A DNA stretch of 51,868 nt from Gemmatimonadota bacterium. GTDB taxonomy: Bacteria > Gemmatimonadota > Gemmatimonadetes > Palauibacterales > KS3-K002. The stretch covers positions 1-51,868 of the forward strand of contig JBDHJS010000038.1 in NCBI GenBank assembly GCA_039586795.1, given 5' to 3'. The notes under the pieces were generated by a model, which searched no databases, was not told the origin of the DNA, and was given only the letters and a program-made list of their open reading frames with translations. Made by a program: the position numbers and the translations under genes. Positions 1-51,868 of this stretch are shown piece after piece (position 1 is the stretch's first letter; each line of letters starts with the position of its first letter).

Positions 1-768
1 CAAGGCCAACAGGTATTGGCCGCGAACGTGGACCGCCTTTGGATCGTGCAGTCCCTGGAGACCCCTCCGAATCTCAGAAGCCTGGAACGGTACCTCGCAG
101 TGGCATGGGAGAGTGGCGCCACCCCTGAGATTGTCCTGACCAAGTCGGACCTCGCCCAAGATTTGGATGCTGCGACGACGTCCGTAGGAGACGTGTCCTT
201 CGGTACACCGCTTTGGGTGGTGAGCGTAGAGGATCCAGCTGCTATCGGAGCTCTCCAGGGCAGCCTCACTGCAGGACAGACGGTGGCGCTCCTCGGACCT
301 TCCGGTGCGGGCAAGTCAACGTTGATCAATCGACTCGCTGACTCGGAACTCGCGAAGACGGGCGAGGTGAGGCCGGGAGACCGGAGGGGGCGGCACACGA
401 CGACAAGCCGACAACTCTTCCCGATCCACGATGGCGCACTTCTCCTCGACACCCCAGGCATGCGGGAGCTGAAGGTCCTCGATCTCGAGGAGGGCCTGGG
501 GCAAGCGTTTCCGGAGATCGAGGAGCTTTCTGCCGAATGCCGATTCCGCGATTGCTCGCATTCCTCGGAGCCTGGATGTGCAGTGTTGGCAGCGATGGAA
601 GAGGGCAGACTCGATCCGGATCGGTTGGCTAGCTACCGGAAACTTGAGGCTGAAGCTGCCTACGAGCGGCGGAGGGTCGATCCTCAAGCTCGGGCGGAGT
701 ATGTCGCCGAATGGAAGACCGCAATGCGGACACTCAAGTCCCATCCAAAATACAAGCGACGCGAGTAA
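1..768 (+). CDS. rsgA: Ribosome small subunit-dependent GTPase A (5' end outside window)
   Basis: Circularly permuted GTPase motifs TKSD, GPSGAGKS, GRHTTT and DTPG, plus C-terminal Zn finger CRFRDCSHSSEPGC. Frame is open to base 1. Confidence 0.9.
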   Translation, partial: QGQQVLAANVDRLWIVQSLETPPNLRSLERYLAVAWESGATPEIVLTKSDLAQDLDAATTSVGDVSFGTPLWVVSVEDPAAIGALQGSLTAGQTVALLGPSGAGKSTLINRLADSELAKTGEVRPGDRRGRHTTTSRQLFPIHDGALLLDTPGMRELKVLDLEEGLGQAFPEIEELSAECRFRDCSHSSEPGCAVLAAMEEGRLDPDRLASYRKLEAEAAYERRRVDPQARAEYVAEWKTAMRTLKSHPKYKRRE

Positions 769-790
769 CCTATAGGCCGAGGCTGTAGGA

Positions 791-1309
791 GTGATGCAAG
801 GTACCGGAAGTCCCGAAACCTCGGGAGATGTCGTGACACTGAGGACGGACTTGGAGCCGGGCGACATCGGCTACGTGGTCTATCTACACGGCATTGTCTA
901 TGCCCGAGACTACGGGTTTGACCACACCTTCGAGGCGTATGTGGCCGGCCCACTTTCGGAGTTCGCGCGCACTGCTTCGGCCCGGGAGCGACTGTGGATT
1001 GCGGAGCGAGAAGGACGCATCGTCGGCTGCATCGCTATCGTGGCTTCCTCGCCGTTGGTGGCCCAACTCCGCTGGTTCCTCGTGGATCCGAGTTCCAGAG
1101 GACAGGGTATCGGCAAGAGACTGCTGTCCGAAGCGGTGGCGTTCTGCAGGGCTTGCGGTTATCGATCTGTCATTCTCTGGACAGTGAGTGCCCTTGCTGC
1201 TGCGGCGCGTCTGTACCGCTCGGCGGGTTTCAAGAAATGTGAGGAGAAGTCTGGCAAGAAGTGGGGTGTGGAGGTAGTTGAAGAGAGATACGAGTTGACC
1301 TTGAGCTAG
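791..1309 (+). CDS. GNAT family N-acetyltransferase
   Basis: QLRWFLVDPSSRGQGIGKRLL acetyl-CoA binding motif A; AARLYRSAGF motif B. Confidence 0.85.
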   Translation: MMQGTGSPETSGDVVTLRTDLEPGDIGYVVYLHGIVYARDYGFDHTFEAYVAGPLSEFARTASARERLWIAEREGRIVGCIAIVASSPLVAQLRWFLVDPSSRGQGIGKRLLSEAVAFCRACGYRSVILWTVSALAAAARLYRSAGFKKCEEKSGKKWGVEVVEERYELTLS

Positions 1310-1314
1310 CCGCG

Positions 1315-1396
1315 GTCTTACACGCTTGTTTGCAGTAGGGGCGCGCTGGCGAACACGCAGGCAGAGGGGTCCCCGCAGGATGATTCTACGTTGAGC
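1315..1396 (+). repeat. Degenerate attC-like site
   Basis: GTCTTAC (one mismatch to RYYYAAC) followed by GTTTGCAG...GGGCGCGCT, as in the intact attCs at 45-47 kb. Ends in GTTGAGC (GTTRRRY) at 1390-1396. Confidence 0.4.
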
Positions 1397-2203
1397 AAGC
1401 CGAAGAGCGACAGCTCGTTCACAACTGAGGTGGCCGAGTTCTACGAGTCGACGCTCGTTCCCCTGATCTTCCACCCCTACGCCCGAGACCTCGCAGAGCG
1501 GGCGCGTGCTTTCGCACCGAGCTCTGTACTCGAGGTGGCTTGCGGCACCGGGGTGGTGACCCGGGCGCTGGCCGAAGCCTTGCCTGAAGAATGTGGCATC
1601 GTCGCGACCGATCTAAACGAGGCCATGGTCGCACATGGACGGAAGATCGGAACGACTCGGCCCGTGACGTGGCGTCAAGCCGATGTGATGGCTCTGCCGT
1701 ATCCGGACGCGTCGTTCGACGTTGTGGTGTGCCAGTTTTCGGTCATGTTCTTCCCAGATCGTGTCGCTGCCTATCGAGAAATTCACCGGGTTCTCCGGCC
1801 CGGGGGTGTGTTCTTGTTCAACGTGTGGAACAGCATTGACCAGAACGAGTTTGCCGACGTCGTGACGACAGCGGTGGCGACCCTCTATCCTGATGACCCT
1901 CCGCTGTTCCTGGCACGGACTCCACACGGCCACGGGTCACCAGCGGAGATCGAGGCCGATGTTCGAGAGGCGGGCTTCGAGAGCTGCGTACTCATGCAGC
2001 GCAATGAGATCTCCGTGGCAGCGGACTCCGAACTGCCGGCGGTCGCCTACTGTCAGAGTACTCCGCTACGCAACGAGATACTAGCTAGAGAGCCGGGGGG
2101 ACTCGACCGCGCGACGGCCGCTGCGTCGGAGGCCCTCCGCGCTCGCTTCGGAGACGGACAGATCGAGGGACGGATCAGTGGCGTGGTCGTGGTCGCCAGC
2201 TAA
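1391..2203 (+). CDS. Class I SAM-dependent methyltransferase
   Basis: VLEVACGTG motif I; DASFDVVVCQF; RVLRPGG. Confidence 0.85.
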   Translation: MSKPKSDSSFTTEVAEFYESTLVPLIFHPYARDLAERARAFAPSSVLEVACGTGVVTRALAEALPEECGIVATDLNEAMVAHGRKIGTTRPVTWRQADVMALPYPDASFDVVVCQFSVMFFPDRVAAYREIHRVLRPGGVFLFNVWNSIDQNEFADVVTTAVATLYPDDPPLFLARTPHGHGSPAEIEADVREAGFESCVLMQRNEISVAADSELPAVAYCQSTPLRNEILAREPGGLDRATAAASEALRARFGDGQIEGRISGVVVVAS

Positions 2204-2217
2204 CAACCGTTTGCTGC
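2198..2217 (+). repeat. attC left arm only (R'' plus L'')
   Basis: AGCTAACAACCGTTTGCTGC overlaps the stop codon and matches CCTAACAACCGTTTGCAGC at 46408. No right arm follows. Confidence 0.55.
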
Positions 2218-2284
2218 TAGGCCGCGTTCCTTTCAGAAAAGATGGGTACGCGAACTGGAGTTTCCAAAAATACCGAGGTCGCCC

Positions 2285-3574
2285 ATGATGTCGCTCAGTA
2301 CCCGCTTGCTCGCCTTCTGGCTCGTTTTGGCCCCGGTCGTCTGCGGGCCTGTATTTGCCCAGGGTCTGCCACGGGCCCAACCCGAAGACGTTGGGTTTTC
2401 ATCGGCTCGCTTGCAGCGCCTCTCCGAGGTTCTTCAGGACTACGTGAGCGATGCTAGGCTCGCTGGGGCTGTAGCTCTGGTGGCCAGCCACGGGCAGGTG
2501 GCGTACATGGAGGCCTTTGGTCATAGGGACCTGGAGTCCGGCTCTCTCATGCGCGAGGACGCGATATTTCGCATTGCCTCCCAGACCAAGGCGATCGTGA
2601 GTGTGGGAGTCATGATTCTTCAGGAGCAAGGCCTACTGCTCATCGGCGATCCGGTCGGCAAGTACCTACCGGAGTTTCGAACCACAACTGTCGCCGAGCC
2701 CAGGGAGGAAGGGGAGTACGACGTCGTAGACGCGGAATGGCCCATCACGATCCGGGACCTTCTTACCCACACGGCGGGAATCGGCTACGGCTATGGGGTC
2801 GCCCGTGACCGCTGGGCTGAGGCAGGAATCCAGGGTTGGTATTTCGCTCATCGCGATGAGGCCATCGGCGCCACAGTCGCACGCATGGCCACGCTGCCCT
2901 TCGACGCCCAACCCGGCGAGCGCTGGATCTACGGATACTCAACCGACATCTTGGGCGCCCTTGTAGAGCGCGTCTCTGGTCTCGCCCTAGACGACTTCCT
3001 ACGCACCCGAATACTCGAACCGCTCAGCATGCATGATACGCATTTCTATTTACCCGAGGCGAAGAGCGATCGCCTTGCAGTTGTGTATTCCGCAAATGCG
3101 CAAGGCGGTCTTGAGCGCGCGCCCGACCCCGGTGACATGGTGGGCCAGGGCGCCTACGTCGAAGGACCCCGGAAGAGCTTCTCAGGCGGCGCCGGCCTCC
3201 TCTCAACGGCCAGCGACTACGCGCGATTCCTTCAGATGCTCTTGAACGGAGGGGAGCTCGACGGTGTGCGGATCCTTTCCCGAAAGACAGTACAGCTAAT
3301 GACCGTAGATCATCTCGGCGAACTGCAGTTCTCAGACGGTGTCGGCTTTGGTCTCGGTTTCTATGTCGTGGAAGATCTTGGCGCCAGAGGATTGCCTGGT
3401 TCGATAGGGGAGTATGGCTGGGGCGGGGCTTACCACTCGACTTACTGGGTGGACCCACAGGAGCAACTCGTGGTCGTCTACCTTACGCAGCTCATCCCCG
3501 CTACCCAACTCGACGACCACGGCAAGCTTCGGACCCTGGTCTATCAAGCGCTCATCGACGAAGACCGACGCTAG
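2285..3574 (+). CDS. Exported serine hydrolase, beta-lactamase class C / esterase VIII family
   Basis: Signal peptide; FRIASQTK (SxxK); LLTHTAG; WIYGYS; YGWGG. Confidence 0.88.
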
Positions 3575-3587
3575 GATGGCGAGTCTA

Positions 3588-3616
3588 GGCGCCGCTGAAA
3601 CGAGGAACCGTTAGGC
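3588..3616 (+). repeat. attC right arm only (L' plus R')
   Basis: GGCGCCGCTGAAACGAGGAACCGTTAGGC is nearly identical to the right arms of the attCs ending at 45712, 46521 and 47387. Confidence 0.75.
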
Positions 3617-3649
3617 GGCCACTCCGTAACCTGGAATCGGAGCCACGAC

Positions 3650-4495
3650 GTGTTTGACGAACTGGAGGGCATCAATGCCCGCCCCAGACCATTCGAGTTC
3701 TACACCGCTCGCGAGCTATGGACGAATCAGCATACGTCAGAGCGTATGCTCGCGTTCCATCTCGACAAGAACATCGATGTATCCTCGCGCCGACTGGATT
3801 TCATCGACCGCTCCGTTGAATGGATCGCCGCTCACTTCAACCTCGGTGCGAATACAAGGATTATCGACTTCGGCTGTGGCCCAGGATTGTACGCAGAGAG
3901 GCTCGCTCAGGGGCACGCCACGGTGACCGGCGTCGACTTCTCGAAGCGTTCAATCGAGTACGCCCGAGACGTTGCCGCCAGGAAGGGCCTGAACATCCAC
4001 TATGTGAATCAGGATTACCTAGAGTTTGAAACAACTGACTTGTTCGATCTCATTCTGATGATCATGTGTGACTTCTGCGCCCTCAGTCCAACTCAGCGCA
4101 AAGCGATGCTCAGGAAGTATCTCGGTATGCTCAAACCTGGCGGTGCGGTTCTCCTTGACGTGTATTCAATGACAGCCTTTGACCAGCGCCAAGAGACCGC
4201 GAAGTACGAGGTCAATCTGCTTGATGGCTTCTGGTCTCCTGACAAGTACTACGGGTTCTTGAACACGTTCAAGTATGAAGAAGAAAGCGTGGTGCTTGAC
4301 AAGTACACGCTGGTCGAACGGTCAGGTACGCGCACAGTTTACAACTGGCTGCAATACTTCAGCGCGGACGGACTGGAGAGAGAGTTCGTTGAAGAGGGAT
4401 TGGCAATTGAGGCGTTCTACGCCGACGTGGCGGGTTCGCCGTTCGACGCGGACGGCACCGAGTTCGCCGTGGTAGCCAGGAAGGTGGCCGCCTGA
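3650..4495 (+). CDS. Class I SAM-dependent methyltransferase (gene cassette)
   Basis: IIDFGCGPG motif I; GVDFS. Bounded by GTTAGGCGGCCAC (3610) and the near-complement GTGGCCGCCTGAC (4484-4496). Confidence 0.85.
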   Translation: MFDELEGINARPRPFEFYTARELWTNQHTSERMLAFHLDKNIDVSSRRLDFIDRSVEWIAAHFNLGANTRIIDFGCGPGLYAERLAQGHATVTGVDFSKRSIEYARDVAARKGLNIHYVNQDYLEFETTDLFDLILMIMCDFCALSPTQRKAMLRKYLGMLKPGGAVLLDVYSMTAFDQRQETAKYEVNLLDGFWSPDKYYGFLNTFKYEEESVVLDKYTLVERSGTRTVYNWLQYFSADGLEREFVEEGLAIEAFYADVAGSPFDADGTEFAVVARKVAA

Positions 4496-4524
4496 CAAGC
4501 GTTGCTGCGGACGCGCTATGTATC
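4490..4524 (+). repeat. attC left arm, truncated by the convergent gene
   Basis: GCCTGACAAGCGTTGCTGCGGACGCGCTATGTATC resembles ATCTAACAATCGTTTGCAGCGGGCGCGCTATGTATC at 45598. Confidence 0.6.
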
Positions 4525-5103
4525 GGGTTGGCCGCGCGCCGCCTTCCGAAACAACACGGCCGATCCAACGAATAGAGCAACGAAGAATCCGTTGGCGGTT
4601 ACGATCTCCAGTAGCCCGCTATGAGGGGAACCGAACCGCCCGACCAGCGCGATCACGGCAACCAACGTCTGAGCGAGGGCCATCGCGAACAACGCACGGG
4701 CCATCCCTTCGGGTTTGAGTCGCGCGATTATGGCGCCGATCACTCCGACGATGAGCACGCCGCCATACATCAGGTTGGCGCGGTTATCCTCGGACCCTAT
4801 GAGGCCGACGGCAGCGTTCACCCAGCCGAGGAGCAACGCTGCTACGAGCGCAAGTCCGATGGCGGTTCGGTAAGCGGCTTTACCGGTCTTCCTTGATGCC
4901 AGTTCAACGGCAATACCAACTCCGATGAGCAGGGCCCCGGTCTGAGCGAGAGTGTCCACCCAGCCGCCTTCACCGACGAACTGCCTCGCCACGAGGGCCG
5001 CCAGCAGCATGAGCGCTCCTACGGCCCAGCCGACTGGCCTCCAGCGGCTCCAGCGCCGTCCGCGGCTGGGACGCTTCGCGCGCGGCCCGACAAGGACGCG
5101 CAC
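4516..5103 (-). CDS. Hypothetical integral membrane protein
   Basis: About 6 hydrophobic segments; WVNAAVGLIGSEDNRANLMY segment looks conserved. Start uncertain. Confidence 0.7.
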   Translation of the reverse strand: MRVLVGPRAKRPSRGRRWSRWRPVGWAVGALMLLAALVARQFVGEGGWVDTLAQTGALLIGVGIAVELASRKTGKAAYRTAIGLALVAALLLGWVNAAVGLIGSEDNRANLMYGGVLIVGVIGAIIARLKPEGMARALFAMALAQTLVAVIALVGRFGSPHSGLLEIVTANGFFVALFVGSAVLFRKAARGQPDT

Positions 5104-5589
5104 CTGTCCAGGTAAGCGTCCCTGATCCGAGTCGATCGACTTGCGTCTCGCGATTCAGTGCGATTATGCTGATCCCGGCCGGTGAAGCCGATCGCCGCCA
5201 GGCGAGTGTCCAGTGATGGTCGGATCTCACGCACGAGGCGCCACGGCGAACCAACATTTGGTGTGAAGGTCGCGCCGGACGCGGCGTAACGAGGGTGCTG
5301 TATAGATGCTCCTGCGACGTCGATAGTAAGTTGCGGCGCTGCTCAGACGGAGAATCGCCGGGAGGTGAGGCCAGGTCGCAGTGAGTAACCCACATACCGA
5401 AGATATCGTCTTTGACAATCTGGACATTCAGGACCGCTTCTTCGGAGCCTTTGAGGTCGTCTCGATATCTCCGGCTGCGCCCTACGATTGTCCGGTCGGC
5501 GGCTTCAGCACCCAGACGTGGCACTACGGCACAACCGTCATCAAGACTCCGCATTCTGTGTTGTCACCCATGCGGGCATTGGAGGGGCA

Positions 5590-6063
5590 ATGAATCTCGT
5601 CGCAACGGGAGTCGTAGCCGGAGTGTTGGGGACGTTGGCGATGGATTCGTTGAACAATCTCTTTGCCCGAGCCGGGATGCTTTCGAAAATAGACGTGGGG
5701 ATGATCGGACGGATGGCCGTGGGCTGGGCACACGGGCGATTCCGTTACGGACATCCAAGCGAGATAGAACCAGTCGCAAACGAGAGGTTCTACGGTCATG
5801 CGGCGCACTACACCATCGGTGTGGTTCTCGCGATCCCTTTCGTACTCGGTTGGGACCTGCTGGTGGGAGGGCCCGCAGCACCGGGCTGGGCCGTTGCCTA
5901 TGGCGTCGCGACCACCGTAGCCTCAAACTTCCTCGTCTTCCCTTCCATGGGGTTGGGAGTCTTTGGTAGGCGCTCGCCAGACGGCATCAAGGCTCCCCTT
6001 TCCAGCCTGGCCAACCACCTGTTCTATGGTGTCGGTCTCGCGGTCGGGGTCGCCTTGGCATGA
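5590..6063 (+). CDS. DUF2938-like membrane protein
   Basis: GVLGTLAMD, MIGRM, HYTIG, FPSMGLG, LANHLFYG pattern; RBS GGAGG before ATG 5590. Confidence 0.75.
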   Translation: MNLVATGVVAGVLGTLAMDSLNNLFARAGMLSKIDVGMIGRMAVGWAHGRFRYGHPSEIEPVANERFYGHAAHYTIGVVLAIPFVLGWDLLVGGPAAPGWAVAYGVATTVASNFLVFPSMGLGVFGRRSPDGIKAPLSSLANHLFYGVGLAVGVALA

Positions 6064-6174
6064 AGACTGAGGATGGCAGAACGCGCAGGGCGGATGATAG
6101 ACGGGCGCGATCGGCGCCGCGCAATTGAAACGCACGACGATTTGGTTGTGCCCTGCGAGAGGGGGTGGGCGAAA

Positions 6175-6690
6175 TTGCAGTGGGAAGCATTAGCAGCGAT
6201 CGCTGAGCTTCTCGGGGCCGTTGCGGTCGTCGCATCTCTTCTGTACCTGGCCATCCAGGTGCGTCAGAACACGCGGCAGGCTCGTCTGGCAGCTCAGCAA
6301 GCGACCGTGCACGAGTTGGGTCACGCATTGCGGGCGCAGGCTCAGGATCGGGAATGGGCGACACTGCTTTCACGAGCCCTCAACGGACTCGATGACCTCG
6401 ATACTGTTGAGCGAGTCCAATTCCTTAGCCATGTGGGCAGTATTTTCAGGCTCTACGAATCGGCCTACCTGCACTTCCAGGACGGTACCCTGGATCCTCG
6501 TTTCTGGCGTGGTTTTGAGAGGGCGATTGCCGACGTCATCGGATACCCAGGCATCCAGGCCGCTCTCGCCCTTCGGAGACACCACCTCACCGACGAGTTC
6601 GCCGGGCACCTGGACCATCTCGCCGCGACAACATCACCGCGGCCGATCTTTGCCGAACCGGAAGGTGAGACCGGCCCGGTCACTACATAA
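6175..6690 (+). CDS. Hypothetical protein with N-terminal membrane anchor
   Basis: N-terminus WEALAAIAELLGAVAVVASLLYLAIQVRQNT is typical of a widespread accessory family. TTG start at 6175 inferred. Confidence 0.7.
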   Translation: MQWEALAAIAELLGAVAVVASLLYLAIQVRQNTRQARLAAQQATVHELGHALRAQAQDREWATLLSRALNGLDDLDTVERVQFLSHVGSIFRLYESAYLHFQDGTLDPRFWRGFERAIADVIGYPGIQAALALRRHHLTDEFAGHLDHLAATTSPRPIFAEPEGETGPVTT

Positions 6691-6867
6691 GAGGAAGCGT
6701 CAATCTTCGGATTTGGGGATCGGGTTCTCTTTGGTTCCGATGGGAGCCTAGAAGAGGGGATCGACGCGATCCTCGAGGTGGACTTCCTCACGGACCAGCA
6801 GAGACGGGACATCCTATGCAAAAACGCGGCGCGGTTTCTACGGCTCGACGAGCAGACTTGCCGGTAG
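6691..6867 (+). pseudogene. 3' remnant of an amidohydrolase_2-family gene
   Basis: Start-less frame GFGDRVLFGSD...DFLTDQQRRDILCKNAARFLRL directly after the stop at 6690. Confidence 0.7.
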
Positions 6868-7394
6868 GCGATACCGCAACTACAAGATCGGCTCTAGGGA
6901 AGAGCCTGTATAGAACGACGGTTGTGGTCCTGTTCGCCACTGGATGCAGCGGCGGGGAGAGAACGGGCGCGGACGGATCACAAGAATGGACCGTGGATCA
7001 ACGGTCATGGAACATGGGCACGTTTGCGGCCATGTCGGAGATGGTCGATTACGGGGTCAAGAGACTGGCATTGAGTGCGCCTCTACCTCCCGACGAGATG
7101 GATCGAGTCGTCGATGATGCGATCCGCATCGCCGGGGAGCACAATGTCGAGGTGTACCGAGAGACCGACTTCCTGGTCACCGACCTGTTTTCGGCCGAGC
7201 TCACGGAAGGAAAGCACGTACTGCTCTTGTGCCACGCGTCCACGTTCGAGGAATACCAGGCGATCAAGGCCGACAAGAAACGGCTCGAGGAGCTGGGCGA
7301 GTACCGTGGAGAGGCGCGGACCGAAATCGCGCGTCGGTTCGGCAGACTACTGAGCTATCCTGATTCGACTATCGAGCGGCTACTGGCCCGTTAA
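6816..7394 (+). CDS. Hypothetical lipoprotein (true start probably near 6900)
   Basis: VVVLFATGC lipobox-like sequence followed by a globular domain with host-like codon usage. The 5' part overlaps the amidohydrolase remnant. Confidence 0.6.
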   Translation: MQKRGAVSTARRADLPVGDTATTRSALGKSLYRTTVVVLFATGCSGGERTGADGSQEWTVDQRSWNMGTFAAMSEMVDYGVKRLALSAPLPPDEMDRVVDDAIRIAGEHNVEVYRETDFLVTDLFSAELTEGKHVLLLCHASTFEEYQAIKADKKRLEELGEYRGEARTEIARRFGRLLSYPDSTIERLLAR

Positions 7395-7409
7395 GTATTG
7401 GAGGAAAAC

Positions 7410-8375
7410 GTGAACAAGATCCGATTCGAAAGTTTCACAGCGTCGCAATGGACTGTAAGGCCTTGCTCGATGTTCGTGGTGTTGTATTTGCTGACCGCGC
7501 TGGTCTTCCCGGTGACGGCGAGCGGTCAGGAGGAGGGCCCGATGCGGATCCTCCTCACCAACGACGATGGGATCGAAAAGGTGGAAGAGCGTGTGTATCC
7601 GCTCGCGCAGCAGTTACGGCGGTTCGCCGAGGTCTACATCGTCGTGTCGAACCAAGATCGAAGCGGGACCACGCACATCATGAGCCTAAACCGCAAAATG
7701 ACGCTCGAGTCAAGGCTCGAGCACATCTCGGAGGCGGGCAACGGGCTGCACAGGTTGGAAATCCACGTGGTCGATGGATACCCAGCCGACTGCGTGGCCG
7801 TCGGCGTCGGCGGGATCATGGTTGAGGATCCACCTGACCTGGTCATCTCGGGTCCGAACGGCGGGGCCAATCTGGCGGATGCGTGGCTCGGCTCTGGAAC
7901 GATCGGTGCCGCGCGGGCGGCCGCGTATATGGGAGTTCCGGCGCTTGCCGTTTCCGGGCTCGATGACGATTCGCCGGAACAGGTCGATGCTCTTTCGCGG
8001 TGGGTGGCCGAGCTAGCGCAGAGCGAGATCGTCAGGTCACTCCCGGAGCAAACGTATCTCACCGTCGGTTTGCCCCAACTTCCGCCATCTCAGATAGCGG
8101 GTGTCCGGGTAGCTCGCCGTGCCCGTCTGGTCGACGCTATGTCGCTCGAGCGTCTGGGCGAAATCCGTGATCCAGAGGGTGGCGATGAAGTCACTTCAGT
8201 TTGGGCCATCCAGTACGGCGAGCTGACATCGATGCCAGCCGCCGATTCGGACGTAGTCTTGTACTCTCAGAACTATATCGTCATTACACCGATGCGCGCC
8301 GACGAGCATGATTCCCGTCTCTTGGATCAGCTGAGCAAGGATCTCAGTCGTCTGCCATCGTGGCCGCCCAAGTAG
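7410..8375 (+). CDS. surE: SurE-like 5'/3'-nucleotidase with export signal
   Basis: MRILLTNDDG, GYPADC, DLVISGPNGGAN, SGTIGAA motifs, preceded by a hydrophobic signal-like segment. Confidence 0.8.
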   Translation: MNKIRFESFTASQWTVRPCSMFVVLYLLTALVFPVTASGQEEGPMRILLTNDDGIEKVEERVYPLAQQLRRFAEVYIVVSNQDRSGTTHIMSLNRKMTLESRLEHISEAGNGLHRLEIHVVDGYPADCVAVGVGGIMVEDPPDLVISGPNGGANLADAWLGSGTIGAARAAAYMGVPALAVSGLDDDSPEQVDALSRWVAELAQSEIVRSLPEQTYLTVGLPQLPPSQIAGVRVARRARLVDAMSLERLGEIRDPEGGDEVTSVWAIQYGELTSMPAADSDVVLYSQNYIVITPMRADEHDSRLLDQLSKDLSRLPSWPPK

Positions 8376-8410
8376 TAGAACCGTTTGTGCCTGCGAGGCC
8401 GTGGCCTGTT

Positions 8411-9100
8411 TCAGAACGATACGTCGAGTCGGAGCCCGACGCCTGCACCCGGTGAGTACGTCGGGGTAATCGATAATGATGAGTTGACCGTCTCGTTGTA
8501 GTGACGGACGGCGCCCGGCACTCGGCCAATGTCGGCGATCGCTTCGATCACCAACAACCCACAACCGGCCAATCCGACCATCACGGCCGCGAAGGCTCCC
8601 GCGTAGACGTCGTCTTCTCCGACCTCTTTCCCGGCGCGGTAGGCTATCGCCGCGGTGCTGGTGATAATTCCGAAGCGCTGCGGCAGACTTCCTAATTCAC
8701 CGATGTAGAAGTGGCCGAGTGACGGCCCGATTAGCAGGCCGCCGGCGATCAGCAAGACCGGCAGCAAGGGGTTCGGGGCCGCGTAATACTCGCGATAGAG
8801 ATCTCCGTTGGCACCATATTCCCGGACAAGCTGGTCACCCCGAGTCGCCCAGACGAGAAGCCCCGCAGCTGTGGGTACGAGGGTGCCGAAGAGGGAAAGC
8901 GTGAGAGCTATGTCCTCTGATTTGGTGGCTGGCCGCATGTCAGGCTGGGACACGGTCACGTCCTGAAGCGCTGGGCTGTCTGAGAAGGTCAGCGGGTTGG
9001 CCGGGACCAGGACGATCTGTGCGGAGCCAGCGTCTGGCAGGGTCATTAGACCCACGAGGATGGCGAGGATGCTGAGGCTGGCTGATCGAGAGCTTGGCAT
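8411..9100 (-). CDS. Hypothetical exported/membrane protein
   Basis: Signal peptide, LIGPSLGHFY segment, C-terminal GVGLRLDVSF; RBS GGGGA upstream. Confidence 0.65.
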   Translation of the reverse strand: MPSSRSASLSILAILVGLMTLPDAGSAQIVLVPANPLTFSDSPALQDVTVSQPDMRPATKSEDIALTLSLFGTLVPTAAGLLVWATRGDQLVREYGANGDLYREYYAAPNPLLPVLLIAGGLLIGPSLGHFYIGELGSLPQRFGIITSTAAIAYRAGKEVGEDDVYAGAFAAVMVGLAGCGLLVIEAIADIGRVPGAVRHYNETVNSSLSITPTYSPGAGVGLRLDVSF

Positions 9101-9215
9101 CGGGTCCCCCTTTCGTTGTGTGCTGCCGATCCAGCTTTGCGTGACTCCATCAAGCGGGAGTCAAGGGAGGGCCGACGTTTGCCACGGGCGGCGGCTCTGC
9201 CGATCTTCTGAGACT

Positions 9216-9920
9216 ATGAGCAAGCGGCGATACACGGACGAGGAAGTGACGGCGATCTTCGAGCGAGCCGTCGAGGCGCAGCGGGCCGCCCGGCGCCGGC
9301 TCGCCTCGGGGGAGGGGCCGACGCTGGCCGAGCTTCAGGAGATCGGCAGCGAGGTAGGCCTGCCGCCCGAGCTGGTGGCGCAAGCGGCACGGTCGTTGGA
9401 GCGGGCGGGGCGGCCGACGTCCCGGCGGTACCTGGGGCTGACGATCGGTGTGGGCGAGACGCTGGAGCTCGAGCGGCAACTTTCCGATCGAGAATGGGAG
9501 CGCCTGGTGGTGGATCTGCGGGAAACGTTCGACGCCCGCGGGTCGGTGAAGTACGATGGCCCATTCCGTCAATGGACGAACGGTAACCTGCAGGCGCTGG
9601 TCGAGCCGACGGAATCCGGGCACCGTGTAAGATTGCAGACGGTGAAGGGTGCTGCCCGAGGATTCATGACGGCGGGGCTCGCGTCTCTGGGCGGCGCAGC
9701 GGCGATGGTGATTGCCGTGGCCGTCGGGTCTGGCGACTCTAGCTCGCTAGTCGGGGCCGCTTTCTTGTCGGCGATGGGGCTTGGCGTGTTCGCGATGGGC
9801 GCGCTTCGTCTGCCGGGTTGGGCGCGGCTGCGTCGGCGGCAGATGGGGGACGTGCTCAAGCGGCTGGCGCTGGCTGCGCAGTCGCCGGCAGAGGACGCAG
9901 TAAACGCTGACGAAAGTTGA
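9216..9920 (+). CDS. Hypothetical protein with C-terminal TM pair
   Basis: RRYTDEEVTAIFERA...LAELQEIGSEVGL N-terminus and two hydrophobic helices near the C-terminus. Confidence 0.75.
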   Translation: MSKRRYTDEEVTAIFERAVEAQRAARRRLASGEGPTLAELQEIGSEVGLPPELVAQAARSLERAGRPTSRRYLGLTIGVGETLELERQLSDREWERLVVDLRETFDARGSVKYDGPFRQWTNGNLQALVEPTESGHRVRLQTVKGAARGFMTAGLASLGGAAAMVIAVAVGSGDSSSLVGAAFLSAMGLGVFAMGALRLPGWARLRRRQMGDVLKRLALAAQSPAEDAVNADES

Positions 9921-10708
9921 GAGGCGCGGTGATTTTCTCGAGCAAGCATGATCGGCGGATCAGGTTCCTGCAGGGCATTCTTGCGGTGTTTCTGTGCTTC
10001 CCATCGTTCACGGTCGTTCGCGCGGAGGCCCAGGAATCGTCCGGTCTGCGCGGCGATCCCATCGCCATAGCGGACGCCGAGGCAATGGTCGAGGCGATGG
10101 GAGGCCTGGAAATCTGGCGCGAGCTCGAGAGCGTTCATTTCGTTCACGAGTGGGATATCTACAGCCGTCCCGATATCTATCTAGAGAACGAAATCCTGGA
10201 TCTCACCGGACCGCGCTCGTACGTGACGATGGAGAGTGAGATCTACGAGCGGATTCGGGCCTATAGTCCGGAGTATCGATACTGGAACATCATCAACGGT
10301 GAGTTCTCGTACGCTAGCGACGAGGCGTACGAGAATGCGATGGAGCGAGCACCGTACAGCATCTACCGACTGGCGAGAGCGATTGCCCGAGGTGACAGTC
10401 TGTATCATGTGCAGTACGGTCCGATGAAGGATGTTCCGGGCGCCACCGGCCTGGAGTTCCGCGGGCCCGACGACGAGATTCACGGCTGGATCCTTCTCAA
10501 CACGCGCAATGAGCCCGTAGTCTGGGCGACGACCCAATACAGTTATGCCTTCGGGCCGCTGGAACGCTACGGGAATCTCCGCGTTCCGAAGTGGGCGATA
10601 ACCGGCGCGGGTCGCGTTCGTTACGAGATGGTCTCGCTCACCGGCAGTAACAAACGACCCGACCTTTCGCTGTTCGCCCCACCGCCGGGATCTAGCGGAG
10701 GACACTGA
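9917..10708 (+). CDS. Hypothetical exported protein
   Basis: Long ORF with signal peptide, coupled to the upstream stop. Confidence 0.65.
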   Translation: MRGAVIFSSKHDRRIRFLQGILAVFLCFPSFTVVRAEAQESSGLRGDPIAIADAEAMVEAMGGLEIWRELESVHFVHEWDIYSRPDIYLENEILDLTGPRSYVTMESEIYERIRAYSPEYRYWNIINGEFSYASDEAYENAMERAPYSIYRLARAIARGDSLYHVQYGPMKDVPGATGLEFRGPDDEIHGWILLNTRNEPVVWATTQYSYAFGPLERYGNLRVPKWAITGAGRVRYEMVSLTGSNKRPDLSLFAPPPGSSGGH

Positions 10709-10726
10709 CCTGCAGAGGAGGAAGAT

Positions 10727-10891
10727 ATGCGCGACATCATCTCAGGCGCGATTTTGATCGGGATAGGGTTCGTGCTTGGCGGCTCTGTCTTCCTAGGCGA
10801 CTTCACCCCGCTGAACTTCTTCTTTGATGGCCTGGGGACGTTCTTCATCATCAAGGGCATCATCTCGATCTACAAGAGCAAGCAAGCGTGA
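10727..10891 (+). CDS. Small 54-aa membrane protein (not in ORF track)
   Basis: Strong RBS GAGGAGGA; MRDIISGAILIGIGFVLGGSVFLGDFTPLNFFFDGLGTFFIIKGIISIYKSKQA; two hydrophobic segments. Confidence 0.7.
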   Translation: MRDIISGAILIGIGFVLGGSVFLGDFTPLNFFFDGLGTFFIIKGIISIYKSKQA

Positions 10892-11014
10892 CGCCGAGCG
10901 GGTCGACGCGGCAACGGTCAATTCGCGACTGGAGACGATCTTGATTGGGCACCCTCCGTGGCTGGACTAGCCGGAAGAGTGTGCGGGTTAAGAAGGGGTT
11001 CTTAAGAAAAGCGA

Positions 11015-12244
11015 GTGAGCATGACACGATGGTTCAGACTACAGACGAGGGCTGCGCTCGCGGCCCTGGTCTCTCTTACGACCGCAGCGTGCGGCGGTGC
11101 GGGTTCGGGATCGGAGCACTTCAGCGTTGACACACTGGAGTCGGGTACAATCGTGATTCACAACAGCGCCGCGAGTTTGTGGGGCCCGGAAGACGCGTGG
11201 ACGGCGGTGGAGCAAGTACGGATCGGTTCCCGGGATGCGGCGGACCCGGTGGTGCTGTTCGGCGACATTTGGGACGTGACGTTGGACGAACTGGGGCGCA
11301 TCTACGTGCTCGACCGGCAGCCGAGGGAGGTGCGAGTATTCGCGCCGACGGGCGAGCACATACGCACGTTAGGTGGAGCGGGTCAGGGGCCGGGCGAGTT
11401 CGTTAACCCGATCGGTATGGACTGGGGGCCTGAGGGCAATCTTTGGGTAGTGGACGTGAGGAATGCTCGTTACTCGGTCTTCGACACAGCGGGCAACTTC
11501 CTCGATTCGTATCCGCGGCAGATCGGAGGTTGGAGCTACAATTGGGGCGGTGGCTTCGATCGGGCGGGGCGGCTGTACGAGCCGAGCTTCTTCAGGAGTG
11601 CCGCGTTGGGAGGTACGCAGCGCGTCTACATCGGGCACAGCGTCGCAGGGGGTATCGTTGCGACCGATACCTTCGAGCTTCCCTACCATGACGTTTCCGC
11701 TTCCAGTTTCAGGATCAACACACAAAGCGGTTCCTCGATAGTCGGCATTCCATTCTCGACCCAGTTCGCCTGGCGTTTCGACGGTGCTGATGGGATCTGG
11801 TTCGCTGCAAACGACGGGTACCGCCTGTACCATAGACGCCTTGCCGGCGATACGGTCCGTATCCTCGAGCGTGATTACGATCCCCTTCCTGTAGGGAACG
11901 ACGACCGGGAGGCGGTGCGCGACAGATTCACGCGGTTCGGTGAGCAGGTGACGAACGAAATCATCGCCCGCATTCCGGACGTGAAGCCGGCGTTCGAGAG
12001 TTTCGTCGTCGATGACCAGGGGTATGTTTGGGTCATGCAGACTTCGGCGACCGAACAAGACTTGTCGGTCAGGGGCATTCGGTTCGATGTCTTCGACCCC
12101 GAAGGCCGCTACCTGGGAGCGGTGCAGACCGACGTCGGCAGGATGCCGGCACCGCGGATCATCGGCAACCAACTGGTGGGTGTCACCCGCGACGAGTACG
12201 ACACGCCGTATGTGGTGCTGTACCACATTGAGGAACGATCATGA
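11015..12244 (+). CDS. 6-bladed beta-propeller (NHL-like) lipoprotein
   Basis: Lipobox TAAC; GGAGQGPGEF; DVFDPEGRYLG; RDEYDTPYV C-terminal motif. Confidence 0.8.
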   Translation: MSMTRWFRLQTRAALAALVSLTTAACGGAGSGSEHFSVDTLESGTIVIHNSAASLWGPEDAWTAVEQVRIGSRDAADPVVLFGDIWDVTLDELGRIYVLDRQPREVRVFAPTGEHIRTLGGAGQGPGEFVNPIGMDWGPEGNLWVVDVRNARYSVFDTAGNFLDSYPRQIGGWSYNWGGGFDRAGRLYEPSFFRSAALGGTQRVYIGHSVAGGIVATDTFELPYHDVSASSFRINTQSGSSIVGIPFSTQFAWRFDGADGIWFAANDGYRLYHRRLAGDTVRILERDYDPLPVGNDDREAVRDRFTRFGEQVTNEIIARIPDVKPAFESFVVDDQGYVWVMQTSATEQDLSVRGIRFDVFDPEGRYLGAVQTDVGRMPAPRIIGNQLVGVTRDEYDTPYVVLYHIEERS

Positions 12245-12256
12245 TAGTGCGACAGC

Positions 12257-12679
12257 ATGCGTGAGAACCCCAGGGTCGGCGTCGGGATTATCGTAAGGAA
12301 AGGCGACGAAGTGTTGTTGCTGCGTCGGAAAGGGGTACACGGTGCCGGGAGCTGGTCGACGCCCGGGGGCCATCTGGAGTTTGGGGAAACGCCCGAGCAG
12401 TGCGCGGTGCGCGAGACGTGGGAAGAGACCGGGGTCGAGGTGCGCGATGTGCGGTTTCGGGGCATGACCAATGACGTGTTCGAGGACGAAGGGAAGCACT
12501 ACATAACCGTCTGGATGGAGGCGGAGTACAGTGGCGGGGAGCCGGAGGTGAAAGCGGCGCATGAAATGTCGAGCGTCGGCTGGTTTGCTTGGGACCGTCT
12601 TCCGGTGCCGCTCTTCCTCGCCCTCGACAACTTGCTAGCGGGTCGGTGCTACACGGTGGTCGATGAGCGGGACGCGTAG
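12257..12679 (+). CDS. Nudix hydrolase (MutT/NUDT15-like)
   Basis: Nudix box GGHLEFGETPEQCAVRETWEETG. Confidence 0.9.
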   Translation: MRENPRVGVGIIVRKGDEVLLLRRKGVHGAGSWSTPGGHLEFGETPEQCAVRETWEETGVEVRDVRFRGMTNDVFEDEGKHYITVWMEAEYSGGEPEVKAAHEMSSVGWFAWDRLPVPLFLALDNLLAGRCYTVVDERDA

Positions 12680-12715
12680 TCACCGCATGAGTGATCGACA
12701 GTAGGGATTGGATTG

Positions 12716-13495
12716 ATGTCCAGGAAGCGCATCCGCTTGGTTTGCTGGAACGCTGCCGAAGGCAAGGAGCGGACAGCGAAGCTCCGCGACGCGGGTTATG
12801 TGGTGAACTTCGGCGAGGTCAGTCAGGACACGTTCAAGGAGTTGAGACGCAGGCCGCCGGACGCGGTGGTGATCGACCTGGGCCGCATCCCATCGGCCGG
12901 GCGCGACGTAGCGCTCGGGCTGAGAAGCTTCAAGTCAACGCGTAGTGTGCCGATCGTCTTCGTCGAGGGCGATCCGAAGAAACTGGCAGGCATCAAGAAG
13001 CAGGTGCCAGATGCGGAGTTTACTACCTGGCGCGGGATCCGCGGTGCGCTGAAGCAAGCGATCGCCAAACCGCCGAAGGATCCTGCGGTGCCGGAATCGG
13101 CGTTGGCGGGCTATTCGGGGACGCCGCTGCCGAAGAAGCTGGGAATCAAGGTGGACTTCAAGGTCGCGCTGGTCGGGGCGCCGGCCGACTTCGAGAAGAC
13201 GTTGGGGGCGCTGCCCCATGGCGTCGTTCTAAAGAGACGCGCCGGCGCAGCGGACCTGACGATCTGGTTCACGAAGTCGCGGTCGGAGCTGAGTCGGCGA
13301 ATCAAAGGAATGGCGTCGAAGGTCGGCGATGGTGGCATGTGGATCGCCTGGCCGAAGAAGGCGTCCGGTGTGTCGACGGACCTAACGCAAAACGACGTGC
13401 GGGGTGCGGGGCTGTCCAACGGGCTGGTGGACTACAAGATCTGCGCGATCGATGAGACCTGGTCGGGGCTCAAGTTCGCGCGCCGCAAGAAGTAG
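12716..13495 (+). CDS. Receiver-like domain fused to DUF3052-like domain
   Basis: N-terminal PPDAVVIDL...TRSVPIVF; C-terminal AGYSGTPLPKKLGIK...WIAWPKKASG...GLVDYKICAIDETWSGLKF. Confidence 0.7.
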   Translation: MSRKRIRLVCWNAAEGKERTAKLRDAGYVVNFGEVSQDTFKELRRRPPDAVVIDLGRIPSAGRDVALGLRSFKSTRSVPIVFVEGDPKKLAGIKKQVPDAEFTTWRGIRGALKQAIAKPPKDPAVPESALAGYSGTPLPKKLGIKVDFKVALVGAPADFEKTLGALPHGVVLKRRAGAADLTIWFTKSRSELSRRIKGMASKVGDGGMWIAWPKKASGVSTDLTQNDVRGAGLSNGLVDYKICAIDETWSGLKFARRKK

Positions 13496-13524
13496 CTGCC
13501 CGGGGGCGTGATGCCGATCTGTAA

Positions 13525-14349
13525 CTACTTCATCTCATAGATATAGTTTGGCCGCACGTAGGCCACCTTGAAGCCATAGCGGATCTGGTTGCGGTACGAG
13601 GGCGCCGATTTGTCCGGCCGGTCCTCCGCGGTCTCGACGACGATCGTGCTACACCCGAGTTCGGCCGCGTCACGGATGCGGCGGGTGAGGATCGCGCCCT
13701 GTCCGCCGCGGCCGCGGTAGTCGGGGAGCGTCGTGGCGAAGTCGATCCAGCCGCAATCACCATCGACAAAGAGCGACCCGGTCGCGACGGGTTTCGAGCC
13801 ATGGAAGGCGGCGAAGTGCCGCCAGCCGGACCGACCGACCAGCGCGGCGACCCAGTCCTCCATAGACTCGGGCCACCCGAAGCAGGAGGTGACGATGCGG
13901 CCGAACTCGGCGGCATGGGTGGCATCGATAAGCTTTACCTCCAGGTCCGTGCTCACATAGGGAGGCGGCGACACGTCACGGTAGAGCTTGACCCAGTTGT
14001 TGTAGTGGCTGAAGCCTTTGTTCTCCAGAAGCGCTACTATGTCAGCCGGTTGAGCCGAGGGTGCCAGTTGGACGAAGAAGCGCGGGACGTGGGCGCTGGT
14101 ATACATCCGCAGAATCTCATCGATGTCATCCGCAGTTGCCGGACGCTCCAGACCGAGGCCTTCCGCCCGATTGAGGGCTAGAACATCGACGTTGGCGGCG
14201 ATTGCGATTGAAGCGCCGGCGACCCGTTGGAGCTGCACGGCGCAGGCTCGCCGACTGGTTTCTGGGGCTGAGCGGTAGAAGTCGCCCCACGCCGCGATCT
14301 CGCAGCGCTCGAGCCGCTGAACGAGTTCTGGATTGGGGGTATCGGTCAT
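13525..14349 (-). CDS. GNAT family N-acetyltransferase
   Basis: ATTLPDYRGRGGQGAIL motif; SYRNQIRYGF. Confidence 0.8.
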   Translation of the reverse strand: MTDTPNPELVQRLERCEIAAWGDFYRSAPETSRRACAVQLQRVAGASIAIAANVDVLALNRAEGLGLERPATADDIDEILRMYTSAHVPRFFVQLAPSAQPADIVALLENKGFSHYNNWVKLYRDVSPPPYVSTDLEVKLIDATHAAEFGRIVTSCFGWPESMEDWVAALVGRSGWRHFAAFHGSKPVATGSLFVDGDCGWIDFATTLPDYRGRGGQGAILTRRIRDAAELGCSTIVVETAEDRPDKSAPSYRNQIRYGFKVAYVRPNYIYEMK

Positions 14350-14438
14350 ATCATCAATCACTTGCCGTTTAAGGGTGATTGTGCGCAGCTTAGAGGAAAC
14401 ACCACCACTCCATGCCACACGTGCAGCAGGAGGCCTCC

Positions 14439-14852
14439 ATGGCTACGCGCATCCGCCGAGTCGACTACTATAATACACACATCGAGGACCAGCCTGGCGA
14501 GGCCTACAAGCTGCTCGCCCTTCTAGCGGAGCTGGGCTTCAATCTACTCGCCTTCACAGCAGTGCCTGTGGGACCCAACGCCACACAGCTCACCATATTC
14601 CCGGACGACTCAGCGCGGTTGAAGGCCGAGGCCGACCGGGCGGGCTTCACGTTGCTCGGTCCTCATTCCGCGTTCCTGGTGCAGGGCGACGATGATGTGG
14701 GCGTTCTGGCCGGGATTCACCAGAAGCTATACGACGCCAACGTCAACGTGTACGCGTCGAGCGCGGTGGCCGCCGGGGCCGGGAACTTCGGGTACATACT
14801 GTACGTCAGGCCCGAGAAGTACGAGGTAGCAGCGGAGGCGTTGGGCGTTTGA
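14439..14852 (+). CDS. Tandem ACT-domain-like protein
   Basis: EDQPGEAYKLL and GDDDVGVLAGI ACT-type repeats; RBS AGGAGG. Confidence 0.7.
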   Translation: MATRIRRVDYYNTHIEDQPGEAYKLLALLAELGFNLLAFTAVPVGPNATQLTIFPDDSARLKAEADRAGFTLLGPHSAFLVQGDDDVGVLAGIHQKLYDANVNVYASSAVAAGAGNFGYILYVRPEKYEVAAEALGV

Positions 14853-15443
14853 CGCTGCGCGCGGCGCGCGTACTTGTCGTTCTCCCGGCAATCGTTGGTG
14901 CATGCACCGCGAGCGATGACGGTCGGCAGGCGTCGGTTACGGATTGCCGCTCGGATTCCGCCGTCGTGCGACTCGACCATGTACCCGTCGCGGTCGCGGA
15001 TCTGGAAGTTGCGCAGTCTACTTACAGTGATTCTCTGGGCTTCAGCCTGAAGCCGGGGTACCGTCATCCGAGCGGGATAAGAAACACGCACATCAAGTAT
15101 GTTGATGGCTCGCAGCTGGAACTGATCTCGGTGGACGGCGCGCGGGGGTTGAAGGCGGCGTGGGTCGAGGTTTCCGACGTTGATTAGGTTGCGCAGATGA
15201 TGTACGCCTTTGGTCATCGCTTGTAGCAAGGCTCGGTATCCGGGAGGCTTCGTTGGGCGCGGCCTGGGTATTCGGGATGGCTCAATCTATCTAGTGGAAC
15301 GACCGGCTGCGGATGGCGACTTGCGTATCCTCGGCGTGACTGTTTTTGTTGACCCGACTTCAAAGCAGAGCGGGGAGCCGGGTCTCGTGCCGCCGGCGGA
15401 CGCTCATGGCATCTGGGTCGAGCTCATCGCAGGTAGCGGATAG
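14849..15443 (+). pseudogene. Disrupted VOC/glyoxalase-like lipoprotein
   Basis: LDHVPVAVADLE...LGF...LELI N-half stops at 15187. The C-terminal AHGIWVEL segment is in another frame (15210-15443). Confidence 0.6.
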
Positions 15444-15447
15444 GGAG

Positions 15448-15900
15448 ATGCAAGTGTCGGATAGTACGCAGAAGACGGGCTATCGGTCGTTCGTCGCCGG
15501 ATCCGTCGCGCTGATCGTGGTCGGTGTACTGGTGGTCACGGGCCTCCTGGTCCGGATCGCAACCCCCGAGGGCGAATCGATCACGGTGCTGATGGAGGAG
15601 TTCAGTTTCGACCAACCCTTCGGGTTGCAGTCGACGATGATGGAGATCCATCAAAGCATGGTCCTGGCCGCGGGTCTGTTGATGGTCGGTCTGGGCTTCC
15701 TAAACCTGTGGCTCCCGTCGCGGGATAACCCCGTTCTGCTGAGGCGGCTGATCCTTGTTAACGCGGTTGTTGGGGGACTGTTGGTGTTGATATACGCCGT
15801 CGGCAAAGTGAGCCCGGTCCTGCTGCCGTTGCTCATCGCCGAGTTGTACTTCGTGGCCGCGGTCTATCAGTCGCGGGCGAAGGCGGATGCAAGAGATTAA
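15448..15900 (+). CDS. Hypothetical 4-TM membrane protein
   Basis: Four hydrophobic segments; RBS GGGAG. Confidence 0.65.
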   Translation: MQVSDSTQKTGYRSFVAGSVALIVVGVLVVTGLLVRIATPEGESITVLMEEFSFDQPFGLQSTMMEIHQSMVLAAGLLMVGLGFLNLWLPSRDNPVLLRRLILVNAVVGGLLVLIYAVGKVSPVLLPLLIAELYFVAAVYQSRAKADARD

Positions 15901-15927
15901 TCTCAACTTGTGATAGGAGTGTATTGA

Positions 15928-16125
15928 ATGAGCGATGCCCAGAACGCGGAGTGCCTTGCCTGCAAGCGTGGAGCGGACGAGACGCCGCTAATCCGGTTGG
16001 CGTACCGAGATTCGGACTTCTGGATCTGTCCGCAGCACTTGCCGATCCTGATCCACGATCCCAGTCGACTGGTTGGAATTCTGCCCGGCGCGGAAGACTT
16101 GCGGCCGGCGGATCACCACGACTGA
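15928..16125 (+). CDS. Small putative Zn-binding protein
   Basis: CLAC...CPQH motif in 65 aa; RBS AGGAG. Confidence 0.7.
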   Translation: MSDAQNAECLACKRGADETPLIRLAYRDSDFWICPQHLPILIHDPSRLVGILPGAEDLRPADHHD

Positions 16126-16212
16126 GGCTCGCCGCAGCACGTTCTGGCTGACGGAGCTAACGCGCGCTAGTATTCGCGTAGCCCCGCTGTCACTGCCGTT
16201 CGGAGGTGCACA

Positions 16213-16815
16213 GTGAAGGCAAGGGACATCATCCCTGGAACTCTGCCTGCCGCGGTTCTGCTGACGGCGCTGCTTGTTCCAACTGACGCGTTGGCTCAAA
16301 GCGCCCGCTTCGAGGAATTCACCGTCACGCCGCCGCTGGTGGGCGAGGTCGCGCCCGATTTCACGCTGCTAACTGTAGATGGTGAAAAGTTCACGCTCAG
16401 CGAGGCCTACACGAATCGGCCGGTTGTCATGGAGTTCGGTTCCTACACTTGACCACCGTTTCGTCGGCGGGTCGCCGACGTTGAAGAGGTGAGAGAGCAG
16501 TACGGAGCGGACGTGCTGTTCATCGTGCTGTATCAGCGCGAGGCCCACGCAGGTGAGATGAGGTTCGAGGATGTGGAGCAGCCGGAGACTTACGAGGAGC
16601 GCGAGGAGCTGGCGAAGAAGTCGTGTAGCGAGTTAGGGATTGGCGCGACCGTCGTCATCGACGAGATGGACAACGCGGTGCGCAGAACCTATGGGCAGCT
16701 TCCGAACAGCGCTTACATAATAGACAAGGGCGGGAAGATCATATACAAGGAGGCCTGGGCGCATCCGGAGAACTGGGGCGCGATATTGGACGGCCTGCTT
16801 GGCGCTCAGGACTGA
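16213..16815 (+). CDS. Deiodinase-like (thioredoxin/peroxiredoxin fold) selenoprotein, UGA 16450-16452 read as Sec, 200 aa
   Basis: Two in-frame ORFs join across TGA into RPVVMEFGSYT-U-PPF...LYQREAH...IDEMDNAVRRTYGQLPNSAYII, matching the deiodinase motifs FGSCTUPPF, YIEEAH and DxMDN. Signal peptide; SECIS-like hairpin. Confidence 0.85.
16462..16480 (+). promoter_or_regulatory. Bacterial SECIS-like hairpin
   Basis: CGTCGGCG-GGT-CGCCGACG perfect stem starting 9 nt after the UGA, with G in the apical loop. Confidence 0.75.
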
Positions 16816-16841
16816 AGCGAAGACGCTCGCGAGTCGTCATG

Positions 16842-16875
16842 ACGGCCGTCGCGTCCCGCGGGTAGCGACGGCCGT
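16842..16875. terminator. Strong hairpin after the selenoprotein gene (no U tract)
   Basis: ACGGCCGTCGC / GCGACGGCCGT 11-bp inverted repeat. Confidence 0.45.
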
Positions 16876-16890
16876 TGCCTAGGGAGCGCG

Positions 16891-18099
16891 ATGAATCCTC
16901 AGGTCGACATCTTCGCCGTGATCGCCATCGCCGGCGCGGGGTTCGTCTCCACGAGCCTGGACAACCTCTTCATCCTGCTCGGTTTCTACGCCAGCCCCGG
17001 GTTCTCGAAGAAGATCTCGGCCATCGGATACCTTGCCGCGGTCGCGGTGGTTTTGGGTGTAGCCTTTGCGCTGGGCGGCGTGGCGGACTTCGCGCCGGCG
17101 CGCTACCTGGGCTACCTGGGGCTGATCCCCATCGCGCTGGGTGTCCAGCAGCTGCTGTCGGTCTTCCTTGTGATGCTTGCCAACAGCGGCGACTCGTTCG
17201 TCGTATACCTGTCGATCTTCGCTGATACGCAGAGCGGGTATGAGCCCGTGATCTTGCTGACGGTGGCGGCGGGGGCGGTGGTGCTGAGCGGATTTGGGTA
17301 TTGGCTGCTGAACCGTAAGGGTGTGTCGCGTTGGATACAACGGGCCGGCAGCTACGTGCTTCCGTTTCTGTTGATCGCTATCGGTGTGTTCGTCCTGCTC
17401 GATACGCGGACCGACACCTACGAGCCATTGCCTGAGGAAGATGTGAGCGAAGCCATGGGTGCGTGGCTTCCTCGATCGAATGGAGGGTCTGATGAAAACG
17501 TTGTGCCTGATCGTGTTGGCGTGCCTGCTCGTCCCGACGGCGGTTTCAGCGCAGAGCTATACATCGCCGGAGGGGGCCCTGAAGGTCGCGCTGGTGAAGA
17601 TGCCGTACACGGGCGCGCGGAACGTAGCGGAGCTATCGGACACCCCGAACTACTTGGAGCAGGGCGGTCTGGAACGGATGCTCGCCGACGGCGGCGTGAT
17701 GTTGAAGCCGATCAGCACGGTGGAGCTGACCTCCGAGGAGCAGCGGGACTACGGCGAATGGCATCGGCTGGGTCTGGCCAACGGCCATCTGGCGGAGATC
17801 ATCGCGGCGAACCGCGAAGAAGGGTACCTGTCGGTGGGGCTGCTGGCGAATTGCAGCTCGTTGATGGGTATGCTGGGCGGATTCCAGCACTCGGGCGCGA
17901 CGCGTCGACCGCTGAGGGTTGGCCTGGTGTTCGTGGACGCGCATGGCGACTTCAACACTCCCGAGACGACGCTGAGCGGGATGTTGGGAGGTATGCCGGT
18001 GGCGGTGTCGGCGGGGATGGCGTTGACAAATCTTCGGCTGAAGTCGGGTCTCGACCCGGCGCTACCCACCCGATACATCGTGATGGCGGCGCTTCGTGA
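16891..18099 (+). CDS. Cadmium-resistance (CadD-like) transporter; homologous part ends near 17420 but the frame stays open to 18099
   Basis: FVSTSLDNLFILL, YLGLIPIALG, LANSGDSFVVY, VLPFLLIAIG motifs. The C-terminal ~220 codons look like shadow sequence over the arginase gene. Confidence 0.65.
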   Translation: MNPQVDIFAVIAIAGAGFVSTSLDNLFILLGFYASPGFSKKISAIGYLAAVAVVLGVAFALGGVADFAPARYLGYLGLIPIALGVQQLLSVFLVMLANSGDSFVVYLSIFADTQSGYEPVILLTVAAGAVVLSGFGYWLLNRKGVSRWIQRAGSYVLPFLLIAIGVFVLLDTRTDTYEPLPEEDVSEAMGAWLPRSNGGSDENVVPDRVGVPARPDGGFSAELYIAGGGPEGRAGEDAVHGRAERSGAIGHPELLGAGRSGTDARRRRRDVEADQHGGADLRGAAGLRRMASAGSGQRPSGGDHRGEPRRRVPVGGAAGELQLVDGYAGRIPALGRDASTAEGWPGVRGRAWRLQHSRDDAERDVGRYAGGGVGGDGVDKSSAEVGSRPGATHPIHRDGGAS

Positions 18100-18478
18100 C
18101 ACGGATCCACTGGAACAGGAGCTGATCGATCGGTCGGAGATCGAGCACATCACGGTGGATGACATTCGAGATCTGACACCGATGATCGATCACCAGATGG
18201 AGCGGCTCTCGAGGCTTACCGATGTCATCTATATCCACATCGATATGGACGTGCTGGATCCGTCCGAGGTGCAGGGCCACTCGCTGAACGTGCCGAACGG
18301 TCCAACGAGCCTGGAGCTGGCGGCGGCGCTGACCGAGATGTTCGAGTACGAGAAGGTGGCGGGGCTGGGTATCGCGTCCACCCCGTCGTTCGAGGATGAT
18401 CCAGGCGGGAAATCGTTGAAGGCGGCGTACAACCTCATCGAAGGGGCGCTGGAAGGTGTGAGGCGCCGTTCGAGATAG
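17492..18478 (+). CDS. Exported arginase/ureohydrolase family protein
   Basis: DAHGDFNT and HIDMDVLDP metal motifs; signal peptide MKTLCLIVLACLLVPTAVSA. Confidence 0.85.
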   Translation: MKTLCLIVLACLLVPTAVSAQSYTSPEGALKVALVKMPYTGARNVAELSDTPNYLEQGGLERMLADGGVMLKPISTVELTSEEQRDYGEWHRLGLANGHLAEIIAANREEGYLSVGLLANCSSLMGMLGGFQHSGATRRPLRVGLVFVDAHGDFNTPETTLSGMLGGMPVAVSAGMALTNLRLKSGLDPALPTRYIVMAALRDTDPLEQELIDRSEIEHITVDDIRDLTPMIDHQMERLSRLTDVIYIHIDMDVLDPSEVQGHSLNVPNGPTSLELAAALTEMFEYEKVAGLGIASTPSFEDDPGGKSLKAAYNLIEGALEGVRRRSR

Positions 18479-18487
18479 GCGGTGGTT

Positions 18488-18946
18488 ATGAGAACGTTGA
18501 TGACATTGTCTTTGCTGCTGGGATGGTGCGCCGCCGCTCATGCGCAGGGCGGGGCCTGGACGTCCAGCACAGTTGCGGACGAGATCAAGGCGACGCTGGT
18601 GGACATGTGGGCGGCGATCGAAGAAGGGGACGTGGAGCGCTACGCGAGCTACATCCATCCTGATATCACCGTCTTCGGCGAGAACGATGTGTACAGGGCG
18701 GAGGGGAAGGAACTGGAAGTGCAAGGCGTTGCCGATTGGGTGCGGCGCGCTCCGGGCGTGCACACCGAAATGCATCAGCCGCAGGTGACGATCCGAGGTG
18801 ACGTGGCGTGGATCACGTACTACTGGACCGACTCGGGCGTGGAGGAAGGTGAACGTTTCTCCACGCGAGGGAAATCGACGCGAATCTTCGTGAAGGAGAA
18901 CGGCCGCTGGTTGTGCATTCACGCCCATTTCACAGCCGTGCCGTGA
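18488..18946 (+). CDS. NTF2/SnoaL-like (DUF4440-type) exported protein
   Basis: Signal peptide; GDVAW; TRIFVKENGRWLCIHAHFT. Confidence 0.8.
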   Translation: MRTLMTLSLLLGWCAAAHAQGGAWTSSTVADEIKATLVDMWAAIEEGDVERYASYIHPDITVFGENDVYRAEGKELEVQGVADWVRRAPGVHTEMHQPQVTIRGDVAWITYYWTDSGVEEGERFSTRGKSTRIFVKENGRWLCIHAHFTAVP

Positions 18947-18951
18947 CGAAG

Positions 18952-19242
18952 ATGAGAAGTAACATTTCCGAACGTTACAGTACGCCACCGGAGATTGTCA
19001 GACGAAACGGTCTGATGCTGGTGTTGACGATCGTCGTCACGTTCGCGCTGCTGCGCCTGGCGCTGGACGAGTGGGTGTATTTGATCGCTACCGACGGCGG
19101 CAACGCGTCGTACCTGCTGCCCGTCTCGGTCTGGGGCGGCGTCGTGGTCGTCGGTCTGGCGTGCGCCTACGCGCTGGGACTGGTCGCCGGCCGGGCGTTG
19201 CAGACCCGAAAGGCCGAGGCGCGGAGCCGGGAAGCGGCCTGA
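18952..19242 (+). CDS. Small 2-TM hypothetical protein
   Basis: Two hydrophobic segments, operon-like position. Confidence 0.55.
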   Translation: MRSNISERYSTPPEIVRRNGLMLVLTIVVTFALLRLALDEWVYLIATDGGNASYLLPVSVWGGVVVVGLACAYALGLVAGRALQTRKAEARSREAA

Positions 19243-19383
19243 GACATCCTAGAGCTACCGGGCCTGTTGCCGGGTGGTGAGAAGGGGAGTATTATTTGCG
19301 ACCTCCTTGTGCGAAATATCTAAAGCCCCATCCAACGAAAACTGCCATGAGCATCATCTGACCTTCGCTTCCGGGAGGAACTC

Positions 19384-20610
19384 ATGAGCCGAAGGATACT
19401 GTTGCGTGGGGCCGCCATATGCCTGGCGCTAGCGCTCCCGCTGGGGACGGGTGCGCTTTACGGTCAGGACGACGGCCCGACGTTCAAGTTCAACGGGCAG
19501 GTGCGGCTGCGCGGGGAGCTAGACGGACGGACGACGGGCATCGGCACCGACGAAGCGGTGCTGTCGCGGGTGCGGGCCGGCGTGAACGTGGGTCTGATCG
19601 ATTGGCTGGGCGCCTACGTGCAGATACAGGACGTGAGGGCGTGGGGCGAGTCGTTCAACACGCTGACCGACGCGAGTGCGGACAACTTCGATCTGCACCA
19701 GGGTTATCTCGATCTGTTGTCGGATGACATGTACCTGCGGCTGGGTCGGCAGATCTATGCCATCGCCGACCAGCGCCTGATCGGTTCGGTCGAGTGGAGC
19801 AATCCGGGCCGGTCATTCGATGGCGTGCTGGGCTCCGGGTTGTTTGGCGATGTCACAGCGCAGCTCTATTGGATGAACCTCGTGGAGCGGGACAGTATTC
19901 TCGTGATCGGGCTTGACCCGCAACTGAATGAGGGACTGGACGCTGACGGATGGCTGGTGGGCGGCTTCGCCAGCTACCCGATGCAAGGAGGAGCGCTCGA
20001 GTTGACGGCGGTGCACGATCGCAAGGCGATAACCCGTGAATCGTATACCGTGAATTTGAGGGCGCACGGCAAAGCTGACAACATCATCTACGATGGAGCC
20101 GGCGCTTACCAGTTCGGCGACAATCGGAGCGCGTTTTTCCTGAGCGGCAAAGCGGGATGGGACACGGGAGTCTGGTCGCTGGCCGCGCAGGTAGATTACC
20201 TGTCGGGCGACGAAGAAGGCTCGGACTGGAAGAACGCGTTCAACACGCTGTACGCGACGAACCACAAGTTCTACGGCTACATGGACTACTTCCTCTTGTT
20301 GCCGGCCCAGACCGATGGTGCCGGCCTGGTCGATTTCATCGCGCGCGGTCTGTATCGGTTGCCGAAACAGTGGCAGTTGATGCTCGATCTTCACTACTTC
20401 CAGACGGCGAAGCAGCGGGACGGGATGCGGGGGCTGGGCTTTGAGGCGGATCTGGTTACGCGGAAGCCGATCGTGAAGTACGCGTCGTTGTTGGCGGGGT
20501 TCTCGATCTTTGTGCCGCAAGATCTTGCGACGCAGGTGATTCGGGCGTTTGAGGATGGGAAGGAGACGACGTATTGGGGCTTTGTGCAGTTTAATGTTGT
20601 GTGGAACTAG
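19384..20610 (+). CDS. Alginate-export-family outer-membrane beta-barrel
   Basis: FDLHQGY, LRLGRQ, QRLIGSVEWSNPGRSFDG, FNTLYATNHKFYGYMDYF motifs; signal peptide. Confidence 0.8.
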   Translation: MSRRILLRGAAICLALALPLGTGALYGQDDGPTFKFNGQVRLRGELDGRTTGIGTDEAVLSRVRAGVNVGLIDWLGAYVQIQDVRAWGESFNTLTDASADNFDLHQGYLDLLSDDMYLRLGRQIYAIADQRLIGSVEWSNPGRSFDGVLGSGLFGDVTAQLYWMNLVERDSILVIGLDPQLNEGLDADGWLVGGFASYPMQGGALELTAVHDRKAITRESYTVNLRAHGKADNIIYDGAGAYQFGDNRSAFFLSGKAGWDTGVWSLAAQVDYLSGDEEGSDWKNAFNTLYATNHKFYGYMDYFLLLPAQTDGAGLVDFIARGLYRLPKQWQLMLDLHYFQTAKQRDGMRGLGFEADLVTRKPIVKYASLLAGFSIFVPQDLATQVIRAFEDGKETTYWGFVQFNVVWN

Positions 20611-20611
20611 G

Positions 20612-20868
20612 AGTTCGGGAATCCGGGAATCGTGATCTGAAGTTGATATCGGGATTCTGACTTGGGGAGGTCCGAGCAGGAATTATCGAAGCCGATTAAA
20701 CGATTTTCTCATTCGGGAGTTTGGAAGCGGAGCGATCAGGCGCTTTTCAACATCACTTCGCGGTTCCACAATCCCCGGATGAGGGACTCTTTGAATCGGC
20801 TTCGATAATTCAGAGTGAGTTCTGAAGTCCCCAGCTCAGAATCTCGATATCAGACTCGAGTTTCCCAA
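20612..20868. repeat. Long imperfect palindrome (MITE/REPIN-like element or structured RNA) between convergent genes
   Basis: Nested arms: 20644-20660 with 20836-20852 (16/17) and 20680-20697 with 20794-20811 (18/18), plus inner CTCATTCGGG/CCCGGATGAG and TGGAA/TTCCA. Confidence 0.8.
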
Positions 20869-23526
20869 CTACATAGCCTCGAATCGGCCCTGGAAGAACC
20901 GCAGTTTTTCCGGCTCGTAAACGAACTTCAGCCCTTTTATCTCTTCTCTTCTCTCATAGACTCGCTTGATGCCTTCGGCGACTTCTTGCATGTGGTCGTT
21001 GGTGTAAACGCGGCGCGGGATGGTAAGGCGCACCAGCTCGAGGGCGGGCCGGTAGTTTTCGCCTGTTTTGGGGTCGCGGCCCTTTGACACGTTGCCGCGC
21101 TCCATGGCGCGGACGCCGGTCTCCACATAGATCTCGGCGGCGAGTCGCTGGGCGGGGAAGTCGTCCTGATCGATGTGGGGCAGGAAGCGCCGTGCGTCGA
21201 GGAAGATCGCGTGGCTGCCGGGCGGCAGGACGATGGGGATACCGACCTCGATGAGCAGCTCGCCGAGAAACTGGGTCTGCTCGACGCGAGAGGCGATGTA
21301 GCGATCGTCGACCATCTCCTCGACGCCGCGGGCGATGGCGGCGAGGTCGGCGGTGGCCAGTCCGCCGTCGGTGACGTTGCCTTCGTAGACGCGGAGCATC
21401 TCTTCGGCGGCCTGGGCCCACTGGGCGTTCTCGCGGAAGCAGAGGACGCCGCCGATGTTGATGAGGAAGTCCTTCTTGCCGCTCACCGTGCAGCCGTCTC
21501 CGTAGAGCATCATCTCGCGAACGATGTCCCTGATCTTCACGTCGTGATAGCGTGGATCGCGGATCTGGATCATGTAAGCGTTCTCGACGAAGCGCGTCGC
21601 ATCGAAGAAGACGGGGATGCCGGCGGCGCTGCAGTACTCGTAGACCTCCTTCATGTTATCCATGCTGATCGGCTGGCCGCCTGCCATGTTGACCGAATGC
21701 TCGAAGGAGATGTAGGCGATCTTGCTTGCGCCGTGCTCATCGACCAGCGCCTTCAGCTTACCCAGGTCGATGTTTCCCTTCCACTGGAAGTCGGTCGTCG
21801 GGTCGTGGGCCTCGTCGACGATGATGTCGACGAAAACGCCACCGGCCAGCTCCTGGTGCAGCTTGGTGGTGGTGAAGTACATGTTGCCGGGCACCAGCTG
21901 GCCATCCTTGATCATGATCTGGCTGAGGATGTGCTCGGCGGCGCGGCCCTGGTGGGTGGGAATCACGAACTCGTAGCCCGTAACATCGCGGAGTACATCG
22001 ACGAGCCTGAAATACTCTTCGCTCGTCGTGGTACTGGCCTGCACGCCCTCGTAGGCGGCCCACTGGTCGGTGCTCATCGCCGTGGTGCCGGAATCGGTGA
22101 GCAAATCGATGGCGACATCGGCCGAGCGCAGCAGGAACGTGTTGTAGCCGGCGGCGCGTATCGCCTTCTCGCGCTGGCCGCGGGTCAGCACGCCGACGCG
22201 CTCGATCGTGTGAATCTCGTAGGGGAAGGTTTCGAACTCGTAGGTCTCGAGGTCGGGATAGACCCAGTGGTATTCCATCTCATCGCGCCAGGTACCGATG
22301 GTGGTGGGCTGGAGTCCGGTCACCTTGTCGCGCTGTTCGTGCAGGCTGACGATGGCGTCGGCGACTTGATCCAGTTGCTCGTTCATCATCGCCAGCCGCG
22401 GGATCTGTACGGGGACGAGGTTGTCGCGGCTCACCAGACCGGCCGCCACGGCGCGCACGCCGGACATCAGATAGAGGGCGGCGGAGAATGTGTCCTGGGC
22501 GAACGTATCGACGTGCGGCAGGAACTCGTCGGCCTTGATGTAGGCGCCGTCGCAGCCGCGCTCCAACGGTACACCGGCGTCCTTCAGCTGCTGCGTGAAG
22601 CGCTCAGTCTGATGCATCACCCAGTGCACCTCGTCCTCGTCACACATCTCGAGCAGTCCGCGGGCAAAGACCTCCATGGTGCGGCCGGCCATTCCGCCAT
22701 AGGTGTGAAGCCCCTCGAAGACGACGACTTCGTTCATGAACTTCTCGTGGTCGTCGGGGTTGTCGGTGGTCAAGATGCCGCCGGTGGCGCATTTGGGATC
22801 CTGGGCGCCGTCGACCAACAGGATGTGGCAGGTCTTGGAGATCTGCTTCACGATGTCGGCGATCGAACGGTCGGCCTGCCCGGGCTCGTGGCGCTGGATG
22901 TACCAGGCGTTCTCGATCAGCCGCGAGCCGTCACAGATGAGGCGCTTGCCGTACTTGTCGGCCAGGGCGCGCACGGCTCGCAGGTTGTCGAGGCTAAACG
23001 GGTGCTGGCCGTCGGCGAACGCCTGCAGGCCGACGAAGGCGACGCCGCCACCTTCGAGAGTCTCCTCCAGTCTTCCCAGATCCACGTTGCCGGTGAAGAC
23101 GGACTCGTCGTGGTCGCGCATGTCGGGATACTGAATCCCCAGAGGGTCGAGCACATCGAGCTTGGTGCGGGCGTTGCTGGGCAGGATCGATCCAGGCGGC
23201 ACCATAGTTGTGACGACCAGCTTCACGCTTCCCAGATTGTTGTGGGTGGGGCAGATGTAGTGGTGGCCGAGCACGTCCTGTACGGCCTGCTGCAGCGCCT
23301 CGAAATTGCGTGAGCCGGCGTAAGCCTCATCGCCGATGAACTGTCCGGCGAGCTGCTCCTGGCTTACGGCGCCGGTACCCAGCGAGCACATATCGAACGT
23401 GACCTGAGAAGGTGTCAGGTTGAAGATATTGAACTGGGCGTCGGCGAGGCTCTTCTTGCGCTCTCCTAGTGACGGAAAGGAGAGCAGGCGGACGGTCTTT
23501 ATCTTATGCGGCTCGTGGATCGACAT
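20869..23526 (-). CDS. tpl: Tandem (two-domain) tyrosine phenol-lyase / tryptophanase family PLP enzyme, 885 aa
   Basis: C-half has TPL motifs DLLTDSGT, THQGR, GNMYFTTT, DATR, SGKKD, RAMERG, RLTIPRRVY, LRFF. N-half is a second, diverged copy with GDEAYAGS and FEGLHTYGG. Confidence 0.88.
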   Translation of the reverse strand: MSIHEPHKIKTVRLLSFPSLGERKKSLADAQFNIFNLTPSQVTFDMCSLGTGAVSQEQLAGQFIGDEAYAGSRNFEALQQAVQDVLGHHYICPTHNNLGSVKLVVTTMVPPGSILPSNARTKLDVLDPLGIQYPDMRDHDESVFTGNVDLGRLEETLEGGGVAFVGLQAFADGQHPFSLDNLRAVRALADKYGKRLICDGSRLIENAWYIQRHEPGQADRSIADIVKQISKTCHILLVDGAQDPKCATGGILTTDNPDDHEKFMNEVVVFEGLHTYGGMAGRTMEVFARGLLEMCDEDEVHWVMHQTERFTQQLKDAGVPLERGCDGAYIKADEFLPHVDTFAQDTFSAALYLMSGVRAVAAGLVSRDNLVPVQIPRLAMMNEQLDQVADAIVSLHEQRDKVTGLQPTTIGTWRDEMEYHWVYPDLETYEFETFPYEIHTIERVGVLTRGQREKAIRAAGYNTFLLRSADVAIDLLTDSGTTAMSTDQWAAYEGVQASTTTSEEYFRLVDVLRDVTGYEFVIPTHQGRAAEHILSQIMIKDGQLVPGNMYFTTTKLHQELAGGVFVDIIVDEAHDPTTDFQWKGNIDLGKLKALVDEHGASKIAYISFEHSVNMAGGQPISMDNMKEVYEYCSAAGIPVFFDATRFVENAYMIQIRDPRYHDVKIRDIVREMMLYGDGCTVSGKKDFLINIGGVLCFRENAQWAQAAEEMLRVYEGNVTDGGLATADLAAIARGVEEMVDDRYIASRVEQTQFLGELLIEVGIPIVLPPGSHAIFLDARRFLPHIDQDDFPAQRLAAEIYVETGVRAMERGNVSKGRDPKTGENYRPALELVRLTIPRRVYTNDHMQEVAEGIKRVYERREEIKGLKFVYEPEKLRFFQGRFEAM

Positions 23527-23696
23527 AGCTCGTACCTGTTCGGGTAGTCTTTGCTGGATTGGGGAAATCCAAGCTAGCAGAGGCCCTGCCTCAACAAAAG
23601 GGGGCGTTGGGACGTCTCACGCAGGGAGCGTGGCTAGCCGGGCTCGGGAGCGAGATCTATCTTGTCCACTCACCCGTAAAAGGCGGAGGGGGTATC

Positions 23697-24119
23697 ATGA
23701 TCGACGGCGTTGGCGGGGCGTTCGTGTTCTCGAACGATCCGGAGCGATTGGCGGACTGGTACCGGGATAATCTCGGGCTGGCTTTCGAGGGGAGCGCGGA
23801 AGCCGGTGCGTTCTACCAGATGTTTTGGGGAGTCGATCCCGAGGACGCCTCTCGGAAGCTGGACACGACGTTCTCGATAATGAAGGCGACGAAGCAGCTG
23901 CCGGTGCGTGGTGACGAGCCCGAGCCGGAGAATATGTACGGCGATCAGCCGTTCATGGTGAACCTCCGTGTGCGGGACCTGGAGGCTGTCCTGAGCCATC
24001 TATCGTCGAGAGGCGTGGAGCCGATCATGCGAAGCGACTACGAGTACGGTCTCTTCGCCTGGGTGCGGGATGCGGACGGCAACCGCGTCGAGCTCTACCA
24101 ACCCGTTCACAGCGGATAG
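23697..24119 (+). CDS. VOC/glyoxalase family protein
   Basis: IDGVGGAF...LADWYRDNLG; FMVNLRVRDL; YGLFAWVRDADGNRVELYQP. Confidence 0.85.
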   Translation: MIDGVGGAFVFSNDPERLADWYRDNLGLAFEGSAEAGAFYQMFWGVDPEDASRKLDTTFSIMKATKQLPVRGDEPEPENMYGDQPFMVNLRVRDLEAVLSHLSSRGVEPIMRSDYEYGLFAWVRDADGNRVELYQPVHSG

Positions 24120-24135
24120 TCCGAGGAGGGGAAGG

Positions 24136-24570
24136 ATGATCTGGAACACGCTCGAGAAGTATCGTGACGTAGGACTTCTGATCGTCAGACTCGGCTTTGG
24201 GCTTGGATTCATCTACTTCCATGGGTGGAGCAAGTTGGTCGGGGGCCCGGAGCGCTGGGCGGGCGTCGGTAGCGCGATGGAGCATTTCGGGATCGGCTTC
24301 GGCCATACTTTTTTCGGATTCATGGCCGCGTTCTCGGAGTCGATCGGTGGACTCCTCATCGCCCTCGGTCTGTTCTTCCGGCCGGTCTGTGTGTTGTTGT
24401 GCATCACGATGGTCGTCGCGTCGGGTAACCACATCGCGACGGGGCGCGGGAGCCCGGCCCACTCATTGAAGAACGCGGCGTTCTTCCTCGGCTTCCTGTT
24501 GATCGGCCCGGGCAAGTACAGTCTCGATTACGTCATTCAGCAGAAACTGAAGGGACGCACGGCGGAGTGA
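24136..24570 (+). CDS. DoxX family membrane protein
   Basis: GLLIVRLGFG, HGWSKL, ESIGGLLIALGLFFR, GPGKYSLD. Confidence 0.88.
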   Translation: MIWNTLEKYRDVGLLIVRLGFGLGFIYFHGWSKLVGGPERWAGVGSAMEHFGIGFGHTFFGFMAAFSESIGGLLIALGLFFRPVCVLLCITMVVASGNHIATGRGSPAHSLKNAAFFLGFLLIGPGKYSLDYVIQQKLKGRTAE

Positions 24571-25778
24571 TGGGTCTCAATAGGAGCTTGGAATTTAGCG
24601 CGCTATTCGCAGCAGTCCTGGTTTGCTCGTGTGGCGGAGAGAGCAGTGTCGAGAAGGTGACGGTTCGCGACAGCGCGGGCGTCACGATTGTCGAAAGCAG
24701 CGCGCCGCTCTGGGAGGCGGGCGCCGGGTGGACGCTATCCGAGCAACCGATTCTGCAGGTCGGCGCGGTTGACGGGCCGGCCGAGTATCAATTCGAGAGC
24801 ATCGAGGCGCTTCTGCGACTGGAGGGCGGCGCGATCATCGTCGCCGACGGTGGGGCGAGTGAGATCCGGGTCTACGATGAGGCGGGGGTGTTCGTCGATG
24901 GTGCGGGTAGAGAGGGGGACGCGCCTGGCGAGTACCGGCAGCTGATCTCGGTCGGCGCCGGCCCGGGTGATTCGCTATGGGCGTACGACTTCGGCAACCG
25001 GCGCTTCACAGTAATAGCGGAGCACATGCGGGTGGCGCGCACGGTGAGCGTCGGGGGAACGCTGTCGTCGGTGAGCGCGGTGGGGCGGATGTCGGACGGC
25101 TCCTTCATCATTCGGGAGTTCTGGTCGTCGGGGCCACGGACTGGCGAAATACAGCTTGGGTTGCTGCGAGAGCCCGCTGCGGTGGCGCGTCTGTCGAGCG
25201 ATGGTTCCCAGCTCGATACGATTGGACTTTTCCCGGGTCGCGAAATCTATGTTTCCAGGCCGGACGGACGCGCCATCATGTCCTCACCACTCTTCGCGCA
25301 CACCGCTAGCGCGGCGATGTGGGGCGATCGCGTGTTCCTCGGTACGCAGGAATCGTTCGAGATTGGGCTCTACGCGGTGGACGGGCGGCTGGAGCGGGTG
25401 AACAGGGTCATAGGCGTTGATCTGTCGATCTCGGAGGAGGATATCGAACGCGAGATCGAGGCGGATCTGGCGCGGGTTCCGGAAGCGCGGCGGCCAAATG
25501 TACGGAGGCATCTGGAGGAGATGCATGTGCCGGAGACGCGGCCGGCGTACGGCGACCTGATGGTGGATGGGGCGGGCAATTTGTGGGCGGCGGAGAACAA
25601 GCGATTTCCGCAGCTGCCGCGGTTTTGGACCGTCTTTGATTCTGAGGGGGCGCTCTTGGGGCAGGTGGATATGCCGGAGCGGTTTCGGTTGTATGCGGCG
25701 GGGGACGACTGGGTGCTTGGGGTGTGGATGGATGGGATGGATGTGGAGTATGTGCGGGTCTACTCTATAAGGAAGTGA
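24567..25778 (+). CDS. 6-bladed beta-propeller lipoprotein
   Basis: Lipobox VCSC; VRDSAGVTIVES; GREGDAPGEY; VFDSEGALLG; DGMDVEYV. Confidence 0.8.
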   Translation: MMGLNRSLEFSALFAAVLVCSCGGESSVEKVTVRDSAGVTIVESSAPLWEAGAGWTLSEQPILQVGAVDGPAEYQFESIEALLRLEGGAIIVADGGASEIRVYDEAGVFVDGAGREGDAPGEYRQLISVGAGPGDSLWAYDFGNRRFTVIAEHMRVARTVSVGGTLSSVSAVGRMSDGSFIIREFWSSGPRTGEIQLGLLREPAAVARLSSDGSQLDTIGLFPGREIYVSRPDGRAIMSSPLFAHTASAAMWGDRVFLGTQESFEIGLYAVDGRLERVNRVIGVDLSISEEDIEREIEADLARVPEARRPNVRRHLEEMHVPETRPAYGDLMVDGAGNLWAAENKRFPQLPRFWTVFDSEGALLGQVDMPERFRLYAAGDDWVLGVWMDGMDVEYVRVYSIRK

Positions 25779-27313
25779 CTATTTCGACAGCCGAAAGCGG
25801 ACAGCCGTCGCTCGACGCCCGAGTCCAGATTCGGCGATCGACGTTCGATTTCCGACGTTCGTCGTTCTACGTTCTCACCATTCTTCTCATTGCTGGAACA
25901 TTTCTGGGTTGCTGGTCCGGTGGCTCTGGGCAGCCCAACGTTGTTTTCATTTTGATTGATGATTTGGGTTGGACTGATGTTGGGGTCTATGGTAGCAGTT
26001 TCTATGAGACGCCGAATATCGATGAGTTGGCGCGTGGCGGGGCGATGTTTACGCAGTTTTATACGGCGAGTCCGGTTTGTTCGCCGACGCGGGCGAGCAT
26101 CTTTACGGGGAAGCATCCGGCGCGGTTACATATCACGAATTGGATTGGGGGAGAGCAGAAGGGTCTGCTATTGCAGGCGGAGTATGAGCGGCAGCTTCCT
26201 CTGGAAGAGGTGACGTTTGGTGAGGCGTTTCGGGCGGCGGGGTATGCGACGGGTTACATCGGGAAGTGGCATTTGGGGAGGGAGGGGTTTCTGCCGGACT
26301 CGCAGGGGTTCGACTTCACGTTTGCGGTGAATCATGCGGGACAGCCGGGATCCTATTTTTCTCCGTACGAGAACGAGAATTGGCCGATCACCAACGTCCC
26401 CGATCTGGAGGGTGATCACGAGGGCTCCTATTTGACCGATCGCCTCACCGATGTCGCGGTCGAGTTCATCGAGGAGCACCGAGATGGGCCGTTCCTGCTC
26501 GTGCTGTCGCACTACGCGGTGCACACGCCGCTGCAATCGAAAGAAGAGCTGACGGAGAAGTACCGGGAGAAGGCGGCCGCGTTGCCGGCGCTGGAGGGGC
26601 CGGAGTTCCTTCCGGAAGGCGAGCGGGCCGTGTCGAAGCAGCGACAGGATCACCCGGTCTATGCCGGGATGATCGAGAGCACCGACGAGAGCGTGGGTCG
26701 CGTGCTCGGTGCGTTGGAGTCGTTGGGTCTCGAATCGAACACCGTCGTCATCTTCGTCTCCGACAACGGCGGACTCAGCACTTTGCTCAGTCGTCGTATG
26801 CCGACGTCCAGCGTGCCGCTGCGGGCGGGGAAGGGCTGGTTGTACGAAGGCGGGATCCGGGTGCCGATGATCGTCAGGTGGCCCGGTATCGTGGAGGGCG
26901 GTCAGCGCATCGATGATCCCGCCGTCAGCATGGACCTCTACCCGACCCTTCTGAGACTGGCCGGCCTACCGCTGATGCCGGGTCAGCATCGGGACGGTGT
27001 AAGTCTGGCTCCGCTGCTGGACGCTTCCGGTGAGCTGAGCCGGCCGACGCTGTACTGGCATTTCCCGCACTACCACGGGTCGGGGAACCTACCCTCGGGA
27101 GCGGTTAGGGTGGGCGACCTCAAGCTGGTGGAGTGGCTGGAGGACGGCGCCGTGGAGTTGTACGACCTGAGCTCGGACCTGGGCGAGGCGCGGGATCTGG
27201 CGCCGTTGATGCCGGAGACGGCCGAGCAGTTGCGCGGCGCCCTGCAAGGCTGGCGCCGGCAGATCGGGGCGGCGATGCCATCGCCGAACCCGGACTGGCG
27301 GCCGCCGGAGTAG
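25775..27313 (+). CDS. Arylsulfatase family (FGly-dependent) sulfatase
   Basis: PNVVFILIDDLG, CSPTRAS (CxPxR), GKWHLG, SDNGG, GKGWLYEGGIRVP. GTG start overlaps the upstream TGA. Confidence 0.92.
   Translation: MTISTAESGQPSLDARVQIRRSTFDFRRSSFYVLTILLIAGTFLGCWSGGSGQPNVVFILIDDLGWTDVGVYGSSFYETPNIDELARGGAMFTQFYTASPVCSPTRASIFTGKHPARLHITNWIGGEQKGLLLQAEYERQLPLEEVTFGEAFRAAGYATGYIGKWHLGREGFLPDSQGFDFTFAVNHAGQPGSYFSPYENENWPITNVPDLEGDHEGSYLTDRLTDVAVEFIEEHRDGPFLLVLSHYAVHTPLQSKEELTEKYREKAAALPALEGPEFLPEGERAVSKQRQDHPVYAGMIESTDESVGRVLGALESLGLESNTVVIFVSDNGGLSTLLSRRMPTSSVPLRAGKGWLYEGGIRVPMIVRWPGIVEGGQRIDDPAVSMDLYPTLLRLAGLPLMPGQHRDGVSLAPLLDASGELSRPTLYWHFPHYHGSGNLPSGAVRVGDLKLVEWLEDGAVELYDLSSDLGEARDLAPLMPETAEQLRGALQGWRRQIGAAMPSPNPDWRPPE
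25785..25873 (+). repeat. Degenerate heptamer tandem repeats inside the sulfatase 5' end
   Basis: CGACAGC CGAAAGC GGACAGC CGTCGCT CGACGCC, then CGGCGAT CGACGTT CGATTTC CGACGTT CGTCGTT CTACGTT. Confidence 0.65.
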
Positions 27314-27425
27314 CGTCGCCAGGCGGTTTTCCGGTCGCTCCTTGATCGGGCATCGGCTCCCGAACATCTTATCTGAGCCCCGGCAACCCAACCAGCGGGC
27401 ATCTCCCCACAGGAGGATCACACGC

Positions 27426-28670
27426 ATGCAGGGTTCGCTAACCATGGGCGCGACCCGGCCCCGGCTGCTCAGTCTGCTCGCCGGTCTGGGAATGATCGTC
27501 TCATCGATTATCACGATCCAACACTACTACGCGGCAAATTTTCCCGAGTCGATCTACGAAGGCACGTTCTGCGATATCAGCGCCTTCTTCAACTGCGATG
27601 GCTCCGCGTTCTCCGTGATCTCGGCGATCGCCGGTGTGCCGCTGGGCTACTTCGGCATGTTCATCGGTTTGATGATCGTGCTGGGCGTGATATTCCCGTC
27701 GGAGCGTTTCGAACGAACGAACAAGTGGCTGTCGCTGATCAACGCTTTGGGCGTCGTGGCCTTGTTGATCTTTTCGGTCTTCATCCTGAAGAGTCTCTGT
27801 CTCTACTGCTCGGGCTTTTACGTTTTCGGGTTCTTCAGCTTCGGCCTCTTCTGGGTGTACGGGATCGATAAGCAGGAGCCGGGCCTCTTCCGCCGCTGGT
27901 TCCAGCCGTCGGTCAAGTACCTGGCGACGTATGGCCTGCTGGCCCTGTTGGGCGCCTACGGATTCGCCGAGTTCACCGGTGCGAAGCGAGATGCGCAGTC
28001 GGGCGGCGTGGCGGCCCGGGTGGTGAAGGAGTTCTACAACCTCGATCTGGTGGAGTGGCCCAGTCATATCTCGCCGTACTGGACGGTGAAGGCGACGGAC
28101 AGCTTCGAGGACGCACCGATCCGTATCGTCGAATACGGCGACCTGCTGTGCTCGGATTGCCTGTACCTCTACGAGCAGCTGAAGCAGCTGAAAGATGAAT
28201 TCGCCGGCAAGGTGAACATCGCTTACCAGATGTTCCCGCTCGAAGCGCAATGCAACGATGTGGTGGAGAAGGATCTGCACCCGGGCGCCTGTGATGTCTC
28301 GTTGATGGCGATCTACGATCCGGCGAAGTTCCTCGAGATCCACGACGAGGTTTACGAGAACTTCCGGCAGGCGCGCTACTCGCGAGAGTGGCAGGCGGAG
28401 CTGGCGGTACGTTTCGATGTGGAAGCCGCGCTGACCGACTCGGCGACGATGGCGGAGCTGCAGCGGCAGATCCAGACGGGCAAGGAATACGAGAAGACGC
28501 ACGAGCGGTACTCGCACGGTATCCGTTCGACGCCCACCATGATCATCAACAACCGTATGATCATCGGGACGCTGCCGTACGAGCAGTTGAGAGCGATCTT
28601 CCAGGCGCTGGTCGATGAGGCGGAGGGCGAGGGGCAGTTCATGGAGAACTGGGTGGACACGGGCCCCTGA
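27426..28670 (+). CDS. VKOR-DsbA/thioredoxin fusion disulfide-formation protein
   Basis: VKOR loop CDISAFFNC and CLYC; C-terminal DsbA-like IVEYGDLLCSDC and GIRSTPTMIIN. Confidence 0.88.
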   Translation: MQGSLTMGATRPRLLSLLAGLGMIVSSIITIQHYYAANFPESIYEGTFCDISAFFNCDGSAFSVISAIAGVPLGYFGMFIGLMIVLGVIFPSERFERTNKWLSLINALGVVALLIFSVFILKSLCLYCSGFYVFGFFSFGLFWVYGIDKQEPGLFRRWFQPSVKYLATYGLLALLGAYGFAEFTGAKRDAQSGGVAARVVKEFYNLDLVEWPSHISPYWTVKATDSFEDAPIRIVEYGDLLCSDCLYLYEQLKQLKDEFAGKVNIAYQMFPLEAQCNDVVEKDLHPGACDVSLMAIYDPAKFLEIHDEVYENFRQARYSREWQAELAVRFDVEAALTDSATMAELQRQIQTGKEYEKTHERYSHGIRSTPTMIINNRMIIGTLPYEQLRAIFQALVDEAEGEGQFMENWVDTGP

Positions 28671-28752
28671 TTCCGGCTCGATGGCGGGACGGCGGGCCGG
28701 GCGGCTCTGGAACACGAGCGCTCCCGGCCCGCTCAATTTGAGGAGGTACACG

Positions 28753-30183
28753 GTGTTGCGACGGTTTTTCGTTTTCGGAGCTCTGGCACTGGCCGTACCG
28801 ACGGCCGCAGCAGCGCAGGGCGCCGCGCTGTCCCGGCAGGTGCAAGCGTTCGTCAGCGTGGATGAGCCGGTCGTCGCGCTGATCAACGCACGGGTGATCG
28901 ATGGGACGGGCGGTCCGACGCGGGAAGGCCAGACGGTCGTGATTCGGGACGGAACGATCGTCGAGCTGGGCGCGACGGGAGAGGTGAGCGTGCCCGGCGG
29001 CGCCGAGGTGATCGACCTGGACGGCCGCACGCTGCTGCCCGGCTACGTGATGCTGCATGAGCATCTGTTCTACCCGGTGGGCGGCCGGCACTACAACGAG
29101 CAGGTGGTGAGCTTCCCGCGCCTCTATCTGGCGGGCGGCGCGACGACGATCCGCACGGCGGGGAGCATGAACGCCTACGCGGACCTGAACCTGAAGCGGG
29201 CGATCGACGCGGGGCAGGTCCCCGGCCCGGAGGTTCACGTCACGGGTCCGTACCTGAACGGTCCGGGCCTGCCGATTCTGGGCGTGAAGGCGTTGGAGGG
29301 TCCAGAGGACGCGCGGCGGATGGTGGAGTACTGGGCGGGAGAAGGCGTGACGTCGTTCAAGGCGTACATGCAGATCTCGCGGGCCGAACTGGGCGCGGCG
29401 ATCGAGGAGGCGCACGCGCGGGGTCTGAAAGTGACGGGCCATCTCTGCTCGGTGACGTACCGGGAGGCGGCGGATCTTGGGATCGATGACCTGGAGCACG
29501 GCTTCTTCGCTGCCACGGACTTCGTCGCCGAGAAAGAAGCGGACCGTTGTCCACCGGGCGAGCAGAGGACGGCCTCGCTTCTCGAGTTGGATGTCGATGG
29601 ACCGGAAGCGAAGGCGTTGATCGATCATCTGGTGTCGCGCGGCGTGGCGGTGACGTCAACGATGCCGGTGTTCGAGACTTACACGCCGGGCCGACCTCCC
29701 GCATGGAACGACGTGCTGGACGCCATGCTGCCGGAGACACGGGATCAGTATCTGCGCACGTACTCGCGCATCGCCAGCCGACCGGACTCGCCGTGGACGG
29801 AGCTGTTTGCCAAAGGAATGCAGTTGGAATACGCTTTCGCACAGGCGGGCGGACTGTTGGTGGTCGGCACCGACCCCACCGGCTACGGGGGAGTCGTCGC
29901 CGGGTTCTCGAACCAGCGGGTGGTGGAGTTGTTGGTGGAAGGAGGCTTCACGATCGAAGAGGCGATCAGCATCGCGACGTTGAACGGTGCCCGGTATCTG
30001 GAGATCGAGGACAGGGTGGGTTCGATTGAGGTGGGCAAGCAGGCCGATCTGATAGTGATAAGCGGCGACCCGCGTGAACGCTCCAACGCGGTCCGCAACG
30101 TCGAGTTGGTGTTCAAAAACGGAATCGGATACGACTCGGCGAAGTTGGTCGAGTCGGTGCGGGGCCTGGTAGGCTTGCGCTAG
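28753..30183 (+). CDS. Exported amidohydrolase family protein
   Basis: LLPGYVMLHEH, KVTGH, LEHG, VGTD, GSIEVGKQADL. Confidence 0.88.
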   Translation: MLRRFFVFGALALAVPTAAAAQGAALSRQVQAFVSVDEPVVALINARVIDGTGGPTREGQTVVIRDGTIVELGATGEVSVPGGAEVIDLDGRTLLPGYVMLHEHLFYPVGGRHYNEQVVSFPRLYLAGGATTIRTAGSMNAYADLNLKRAIDAGQVPGPEVHVTGPYLNGPGLPILGVKALEGPEDARRMVEYWAGEGVTSFKAYMQISRAELGAAIEEAHARGLKVTGHLCSVTYREAADLGIDDLEHGFFAATDFVAEKEADRCPPGEQRTASLLELDVDGPEAKALIDHLVSRGVAVTSTMPVFETYTPGRPPAWNDVLDAMLPETRDQYLRTYSRIASRPDSPWTELFAKGMQLEYAFAQAGGLLVVGTDPTGYGGVVAGFSNQRVVELLVEGGFTIEEAISIATLNGARYLEIEDRVGSIEVGKQADLIVISGDPRERSNAVRNVELVFKNGIGYDSAKLVESVRGLVGLR

Positions 30184-30207
30184 CAGATCGACCGGCCGTT
30201 ACCTGAC

Positions 30208-31635
30208 GTGATCGCCCGCCTCGATCTTCTCGATTCAGCCACGGTAGCCGTTGGCTCGCTTGTTTTCTTGGCTCTCGTGTGGGCCGCCGTGGTGTCGTAT
30301 CGAGAGCGAGAGCCGCGAGCGGTTGCTGTCGCGCTGCTGCTGGGTTTGCTCGCGCCTCTTCCTTATTTGATCGTTGGGCTCTCCACGTTTTCGCTCCAAA
30401 CGGCATTCGAAATTGTTCTGCTGTCGGCTACGGGCCTGACCCTTTTTCTGCTGTTCGTGCCGGCAGGTAATCGCCCGGTGATCGGGGATGACACGCCGAC
30501 GACGCGGATCGATGAGCGGGACATCATGTTCTCGCGCAACCTGTTGCTGGAGGGTGAGGACCGGTTCGAGGAGTACTACGCGGCGAACCCTGAGAAGCGG
30601 GCGCTGGACGACGCGTTCAGGGCGAAGCCGGGGTTCCTTGGTAGAAAGGCGACGGCGTACAACGCCTATCATTTCGCTTCTACGGATGCCAGCTTCTGGA
30701 CGATCGAGCAGCTGCGGCCGCACGTGGAAGGGCGACCGGCCCGCAAGCGGGTCGAGTCGGATCCAGAAGCGATCACTCTATACATCAAAGGATGGGTGCA
30801 CAAGCTGGGCGCCGAGTCGGTGGGCGTCACCGAGCTGCGGGACTATCACAAGTACAGCGTCATAGGTCGTGGCACGAAGTACGGCCGACCGGTGGAGCTG
30901 AACCACGATTACGCCATCGCGCTGACCGTGGAGATGACGAAGGCGATGGTCGACCGGGCGCCGCTGGGTCCGACGGCGATGGAGTCCGCCCAACAGTATG
31001 TGGACTCGGGGGTCATCGCGGTGCAGGTCGCTCAGTTCATCCGGCTGCTGGGCTACCACGCCCGGGCGCACATCGATGGCAACTACCGGGTCGTCTGTCC
31101 GCTGGTGGCGCGGGACGCGGGGCTGGGCGAGCTCGGTAGGATGGGGCTGCTGATGACGCCGGAACTGGGACCGCGGGTACGACTGGCCGTGGTGACGACT
31201 GATCTACCGCTTGTCGTTGATGAACGGGTTCCGGATCACTCGATGGTCGACTTCTGCACGCACTGCAAGAAGTGCGCGGAGGTCTGTCCATCGGAAGCGA
31301 TCCGTTTCGATGACAGGCGGGAGGTCGACGGCGTCCGGCGTTGGCAGATCAACCAGGAAGCGTGTTTTACTCTTTGGTGTGAAGTGGGAACCGACTGCGC
31401 TCGCTGTATGTCGGCCTGCCCTTATTCTCATCCCGACAACGCGCTTCATCGACTTGTTCGATTCGGTGTGCGCAGGAACGGACTGTTTCGCAGGCTGGCG
31501 ATTAAGGGCGATGATCTGTTCTACGGAAGGAAGCGTCCGCCGGCTCGACTCGCGGGCTGGCTGAAGATCGAGGAAGCCGCAGGTCCCCAGGACGCGGGAG
31601 GTAAAAATGGCCACGATGAATCAAGCCGTAGATGA
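30208..31635 (+). CDS. Reductive dehalogenase-like cobalamin/Fe-S protein with three N-terminal TM helices
   Basis: RIDERD, FIRLLGYHARAH, ARDAGLGELGRMGLLMTPELGPRVRL, TTDLPL, FCTHCKKCAEVCP, C-X10-CARCMSACP. Confidence 0.8.
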   Translation: MIARLDLLDSATVAVGSLVFLALVWAAVVSYREREPRAVAVALLLGLLAPLPYLIVGLSTFSLQTAFEIVLLSATGLTLFLLFVPAGNRPVIGDDTPTTRIDERDIMFSRNLLLEGEDRFEEYYAANPEKRALDDAFRAKPGFLGRKATAYNAYHFASTDASFWTIEQLRPHVEGRPARKRVESDPEAITLYIKGWVHKLGAESVGVTELRDYHKYSVIGRGTKYGRPVELNHDYAIALTVEMTKAMVDRAPLGPTAMESAQQYVDSGVIAVQVAQFIRLLGYHARAHIDGNYRVVCPLVARDAGLGELGRMGLLMTPELGPRVRLAVVTTDLPLVVDERVPDHSMVDFCTHCKKCAEVCPSEAIRFDDRREVDGVRRWQINQEACFTLWCEVGTDCARCMSACPYSHPDNALHRLVRFGVRRNGLFRRLAIKGDDLFYGRKRPPARLAGWLKIEEAAGPQDAGGKNGHDESSRR

Positions 31636-32080
31636 CTTTCTCTCACAGAAGACGATCGCGGTCGCCGGTGTCTCGCGGGATGAAAACCAGCCGGCGAACT
31701 TCATCTATAGGAAGTTGCGCGGTGCAGGCTATAGCGTATACCCGGTGAATCCGAACGCCAAGGAGCTGGAGGGCGATCGCTGTTACCCCGACCTGGGTTC
31801 GATACCGGAGGGATTGGACGGCGTCGTAATCGCAACGCATCCCAAGGCGGCTTTCGATGTGGTGCGGGAGTGCGCGGACGCGGGTGTGAAGCGGGTATGG
31901 ATGCATCGGTCCTTCGGAAAGGGGAGTGTGTCGAAGGGCGCCGTCGAATTCTGTCGGGAGAACGGTATCGCGTGTATCGACGGCGGGTGCCCGATGATGT
32001 ACTGTCCGCCTGTCGATATGGCGCACCGATGCATGCGGTGGGTGCTGAGTGTTACGGGCGGTCTGCCGAGGAAGATCTGA
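31607..32080 (+). CDS. CoA-binding protein (YccU-like)
   Basis: IAVAGVSRD, VYPVNP, GVKRVWMH, GGCPMM. Confidence 0.88.
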   Translation: MATMNQAVDDFLSQKTIAVAGVSRDENQPANFIYRKLRGAGYSVYPVNPNAKELEGDRCYPDLGSIPEGLDGVVIATHPKAAFDVVRECADAGVKRVWMHRSFGKGSVSKGAVEFCRENGIACIDGGCPMMYCPPVDMAHRCMRWVLSVTGGLPRKI

Positions 32081-32101
32081 ATCCGTATTTCGAATAGTAA
32101 A

Positions 32102-32134
32102 CGCCCTCCACGCGCTGAGAGCACGTGGAGGGCG
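32102..32134. terminator. Hairpin between convergent genes, probable bidirectional terminator
   Basis: CGCCCTCCACG / CGTGGAGGGCG perfect 11-bp arms. Confidence 0.65.
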
Positions 32135-32158
32135 CTGTCGTAATTGCGAGAGTCTTCT

Positions 32159-33397
32159 TCAGGTCGCCTGCACGATCTTGAGACGAAGTACGTACTGGAC
32201 GTCGAGCTCGTCGCGCCAGACACCATAGATGTGGTCGCCACGGAACAGGCGGGGCGCGAAGCGATCCGGCATCGTGACGACGCCGAGATAGCGGCCCTCG
32301 GCATCGAATACATCCCACTCGGGCGCACCCAGATCCTGTAGAACGTCGAAGGACTCGAGTTCTTCCTCGCTCAGCTCGGTCACCGACTGGATATGCTGGA
32401 CCCAGATCGTTCCGTCGGAACCGCCGATGACCGAGGAGAAGGCCGGGATATACTCGCCGAAGTCCAGGGCGTCGATGATCTGCTCGGCGAGCCCCGGCGG
32501 CACGGCGGCGCCGGCCTGCTCGATCTGCCGTCTGAACCACCCGCTGATGGCGTCCTTGGTCCCCTGGCCAACCAGCTCGGGCTCGAACTGTTGAGTGATC
32601 ACCCGCTCCAGCTCGCCGTTCGCGTAGACCTCGATACGGTAGTCGTTATTCAAGCCGAACAGCAGCTTGCCATCCTCCGTGAGAGCCCAGGCTCCCTCTG
32701 TAGAGAAGATCGTGTAGTCCGGGAAGCCCTGGGAGAACGAGACGGTCTCGCCGGTCGGGAATCTCTTCAGCGTGTCGGTAATGGTCCCGTCGGCGGTGAT
32801 GACGAGCACGGCATCGGAAGAATCCTGTCTCGGTAGATTGGGCAGATCCAGCGGCCGCTGCTGGTATGCCATGACGCCAGATGGAGTGGACGCCCAAACA
32901 GCGGGGACGCCACCTTCCAAGCTCAGGGGGAAGCTGCTGTAGTCGGTGCGATCGGGCGGGAAGATGTTCACCCGGCGATTGTTCATGTCGGGAACCAGAA
33001 GCGTATCTCCGGGACCCATCAGGAGGAAGAACGCTCCCGTGAACTCGCCGGGCCCGCCACCGCGCTGACCTATGGTCTCGACGTAGTTACCCTCCGTGTC
33101 GTAGACCTTCAGGTTTTGGGCCTGCACGTCCATCACGTAGAGGAAGCCCTTTGAATCAATGGCGATGTCGCCGACCTGGCCGAACTGATACTCGGGGTCG
33201 CCTTCGATCGATCCGATCTTGAGCTCCTCTTCCAGGAACCAGCCCTCGCCCGTGCCCCAGGTGCCTTCTGCGGGGTTGGATACCATGGTTACGCCAGCGC
33301 TGTCGGATACCGAGCCGGTCCAGTCGCCGCCGCCGCCGCTGGAACAGCCAACGGCCAGCAATGCGACTGCGGCCAACGTGAATGCTTTGCCTTTCAT
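32159..33397 (-). CDS. 6-bladed beta-propeller lipoprotein
   Basis: Lipobox AVGC; VSDSAGVTMVSN; GQRGGGPGEF; WDVFDAEGRYLG; RDELDVQYV. Confidence 0.82.
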   Translation of the reverse strand: MKGKAFTLAAVALLAVGCSSGGGGDWTGSVSDSAGVTMVSNPAEGTWGTGEGWFLEEELKIGSIEGDPEYQFGQVGDIAIDSKGFLYVMDVQAQNLKVYDTEGNYVETIGQRGGGPGEFTGAFFLLMGPGDTLLVPDMNNRRVNIFPPDRTDYSSFPLSLEGGVPAVWASTPSGVMAYQQRPLDLPNLPRQDSSDAVLVITADGTITDTLKRFPTGETVSFSQGFPDYTIFSTEGAWALTEDGKLLFGLNNDYRIEVYANGELERVITQQFEPELVGQGTKDAISGWFRRQIEQAGAAVPPGLAEQIIDALDFGEYIPAFSSVIGGSDGTIWVQHIQSVTELSEEELESFDVLQDLGAPEWDVFDAEGRYLGVVTMPDRFAPRLFRGDHIYGVWRDELDVQYVLRLKIVQAT

Positions 33398-33656
33398 GGA
33401 TTGCGTGCCTCCGTGTAATCACCGTGGGTCGAGGATGCCTACTGTATGCAAGGCGGCACCCGGCCGAATCGGGCCAGAATGGCCTCATGACTCGCTTCTG
33501 CCGGCCTGCCTGGTTGGGTCATTGACGCCTCCGCGCTGCTTCCTGTCTAGGAATACACTACGGGTGCGGGATTATTCGCGTTTCTGGATCGGTCGGGGCT
33601 GCACAAGTATCTTCGTTGCTGTCTGAAACGCAAGGTTGAACCACAGGAGGCGTGCG

Positions 33657-34160
33657 ATGGACCCCAACCAAAAGAAGACGGCCCTACGGATGATCCCGTA
33701 CGGCCTGTACGTGTTGACCGCTGAGACAGACGACGGGCAAGTGGCGTCTGCGACCGTGAACTGGGTAACGCAGGTGTCCTTTGAGCCGCCGCTCGTCGTG
33801 GTCGGCGTGAAAGCCGACTCGGGACCCCACGAGGTCATCAAGCAAGCGGGCTGCTTCGCGCTGAACGTCCTGGGGAAGGATCAGGGTGGCGCGGCATACA
33901 CGTTCTTCAAGCCGGCCGAACGTGAAGGCGACGCGATCGGCGGCGAGGCGGTGCGTGCTGGTTCGACGGGGGCGCCGGTTCTCGAGTCTTGTCCGGCTTA
34001 CATAGAGTGCCGGCTGGTCGAGACGGTGGAGAAAGGTGACCACTCGATATTCGTGGGCGAAGTTGTGGATGCGGGAGTGGCGTCGGAACCTGACGGCCGG
34101 CCGGACGATGTGACCCTCACCCTGCGCGATCTCGGCGACAACATCTTCTACGGCGGCTGA
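33657..34160 (+). CDS. Flavin reductase family protein
   Basis: YGLYVLT, WVTQVSFEPP, FALNVL, GAPVL, GDHSIFVGEV. Confidence 0.9.
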   Translation: MDPNQKKTALRMIPYGLYVLTAETDDGQVASATVNWVTQVSFEPPLVVVGVKADSGPHEVIKQAGCFALNVLGKDQGGAAYTFFKPAEREGDAIGGEAVRAGSTGAPVLESCPAYIECRLVETVEKGDHSIFVGEVVDAGVASEPDGRPDDVTLTLRDLGDNIFYGG

Positions 34161-34170
34161 TCTCACTCCT

Positions 34171-34689
34171 ATGGGCATCCGAATCGCAGTGGGTCCCGCT
34201 CGTAACTTCGAGGGATTGACTACCGACGCGATCGTGTTGGAGGATGATACGCAAGGAGTGTTGGGCGCCGATCCGTTCCCGAAGGAGCGTTACGAGGACA
34301 CGGGTCGGTTGCTGCACAAGGCGGTGGCCAACGTGCCTGAAAAGCCGGGCAACGTGCTGGTGCGGGAAGGGACTCCAGTGGCCCTTCACGCGGTCATTCA
34401 CGATCTGGAAAGCGAACCGACCTGGCGTGAAGAGTGGATCGTCGATGCTCTGTGCGGGATCTTCAAGGAAGCCGAGAGCCGAGCGCTGCGATCGCTGACG
34501 ATGCCCATGCTCGGTACGACCCACGGCAGCCTGAAGCCAGGCCGCTTCGTTCAGTTGCTGCGCTCAGCCCTCTCCCACGCGAGCTTCGAGGAGCTGGAAC
34601 TGATCCGGCTGGTCGTGCCGCCAGGAACAGCTCCCAGCGACCTGGACCCGCTGCGCGAGTACGATCTGGAGGTCCGCCTGACGCCCTGA
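34171..34689 (+). CDS. Degenerate macro-domain-like protein
   Basis: DAIV, LHAV, LRSLTMPMLGT pattern of macro domains; the usual N/G-rich loop is not evident. Confidence 0.55.
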   Translation: MGIRIAVGPARNFEGLTTDAIVLEDDTQGVLGADPFPKERYEDTGRLLHKAVANVPEKPGNVLVREGTPVALHAVIHDLESEPTWREEWIVDALCGIFKEAESRALRSLTMPMLGTTHGSLKPGRFVQLLRSALSHASFEELELIRLVVPPGTAPSDLDPLREYDLEVRLTP

Positions 34690-34692
34690 AAC

Positions 34693-34769
34693 AGCGGTTT
34701 CTTTCGGGGTTGGGGTGCTTTAGATTTCCGCATACGGAAAGGAAAAGCACCATGCTGCACGGAACCGCT
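34693..34769. other. Nested intergenic hairpin
   Basis: AGCGGTT/AACCGCT, GGTGCTTT/AAAGCACC and TTTCCG-CATA-CGGAAA. Confidence 0.6.
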
Positions 34770-35063
34770 AAACCGATTCAGGATAAGGGTTTTGGGCGGC
34801 CAGTCGCCGCGCCTCCGGCGCGTCAGGGCCCCCGGTTCCAGCCTCCCATTCGGGTCCTGCCCGAGGAAGCCCGTCCCGGCATCTTCGCCCCACCCAACTA
34901 AACGTGGCCCGGCGCGGGCGACGTCGCCGGAACCGCCGCGGGAATTAGCTCAGAGCGAATTGACCGCCCGTCTTCCCGGCGGCAGCCGTGATATGTCCGC
35001 TGTCGTGCTCTCCGCATTCGTTCGGCTGAACCACTGAAGACACCGTTCTTGGAGATATGTAAG

Positions 35064-36374
35064 ATGCCTGAGGTCACTGTACCCGCAGACGCGGTCTTTC
35101 CGATACTGAAAGACAACATTCTGGTCGACGGATTCCACGTGGTGATCGATTTGGAGAAGTCGCGAGGCTCAGTCATCGTGGATGCTCTGGAAGGAAAAGA
35201 GTATCTGGACTGCTACGGCTATTTCGCGACGCTGCCGATCGGCCACAATCATCCGAAGATGGATGACGAGGGTTTCCGCAAGTCTTTGATGATTGCCGCG
35301 CTGTGCAATCCGGCGAACAGCGATATGTACTCGAAGGAGTTCGCGGCGTTCGTTAAGAAGTTCCGCGACCTGGCCGTGCCCGACGATTTCGTGCACCTGT
35401 TCTTCATCGCCGGTGGCGCGCTGGCGGTGGAAAACGCGATGAAAGCGGCATTCGATTGGAAGGCGCAGAAGAACCGCGCGAAGGGCATCGACGGCGGCGC
35501 CGACAAGATCATGCATTTCCGCGAGGCGTTCCACGGCCGCAGCGGTTACACGCTGTCGGTGACGAACACCGACCCGACCAAGACAGACGACTTCCCGAAG
35601 TTCGATTGGCCGCGCATCTCCAGCCCGGCGCTCGAATTCCCGGTGAATGAGGCGGAGATCGCAGCCGCCGAAGAGCAAGCGTGCAAAGAGATCGAGGCGG
35701 CCTTCGCGAACGATCCGCATGGCATCGCCGGGATCCTGATCGAGCCGATCCAGTGCGAAGGCGGTGACCGTCATTTCCGGCCCGAGTTCATGAGGAAGCT
35801 GCGGGATTACGCCGATGAGCACGAGGCGCTGCTCCTCTTCGATGAGGTGCAGACGGGGATGGGCGTGACAGGCAAGATGTGGGCGTACCAGCTACACGGC
35901 GTGACGCCCGACATCATCTCGTTCGGCAAGAAGACCCAGGTGTGCGGGATCATGAGCACATCGCGGATCGACGATGTGCCGACCAACGTCTTCCAGGTCT
36001 CATCACGCATCAACTCGACCTGGGGCGGTAATCTGGTCGATATGGTTCGTTGTGCCCGCTATCTGGAGATCATCGAGGAAGAGTCGCTAATCGAGAGCGC
36101 GGCGAAGGTCGGCTCGTACTTCCTCGAAGGACTTTTGAAACTGGCAGCCGACTTCGACGTGGTGAGCAACGTACGCGGTCAGGGTCTGTTGCTGGCGTTC
36201 GATACACCGGACGGCGAGACCCGCGATCGGATCCGACAGAAGTGCTGGGACGCCGGATTTGCTGCCCTGGCGTGCGGCCCGCGTTCGCTGCGTTTCCGAC
36301 CGCCGCTGGTCTTCAGTCGGGAGGAAGCGGACCAGGCGCTGACGACGCTGCGCGAAGTGCTGGGAAAGATGTAG
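35064..36374 (+). CDS. lat: L-lysine 6-aminotransferase (class III PLP)
   Basis: NPANSD, GGALAVENAMKAAFDWK, AFHGRSGYTLS, EPIQCEGGD, DEVQTG, FGKKTQVCG, RINSTWGG. Confidence 0.88.
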   Translation: MPEVTVPADAVFPILKDNILVDGFHVVIDLEKSRGSVIVDALEGKEYLDCYGYFATLPIGHNHPKMDDEGFRKSLMIAALCNPANSDMYSKEFAAFVKKFRDLAVPDDFVHLFFIAGGALAVENAMKAAFDWKAQKNRAKGIDGGADKIMHFREAFHGRSGYTLSVTNTDPTKTDDFPKFDWPRISSPALEFPVNEAEIAAAEEQACKEIEAAFANDPHGIAGILIEPIQCEGGDRHFRPEFMRKLRDYADEHEALLLFDEVQTGMGVTGKMWAYQLHGVTPDIISFGKKTQVCGIMSTSRIDDVPTNVFQVSSRINSTWGGNLVDMVRCARYLEIIEEESLIESAAKVGSYFLEGLLKLAADFDVVSNVRGQGLLLAFDTPDGETRDRIRQKCWDAGFAALACGPRSLRFRPPLVFSREEADQALTTLREVLGKM

Positions 36375-36402
36375 CTTTCGATTTCGACTCATACTACCGG
36401 GA

Positions 36403-38460
36403 GTGAGATCCATGTACTGGCGTGGCCTGTTGTTGTCGTTGTTCGTATTCGTGACGGCGGCGCCGGCCCTCGCGCAGAGCCCTGCGCCGTTGCTGGATGC
36501 GGAGCGGCGGAATCTGCTGCACGAGGCGCTGAGCGGCGAGATGGCGAAGGAGCACGTGATCGCCATCACTCGACACCACCGGATACAAGGGTCGAGGGGA
36601 TACCGTGACGCGGCGAACTATGTGCTCGAGCAGTTGCGCGCCTACGGGTTCGGCGAGGACGAGGCGTGGATCGAGTCGTACCCGTCAGATGGGCGGATTC
36701 ATTATCAGACGTGGCAGTCGCCGTCGGGCTGGGATATCGACTGGGCGGAGCTTCGGATGGTGGAGCCGTACGACGAGCGGATCGTCGGGTATCCGGAAGT
36801 CGCGATGAGCTTGATCACGTACTCGAATCCGGGCGATGTGACGGCGGAGTTGGTGTGGGTAGGCTCCGGAACCCGGGACGCGGACTACGAGGGCAAGGAC
36901 GTAAGAGGCAAGTTCGTGCTGGCCACCGGCTACGGCGGGTCGGTCCACCGACTCGCCGTGCTGAAGTACGGGGCAGCGGCGGTAGTGTGCTATCTGGACG
37001 ATTACCGGGCGGCGGAGCACCCGGACATGCTGGCCTACACCGGGATGTGGCCCCTTCCGCATGAGTTGGAAGGCGTGACCTTCGGTTTCAACCTGACGAA
37101 CCGGCAGGGTGAGCGACTGCGGCAGATGTTGGAGTCGGGTCGACGAGTGGTGCTGCGGGGCAGCGCGAAGGGCATCGGGCTCGAGCCCTATTATATGGAC
37201 GTGGTCGTGGCACGAATCGAGGGCGGTGAGCGATCGGACGAGGAGATGGTGATCGTCACGCATCTCGATCACCCGAAAGAAGCGGCCAACGACAACGCCA
37301 GCGGGTCAGGTGCGACTCTGGATATCGCGGCGACGCTGAAGACGCTGATCGATGGCGGGCGGCTGGAGCGACCGAGTCGTTCGTTCCGTTTTCTTTGGGT
37401 CCCGGAGTGGCACGGCACGATGGCCTACATCGAGGAGCATCCGGAGATGGTGGGGCCGGAGCTCGGCGGATCGTACCTGGCCAGCATCAACCTGGATATG
37501 GTGGGCGAGAATCTCGAGTTGCTGCACTCGCGGATGTACATCACGCGTGACCCCGCCTCGATACCGTCGGCGCTTGACGATGTAGTGGAGAACATGGCGC
37601 AGATGGTGGATGGGATGAACGTGCGGACGCCTCGGGGTAGCCTCTCGGACTTCAACTACAGGGTTACGTCGTACAGCGGTGGGTCGGATCACATGATGCT
37701 GATCGATCGTAAGGTGCCGTCGATGATGATCGGGCACACCGACTACACGCATCACACGTCGGAGGACACGCCGGATAAGGTGGACCCGGTGGAGCTTGAG
37801 CGCAGCGAGATCATCGCCACCGCATCGTTGCTCTATCTGTCGGATTTGAGCGAGGCGGAGGCGTTGGACCTGGTGTATCTTGTCAGCGCCAATGGGGCAG
37901 AACGTCTGGGTGGTGCGGCGCGCCGGGCGCGCAGCCAGCTTGTGCGGTCGGATCTACCGGCTAGTCAGGCGTTCTTCGAGGCGCGAAACACCGTCGTCCA
38001 CACGGCCCATTGGCAGATGCAGGCGGTCGCATCGGTTCTTACCTTCAACGATTCCGAAGTAGTTCGACGGGCCGTGAACGCGGCGAACGCTCGGTTGAAC
38101 GAGCAGCATGTTGCGTTGGTAGATGCGTTACGCGCGGAAGCGGGATTACCGGAGGGAAGCGCGCTGGCGGAGCGGCCCGAGCTGGAGGATAATCGAGTCC
38201 CGGTCCGACTGACTCGGGGCCCCCTGGATTTCGATCTCCCGGCGAGTCAGCTGTCGGCGGCGGACGCGGCGTGGTATTCTACGCGGGCTTTCACGCTGAG
38301 CGGCAACGCGCGCTTCGAGCTTGTGAATTTCATCGATGGTGAGAGTACTGTAACGGAGATCCGCGACGCTCTGGCAGCGGAATACGGACCTGTCTCGGTG
38401 GAGCAAGTTGGGCATTATCTTGACGACCTGGTGAAGGTTGGCGTGGTTGAGTGGAAGTAG
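36403..38460 (+). CDS. Exported M28-family metallopeptidase with PA domain
   Basis: THLDH, ANDNASG, WVPE, INLDM, GGSDH, HHTSEDT. Confidence 0.82.
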   Translation: MRSMYWRGLLLSLFVFVTAAPALAQSPAPLLDAERRNLLHEALSGEMAKEHVIAITRHHRIQGSRGYRDAANYVLEQLRAYGFGEDEAWIESYPSDGRIHYQTWQSPSGWDIDWAELRMVEPYDERIVGYPEVAMSLITYSNPGDVTAELVWVGSGTRDADYEGKDVRGKFVLATGYGGSVHRLAVLKYGAAAVVCYLDDYRAAEHPDMLAYTGMWPLPHELEGVTFGFNLTNRQGERLRQMLESGRRVVLRGSAKGIGLEPYYMDVVVARIEGGERSDEEMVIVTHLDHPKEAANDNASGSGATLDIAATLKTLIDGGRLERPSRSFRFLWVPEWHGTMAYIEEHPEMVGPELGGSYLASINLDMVGENLELLHSRMYITRDPASIPSALDDVVENMAQMVDGMNVRTPRGSLSDFNYRVTSYSGGSDHMMLIDRKVPSMMIGHTDYTHHTSEDTPDKVDPVELERSEIIATASLLYLSDLSEAEALDLVYLVSANGAERLGGAARRARSQLVRSDLPASQAFFEARNTVVHTAHWQMQAVASVLTFNDSEVVRRAVNAANARLNEQHVALVDALRAEAGLPEGSALAERPELEDNRVPVRLTRGPLDFDLPASQLSAADAAWYSTRAFTLSGNARFELVNFIDGESTVTEIRDALAAEYGPVSVEQVGHYLDDLVKVGVVEWK

Positions 38461-38488
38461 GGTAAACAGAGGATCCGGAGGATTCACC

Positions 38489-39655
38489 ATGGCACGGATG
38501 TACGTAGTGGCAGCCATCGTGGTATTGGTGGCGGGGTGCGAATCGCAGACTTTCAGTCGTGCGTATGTCGAGACCCTGGGCACTGACACGACTTCGGTCG
38601 AGGTGTTCACGCGGACCGCCGATGGATTCACGGGTGACCTTCTGGTCCGATCGCCGGTGACGCGAGTCGCGCACTACGAAGCGACGCTGACGCCGGAGGG
38701 CCACATCAACTGGATGAAAGTCGACTGGAGCACGCCACCGGAGAATCCGGACGGGCCGCCGCCGGCGAGCTTCACCGTCACCATCGAGGGTGACAGCGCG
38801 ACGGTGGAGATGACGGGCGCGCAGGGAGATCGAACGGTGCGTATAGCGGTACCGGAAGGCGCGATTCCCAGCGTTGGCAAGACCCCGGTGTCGTATGCCG
38901 TTTTGGAGCAGGCCGGGCATCAGGCGGTGGCGAGCAGCGGCGGCGCCACCTACGGGTTGAACATCATCTCCGTGGCGCGAAGTCGGATCAGCCAGAACGC
39001 ACTCACGCGAATGGGCGGTGACACGGTGAGCATGGACTTCTTCGGTAGCCAGATGCTCTCCGGCATAGACGCAGAAGGCCGGGTGCTCTGGCGGTCGGGC
39101 GCGCGGACGACGTTGAAGGTCGAGGGGACGCGTGTTGAGAGTCTCGACTTCGCGGCCCTCGCGGCGGACTACGCTGCCCGGGACGCCCGAGGCGAGGGGA
39201 TGGGTGTGGCGTCGCCGGAAGCGAGCGTCGAGGCCAGTATCGGACGCGCCCAGATCACGGTGGTCTACAGCCAGCCAGCGAAGCGCGGGCGCGAGATTTG
39301 GGGTGGCCTGGTACCTTCGAACGAGGTCTGGCGAACGGGCGCCAACGCAGCTACGGCGTTTTCAACGACCCGCGATTTGGCGATCGGTGGCGTCCTGGTT
39401 CCGGCCGGGGACTACACGCTGTTCAGCCTCTACACCGGCGAGACCTATTCCCTGATCATCAATCGACAGACCGGGCAGTGGGGTACCTCCTACGACCAGT
39501 CTCAGGACTTGGCCAGGATTCCGCTGACCGGCGAGCCTCTGTCCGAGGCGTCTGAACGATTCACGATCTCGATCGAGCCAGGCGAAGGGGCGAGCGGCGT
39601 TCTGCGGTTGAGCTGGGACACGATGAGTTACGTCGTGCCAATCGCCGCGCGGTAG
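38489..39655 (+). CDS. Lipoprotein with C-terminal DUF2911 domain
   Basis: Lipobox VAGC; YSQPAKRGREIWGGLVP, VWRTGANAAT, QTGQWGT. Confidence 0.8.
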   Translation: MARMYVVAAIVVLVAGCESQTFSRAYVETLGTDTTSVEVFTRTADGFTGDLLVRSPVTRVAHYEATLTPEGHINWMKVDWSTPPENPDGPPPASFTVTIEGDSATVEMTGAQGDRTVRIAVPEGAIPSVGKTPVSYAVLEQAGHQAVASSGGATYGLNIISVARSRISQNALTRMGGDTVSMDFFGSQMLSGIDAEGRVLWRSGARTTLKVEGTRVESLDFAALAADYAARDARGEGMGVASPEASVEASIGRAQITVVYSQPAKRGREIWGGLVPSNEVWRTGANAATAFSTTRDLAIGGVLVPAGDYTLFSLYTGETYSLIINRQTGQWGTSYDQSQDLARIPLTGEPLSEASERFTISIEPGEGASGVLRLSWDTMSYVVPIAAR

Positions 39656-39679
39656 TCGACGGAGGCCGACTCGGCGGCG

Positions 39680-40651
39680 ATGGAAGTACAGATCATCAAC
39701 AAATCAGAAGTGGGCCGCCTGCTTCCGATGACAGACTGCATCAAAGCAGTTGGCGACGCCCTCGCCGCGCTGGCGCGCGGTGAGGGCGTCCAGCCTTTAC
39801 GGACCGGCATGTGGCTCCCGGAACGGGCCGGCGTATTGGGGGCGATGCCGGGCTACCTGTCGAATATCGGCGCCTTCGGAATCAAGGTGATCAGCGTGTT
39901 TCCCGGCAGCGGCGACTCGCACAAAGGGGCGGTGCTGCTGTTCGACTCGGAAGACGGCCGGCTACTGGCGGTGATCGATGCGGGTGAGATCACCGCGATC
40001 CGCACTGCGGCGGCTTCAGCCGTTGCCACCGACCTGTTGGCGCGACGCGACGTGAGTCGACTGACGATCCTCGGGTCCGGCGTTCAGGCGGCTTCGCATC
40101 TGTCGGCGATGCTGCTGGTTCGGCCGTTCACACACGTACGCGTATGGAGCCGGACTGGTAAGAACGCAGAGCGGTTCGCCGAGCGGGAGTCGCGGACGCG
40201 AGGGATCGAGATCGAGGCGGTGTCGGATGTAGAGGCCGCCGTCGCGGGAGCCGACGTGATCTGCACAACCACGGGATCGACGAAGCCGGTCCTCCCCGGG
40301 GCGCTGCTGAGCGAGGGTATGCACGTGAACGCGGTGGGCGCCAGCGTTCCGAAGTTCCGTGAGCTGGACACGGAGGCTGTGGTGAAGTCACGGTTTTATG
40401 TCGACTCGCGAGAGTCGGCCCGCAACGAGTGTGGCGCGTTGATCGCCGCGATGAACGAGGGGGCGGTGGGGGATAGTCATATTATAGGAGAAGTCGGAGA
40501 AGTCCTGGCTGGCCTCCGGCCGGGGCGTGGCTCTGACGACGAGATCACGATCTTCAAGTCGATGGGGCTGGCCGTGGAAGATCTGGCCGCCGCTCACCTG
40601 GTCTACCAGCGGGCGGCCGCCGAGGGGCTGGGAACGCTGGTCGACCTCTAG
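39680..40651 (+). CDS. Ornithine cyclodeaminase / mu-crystallin family protein
   Basis: ITAIRTAAASAVAT, GSGVQA, HVNAVG, ITIFKSMGLAVED. Confidence 0.9.
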   Translation: MEVQIINKSEVGRLLPMTDCIKAVGDALAALARGEGVQPLRTGMWLPERAGVLGAMPGYLSNIGAFGIKVISVFPGSGDSHKGAVLLFDSEDGRLLAVIDAGEITAIRTAAASAVATDLLARRDVSRLTILGSGVQAASHLSAMLLVRPFTHVRVWSRTGKNAERFAERESRTRGIEIEAVSDVEAAVAGADVICTTTGSTKPVLPGALLSEGMHVNAVGASVPKFRELDTEAVVKSRFYVDSRESARNECGALIAAMNEGAVGDSHIIGEVGEVLAGLRPGRGSDDEITIFKSMGLAVEDLAAAHLVYQRAAAEGLGTLVDL

Positions 40652-40684
40652 CGCACAGCGGCTAACCCTATTAGTTACGGGGGC

Positions 40685-43600
40685 ATGAGCCTCCTACATC
40701 TCTATAGGGCACCTGGGCAGTCCGCGGCCTCGCGGCATGCTCTTCTCCAGATGGCCCGGCAACGGGTCTCTCCCGACATCCAGGGACTAGATACCGAGTA
40801 CTGCTTCAATATCGATGCGTCTCAGCGGCTCACGGCGGACCAGATGAGCGCGCTGACCTGGCTGCTGGCGGAGACGTTCGAGCCGCAGGCGTTCGGCGAC
40901 CGGAGCTTTCTGAACCCAGCGGACGGCGAGCTGCTGGAGGTCGGGCCGCGGATGAACTTCTCCACCGCCTGGTCGACCAACGCCGTTTCCATCTGCCGTG
41001 CGTGTGGACTCGATGTCATCAAGCGGATCGAGCGGTCGCGGCGATATCTGCTGCGGACGGGGAAACCGCTGACCGACGAGCAGAAGGTGGCGTTCCTGGC
41101 GGATGTGCACGACCGGATGACGGAGATGCCGTACCCGGAGCCCCTGGAGAGCTTCGAGACGGGAGTCCAGCCGGAGCGGACGTTCGAGGTGCCGGTGCTT
41201 GAAGAAGGGCGGGCGGCACTGGAGAAGATCAACGCGGAGATGGGGCTGGCGTTCGACGACTGGGACCTGGACTACTACACCCAGCTATTCCGGGACAAGG
41301 TGGGGCGCAACCCGACCAATGTGGAGTGCTTCGATATCGCGCAGTCGAACAGCGAGCACTCGCGCCATTGGTTCTTCAAAGGCCGGCTGATCATCGACGG
41401 TCGTGAGGTCCCGAAACACCTCATCGATCTCATACGAGAGCCGCTGCAGGCGAACCCGAACAACAGCGTGATCGCGTTCAAGGACAACTCCAGCGCGATT
41501 CGGGGCTACCGAATCAACACGATAGTCCCGGCGCGACCTGGCGAACCGGCGCCGTTCGCGATGTCAGATCTGAATTACGACATCATCTTCACGGCGGAGA
41601 CGCACAACTTCCCGTCGGGCGTGGCGCCGTTTCCTGGCGCTGAGACGGGAACCGGGGGACGGCTTCGCGACGTGCACGCGGCGGGGCGCGGCTCGCTGTA
41701 CGTGGCGGGCACGGCCGCCTACTGCGTCGGCAACCTCCAAATACCCGGCTACTCGCTGCCGTGGGAGGATGCGGCTTTCGCGTACCCGGGTAACCTCGCC
41801 ACGCCGTTGGAGATCGAGATCGAGGCATCGAACGGCGCCTCCGACTACGGAAACAAGTTCGGCGAGCCCGTGATCCAAGGATACACCCGGTCGTTCGGGA
41901 TGCGCTTGCCGGGCGGCGAGCGCCGAGAGTGGATCAAGCCGATCATGTTCAGCGGTGGGATCGGGCAGATCGATGCCCGGCACACCGAGAAGGAGAGCCC
42001 CGAGAAAGACATGCTTGTCGTGAAGATCGGTGGGCCCGCCTATCGCATCGGGATGGGCGGCGGCGCCGCATCCAGCATGGTGCAGGGCGAGAACGTGGCG
42101 GAGCTGGACTTCAACGCGGTGCAGCGCGGCGATGCCGAGATGGAGCAGAAGCTTAATCGCGTCATTCGTGCCTGCATCGAACTGGGCGACAGCAATCCTA
42201 TCGTCAGCATCCACGATCAGGGGGCCGGTGGAAACTGCAACGTTCTGAAGGAGATTGTCGAGCCGGCGGGTGCGCAGATCGAGATTCGAGAAATCCCGCT
42301 GGGTGACGAGACGCTGTCGGTCTTGGAGATCTGGGGTGCCGAGTACCAGGAGAACGATGCGCTGCTAGTGCGACCGGAGCATGCGGAGCTGTTCCGCGCG
42401 CTGTGCGAGCGCGAGAAGGTACCGTTCGCCTACGTCGGCCACATCACCGGCGACGGAAAGATCGTCGTCCACGATGCGGAGAGCGGATCGACCCCGGTGA
42501 ACCTGGATCTGGACGATGTGCTCGGCGATATGCCGCAGAAGAAGTTCGAGTTCGCGCGTATCGCTCCGGAGCTGGAGCCGCTGAGATTGCCGGATGAACT
42601 GTCGCTGCGCGACGCCCTCGATCGAGTGCTGCGACTGCTGTCGGTCGGCTCGAAGCGTTTTTTGACGACGAAAGTTGACCGCAGCGTGACCGGTCTGGTG
42701 GCGCGGCAACAGTGCGCGGGCCCACTACAGCTCACCGTGGCTGACGTGGCCGTCATCGCCCAGAGTCATTTCGGGATCACGGGCGCGGCCACGGCGATCG
42801 GCGAACAGCCGATCAAGGGGCTGGTGGATATGGGGGCGATGGCGCGGGTCAGCGTCGGCGAAGCGTTGACCAATCTGGTCTGGGCGCCGGTGACGGCGCT
42901 GGAGGACGTGCGCTGTTCGGGCAACTGGATGTGGGCAGCAAAGCTGCCGGGCGAAGGCGCTGCGCTGCACGATGCGGCGGTCGCCATGAAGGACATGATG
43001 CTCGAACTGGGCGTCGCGGTGGACGGTGGCAAGGACAGCATCTCGATGGCGGCGCGAGCACCGGGCCCGGACGGTGAAGACGAGACGGTGAAGGCTCCGG
43101 GCTCACTGGTCATCTCGGCCTACGTCACGTGCCCGGATATCACGAAGACGGTAACTCCAGATCTGAAGCTCCCGGGCCGCGGGCGATTGCTTTACGTCGA
43201 CCTGGGCGGAGGCCACCGTTTGGGCGGTTCGGCGCTGGCCCAGGTCTTCGATCAGGTGGGGGACGAGGCGCCGGATGTGGAGGACGCGAGCCTGCTCAAG
43301 CGGGCGTTCAACGTCGTGCAGGAGCTGATCGCGGCGGATGTCGTGTCAGCGGGTCACGATCGCAGCGACGGCGGCTTGATCACAACGCTGCTGGAGATGG
43401 CGTTCGCCGGAACCTGCGGAATCGATATCGATCTGCGGACTCCGACAACTGAGGATCCCATCGCGTTCTTCTTCGCTGAAGAACTGGGTCTCGTTTTGGA
43501 GGTCGATGGCGAGTACGAAGCGCAGGCGTTGTCGGCGTTCGTCAAGGCGGACGTTGCGTGCGCGGTCATCGGCGCGTCGACCGAAGGATACGGCGTCACC

Positions 43601-44608
43601 GTCCGGTTCAATGGACGGGACGTGCTGAGCGACGACGTTCGGGACCTGAGGGACTTGTGGGAAGCGACGAGCTTCCAACTCGATCGGCTGCAGGCGAACG
43701 CCGAGTGCGTTGAGCAAGAGCAGTCGGGACTGAAGGATCGAACTGGCCCGAACTTCAGCGTCCCGTTCCAGGTGACGGCGACGCCGCCGGCGATAATCGA
43801 GAGTGGGTCGAAGATTCCGGTGGCGATCCTGCGTGAAGAGGGGAGCAACGGGGACCGGGAGATGACCTCGGCGTTCTTCGCCGCCGGCTTCGAGCCCTGG
43901 GACGTAGTCATGTCGGACCTGCTGGCGGGGCGCGTCGATCTGCGGAGGTTCCGTGGCGTCGTTGCCGTCGGCGGCTTCTCGTACGCCGATGTCCTCGACT
44001 CGGCTAAGGGATGGGCCGGAGTCATCCGCTTCAACGAGGGGCTGTGGAATCAGTTCCAGGAATTCTACGAACGGCCCGACACGTTCAGCCTGGGCGTGTG
44101 CAACGGTTGCCAGTTGCTGGCTCTCCTGGGCTGGGTACCGTGGCAGGGAATAGCGGACGAGCAGCAGCCGCGCTTCATCCAGAACGCGTCGGGGCGATTC
44201 GAGTCGCGGTTCACGGCGCTGCAGATACAGAAGAGCCCGGCGATCATGCTGAAAGAGATGGAAGGCGCGACGCTGGGCATCTGGGTCGCCCACGGCGAAG
44301 GCCAGGCCTACTTCCCGGAATCCTCCATCATGGATCGGGTGCTGGAGGAAGGGCTGGCGCCGTTGCGCTTCGTTGACGACGACAACCGCATCACTGAATC
44401 CTATCCGTTCAACCCGAATGGCTCGCCGCGCGGCATCGCCGGGCTCACATCTCCCGATGGCCGTCATCTGGTCATGATGCCGCACCCCGAGCGCGCGTTT
44501 CTCAAGTGGCAGTGGGGATGGATGCCTCGGGAGGTGGACCGGGAGCTCGAGGTTTCTCCCTGGCTGCGAATGTTCCAGAACGCCCGGGAGTGGTGTGAAC
44601 GAGGTTAG
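40685..44608 (+). CDS. purL: Phosphoribosylformylglycinamidine synthase, large single-chain type
   Basis: QSNSEHSRH, ETHNFP, IHDQGAGG, DGGKDS, GGFSYAD, LGVCNGCQ, MMPHPER; 1307 aa. Confidence 0.97.
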   Translation: MSLLHLYRAPGQSAASRHALLQMARQRVSPDIQGLDTEYCFNIDASQRLTADQMSALTWLLAETFEPQAFGDRSFLNPADGELLEVGPRMNFSTAWSTNAVSICRACGLDVIKRIERSRRYLLRTGKPLTDEQKVAFLADVHDRMTEMPYPEPLESFETGVQPERTFEVPVLEEGRAALEKINAEMGLAFDDWDLDYYTQLFRDKVGRNPTNVECFDIAQSNSEHSRHWFFKGRLIIDGREVPKHLIDLIREPLQANPNNSVIAFKDNSSAIRGYRINTIVPARPGEPAPFAMSDLNYDIIFTAETHNFPSGVAPFPGAETGTGGRLRDVHAAGRGSLYVAGTAAYCVGNLQIPGYSLPWEDAAFAYPGNLATPLEIEIEASNGASDYGNKFGEPVIQGYTRSFGMRLPGGERREWIKPIMFSGGIGQIDARHTEKESPEKDMLVVKIGGPAYRIGMGGGAASSMVQGENVAELDFNAVQRGDAEMEQKLNRVIRACIELGDSNPIVSIHDQGAGGNCNVLKEIVEPAGAQIEIREIPLGDETLSVLEIWGAEYQENDALLVRPEHAELFRALCEREKVPFAYVGHITGDGKIVVHDAESGSTPVNLDLDDVLGDMPQKKFEFARIAPELEPLRLPDELSLRDALDRVLRLLSVGSKRFLTTKVDRSVTGLVARQQCAGPLQLTVADVAVIAQSHFGITGAATAIGEQPIKGLVDMGAMARVSVGEALTNLVWAPVTALEDVRCSGNWMWAAKLPGEGAALHDAAVAMKDMMLELGVAVDGGKDSISMAARAPGPDGEDETVKAPGSLVISAYVTCPDITKTVTPDLKLPGRGRLLYVDLGGGHRLGGSALAQVFDQVGDEAPDVEDASLLKRAFNVVQELIAADVVSAGHDRSDGGLITTLLEMAFAGTCGIDIDLRTPTTEDPIAFFFAEELGLVLEVDGEYEAQALSAFVKADVACAVIGASTEGYGVTVRFNGRDVLSDDVRDLRDLWEATSFQLDRLQANAECVEQEQSGLKDRTGPNFSVPFQVTATPPAIIESGSKIPVAILREEGSNGDREMTSAFFAAGFEPWDVVMSDLLAGRVDLRRFRGVVAVGGFSYADVLDSAKGWAGVIRFNEGLWNQFQEFYERPDTFSLGVCNGCQLLALLGWVPWQGIADEQQPRFIQNASGRFESRFTALQIQKSPAIMLKEMEGATLGIWVAHGEGQAYFPESSIMDRVLEEGLAPLRFVDDDNRITESYPFNPNGSPRGIAGLTSPDGRHLVMMPHPERAFLKWQWGWMPREVDRELEVSPWLRMFQNAREWCERG

Positions 44609-44857
44609 CGGCAAACGGTACGCAGTAGGTGACCGATCTCTCCTCAGCATCGTGCTATGCTGCGACGGTAGCAGTGTTTGCCGCTGGACCTTTCTGCTTG
44701 TGTAGCCGCCTAAGGTAGCGGTATGATACACGAGAACACGCCGCACAATCTCCAGTACAGTTGATACACATAGGCTGCGCAAGCCCTTTTTCGTGCGTGG
44801 GTTTTCGCTGCACAAGACCTGTTAGATGGCGTCTGAGCGCCCAACTTGTCGAAACGA

Positions 44858-45589
44858 ATGAAGCAGCCAATCCCGTGGACTAGGTTGATTGCAGAGAGTA
44901 TCGCCATCGTCGGAAGCATACTTCTTGCCTTCGCGATCGATGCTTGGTGGGATAAGCTTCAAGATACAGCTGAGGAGCGTCGAATCTTGGTGGGCCTTAG
45001 CGACGAGTTCGCTGAGACCAGGGCGCTCCTGGAACGGGAAGTAGCCAGGACGGAGACGTCGATCACGCTGATCGTTGGTATCTTGGACGAGGCGCGTGGC
45101 GAGCCCGTGGTCGTTGAAGCTGAAGACGTAGAGAACGCCCTGAGGCGTCTTCTCTTGACGCCAACCCTAGATGCTTCGACTGGAACTCGCCAGGCACTGA
45201 TCAGCGCGGGAAAGCTCGATCTGATTCAAGATGAGGCTCTGCGGACCGCGATTGCCGGCTGGGAACGCTTCCTTAACGACGCTCAAGATAATGAGTTGAC
45301 AATGCGGCCATTTGTCGCTGGGGTGATCGTTCCTTTTTTGGCCAGACATGGAGTACCATTATCGCGGGTGTTAGTACGGTCCTCGCTTAGCAACGTCCCG
45401 CCGCCCGAGCAGTCGGTTGCAGCGTTCTCGAAGCTTGTCCGCGATCCAGAGTTTGCGGCGCTGGTGTCATATCGACTTTGGTGGTTGAGAGGTTCCAGGA
45501 GCCAATACCAGCGTGCCTTAGAGGCTACAGAGAGAATCCTGGATCTGATCCACCAGAATCTCCGCAGAGAGGAGGTTGTAGCCTCCTAG
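44858..45589 (+). CDS. Cassette 1: hypothetical membrane-anchored helical protein (DUF6090-like)
   Basis: ESIAIVGSILLAFAIDAWW anchor; LISAGKLDLIQDEALR motif. Confidence 0.75.
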   Translation: MKQPIPWTRLIAESIAIVGSILLAFAIDAWWDKLQDTAEERRILVGLSDEFAETRALLEREVARTETSITLIVGILDEARGEPVVVEAEDVENALRRLLLTPTLDASTGTRQALISAGKLDLIQDEALRTAIAGWERFLNDAQDNELTMRPFVAGVIVPFLARHGVPLSRVLVRSSLSNVPPPEQSVAAFSKLVRDPEFAALVSYRLWWLRGSRSQYQRALEATERILDLIHQNLRREEVVAS

Positions 45590-45597
45590 TCGACGCC

Positions 45598-45712
45598 ATC
45601 TAACAATCGTTTGCAGCGGGCGCGCTATGTATCCAAGTGGACTCTTCTGTATAGATGTTCTTTCGGTGCCTCTAGATTCTCACGGCGCCGCTGAAACGAA
45701 GAACTGTTAGGC
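45598..45712 (+). repeat. attC site 1
   Basis: ATCTAAC...TTTGCAGCGG...CCGCTGAAA...GTTAGGC, 115 bp, with an unpaired extra base in the L box. Confidence 0.9.
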
Positions 45713-45787
45713 GGCTGGCAGACAAGGCTCTCGTCTGCAATGTCGCGTACACTCCGGTCTCCACTAGCGACTCCAAATGGGGGGAAT

Positions 45788-45952
45788 ATGGCCGAGTACA
45801 AAGTGGTTCAGCTCAAAGAGAAGAAGGCGCTTGCTCAAGAACTCGAAGAAACTCTCAATGAGCATGCGAAGAAGGGCTGGACGTTTGTCGAGATGGAGAG
45901 AGCGCATCGAGCTACGAGTCTCTTCTTCCTCCTCGTCTTTACGAAAGACTAG
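45788..45952 (+). CDS. Cassette 2a: DUF4177-like small protein
   Basis: EYKVV...LEETLNEHAKKGWTFV pattern. Confidence 0.7.
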   Translation: MAEYKVVQLKEKKALAQELEETLNEHAKKGWTFVEMERAHRATSLFFLLVFTKD

Positions 45953-46043
45953 TATGCTGCTCGGGGACTGATGCCGAAGATCTTAATGATACATCCTGTG
46001 TTACGCCGCCTAGCGACGCCTTCTTTATAGGGGAGGAGATTGG

Positions 46044-46301
46044 ATGAATCGCTACGCCTTCTTCTACTTTATGAGGGACGTCCCTGAACAAGTTCGAGAC
46101 GCAGTCCCGCGCCACATCGATTACTGGAAGGCTCTTTCACTGGCTGACTACATGGGCGGCCCATTCGGCGATCGAAGCGGCGGTCTCATCACATTCTCAG
46201 CGTCAAGTGAAGCTGAGGCAGAGAGATTGGTGGTCGAGGATCCTTTCATGACTGCTGGCATCCTTTCACAGCATTGGCTGAAACCATGGCTGGTCTCGTA
46301 A
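46044..46301 (+). CDS. Cassette 2b: YciI-like protein
   Basis: RHIDYW, GGPFGDRSGGL, EDPF; RBS GGAGG. Confidence 0.78.
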   Translation: MNRYAFFYFMRDVPEQVRDAVPRHIDYWKALSLADYMGGPFGDRSGGLITFSASSEAEAERLVVEDPFMTAGILSQHWLKPWLVS

Positions 46302-46406
46302 CCTATGACTGCTGGAGCTCCCCTAACCGGGAAAGTGCCGGAACTGTGCGAGTCGCTCTTCTCCGTGTGACTGCTGTAAAAGGAGTACAGTTCGTCCGGT
46401 GTGTCC

Positions 46407-46521
46407 GCCTAACAACCGTTTGCAGCGGGCGCTCTATGCATTGGAGTGTACTCTTCTATGTAGGTGTTCCTGCGACGCCGCGACCTCGTCACGGCGCCGC
46501 TGAAACGAAGAACCGTTAGAG
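46407..46521 (+). repeat. attC site 2
   Basis: GCCTAAC...TTTGCAGCGG...CCGCTGAAA...GTTAGAG, 115 bp. Confidence 0.9.
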
Positions 46522-46533
46522 TAAGCTTGGAAC

Positions 46534-47277
46534 GTGGTTAGCCAATTGCCAGGTAAGATTCCGTGGACCCGAGTGCTTGCTGAAGGCACGGTTATCGTCG
46601 TCTCGATCCTCTTGGCATTCAGTATCGATGCGTGGTGGGAAGGGCGAGGGGAGGCAAGAAGGGCAGAAGAATATCTGGCCCGACTTCGTGCCGACGTGGT
46701 CCAGGACACGGCCAGCATCTCCTATCTGCTAGGTGGCCTACACCGAAAGGAGATTGCGCTCCGCTCGCTCCAAGCGGCCCCGCAGGGTGGGATTGATCAG
46801 ACTGAGGTCGCGTCAGCAGTCATGCAGGCGGAGCAGTTTGGCTGGGGGCAGTTTCAGTTCAGCGGAACGACATTCGAGGATCTGCGGAGCACGGGGAACC
46901 TTAGGCTTATCGTTGATGATGGACTTCGAGCAAGACTTGTGGATTACTACGAAGCGTGGCGCTTGGAGCAGGGGCGAATCGCTCAACGTCGCTCGGGCCT
47001 ACCCTCGATGGTTTACAAGTTGATCCTTATTGATTTTGTGCTGGTCGACTCACTCGGTGTCACGGTCGATGAGAACCGAGCTCTCGATCTACGCACGTTG
47101 GGTGAGGTTAACCGTGAGGATCTGATGGACGCTATCGGTCAGCCATCCTTCCAGCGTGAGATCCTTCACGAGCTGAACTACACCGGCTTCGTTCGTACCG
47201 CCTTGAGCCGTCTCAAAGACCGTGCGCTGGAAATATTGGAGATCTTGCGGAACGCGGATGCCCCCGGCGCACTCTAA
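46534..47277 (+). CDS. Cassette 3: paralogue of cassette 1
   Basis: IPWTRVLAEGTVIVVSILLAFSIDAWW; TTFEDLRSTGNLRLI. Stop codon lies inside the attC R'' box. Confidence 0.75.
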   Translation: MVSQLPGKIPWTRVLAEGTVIVVSILLAFSIDAWWEGRGEARRAEEYLARLRADVVQDTASISYLLGGLHRKEIALRSLQAAPQGGIDQTEVASAVMQAEQFGWGQFQFSGTTFEDLRSTGNLRLIVDDGLRARLVDYYEAWRLEQGRIAQRRSGLPSMVYKLILIDFVLVDSLGVTVDENRALDLRTLGEVNREDLMDAIGQPSFQREILHELNYTGFVRTALSRLKDRALEILEILRNADAPGAL

Positions 47278-47387
47278 CAAACGTTTGCAGCGGGCGCGCT
47301 ATGAACCGGAGCGAACTCTTCTGTATGTGTGCTTCTGCGACGCCGCGACTTTCCTCACGGCGCCGCTGAAACGATGAACCGTTATGG
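47272..47387 (+). repeat. attC site 3
   Basis: CTCTAAC...TTTGCAGCGG...CCGCTGAAA...GTTATGG, 116 bp. Confidence 0.9.
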
Positions 47388-48682
47388 AGTGCTTGACAGC
47401 TTCGAAAGGTGGAGATGAGTTGAGAACCGGGAGTAGCTGGCGTCTAGCTCTGCTGACCCTGGCAGCCATTGGCTGCTCGGAACCGGAAACCACTAATGGC
47501 AGGTTCACTGTCATGGACAGCGCCGGGGTCATTATCACCGAAAGCTCCACCCCAGCCTGGGGACGCGAGGACGGCTGGGTGCTGACGGCAACCGCAGAAA
47601 CAGAGATAGGGCGGGACACCGACGACCCCGGACAGCAGTTTCACGACATTGTGGGAACCACTGGGCTCCCCGATGCTGGGATAGCAGTGGTGGACCGAGG
47701 CTCTCAGATGCTTCGCCTCTTCGACAACGCCGGAGAGCTCGTGGCAACGGCAGGGGGCGAAGGCCAGGGACCCGGTGAGTTCCGCTACATCTGGTCCATG
47801 GCCTGGTCGGGGAGAGACACGTTGTTCGTGATGGACGAAAGCGCCATCGAGGTCTTCTCCACCTCCGGCGACCACCTCGGATCCTATTCCCGGCAAGTTC
47901 GCTCCAGCCTACTGGAGGAGCCGGGCGTGGGCATCAATCCTCTGCTGGTAAACCCAGACGGATCGATCCTGGCCATGGTCTTCGAGCCCCGGGCCGGGCG
48001 CACCCGCCCCATCAATAAACCCTTCCGACCTGCCCAGGGCTGGGCTCTCTTCTTCGCGGGCTTCGACGAAGAGGCCGCGTTCCTAGGGTGGTACCCAGGG
48101 TACCTCCTGGAAAGGATCAAGATCGGATCTGAGACGGTACAGCTGAGCCCACCGTTCCATACCGCCACCTATGTCGCCAGGGGGGCAATCCCGCTGCAAA
48201 TAGTCATCGGAGACTCAGAGGTAGCCGAAGTCAGGGTTTTCGATGCCAGCGGCCGTCTGATACGGATTTCTCGGTGGCAGGGGCACCGCAGAGCAGTCGA
48301 GAGCGGGTGGGTGGAGGCATGGAAAGAGCAGGTTCGCTATGAGGAAGGCGCCCAACGGCAACTTGCACTGCTAGAGGTGGCGTGGTCCCGGATGCACGTG
48401 CCTGACCGGCTACCCCTTTTTCAGGCTCTGGCCGTGGACGCCGAGGGCAATGCCTGGGCTCGGAGGGCCCAAGCTCCCACCGACTCAGTTCTCAGCTACG
48501 AAGTGATCGATGCGGAGGGCCGCTGGTTGGGTACAGTCGACGTTCCGCCTGGCCTCATTCATACCGTTGATCACCCCGTTGACATCGGACCGGACTACTT
48601 CCTCGGCATCTGGCAGGACGATATCGGAATCCAATCCGTGCGGAGATATGGGCTCCTAAAACCCGGAGCCAGCCCTCCATAA
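47384..48682 (+). CDS. Cassette 4: 6-bladed beta-propeller lipoprotein (start possibly TTG 47420)
   Basis: Lipobox AIGC; MDSAGVIITES; GGEGQGPGEF; VIDAEGRWLG. Stop lies inside R''. Confidence 0.8.
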   Translation: MECLTASKGGDELRTGSSWRLALLTLAAIGCSEPETTNGRFTVMDSAGVIITESSTPAWGREDGWVLTATAETEIGRDTDDPGQQFHDIVGTTGLPDAGIAVVDRGSQMLRLFDNAGELVATAGGEGQGPGEFRYIWSMAWSGRDTLFVMDESAIEVFSTSGDHLGSYSRQVRSSLLEEPGVGINPLLVNPDGSILAMVFEPRAGRTRPINKPFRPAQGWALFFAGFDEEAAFLGWYPGYLLERIKIGSETVQLSPPFHTATYVARGAIPLQIVIGDSEVAEVRVFDASGRLIRISRWQGHRRAVESGWVEAWKEQVRYEEGAQRQLALLEVAWSRMHVPDRLPLFQALAVDAEGNAWARRAQAPTDSVLSYEVIDAEGRWLGTVDVPPGLIHTVDHPVDIGPDYFLGIWQDDIGIQSVRRYGLLKPGASPP

Positions 48683-48783
48683 CAAGCGATTGCTGCCGAT
48701 GGGTCTAACTCGAGCGCATCGTCCTTTAGTTCGCGGGCGTGAGCCTGCATCTTGCACCGCAGCAGAATCGCAGGCCGTTAGGC
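48677..48783 (+). repeat. attC site 4 (different sequence family)
   Basis: CCATAAC...GATTGCTGC...GCAGAATC...GTTAGGC, 107 bp. Confidence 0.8.
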
Positions 48784-48990
48784 GGATGCTGAGTGACCCC
48801 GTACTCGCTGGACTTCTCAGCGACGAAGGGGTGATCACAGAAGCGAGCTATCCGGTCCTACGCCTTCACCCGTGAGCGAGTCGATCTCGTCCGTCATCTG
48901 GTTTGGCTATTTCACCGGCAAGGCTACTGGCGCGGCCGCGGCGAGCTGTGTAGTCTGTTCGAGTTCCCTCAACTGCGGAGGTTACTGAAC

Positions 48991-49206
48991 ATGACGAAGA
49001 ACATGGGTACAGTGGATCGTAGCATCCGGATCCTCGCCGCGATCGCGATCGGCATTCTCTACTTCATGAACGTCATCTCCGGCACTGTGGCGATCATCCT
49101 TGGCGTCTTCGCCGTTATTTTCGTGGTGACAAGCTTCATCGGATGGTGTCCAGCCTATTTGCCAATCGGTCTGTCGACTCGTAAGGAGCCGCCACCCGAT
49201 GCGTGA
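48991..49206 (+). CDS. DUF2892 (YgaP-like) small membrane protein
   Basis: KNMGTVDRSIR...TSFIGWCPAYLPIGLST. Confidence 0.88.
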   Translation: MTKNMGTVDRSIRILAAIAIGILYFMNVISGTVAIILGVFAVIFVVTSFIGWCPAYLPIGLSTRKEPPPDA

Positions 49207-49448
49207 GATCGAAGCGGACTCGATCGCCTAGCAGAGGACTCAAACGGACTACAGACATAGAAGAATGCTGAATCCAGGTCAGCTTGTATCTCACTATGAG
49301 ATACTCGAGGAGGAGGGGCGGGGGGCAGTTGTTCGAAAACGGACGGTTGATTCTGGCAGTGGACGGCTGGGGCGGGTTGCATCGGTCTTGCCTGACGCAT
49401 AAGTCATTTTATTGCATACAGTTAAAGATCAGCTCCGTTTGACGGGCT

Positions 49449-49463
49449 TGGCATCCCTCTTGC
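49449..49463 (+). promoter_or_regulatory. Putative sigma54 (-24/-12) promoter
   Basis: TGGCAT-CCCTC-TTGC with exact GG-N10-GC spacing. AT-rich IHF-like tract at about 49399-49427 upstream. Confidence 0.6.
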
Positions 49464-49629
49464 CTTCATCGCTGACACTCTGGGCTACTTCGTGGTCGCG
49501 TTGGGACTGATCGTGGGGGCGATCGCGTTTGGGGTGTGTGGTTACGCGTGGCCAGCCAGGCGATCGGGGAGCGATAGCGAGGCGACGGTTGGAGCATCTA
49601 TCATAGATTGCAGATGTACGGAACGCGTC

Positions 49630-49657
49630 AGGGGCCCGGGTCGAATGGGCCCTTTTT
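49630..49657 (+). terminator. Rho-independent terminator
   Basis: GGGCCC-N9-GGGCCC stem followed by TTTTT on the + strand. Confidence 0.6.
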
Positions 49658-49673
49658 CTATTGCCGATCCAGC

Positions 49674-49946
49674 TTACTTCTTCTTACGTGCGCGGACTTC
49701 GCGGAACTGCGCGTTGACCCTACCGGCGCAGACAGCCATGACGATGGCTTGTGCGGCGCCGATCTCATCTTCGGTGATCCCCTCATCCCTGGCGACGCCA
49801 AGGTAATGTTCCATTCAAGGGTAGCAGCCGATGGCCATGCCGGTGGCCATGTGGATGAGCAGGGTGGTTTTGGGGTCGAGGATGTCGTTGTGGCGCGCCG
49901 AGTCATAGAACTCGGAATAGGCCTGTTTGAGCTTATCGGGCAGCAA
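49674..49946 (-). CDS. AhpD/carboxymuconolactone-decarboxylase-like selenoprotein, UGA 49817-49815 read as Sec, 90 aa
   Basis: RBS GGAGGT, TTG start. Reads MLPDKLKQAYSEFYDSARHNDILDPKTTLLIHMATGMAIGCYP-U-MEHYLGVARDEGITEDEIGAAQAIVMAV...; CxxU sits at the AhpD CxxC position. Confidence 0.85.
49787..49803 (-). promoter_or_regulatory. Bacterial SECIS-like hairpin
   Basis: CCUUGGC-GUC-GCCAGGG stem-loop begins 11 nt after the UGA. Confidence 0.7.
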
Positions 49947-50145
49947 CGGGGTCACCTCCGGTTTCTCGAATTGGCTGTTCCTCTGGAAACTCGTAGCACT
50001 TATCAGTCGTAGTGTCCAGAGCCCGCAACCATGATCGCAATCCTGCGCCCACTCACGAATAAGATGCTGACCACGCGTGTAATGAGGGTCAGTGAAGGAC
50101 AACCCCTTCCCGATTAGCCCCGGGAGCCATCTGCGGACAACTGTT

Positions 50146-51057
50146 ATGAACGCGGTCGAGATAAGAGGCGTGACGAAGACCTTCGGAAAGGTCACGGCGG
50201 TGGACGAGCTATCGCTGAATGTTCCGAAGGGGAGCGTCTACGGATTCATCGGCCCCAACGGGTCGGGGAAGACGACGACGCTCCGGATGATCATGAACAT
50301 CTACTACCCGGACGCGGGCGCAATTCGAGTGTTCGGGGAGGAACTGCGGGGCGCCTGTACGGACCGTATCGGCTACATGCCGGAAGAGCGTGGTTTGTAC
50401 AAACGGATGAAGGTACGGGACGTGTTGCGCTTCTACGGTGACTTGAAGAACGGGGTCGATGTGAAGCGGGAAGTCGATCGGTGGCTGGAGAAGTTCGAGC
50501 TGACGGACTGGGCGGACAAGAAGGTGGAAGCGCTGAGCAAGGGAATGGCTCAGAAGGTCCAGTTCATCTCGACGGTCGTCTCGCGGCCGGAGCTGGTGAT
50601 CCTGGACGAGCCGTTCACCGGGCTGGACCCGGTCAACGCCGATGTTCTGCGAGAGGCGGTGTTGGAGATGCAGGGCAAGGGGGCGACGGTGATCTTCAGC
50701 ACGCATGATATGAACGTCGCCGAGAAGATGTGCGACTTCATCTTCATGATCTTCAAAGGCAAGAAGGTGCTGGACGGGACGTTGGCCGCGATCCAGGAAC
50801 AGTTCGGCAAGGACACGATCCGGATCCGAGCGGATAGGGGAGCGGCTGCTTTCGACGGGCTGCAAGGCATAGAGAAAGTGGGCGACTACGGGCAGGTGCA
50901 AGAGCTGCGCCTGGCCCCAGACCGCGATCCGCAGGACGTGGTCGAGGAAGTTCTGAAGCGAACGCGGATCCAGAGCTTCGAGCTCACCCGGCCGTCACTC
51001 CACGACATCTTCGTGCGCATTGCGGGACCGGAAGCGCGGGAGGTCAACGATGCGTAG
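50146..51057 (+). CDS. ABC-2 exporter ATP-binding protein (NatA/YhaQ-like)
   Basis: GPNGSGKT, LSKGMAQK, ILDEP, FSTH. Confidence 0.92.
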   Translation: MNAVEIRGVTKTFGKVTAVDELSLNVPKGSVYGFIGPNGSGKTTTLRMIMNIYYPDAGAIRVFGEELRGACTDRIGYMPEERGLYKRMKVRDVLRFYGDLKNGVDVKREVDRWLEKFELTDWADKKVEALSKGMAQKVQFISTVVSRPELVILDEPFTGLDPVNADVLREAVLEMQGKGATVIFSTHDMNVAEKMCDFIFMIFKGKKVLDGTLAAIQEQFGKDTIRIRADRGAAAFDGLQGIEKVGDYGQVQELRLAPDRDPQDVVEEVLKRTRIQSFELTRPSLHDIFVRIAGPEAREVNDA

Positions 51058-51868
51058 GGCACTGCGGATCGCGAGGCGCGAATATCTTGCGACGGTACGA
51101 ACCAAAGGCTTCATCATCGGTCTCGTCGTGGCGCCGGTTCTGTTCGGTGGTAGCGCGCTGGCGATGTGGCTGTTGGAAGACCAGGTCGATACGCGGGACA
51201 AGGCGATCGCGATAGTGGATCGCTCGGGACTCGTGGCAGAGACGGTCGAAGCGGCGGCGGCGCGGAGAAACGCGGTGATGGTCTACGACTCGGTGACCGG
51301 CGAAAAGGTACGTCCAGCCTTCATCGTTGAGACCCTGGAACCGAACGACGCGGATCCTGCCGCTCAGCGTCTGGAGCTGTCGAATCGCGTGAGGAGTCGC
51401 GAGCTACACGCTTTCGTCGAGATCGGCGGGAACGTGCTGCATCCGCGTATGGACACGACGACAACCCGGATCGGTTACTATGCGAAGAGCGCGGCGATGG
51501 ACGATGTCCGTCGCTGGGTGGAGCGGCCGATCAACAACCGCCTGCGCCAGCTGCGGCTGTCGGAAGCCGGTGTCGACCCCAGGTCCCACGCCGACATGTT
51601 CGATTGGGTGAGCGCCGGTCCGATGAGCCTGGTCTCGATCGACCCCGAGACGGGAGAGGTGAGAGCGCCGAGGCGAACCAGCGAGGCGGAGGCGATTCTC
51701 GCCCCGTTGGTGATGCCGATGTTGATGTTCCTGTTGATGATGATGGGCGCCGTTCCGTTGCTCAACGCGGTGATGGAGGAGAAGTCGCAGCGGATAGCGG
51801 AGGTGGTTTTGGGCTCGGCGCGGCCGTTCGAGTTCATGCTGGGCAAGGTGATGGGTGGGCTGGGCGTC
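51050..51868 (+). CDS. ABC-2 exporter permease (3' end outside window)
   Basis: MRRALRIARREYLATVRTKGFII...AVMEEKSQRIAEVVLGS...FMLGKVMG; overlaps the ATPase stop. Confidence 0.9.
   Translation, partial: MRRALRIARREYLATVRTKGFIIGLVVAPVLFGGSALAMWLLEDQVDTRDKAIAIVDRSGLVAETVEAAAARRNAVMVYDSVTGEKVRPAFIVETLEPNDADPAAQRLELSNRVRSRELHAFVEIGGNVLHPRMDTTTTRIGYYAKSAAMDDVRRWVERPINNRLRQLRLSEAGVDPRSHADMFDWVSAGPMSLVSIDPETGEVRAPRRTSEAEAILAPLVMPMLMFLLMMMGAVPLLNAVMEEKSQRIAEVVLGSARPFEFMLGKVMGGLGV

Follow-up and report, generated by a model that had tools for sequence, protein, structure and literature searches.

Tyrosine phenol-lyase (EC 4.1.99.2), or TPL for short, converts L-tyrosine to phenol, pyruvate and ammonia, and requires K+ or NH4+. 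The known TPLs, such as those from Citrobacter freundii and Erwinia herbicola (PDB 2ez1 and 1c7g; profile TIGR02618), are homotetramers of approximately 456-aa subunits with one PLP each, and Tyr71 is the general acid (PMC10170061). The effects of Tyr71 in TPL depend on the substrate (PMC3870968). Tryptophanase (TnaA; EC 4.1.99.1) has the fold and the lent tyrosines in common with TPL, and "tryptophanase" is often the database label of the tandem proteins considered here. In tryptophanase, the PLP phosphate in one subunit is bonded by the equivalent tyrosines, Tyr74 and Tyr307, of its neighbour (PMC2770544). Beyond this family, the glycine decarboxylase P-protein (GcvP/GLDC) is described as one chain with two fold-type-I PLP domains (PMC7259800), and coccolithovirus serine palmitoyltransferase (SPT) occurs naturally as an SPT2-SPT1 chimera in a single chain (PMC6148460).

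In the window, a stretch of 51,868 nucleotides from a Gemmatimonadota bacterium, we examined a gene that encodes two TPL-like halves in one chain. Its features are as follows.

20869..23526, minus strand: tandem TPL gene, a single ORF of 885 aa with two Beta_elim_lyase stretches
22258..23526, minus strand: N-half, aa 1-423, a lysine-less TPL domain with the lent loops and an N-terminal arm (own-site residues 4/20, lent 7/7)
23320..23328, minus strand: Glu67-Ala68-Tyr69 (TPL Glu69 and Tyr71; the Tyr is the general acid in TPL); Glu67 and Tyr69 each 121/121
22801..22803, minus strand: Gln242 at the PLP-lysine position (TPL Lys257), 120/121
22792..22794, minus strand: Lys245, a new invariant lysine of the dead pocket at TPL position 260, 121/121
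22672..22731, minus strand: second lent loop, aa 266-285, with Val268, Leu273, His274 and Tyr276 (TPL 283, 288, 289 and 291), 121/121
22228..22257, minus strand: junction, aa 424-433, with the linker bridged by a contig from run X18
20869..22227, minus strand: C-half, aa 434-885, the PLP- and substrate-binding TPL domain (own-site residues 20/20, lent 0/7)
22030..22032, minus strand: Thr499 at the Tyr71 position, where the catalytic acid is gone (Ala in 78 and Pro in 16 of the 121 aligned proteins)
21871..21873, minus strand: Thr552 (TPL Thr124, phenol-specific; PMC5805759), 121/121
21472..21474, minus strand: Lys685, PLP Schiff-base lysine (TPL Lys257) by alignment to 1c7g, 121/121
21367..21393, minus strand: remodelled lent loop with Arg712, Asn717 and Asp720 (TPL Val283, Met288 and Tyr291), in 121, 118 and 121 of 121
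21097..21105, minus strand: Met808-Glu809-Arg810 (TPL Met379 and Arg381), 121/121
21028..21030, minus strand: Arg833 (TPL Arg404), 121/121
20893..20898, minus strand: Phe877-Phe878 (TPL Phe448/Phe449; role in PMC10170061), 121/121

The ORF, read from 23526 to 20869, has no internal stop, and its two halves are 28% identical. Two full copies of the TPL fold joined near residue 430 had been proposed from the sequence-only reading, and this was borne out, with the junction at about aa 424-433 (window 22228-22257). We considered whether an assembly artefact, or read-through, had joined two separate genes. One related locus (L015) has an extra base that causes a frameshift near the junction, and many N-half-like proteins shorter than 486 aa exist. 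However, the L015 break is probably a sequencing error and not a split form, and most of the short N-half-like matches carry a partial label or come from short contigs; a search for two-gene forms among proteins below 486 aa (best 120 of 7960 matches) gave mostly fragments, and none of them was established as a full independent N-half gene. The related gene is one ORF in 72 of 80 loci, whereas six run off the end of a contig or locus and two are frameshifted. An independent contig piece from run X18 (22122-22293) crosses the linker without a difference. Thus, the long close homologues, the single-ORF loci and the linker-spanning contig refute an artefact or a pair of genes, which we regard as practically negligible. 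The sequencing runs that best hold the locus are labelled sediment metagenomes.

Both halves, each compared on its own with solved structures, matched TPL best: the top solved match was Erwinia TPL 1c7g, with E values of 1e-57 for the N-half and 5e-162 for the C-half. Against TIGR02618 (cut-off 720.7), the whole protein scored 883.3 as a sum over two stretches, the C-half alone 642.1 and the N-half 242.5. The protein scored below the cut-offs of both tryptophanase-type models, TIGR02617 and NF053783. Pfam gave Beta_elim_lyase only, and NCBIfam gave TPL/tryptophanase-type models and one weak aldolase match; glycine decarboxylase (GcvP) models gave no match in these Pfam and NCBIfam searches. 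In the ESM Atlas, we found only single-domain TPL/tryptophanase clusters. Because one 885-aa chain has two domains and a single PLP lysine, the tandem protein is, by its sequence, a TPL variant and not a plain member. PLP, substrate and lent residues are all present, as in TPL, but once per chain. Unlike TPL, the chain has two unequal domains, only every second pocket is complete, and Leu replaces Met288.

By alignment, the C-half carries the full own-side active-site set of TPL, and the N-half carries only the set that a TPL subunit lends to its partner. Every residue change listed in the sequence-only reading was found in the translation: Tyr69, Lys685, Thr552 and Arg810 are present, and Gln242, Thr499 and Asp720 are replacements. 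Homologues of about 880 aa with the same reciprocal pattern were also looked for and found; the best 120 matches and the query gave a close set of 121 rows (858-925 aa, 75-97% identity). In these rows, Tyr69, Glu67, Tyr276 and Lys685 are each present in 121/121 and Gln242 in 120/121. The PLP core residues Thr49, Gln98, Gly99, Arg100, Asn185, Asp214, Arg217, Ser254, Lys256, Lys257 and Arg404 (in TPL numbering from TPL alignments of the two halves) are all found in the C-half, each in 121/121, Arg528, Asn613 and Ser682 of the C-half included. The N-half retains Asp199 and Arg202 (TPL Asp214 and Arg217) and is without the Asn185 and Arg381 loops. Arg833 is presumably the substrate carboxylate contact. 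Residues that we take to be the cation ligands are also present, Gly480 and Asn690 in the C-half and Glu67 (TPL Glu69) in the N-half.

The specificity set Thr124, Met379, Arg381 and Phe448 is matched by Thr552, Met808, Arg810 and Phe877 in 121/121. The tryptophanase pocket has Asp137, Val394, Ile396 and His463 (PMC5805759), whereas the C-half has these four residues instead. Thus, the earlier assignment to TPL-type over tryptophanase-type specificity was supported.

To see how the two halves divide ordinary TPL conservation, we used the 62 nearest single-domain TPLs. These enzymes share 224 positions with a conservation of 95% or more. Of these positions, 84 are kept only in the C-half and 27 only in the N-half; of the latter, 17 lie in the segments around Tyr71 and Tyr291 and four in the N-terminal arm. 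Val268, Leu273, His274 and Tyr276 are identical in 62/62. Synonymous codon differences exceed non-synonymous ones in both halves against all six loci compared (for example, 124 vs 54 in the N-half). Given this excess and the conservation in 121 rows, the residue pattern of the two halves is neither chance nor decay.

We propose that the protein is quite probably an obligate pseudo-heterodimeric TPL with one composite site per chain, a proposal that the sorting of residues between the halves supports. Duplication, fusion and reciprocal loss, as first suggested, agree with the counts of 20/20 own-site and 0/7 lent residues in the C-half and 4/20 and 7/7 in the N-half. The N-half would dock onto the C-half in the manner of the TPL catalytic dimer. 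Lys685 would bind PLP and remove the alpha proton, Tyr69 of the N-half would donate a proton to the ring carbon, with the phenol ring held by Thr552, Arg810 and Phe877/878, so that L-tyrosine would be cleaved to phenol, pyruvate and ammonia. One PLP per chain is predicted. Two chains together would recreate the tetramer of TPL, in which two pockets would be live and two dead, and N-N and C-C pairs would be expected to be inactive on tyrosine. Alternatively, the N-half might be a scaffold or relic, with C-C pairs acting as a lyase independent of Tyr71. This tyrosine is indeed absent from some beta-eliminating domains (PMC3870968). However, the lent residues are kept exactly (121/121 in the close set and 102/104 in divergent members) while the own site of the N-half is gone, and the C-half retains Thr124, Arg381 and Phe448, which are used for cleavage of the tyrosine C-C bond. 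Therefore, a scaffold role is very improbable.

Whether the composite site lies within one chain or between two is a separate question. A live site inside a single chain, as the sequence-only reading assumed, with the catalytic dimer in one chain and monomer turnover possible in principle, is a sub-case of the pseudo-heterodimeric TPL. A head-to-tail fusion that stays in one frame in 72/80 loci is most simply read in this way. However, the linker adds only about 4 residues to a direct head-to-tail fusion (span 62, against 58 without linker); the divergent members have a median span of 68 (n=95) and a median effective linker of about 10. Moreover, the linker enters the N-terminal arm of the C-half, and N-terminal arms in TPL interlock two catalytic dimers (PMC10170061); in tryptophanase, there is an inter-dimer sheet (PMC2770544). 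The arm and tetramer-core residues also remain conserved. Because a tether of about 4 residues runs into an arm of this kind, we lean slightly towards a live site between two chains, an argument built on one review sentence and the general geometry of TPL, and consider the intra-chain site somewhat the less probable arrangement. In 220 of 225 cases, Lys11 of the N-half is paired with Glu14 of the C-half, and this reciprocal sorting fits a tetramer-like contact between N- and C-half arms. Covariation of arm Glu6 with Arg410 is partial only. For inter-domain coevolution the alignment is shallow, with an effective number of 93 at 80% identity and 16 at 62%.

An altered specificity, for example for substituted tyrosines, had also been suggested from the sequence. 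At 27/27 positions (20 own-side and 7 lent), the composite site has the consensus residue found among the 62 nearest single-domain TPLs, and the suggestion was not supported. Nevertheless, the natural substrate could be some other aromatic amino acid or a tyrosine that carries a substituent (for example, a halogen), and not L-tyrosine. Met288 of the characterised TPLs is replaced by Leu273 in the N-half, at a distance of 6.7 kb there is a reductive-dehalogenase-like gene (TIGR02486 score 160.9 against a cut-off of 160.35), such a gene is found in the flanking DNA of 8 out of the 80 loci, and the sediment labels of the best-holding runs fit this idea. Against it, Leu288 and His289 occur in 62/62 nearest ordinary TPLs; one of these single-domain homologues (P0179) passes TIGR02618. 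The dehalogenase-like gene is encoded on the other strand and is not a direct neighbour. Furthermore, all eight dehalogenase loci belong to close Gemmatimonadota relatives, and the synteny is thus explained by shared ancestry. We therefore consider a substrate other than L-tyrosine unlikely. Across the 80 loci, no tyrosine-related neighbour gene recurred; the top neighbour cluster was VKOR-thioredoxin, in 14/80. A promoter and terminator scan gave no promoter and two terminator-like sites, which is the chance level.

Members of the tandem family occur in uncultured bacteria from at least eight phyla. Each of the 14 same-family genomes in which the tandem gene is present also encodes a separate tryptophanase-type single-domain enzyme (Asp at 124 and Ile at 381), and the source genome likewise has its own. 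No single-domain TPL was found among the 14 single-domain matches, one per genome (partial matches from G009 and G023 were left out), and therefore the tandem protein would fill the TPL role.

In 104 of 122 divergent tandems, the C-half has the TPL specificity set and is complete for the 11 PLP-core residues. Of these 104, one has lysine in the PLP column of the N-half, 102 keep all four lent residues and none has Tyr291 in the C-half. In 106 divergent TPL-type tandems, the N-half PLP-lysine column holds Glu in 53, Gln in 42 and Lys in 3. Another tandem type retains the N-half lysine (16/122), and two of the 122 appear reversed; these two types weaken the idea of an N-terminal site that is invariably killed by the linker. 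Fully intact double-TPL intermediates were not seen among the 122. In free, quick trees the tandem types split. In an AU test, a single clade of 9 C-halves was not rejected (p=0.44, after the removal of 24 long or redundant rows from 59), and one clade of 11 C-halves was barely rejected (p=0.042, quick trees). These results are only suggestive of independent origins of the tandem types.

The dead pocket may now serve regulation or bind a second ligand (an anion, an amino acid or a product), which we regard as rather unlikely. New polar residues from both halves line it: Lys245, Arg120, Arg712 and Asp720 are 121/121, Lys102 120/121, Asn717 118/121 and Arg496 114/121. A basic residue at position 260 accompanies Arg at 283 in the 121 close and 41 divergent members, and for the N-half of glycine decarboxylase a non-catalytic PLP pocket is proposed, with low confidence (PMC7259800). 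However, invariance is cheap in a close family of 75-97% identity, and salt bridges that plug the cavity would give the same picture. Divergent members vary: position 260 is basic in only 41/104, 283 is Arg in 51/106, and 291 is Asn, Ser, Thr or Asp. Thus, the allosteric second pocket proposed earlier is not upheld, since its charged residues are fixed only in the subfamily of the window. A bolder hypothesis, also rather doubtful, is that repeated tandem fusion in the TPL/tryptophanase family yielded a living series of half-dead enzymes (the window type, the N-half-lysine type and the reversed type), and that in the clade of the window the freed pocket, rebuilt from both halves (Lys245, Lys102, Arg120, Arg496, Arg712, Asn717 and Asp720), senses a ligand and controls an inter-chain live site. 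If true, the protein would be a TPL under allosteric control and could serve as a tractable model of how glycine decarboxylase and SPT came to be asymmetric.

The sequence-only reading knew of no characterised enzyme with this architecture. This stands within the TPL/tryptophanase family: our literature search, by titles and abstract openings with few subscription journals, turned up no publication that describes a tandem TPL or tryptophanase. Beyond the family it does not stand, because GcvP (PMC7259800) and the viral SPT (PMC6148460) are comparable. GcvP/GLDC has Gln in place of the lysine in its N-terminal domain and an active lysine in its C-terminal domain (PMC7259800). By sequence, our protein has this GcvP-like architecture, two fold-type-I domains with the PLP lysine only in the second. 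GcvP/GLDC differs in family and reaction, and the TPL halves can be aligned to living single-domain relatives, with graded intermediates extant. The viral SPT and eukaryotic SPT1/SPT2 are similarly a fold-type-I pair in which one partner is without the PLP lysine and a single site is presumed (PMC6148460), but the viral chain has the lysine domain first, acyl-transfer chemistry and an unrelated family.

The tandem TPL would be an unusually clean natural example of an enzyme's labour split between two fused copies. Because single-domain relatives and intermediates are alive, the route from a homo-oligomer to a pseudoenzyme plus enzyme is directly testable, unlike in GcvP or SPT. Industry uses TPL as a catalyst to make L-DOPA and modified tyrosines (PMC10170061), and with the main pocket on one domain and the lent loops on the other, each side could be engineered independently. 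Database labels (plain TPL or tryptophanase) conceal the tandem family, including at least one subtype whose pocket has no assigned substrate. In RNA runs, small shares of the locus were found, as contigs.

The tandem tyrosine phenol-lyase (TPL) gene is one open reading frame:

Window 23526..20869, minus strand: tandem TPL gene, single ORF, 885 aa

Two Beta_elim_lyase stretches were found in the protein with Pfam, and its N-half and C-half share 28% identity. When each half was taken separately, solved TPLs were the best match. Every residue substitution named in the sequence-only reading is present. TPL numbering was taken from alignments of the halves to solved TPLs. Key residues were picked partly from PMC2770544, PMC10170061 and PMC5805759 and partly from general background on TPL.

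According to PMC10170061, the general acid of TPL is Tyr71 and the active site lies between two subunits. The matching tyrosines of E. coli tryptophanase, Tyr74 and Tyr307, form bonds with the PLP phosphate in the adjacent subunit (PMC2770544). The proposal that the two halves lost complementary residues was borne out across 121 aligned sequences: the complete set of PLP and substrate residues is kept only in the C-half, and the residues lent to a partner's site only in the N-half. In the C-half, Lys685 (TPL Lys257), Arg528, Asn613, Asp642, Arg645, Ser682, Arg833, Thr552, Met808, Arg810, Phe877 and Phe878 are each present in 121/121, the Tyr71 position is variable and the Tyr291 position is Asp. 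In the N-half, Glu67, Tyr69 and Tyr276 (TPL Glu69, Tyr71 and Tyr291) are present in 121/121, the PLP-lysine position is Gln in 120/121, and Arg100, Asn185, Arg404 and the Arg381 loop are missing. We also compared the halves, position by position, with the 62 nearest single-domain TPLs. Among 224 conserved positions, 84 are kept in the C-half only, 27 in the N-half only, 51 in both and 35 in neither, and 27 lean to one half. Two segments around Tyr71 and Tyr291 account for 17 of the 27 N-only positions, and the N-terminal arm for four. The analysis confirms the observation and finds its core interpretation (fusion, reciprocal loss and a composite site) well supported and probably correct.

The tandem gene is a conserved family and no accident. 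We scored 8000 candidates of 486-1549 aa, of which 1701 passed; the best 120 of these are all 858-925 aa long, with 75-97% identity. The alternative of two separate genes is contradicted: of the 80 genome loci retained (from 147), 72 hold a single open frame, two are frameshifted, and in six the gene runs off the edge of the contig or locus. A contig from another sequencing run covers the linker with 0 differences. In one frameshifted locus (L015, near 7310), an extra base near the junction, probably a sequencing error, places the homologue in two overlapping frames; in the other (L018), the frameshift is near residue 750. Synonymous differences exceed non-synonymous ones in both halves against all six loci compared. 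The 80 loci belong to Gemmatimonadota (48), Acidobacteriota (14), Myxococcota (7), Planctomycetota (4) and four other phyla (1 each), with 3 unassigned. In the window's family, 14 of 24 genomes possess the full gene and one more a partial match; it is absent from all 16 genomes of another family of the same order.

The composite site comprises 20 positions of the C-half's own side and 7 lent by the N-half, and all 27, including Leu288 and His289, equal the consensus of the 62 single-domain TPLs. Therefore, the altered specificity suggested earlier becomes less likely. The site carries Thr124, Met379, Arg381 and Phe448, which distinguish TPL from tryptophanase (PMC5805759). A separate tryptophanase-type gene is present in the window's genome and in 14/14 tandem-bearing relatives, on the basis of one single-domain match per genome:

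Contig C44 of the window's genome, 29362-30747 (locus L082, 1360-2745): single-domain tryptophanase-type gene, with Asp at 124, Ile at 381 and His at 448

Among 20 single-domain matches compared (one per genome), the sole TPL-type one is in a genome without the tandem gene. Because the site residues are of TPL type, a tryptophanase-type gene is separate and no single-domain TPL was among the matches compared from tandem-bearing genomes, we infer that the tandem protein is probably the TPL of these organisms. Compared with ordinary TPL, every tested residue appears TPL-like except Met288. In contrast, its subunit architecture differs from that of the TPL family, and the tandem protein is therefore set apart as a variant.

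The tether exceeds a plain head-to-tail fusion by about 4 residues here (among 95 divergent members the median excess is about 10) and runs into the N-terminal arm of the C-half. The arms interlock two catalytic dimers in TPL (PMC10170061) and make the sheet of the non-catalytic interface in tryptophanase (PMC2770544). Because the short tether enters this arm and arms link catalytic dimers in TPL, the two covalently joined halves may be arm partners, with the live site possibly formed between chains. The arm residues sort reciprocally: Lys11 of the N-half occurs with Glu14 of the C-half in 220/225, and the mirror pair is mostly lost. This sorting fits pairing of N and C arms in a tetramer-like dimer of chains.

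Allostery had been proposed for the dead pocket. In the window's subfamily (121 aligned sequences), new invariant charged residues line this pocket, but the lining is not common to the whole tandem family when divergent members are included. A regulatory role may exist but is not supported, and a salt-bridge plug is just as likely. We therefore lowered this claim.

Far more distant tandem proteins, sharing about 28-68% identity with the queries, were also recovered. One of the 123 was under 800 aa and was left out; the other 122 were classified. The window's pattern (11/11 C-half core residues and the TPL specificity residues) is found in 104. All four lent residues are in the N-half in 102 of these, the N-half lysine column is Lys in only one (P0254, otherwise 2/11), and Tyr291 is in the C-half of none. 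A second type (16/122; P0250, P0251, P0253, P0255, P0456, P0500 and 10 others) keeps the N-half lysine (16/16) and the N-half lent tyrosines. Its C-half has the PLP core and the lysine column, non-TPL specificity residues and never Tyr291, and the pocket resembles neither TPL nor tryptophanase. In the remaining two, P0436 and P0439, the roles seem to be swapped: the PLP core of the N-half is intact, but Phe and Cys replace its lent tyrosines, whereas the C-half retains both of these tyrosines and is changed at Asn185 and Arg217. One of this pair is labelled Chroococcales cyanobacterium. Two intact sites were found in none of the 122. In trees, window-type N-halves group together, as do the C-halves, beside single-domain TPLs; the second-type and reversed tandems fall apart from them. 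The trees suggest that tandem fusion arose several times, although AU tests of a single C-half clade are equivocal (p=0.44 with 9 C-halves, p=0.042 with 11). Tryptophanase-like domains also occur within much longer proteins (P0267, P0278, P0270 and P0321; 677-3002 aa), which may be fusions or misassemblies.

The sequence-only reading named no characterised enzyme with this architecture, but it has precedents among fold-type-I PLP enzymes. Glycine decarboxylase likewise has two fold-type-I domains in one chain, with glutamine replacing the lysine of the first (PMC7259800), and the serine palmitoyltransferase of coccolithovirus naturally unites such a pair in a single chain that has one lysine (PMC6148460). 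The claim is thus narrowed to TPL and tryptophanase, for which neither a description of a tandem, in the literature searched (few subscription journals covered), nor a solved tandem chain was found.

Neighbours of the tandem gene in the 80 loci gave no pathway clue. Genes around it in the window include:

16891-18478, plus strand: cadmium-transporter-like ORF
19384-20610, plus strand: alginate-export-family outer-membrane protein, its gene running towards the tandem gene's 3' end
27342-28670, plus strand: VKOR-thioredoxin fusion
30208-31635, plus strand: reductive-dehalogenase-like gene (TIGR02486, 160.9 against a cut-off of 160.35)

The cadmium-transporter-like ORF (Cad) continues in a different frame across an arginase-family gene, and its Cad part may be frameshifted or truncated. 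The reductive-dehalogenase-like gene is the sole copy found in the window's genome, and lies near the tandem gene in 8/80 loci, all close relatives and all Gemmatimonadota. The commonest neighbour is a protein of the VKOR-thioredoxin families (14/80 loci, close relatives).
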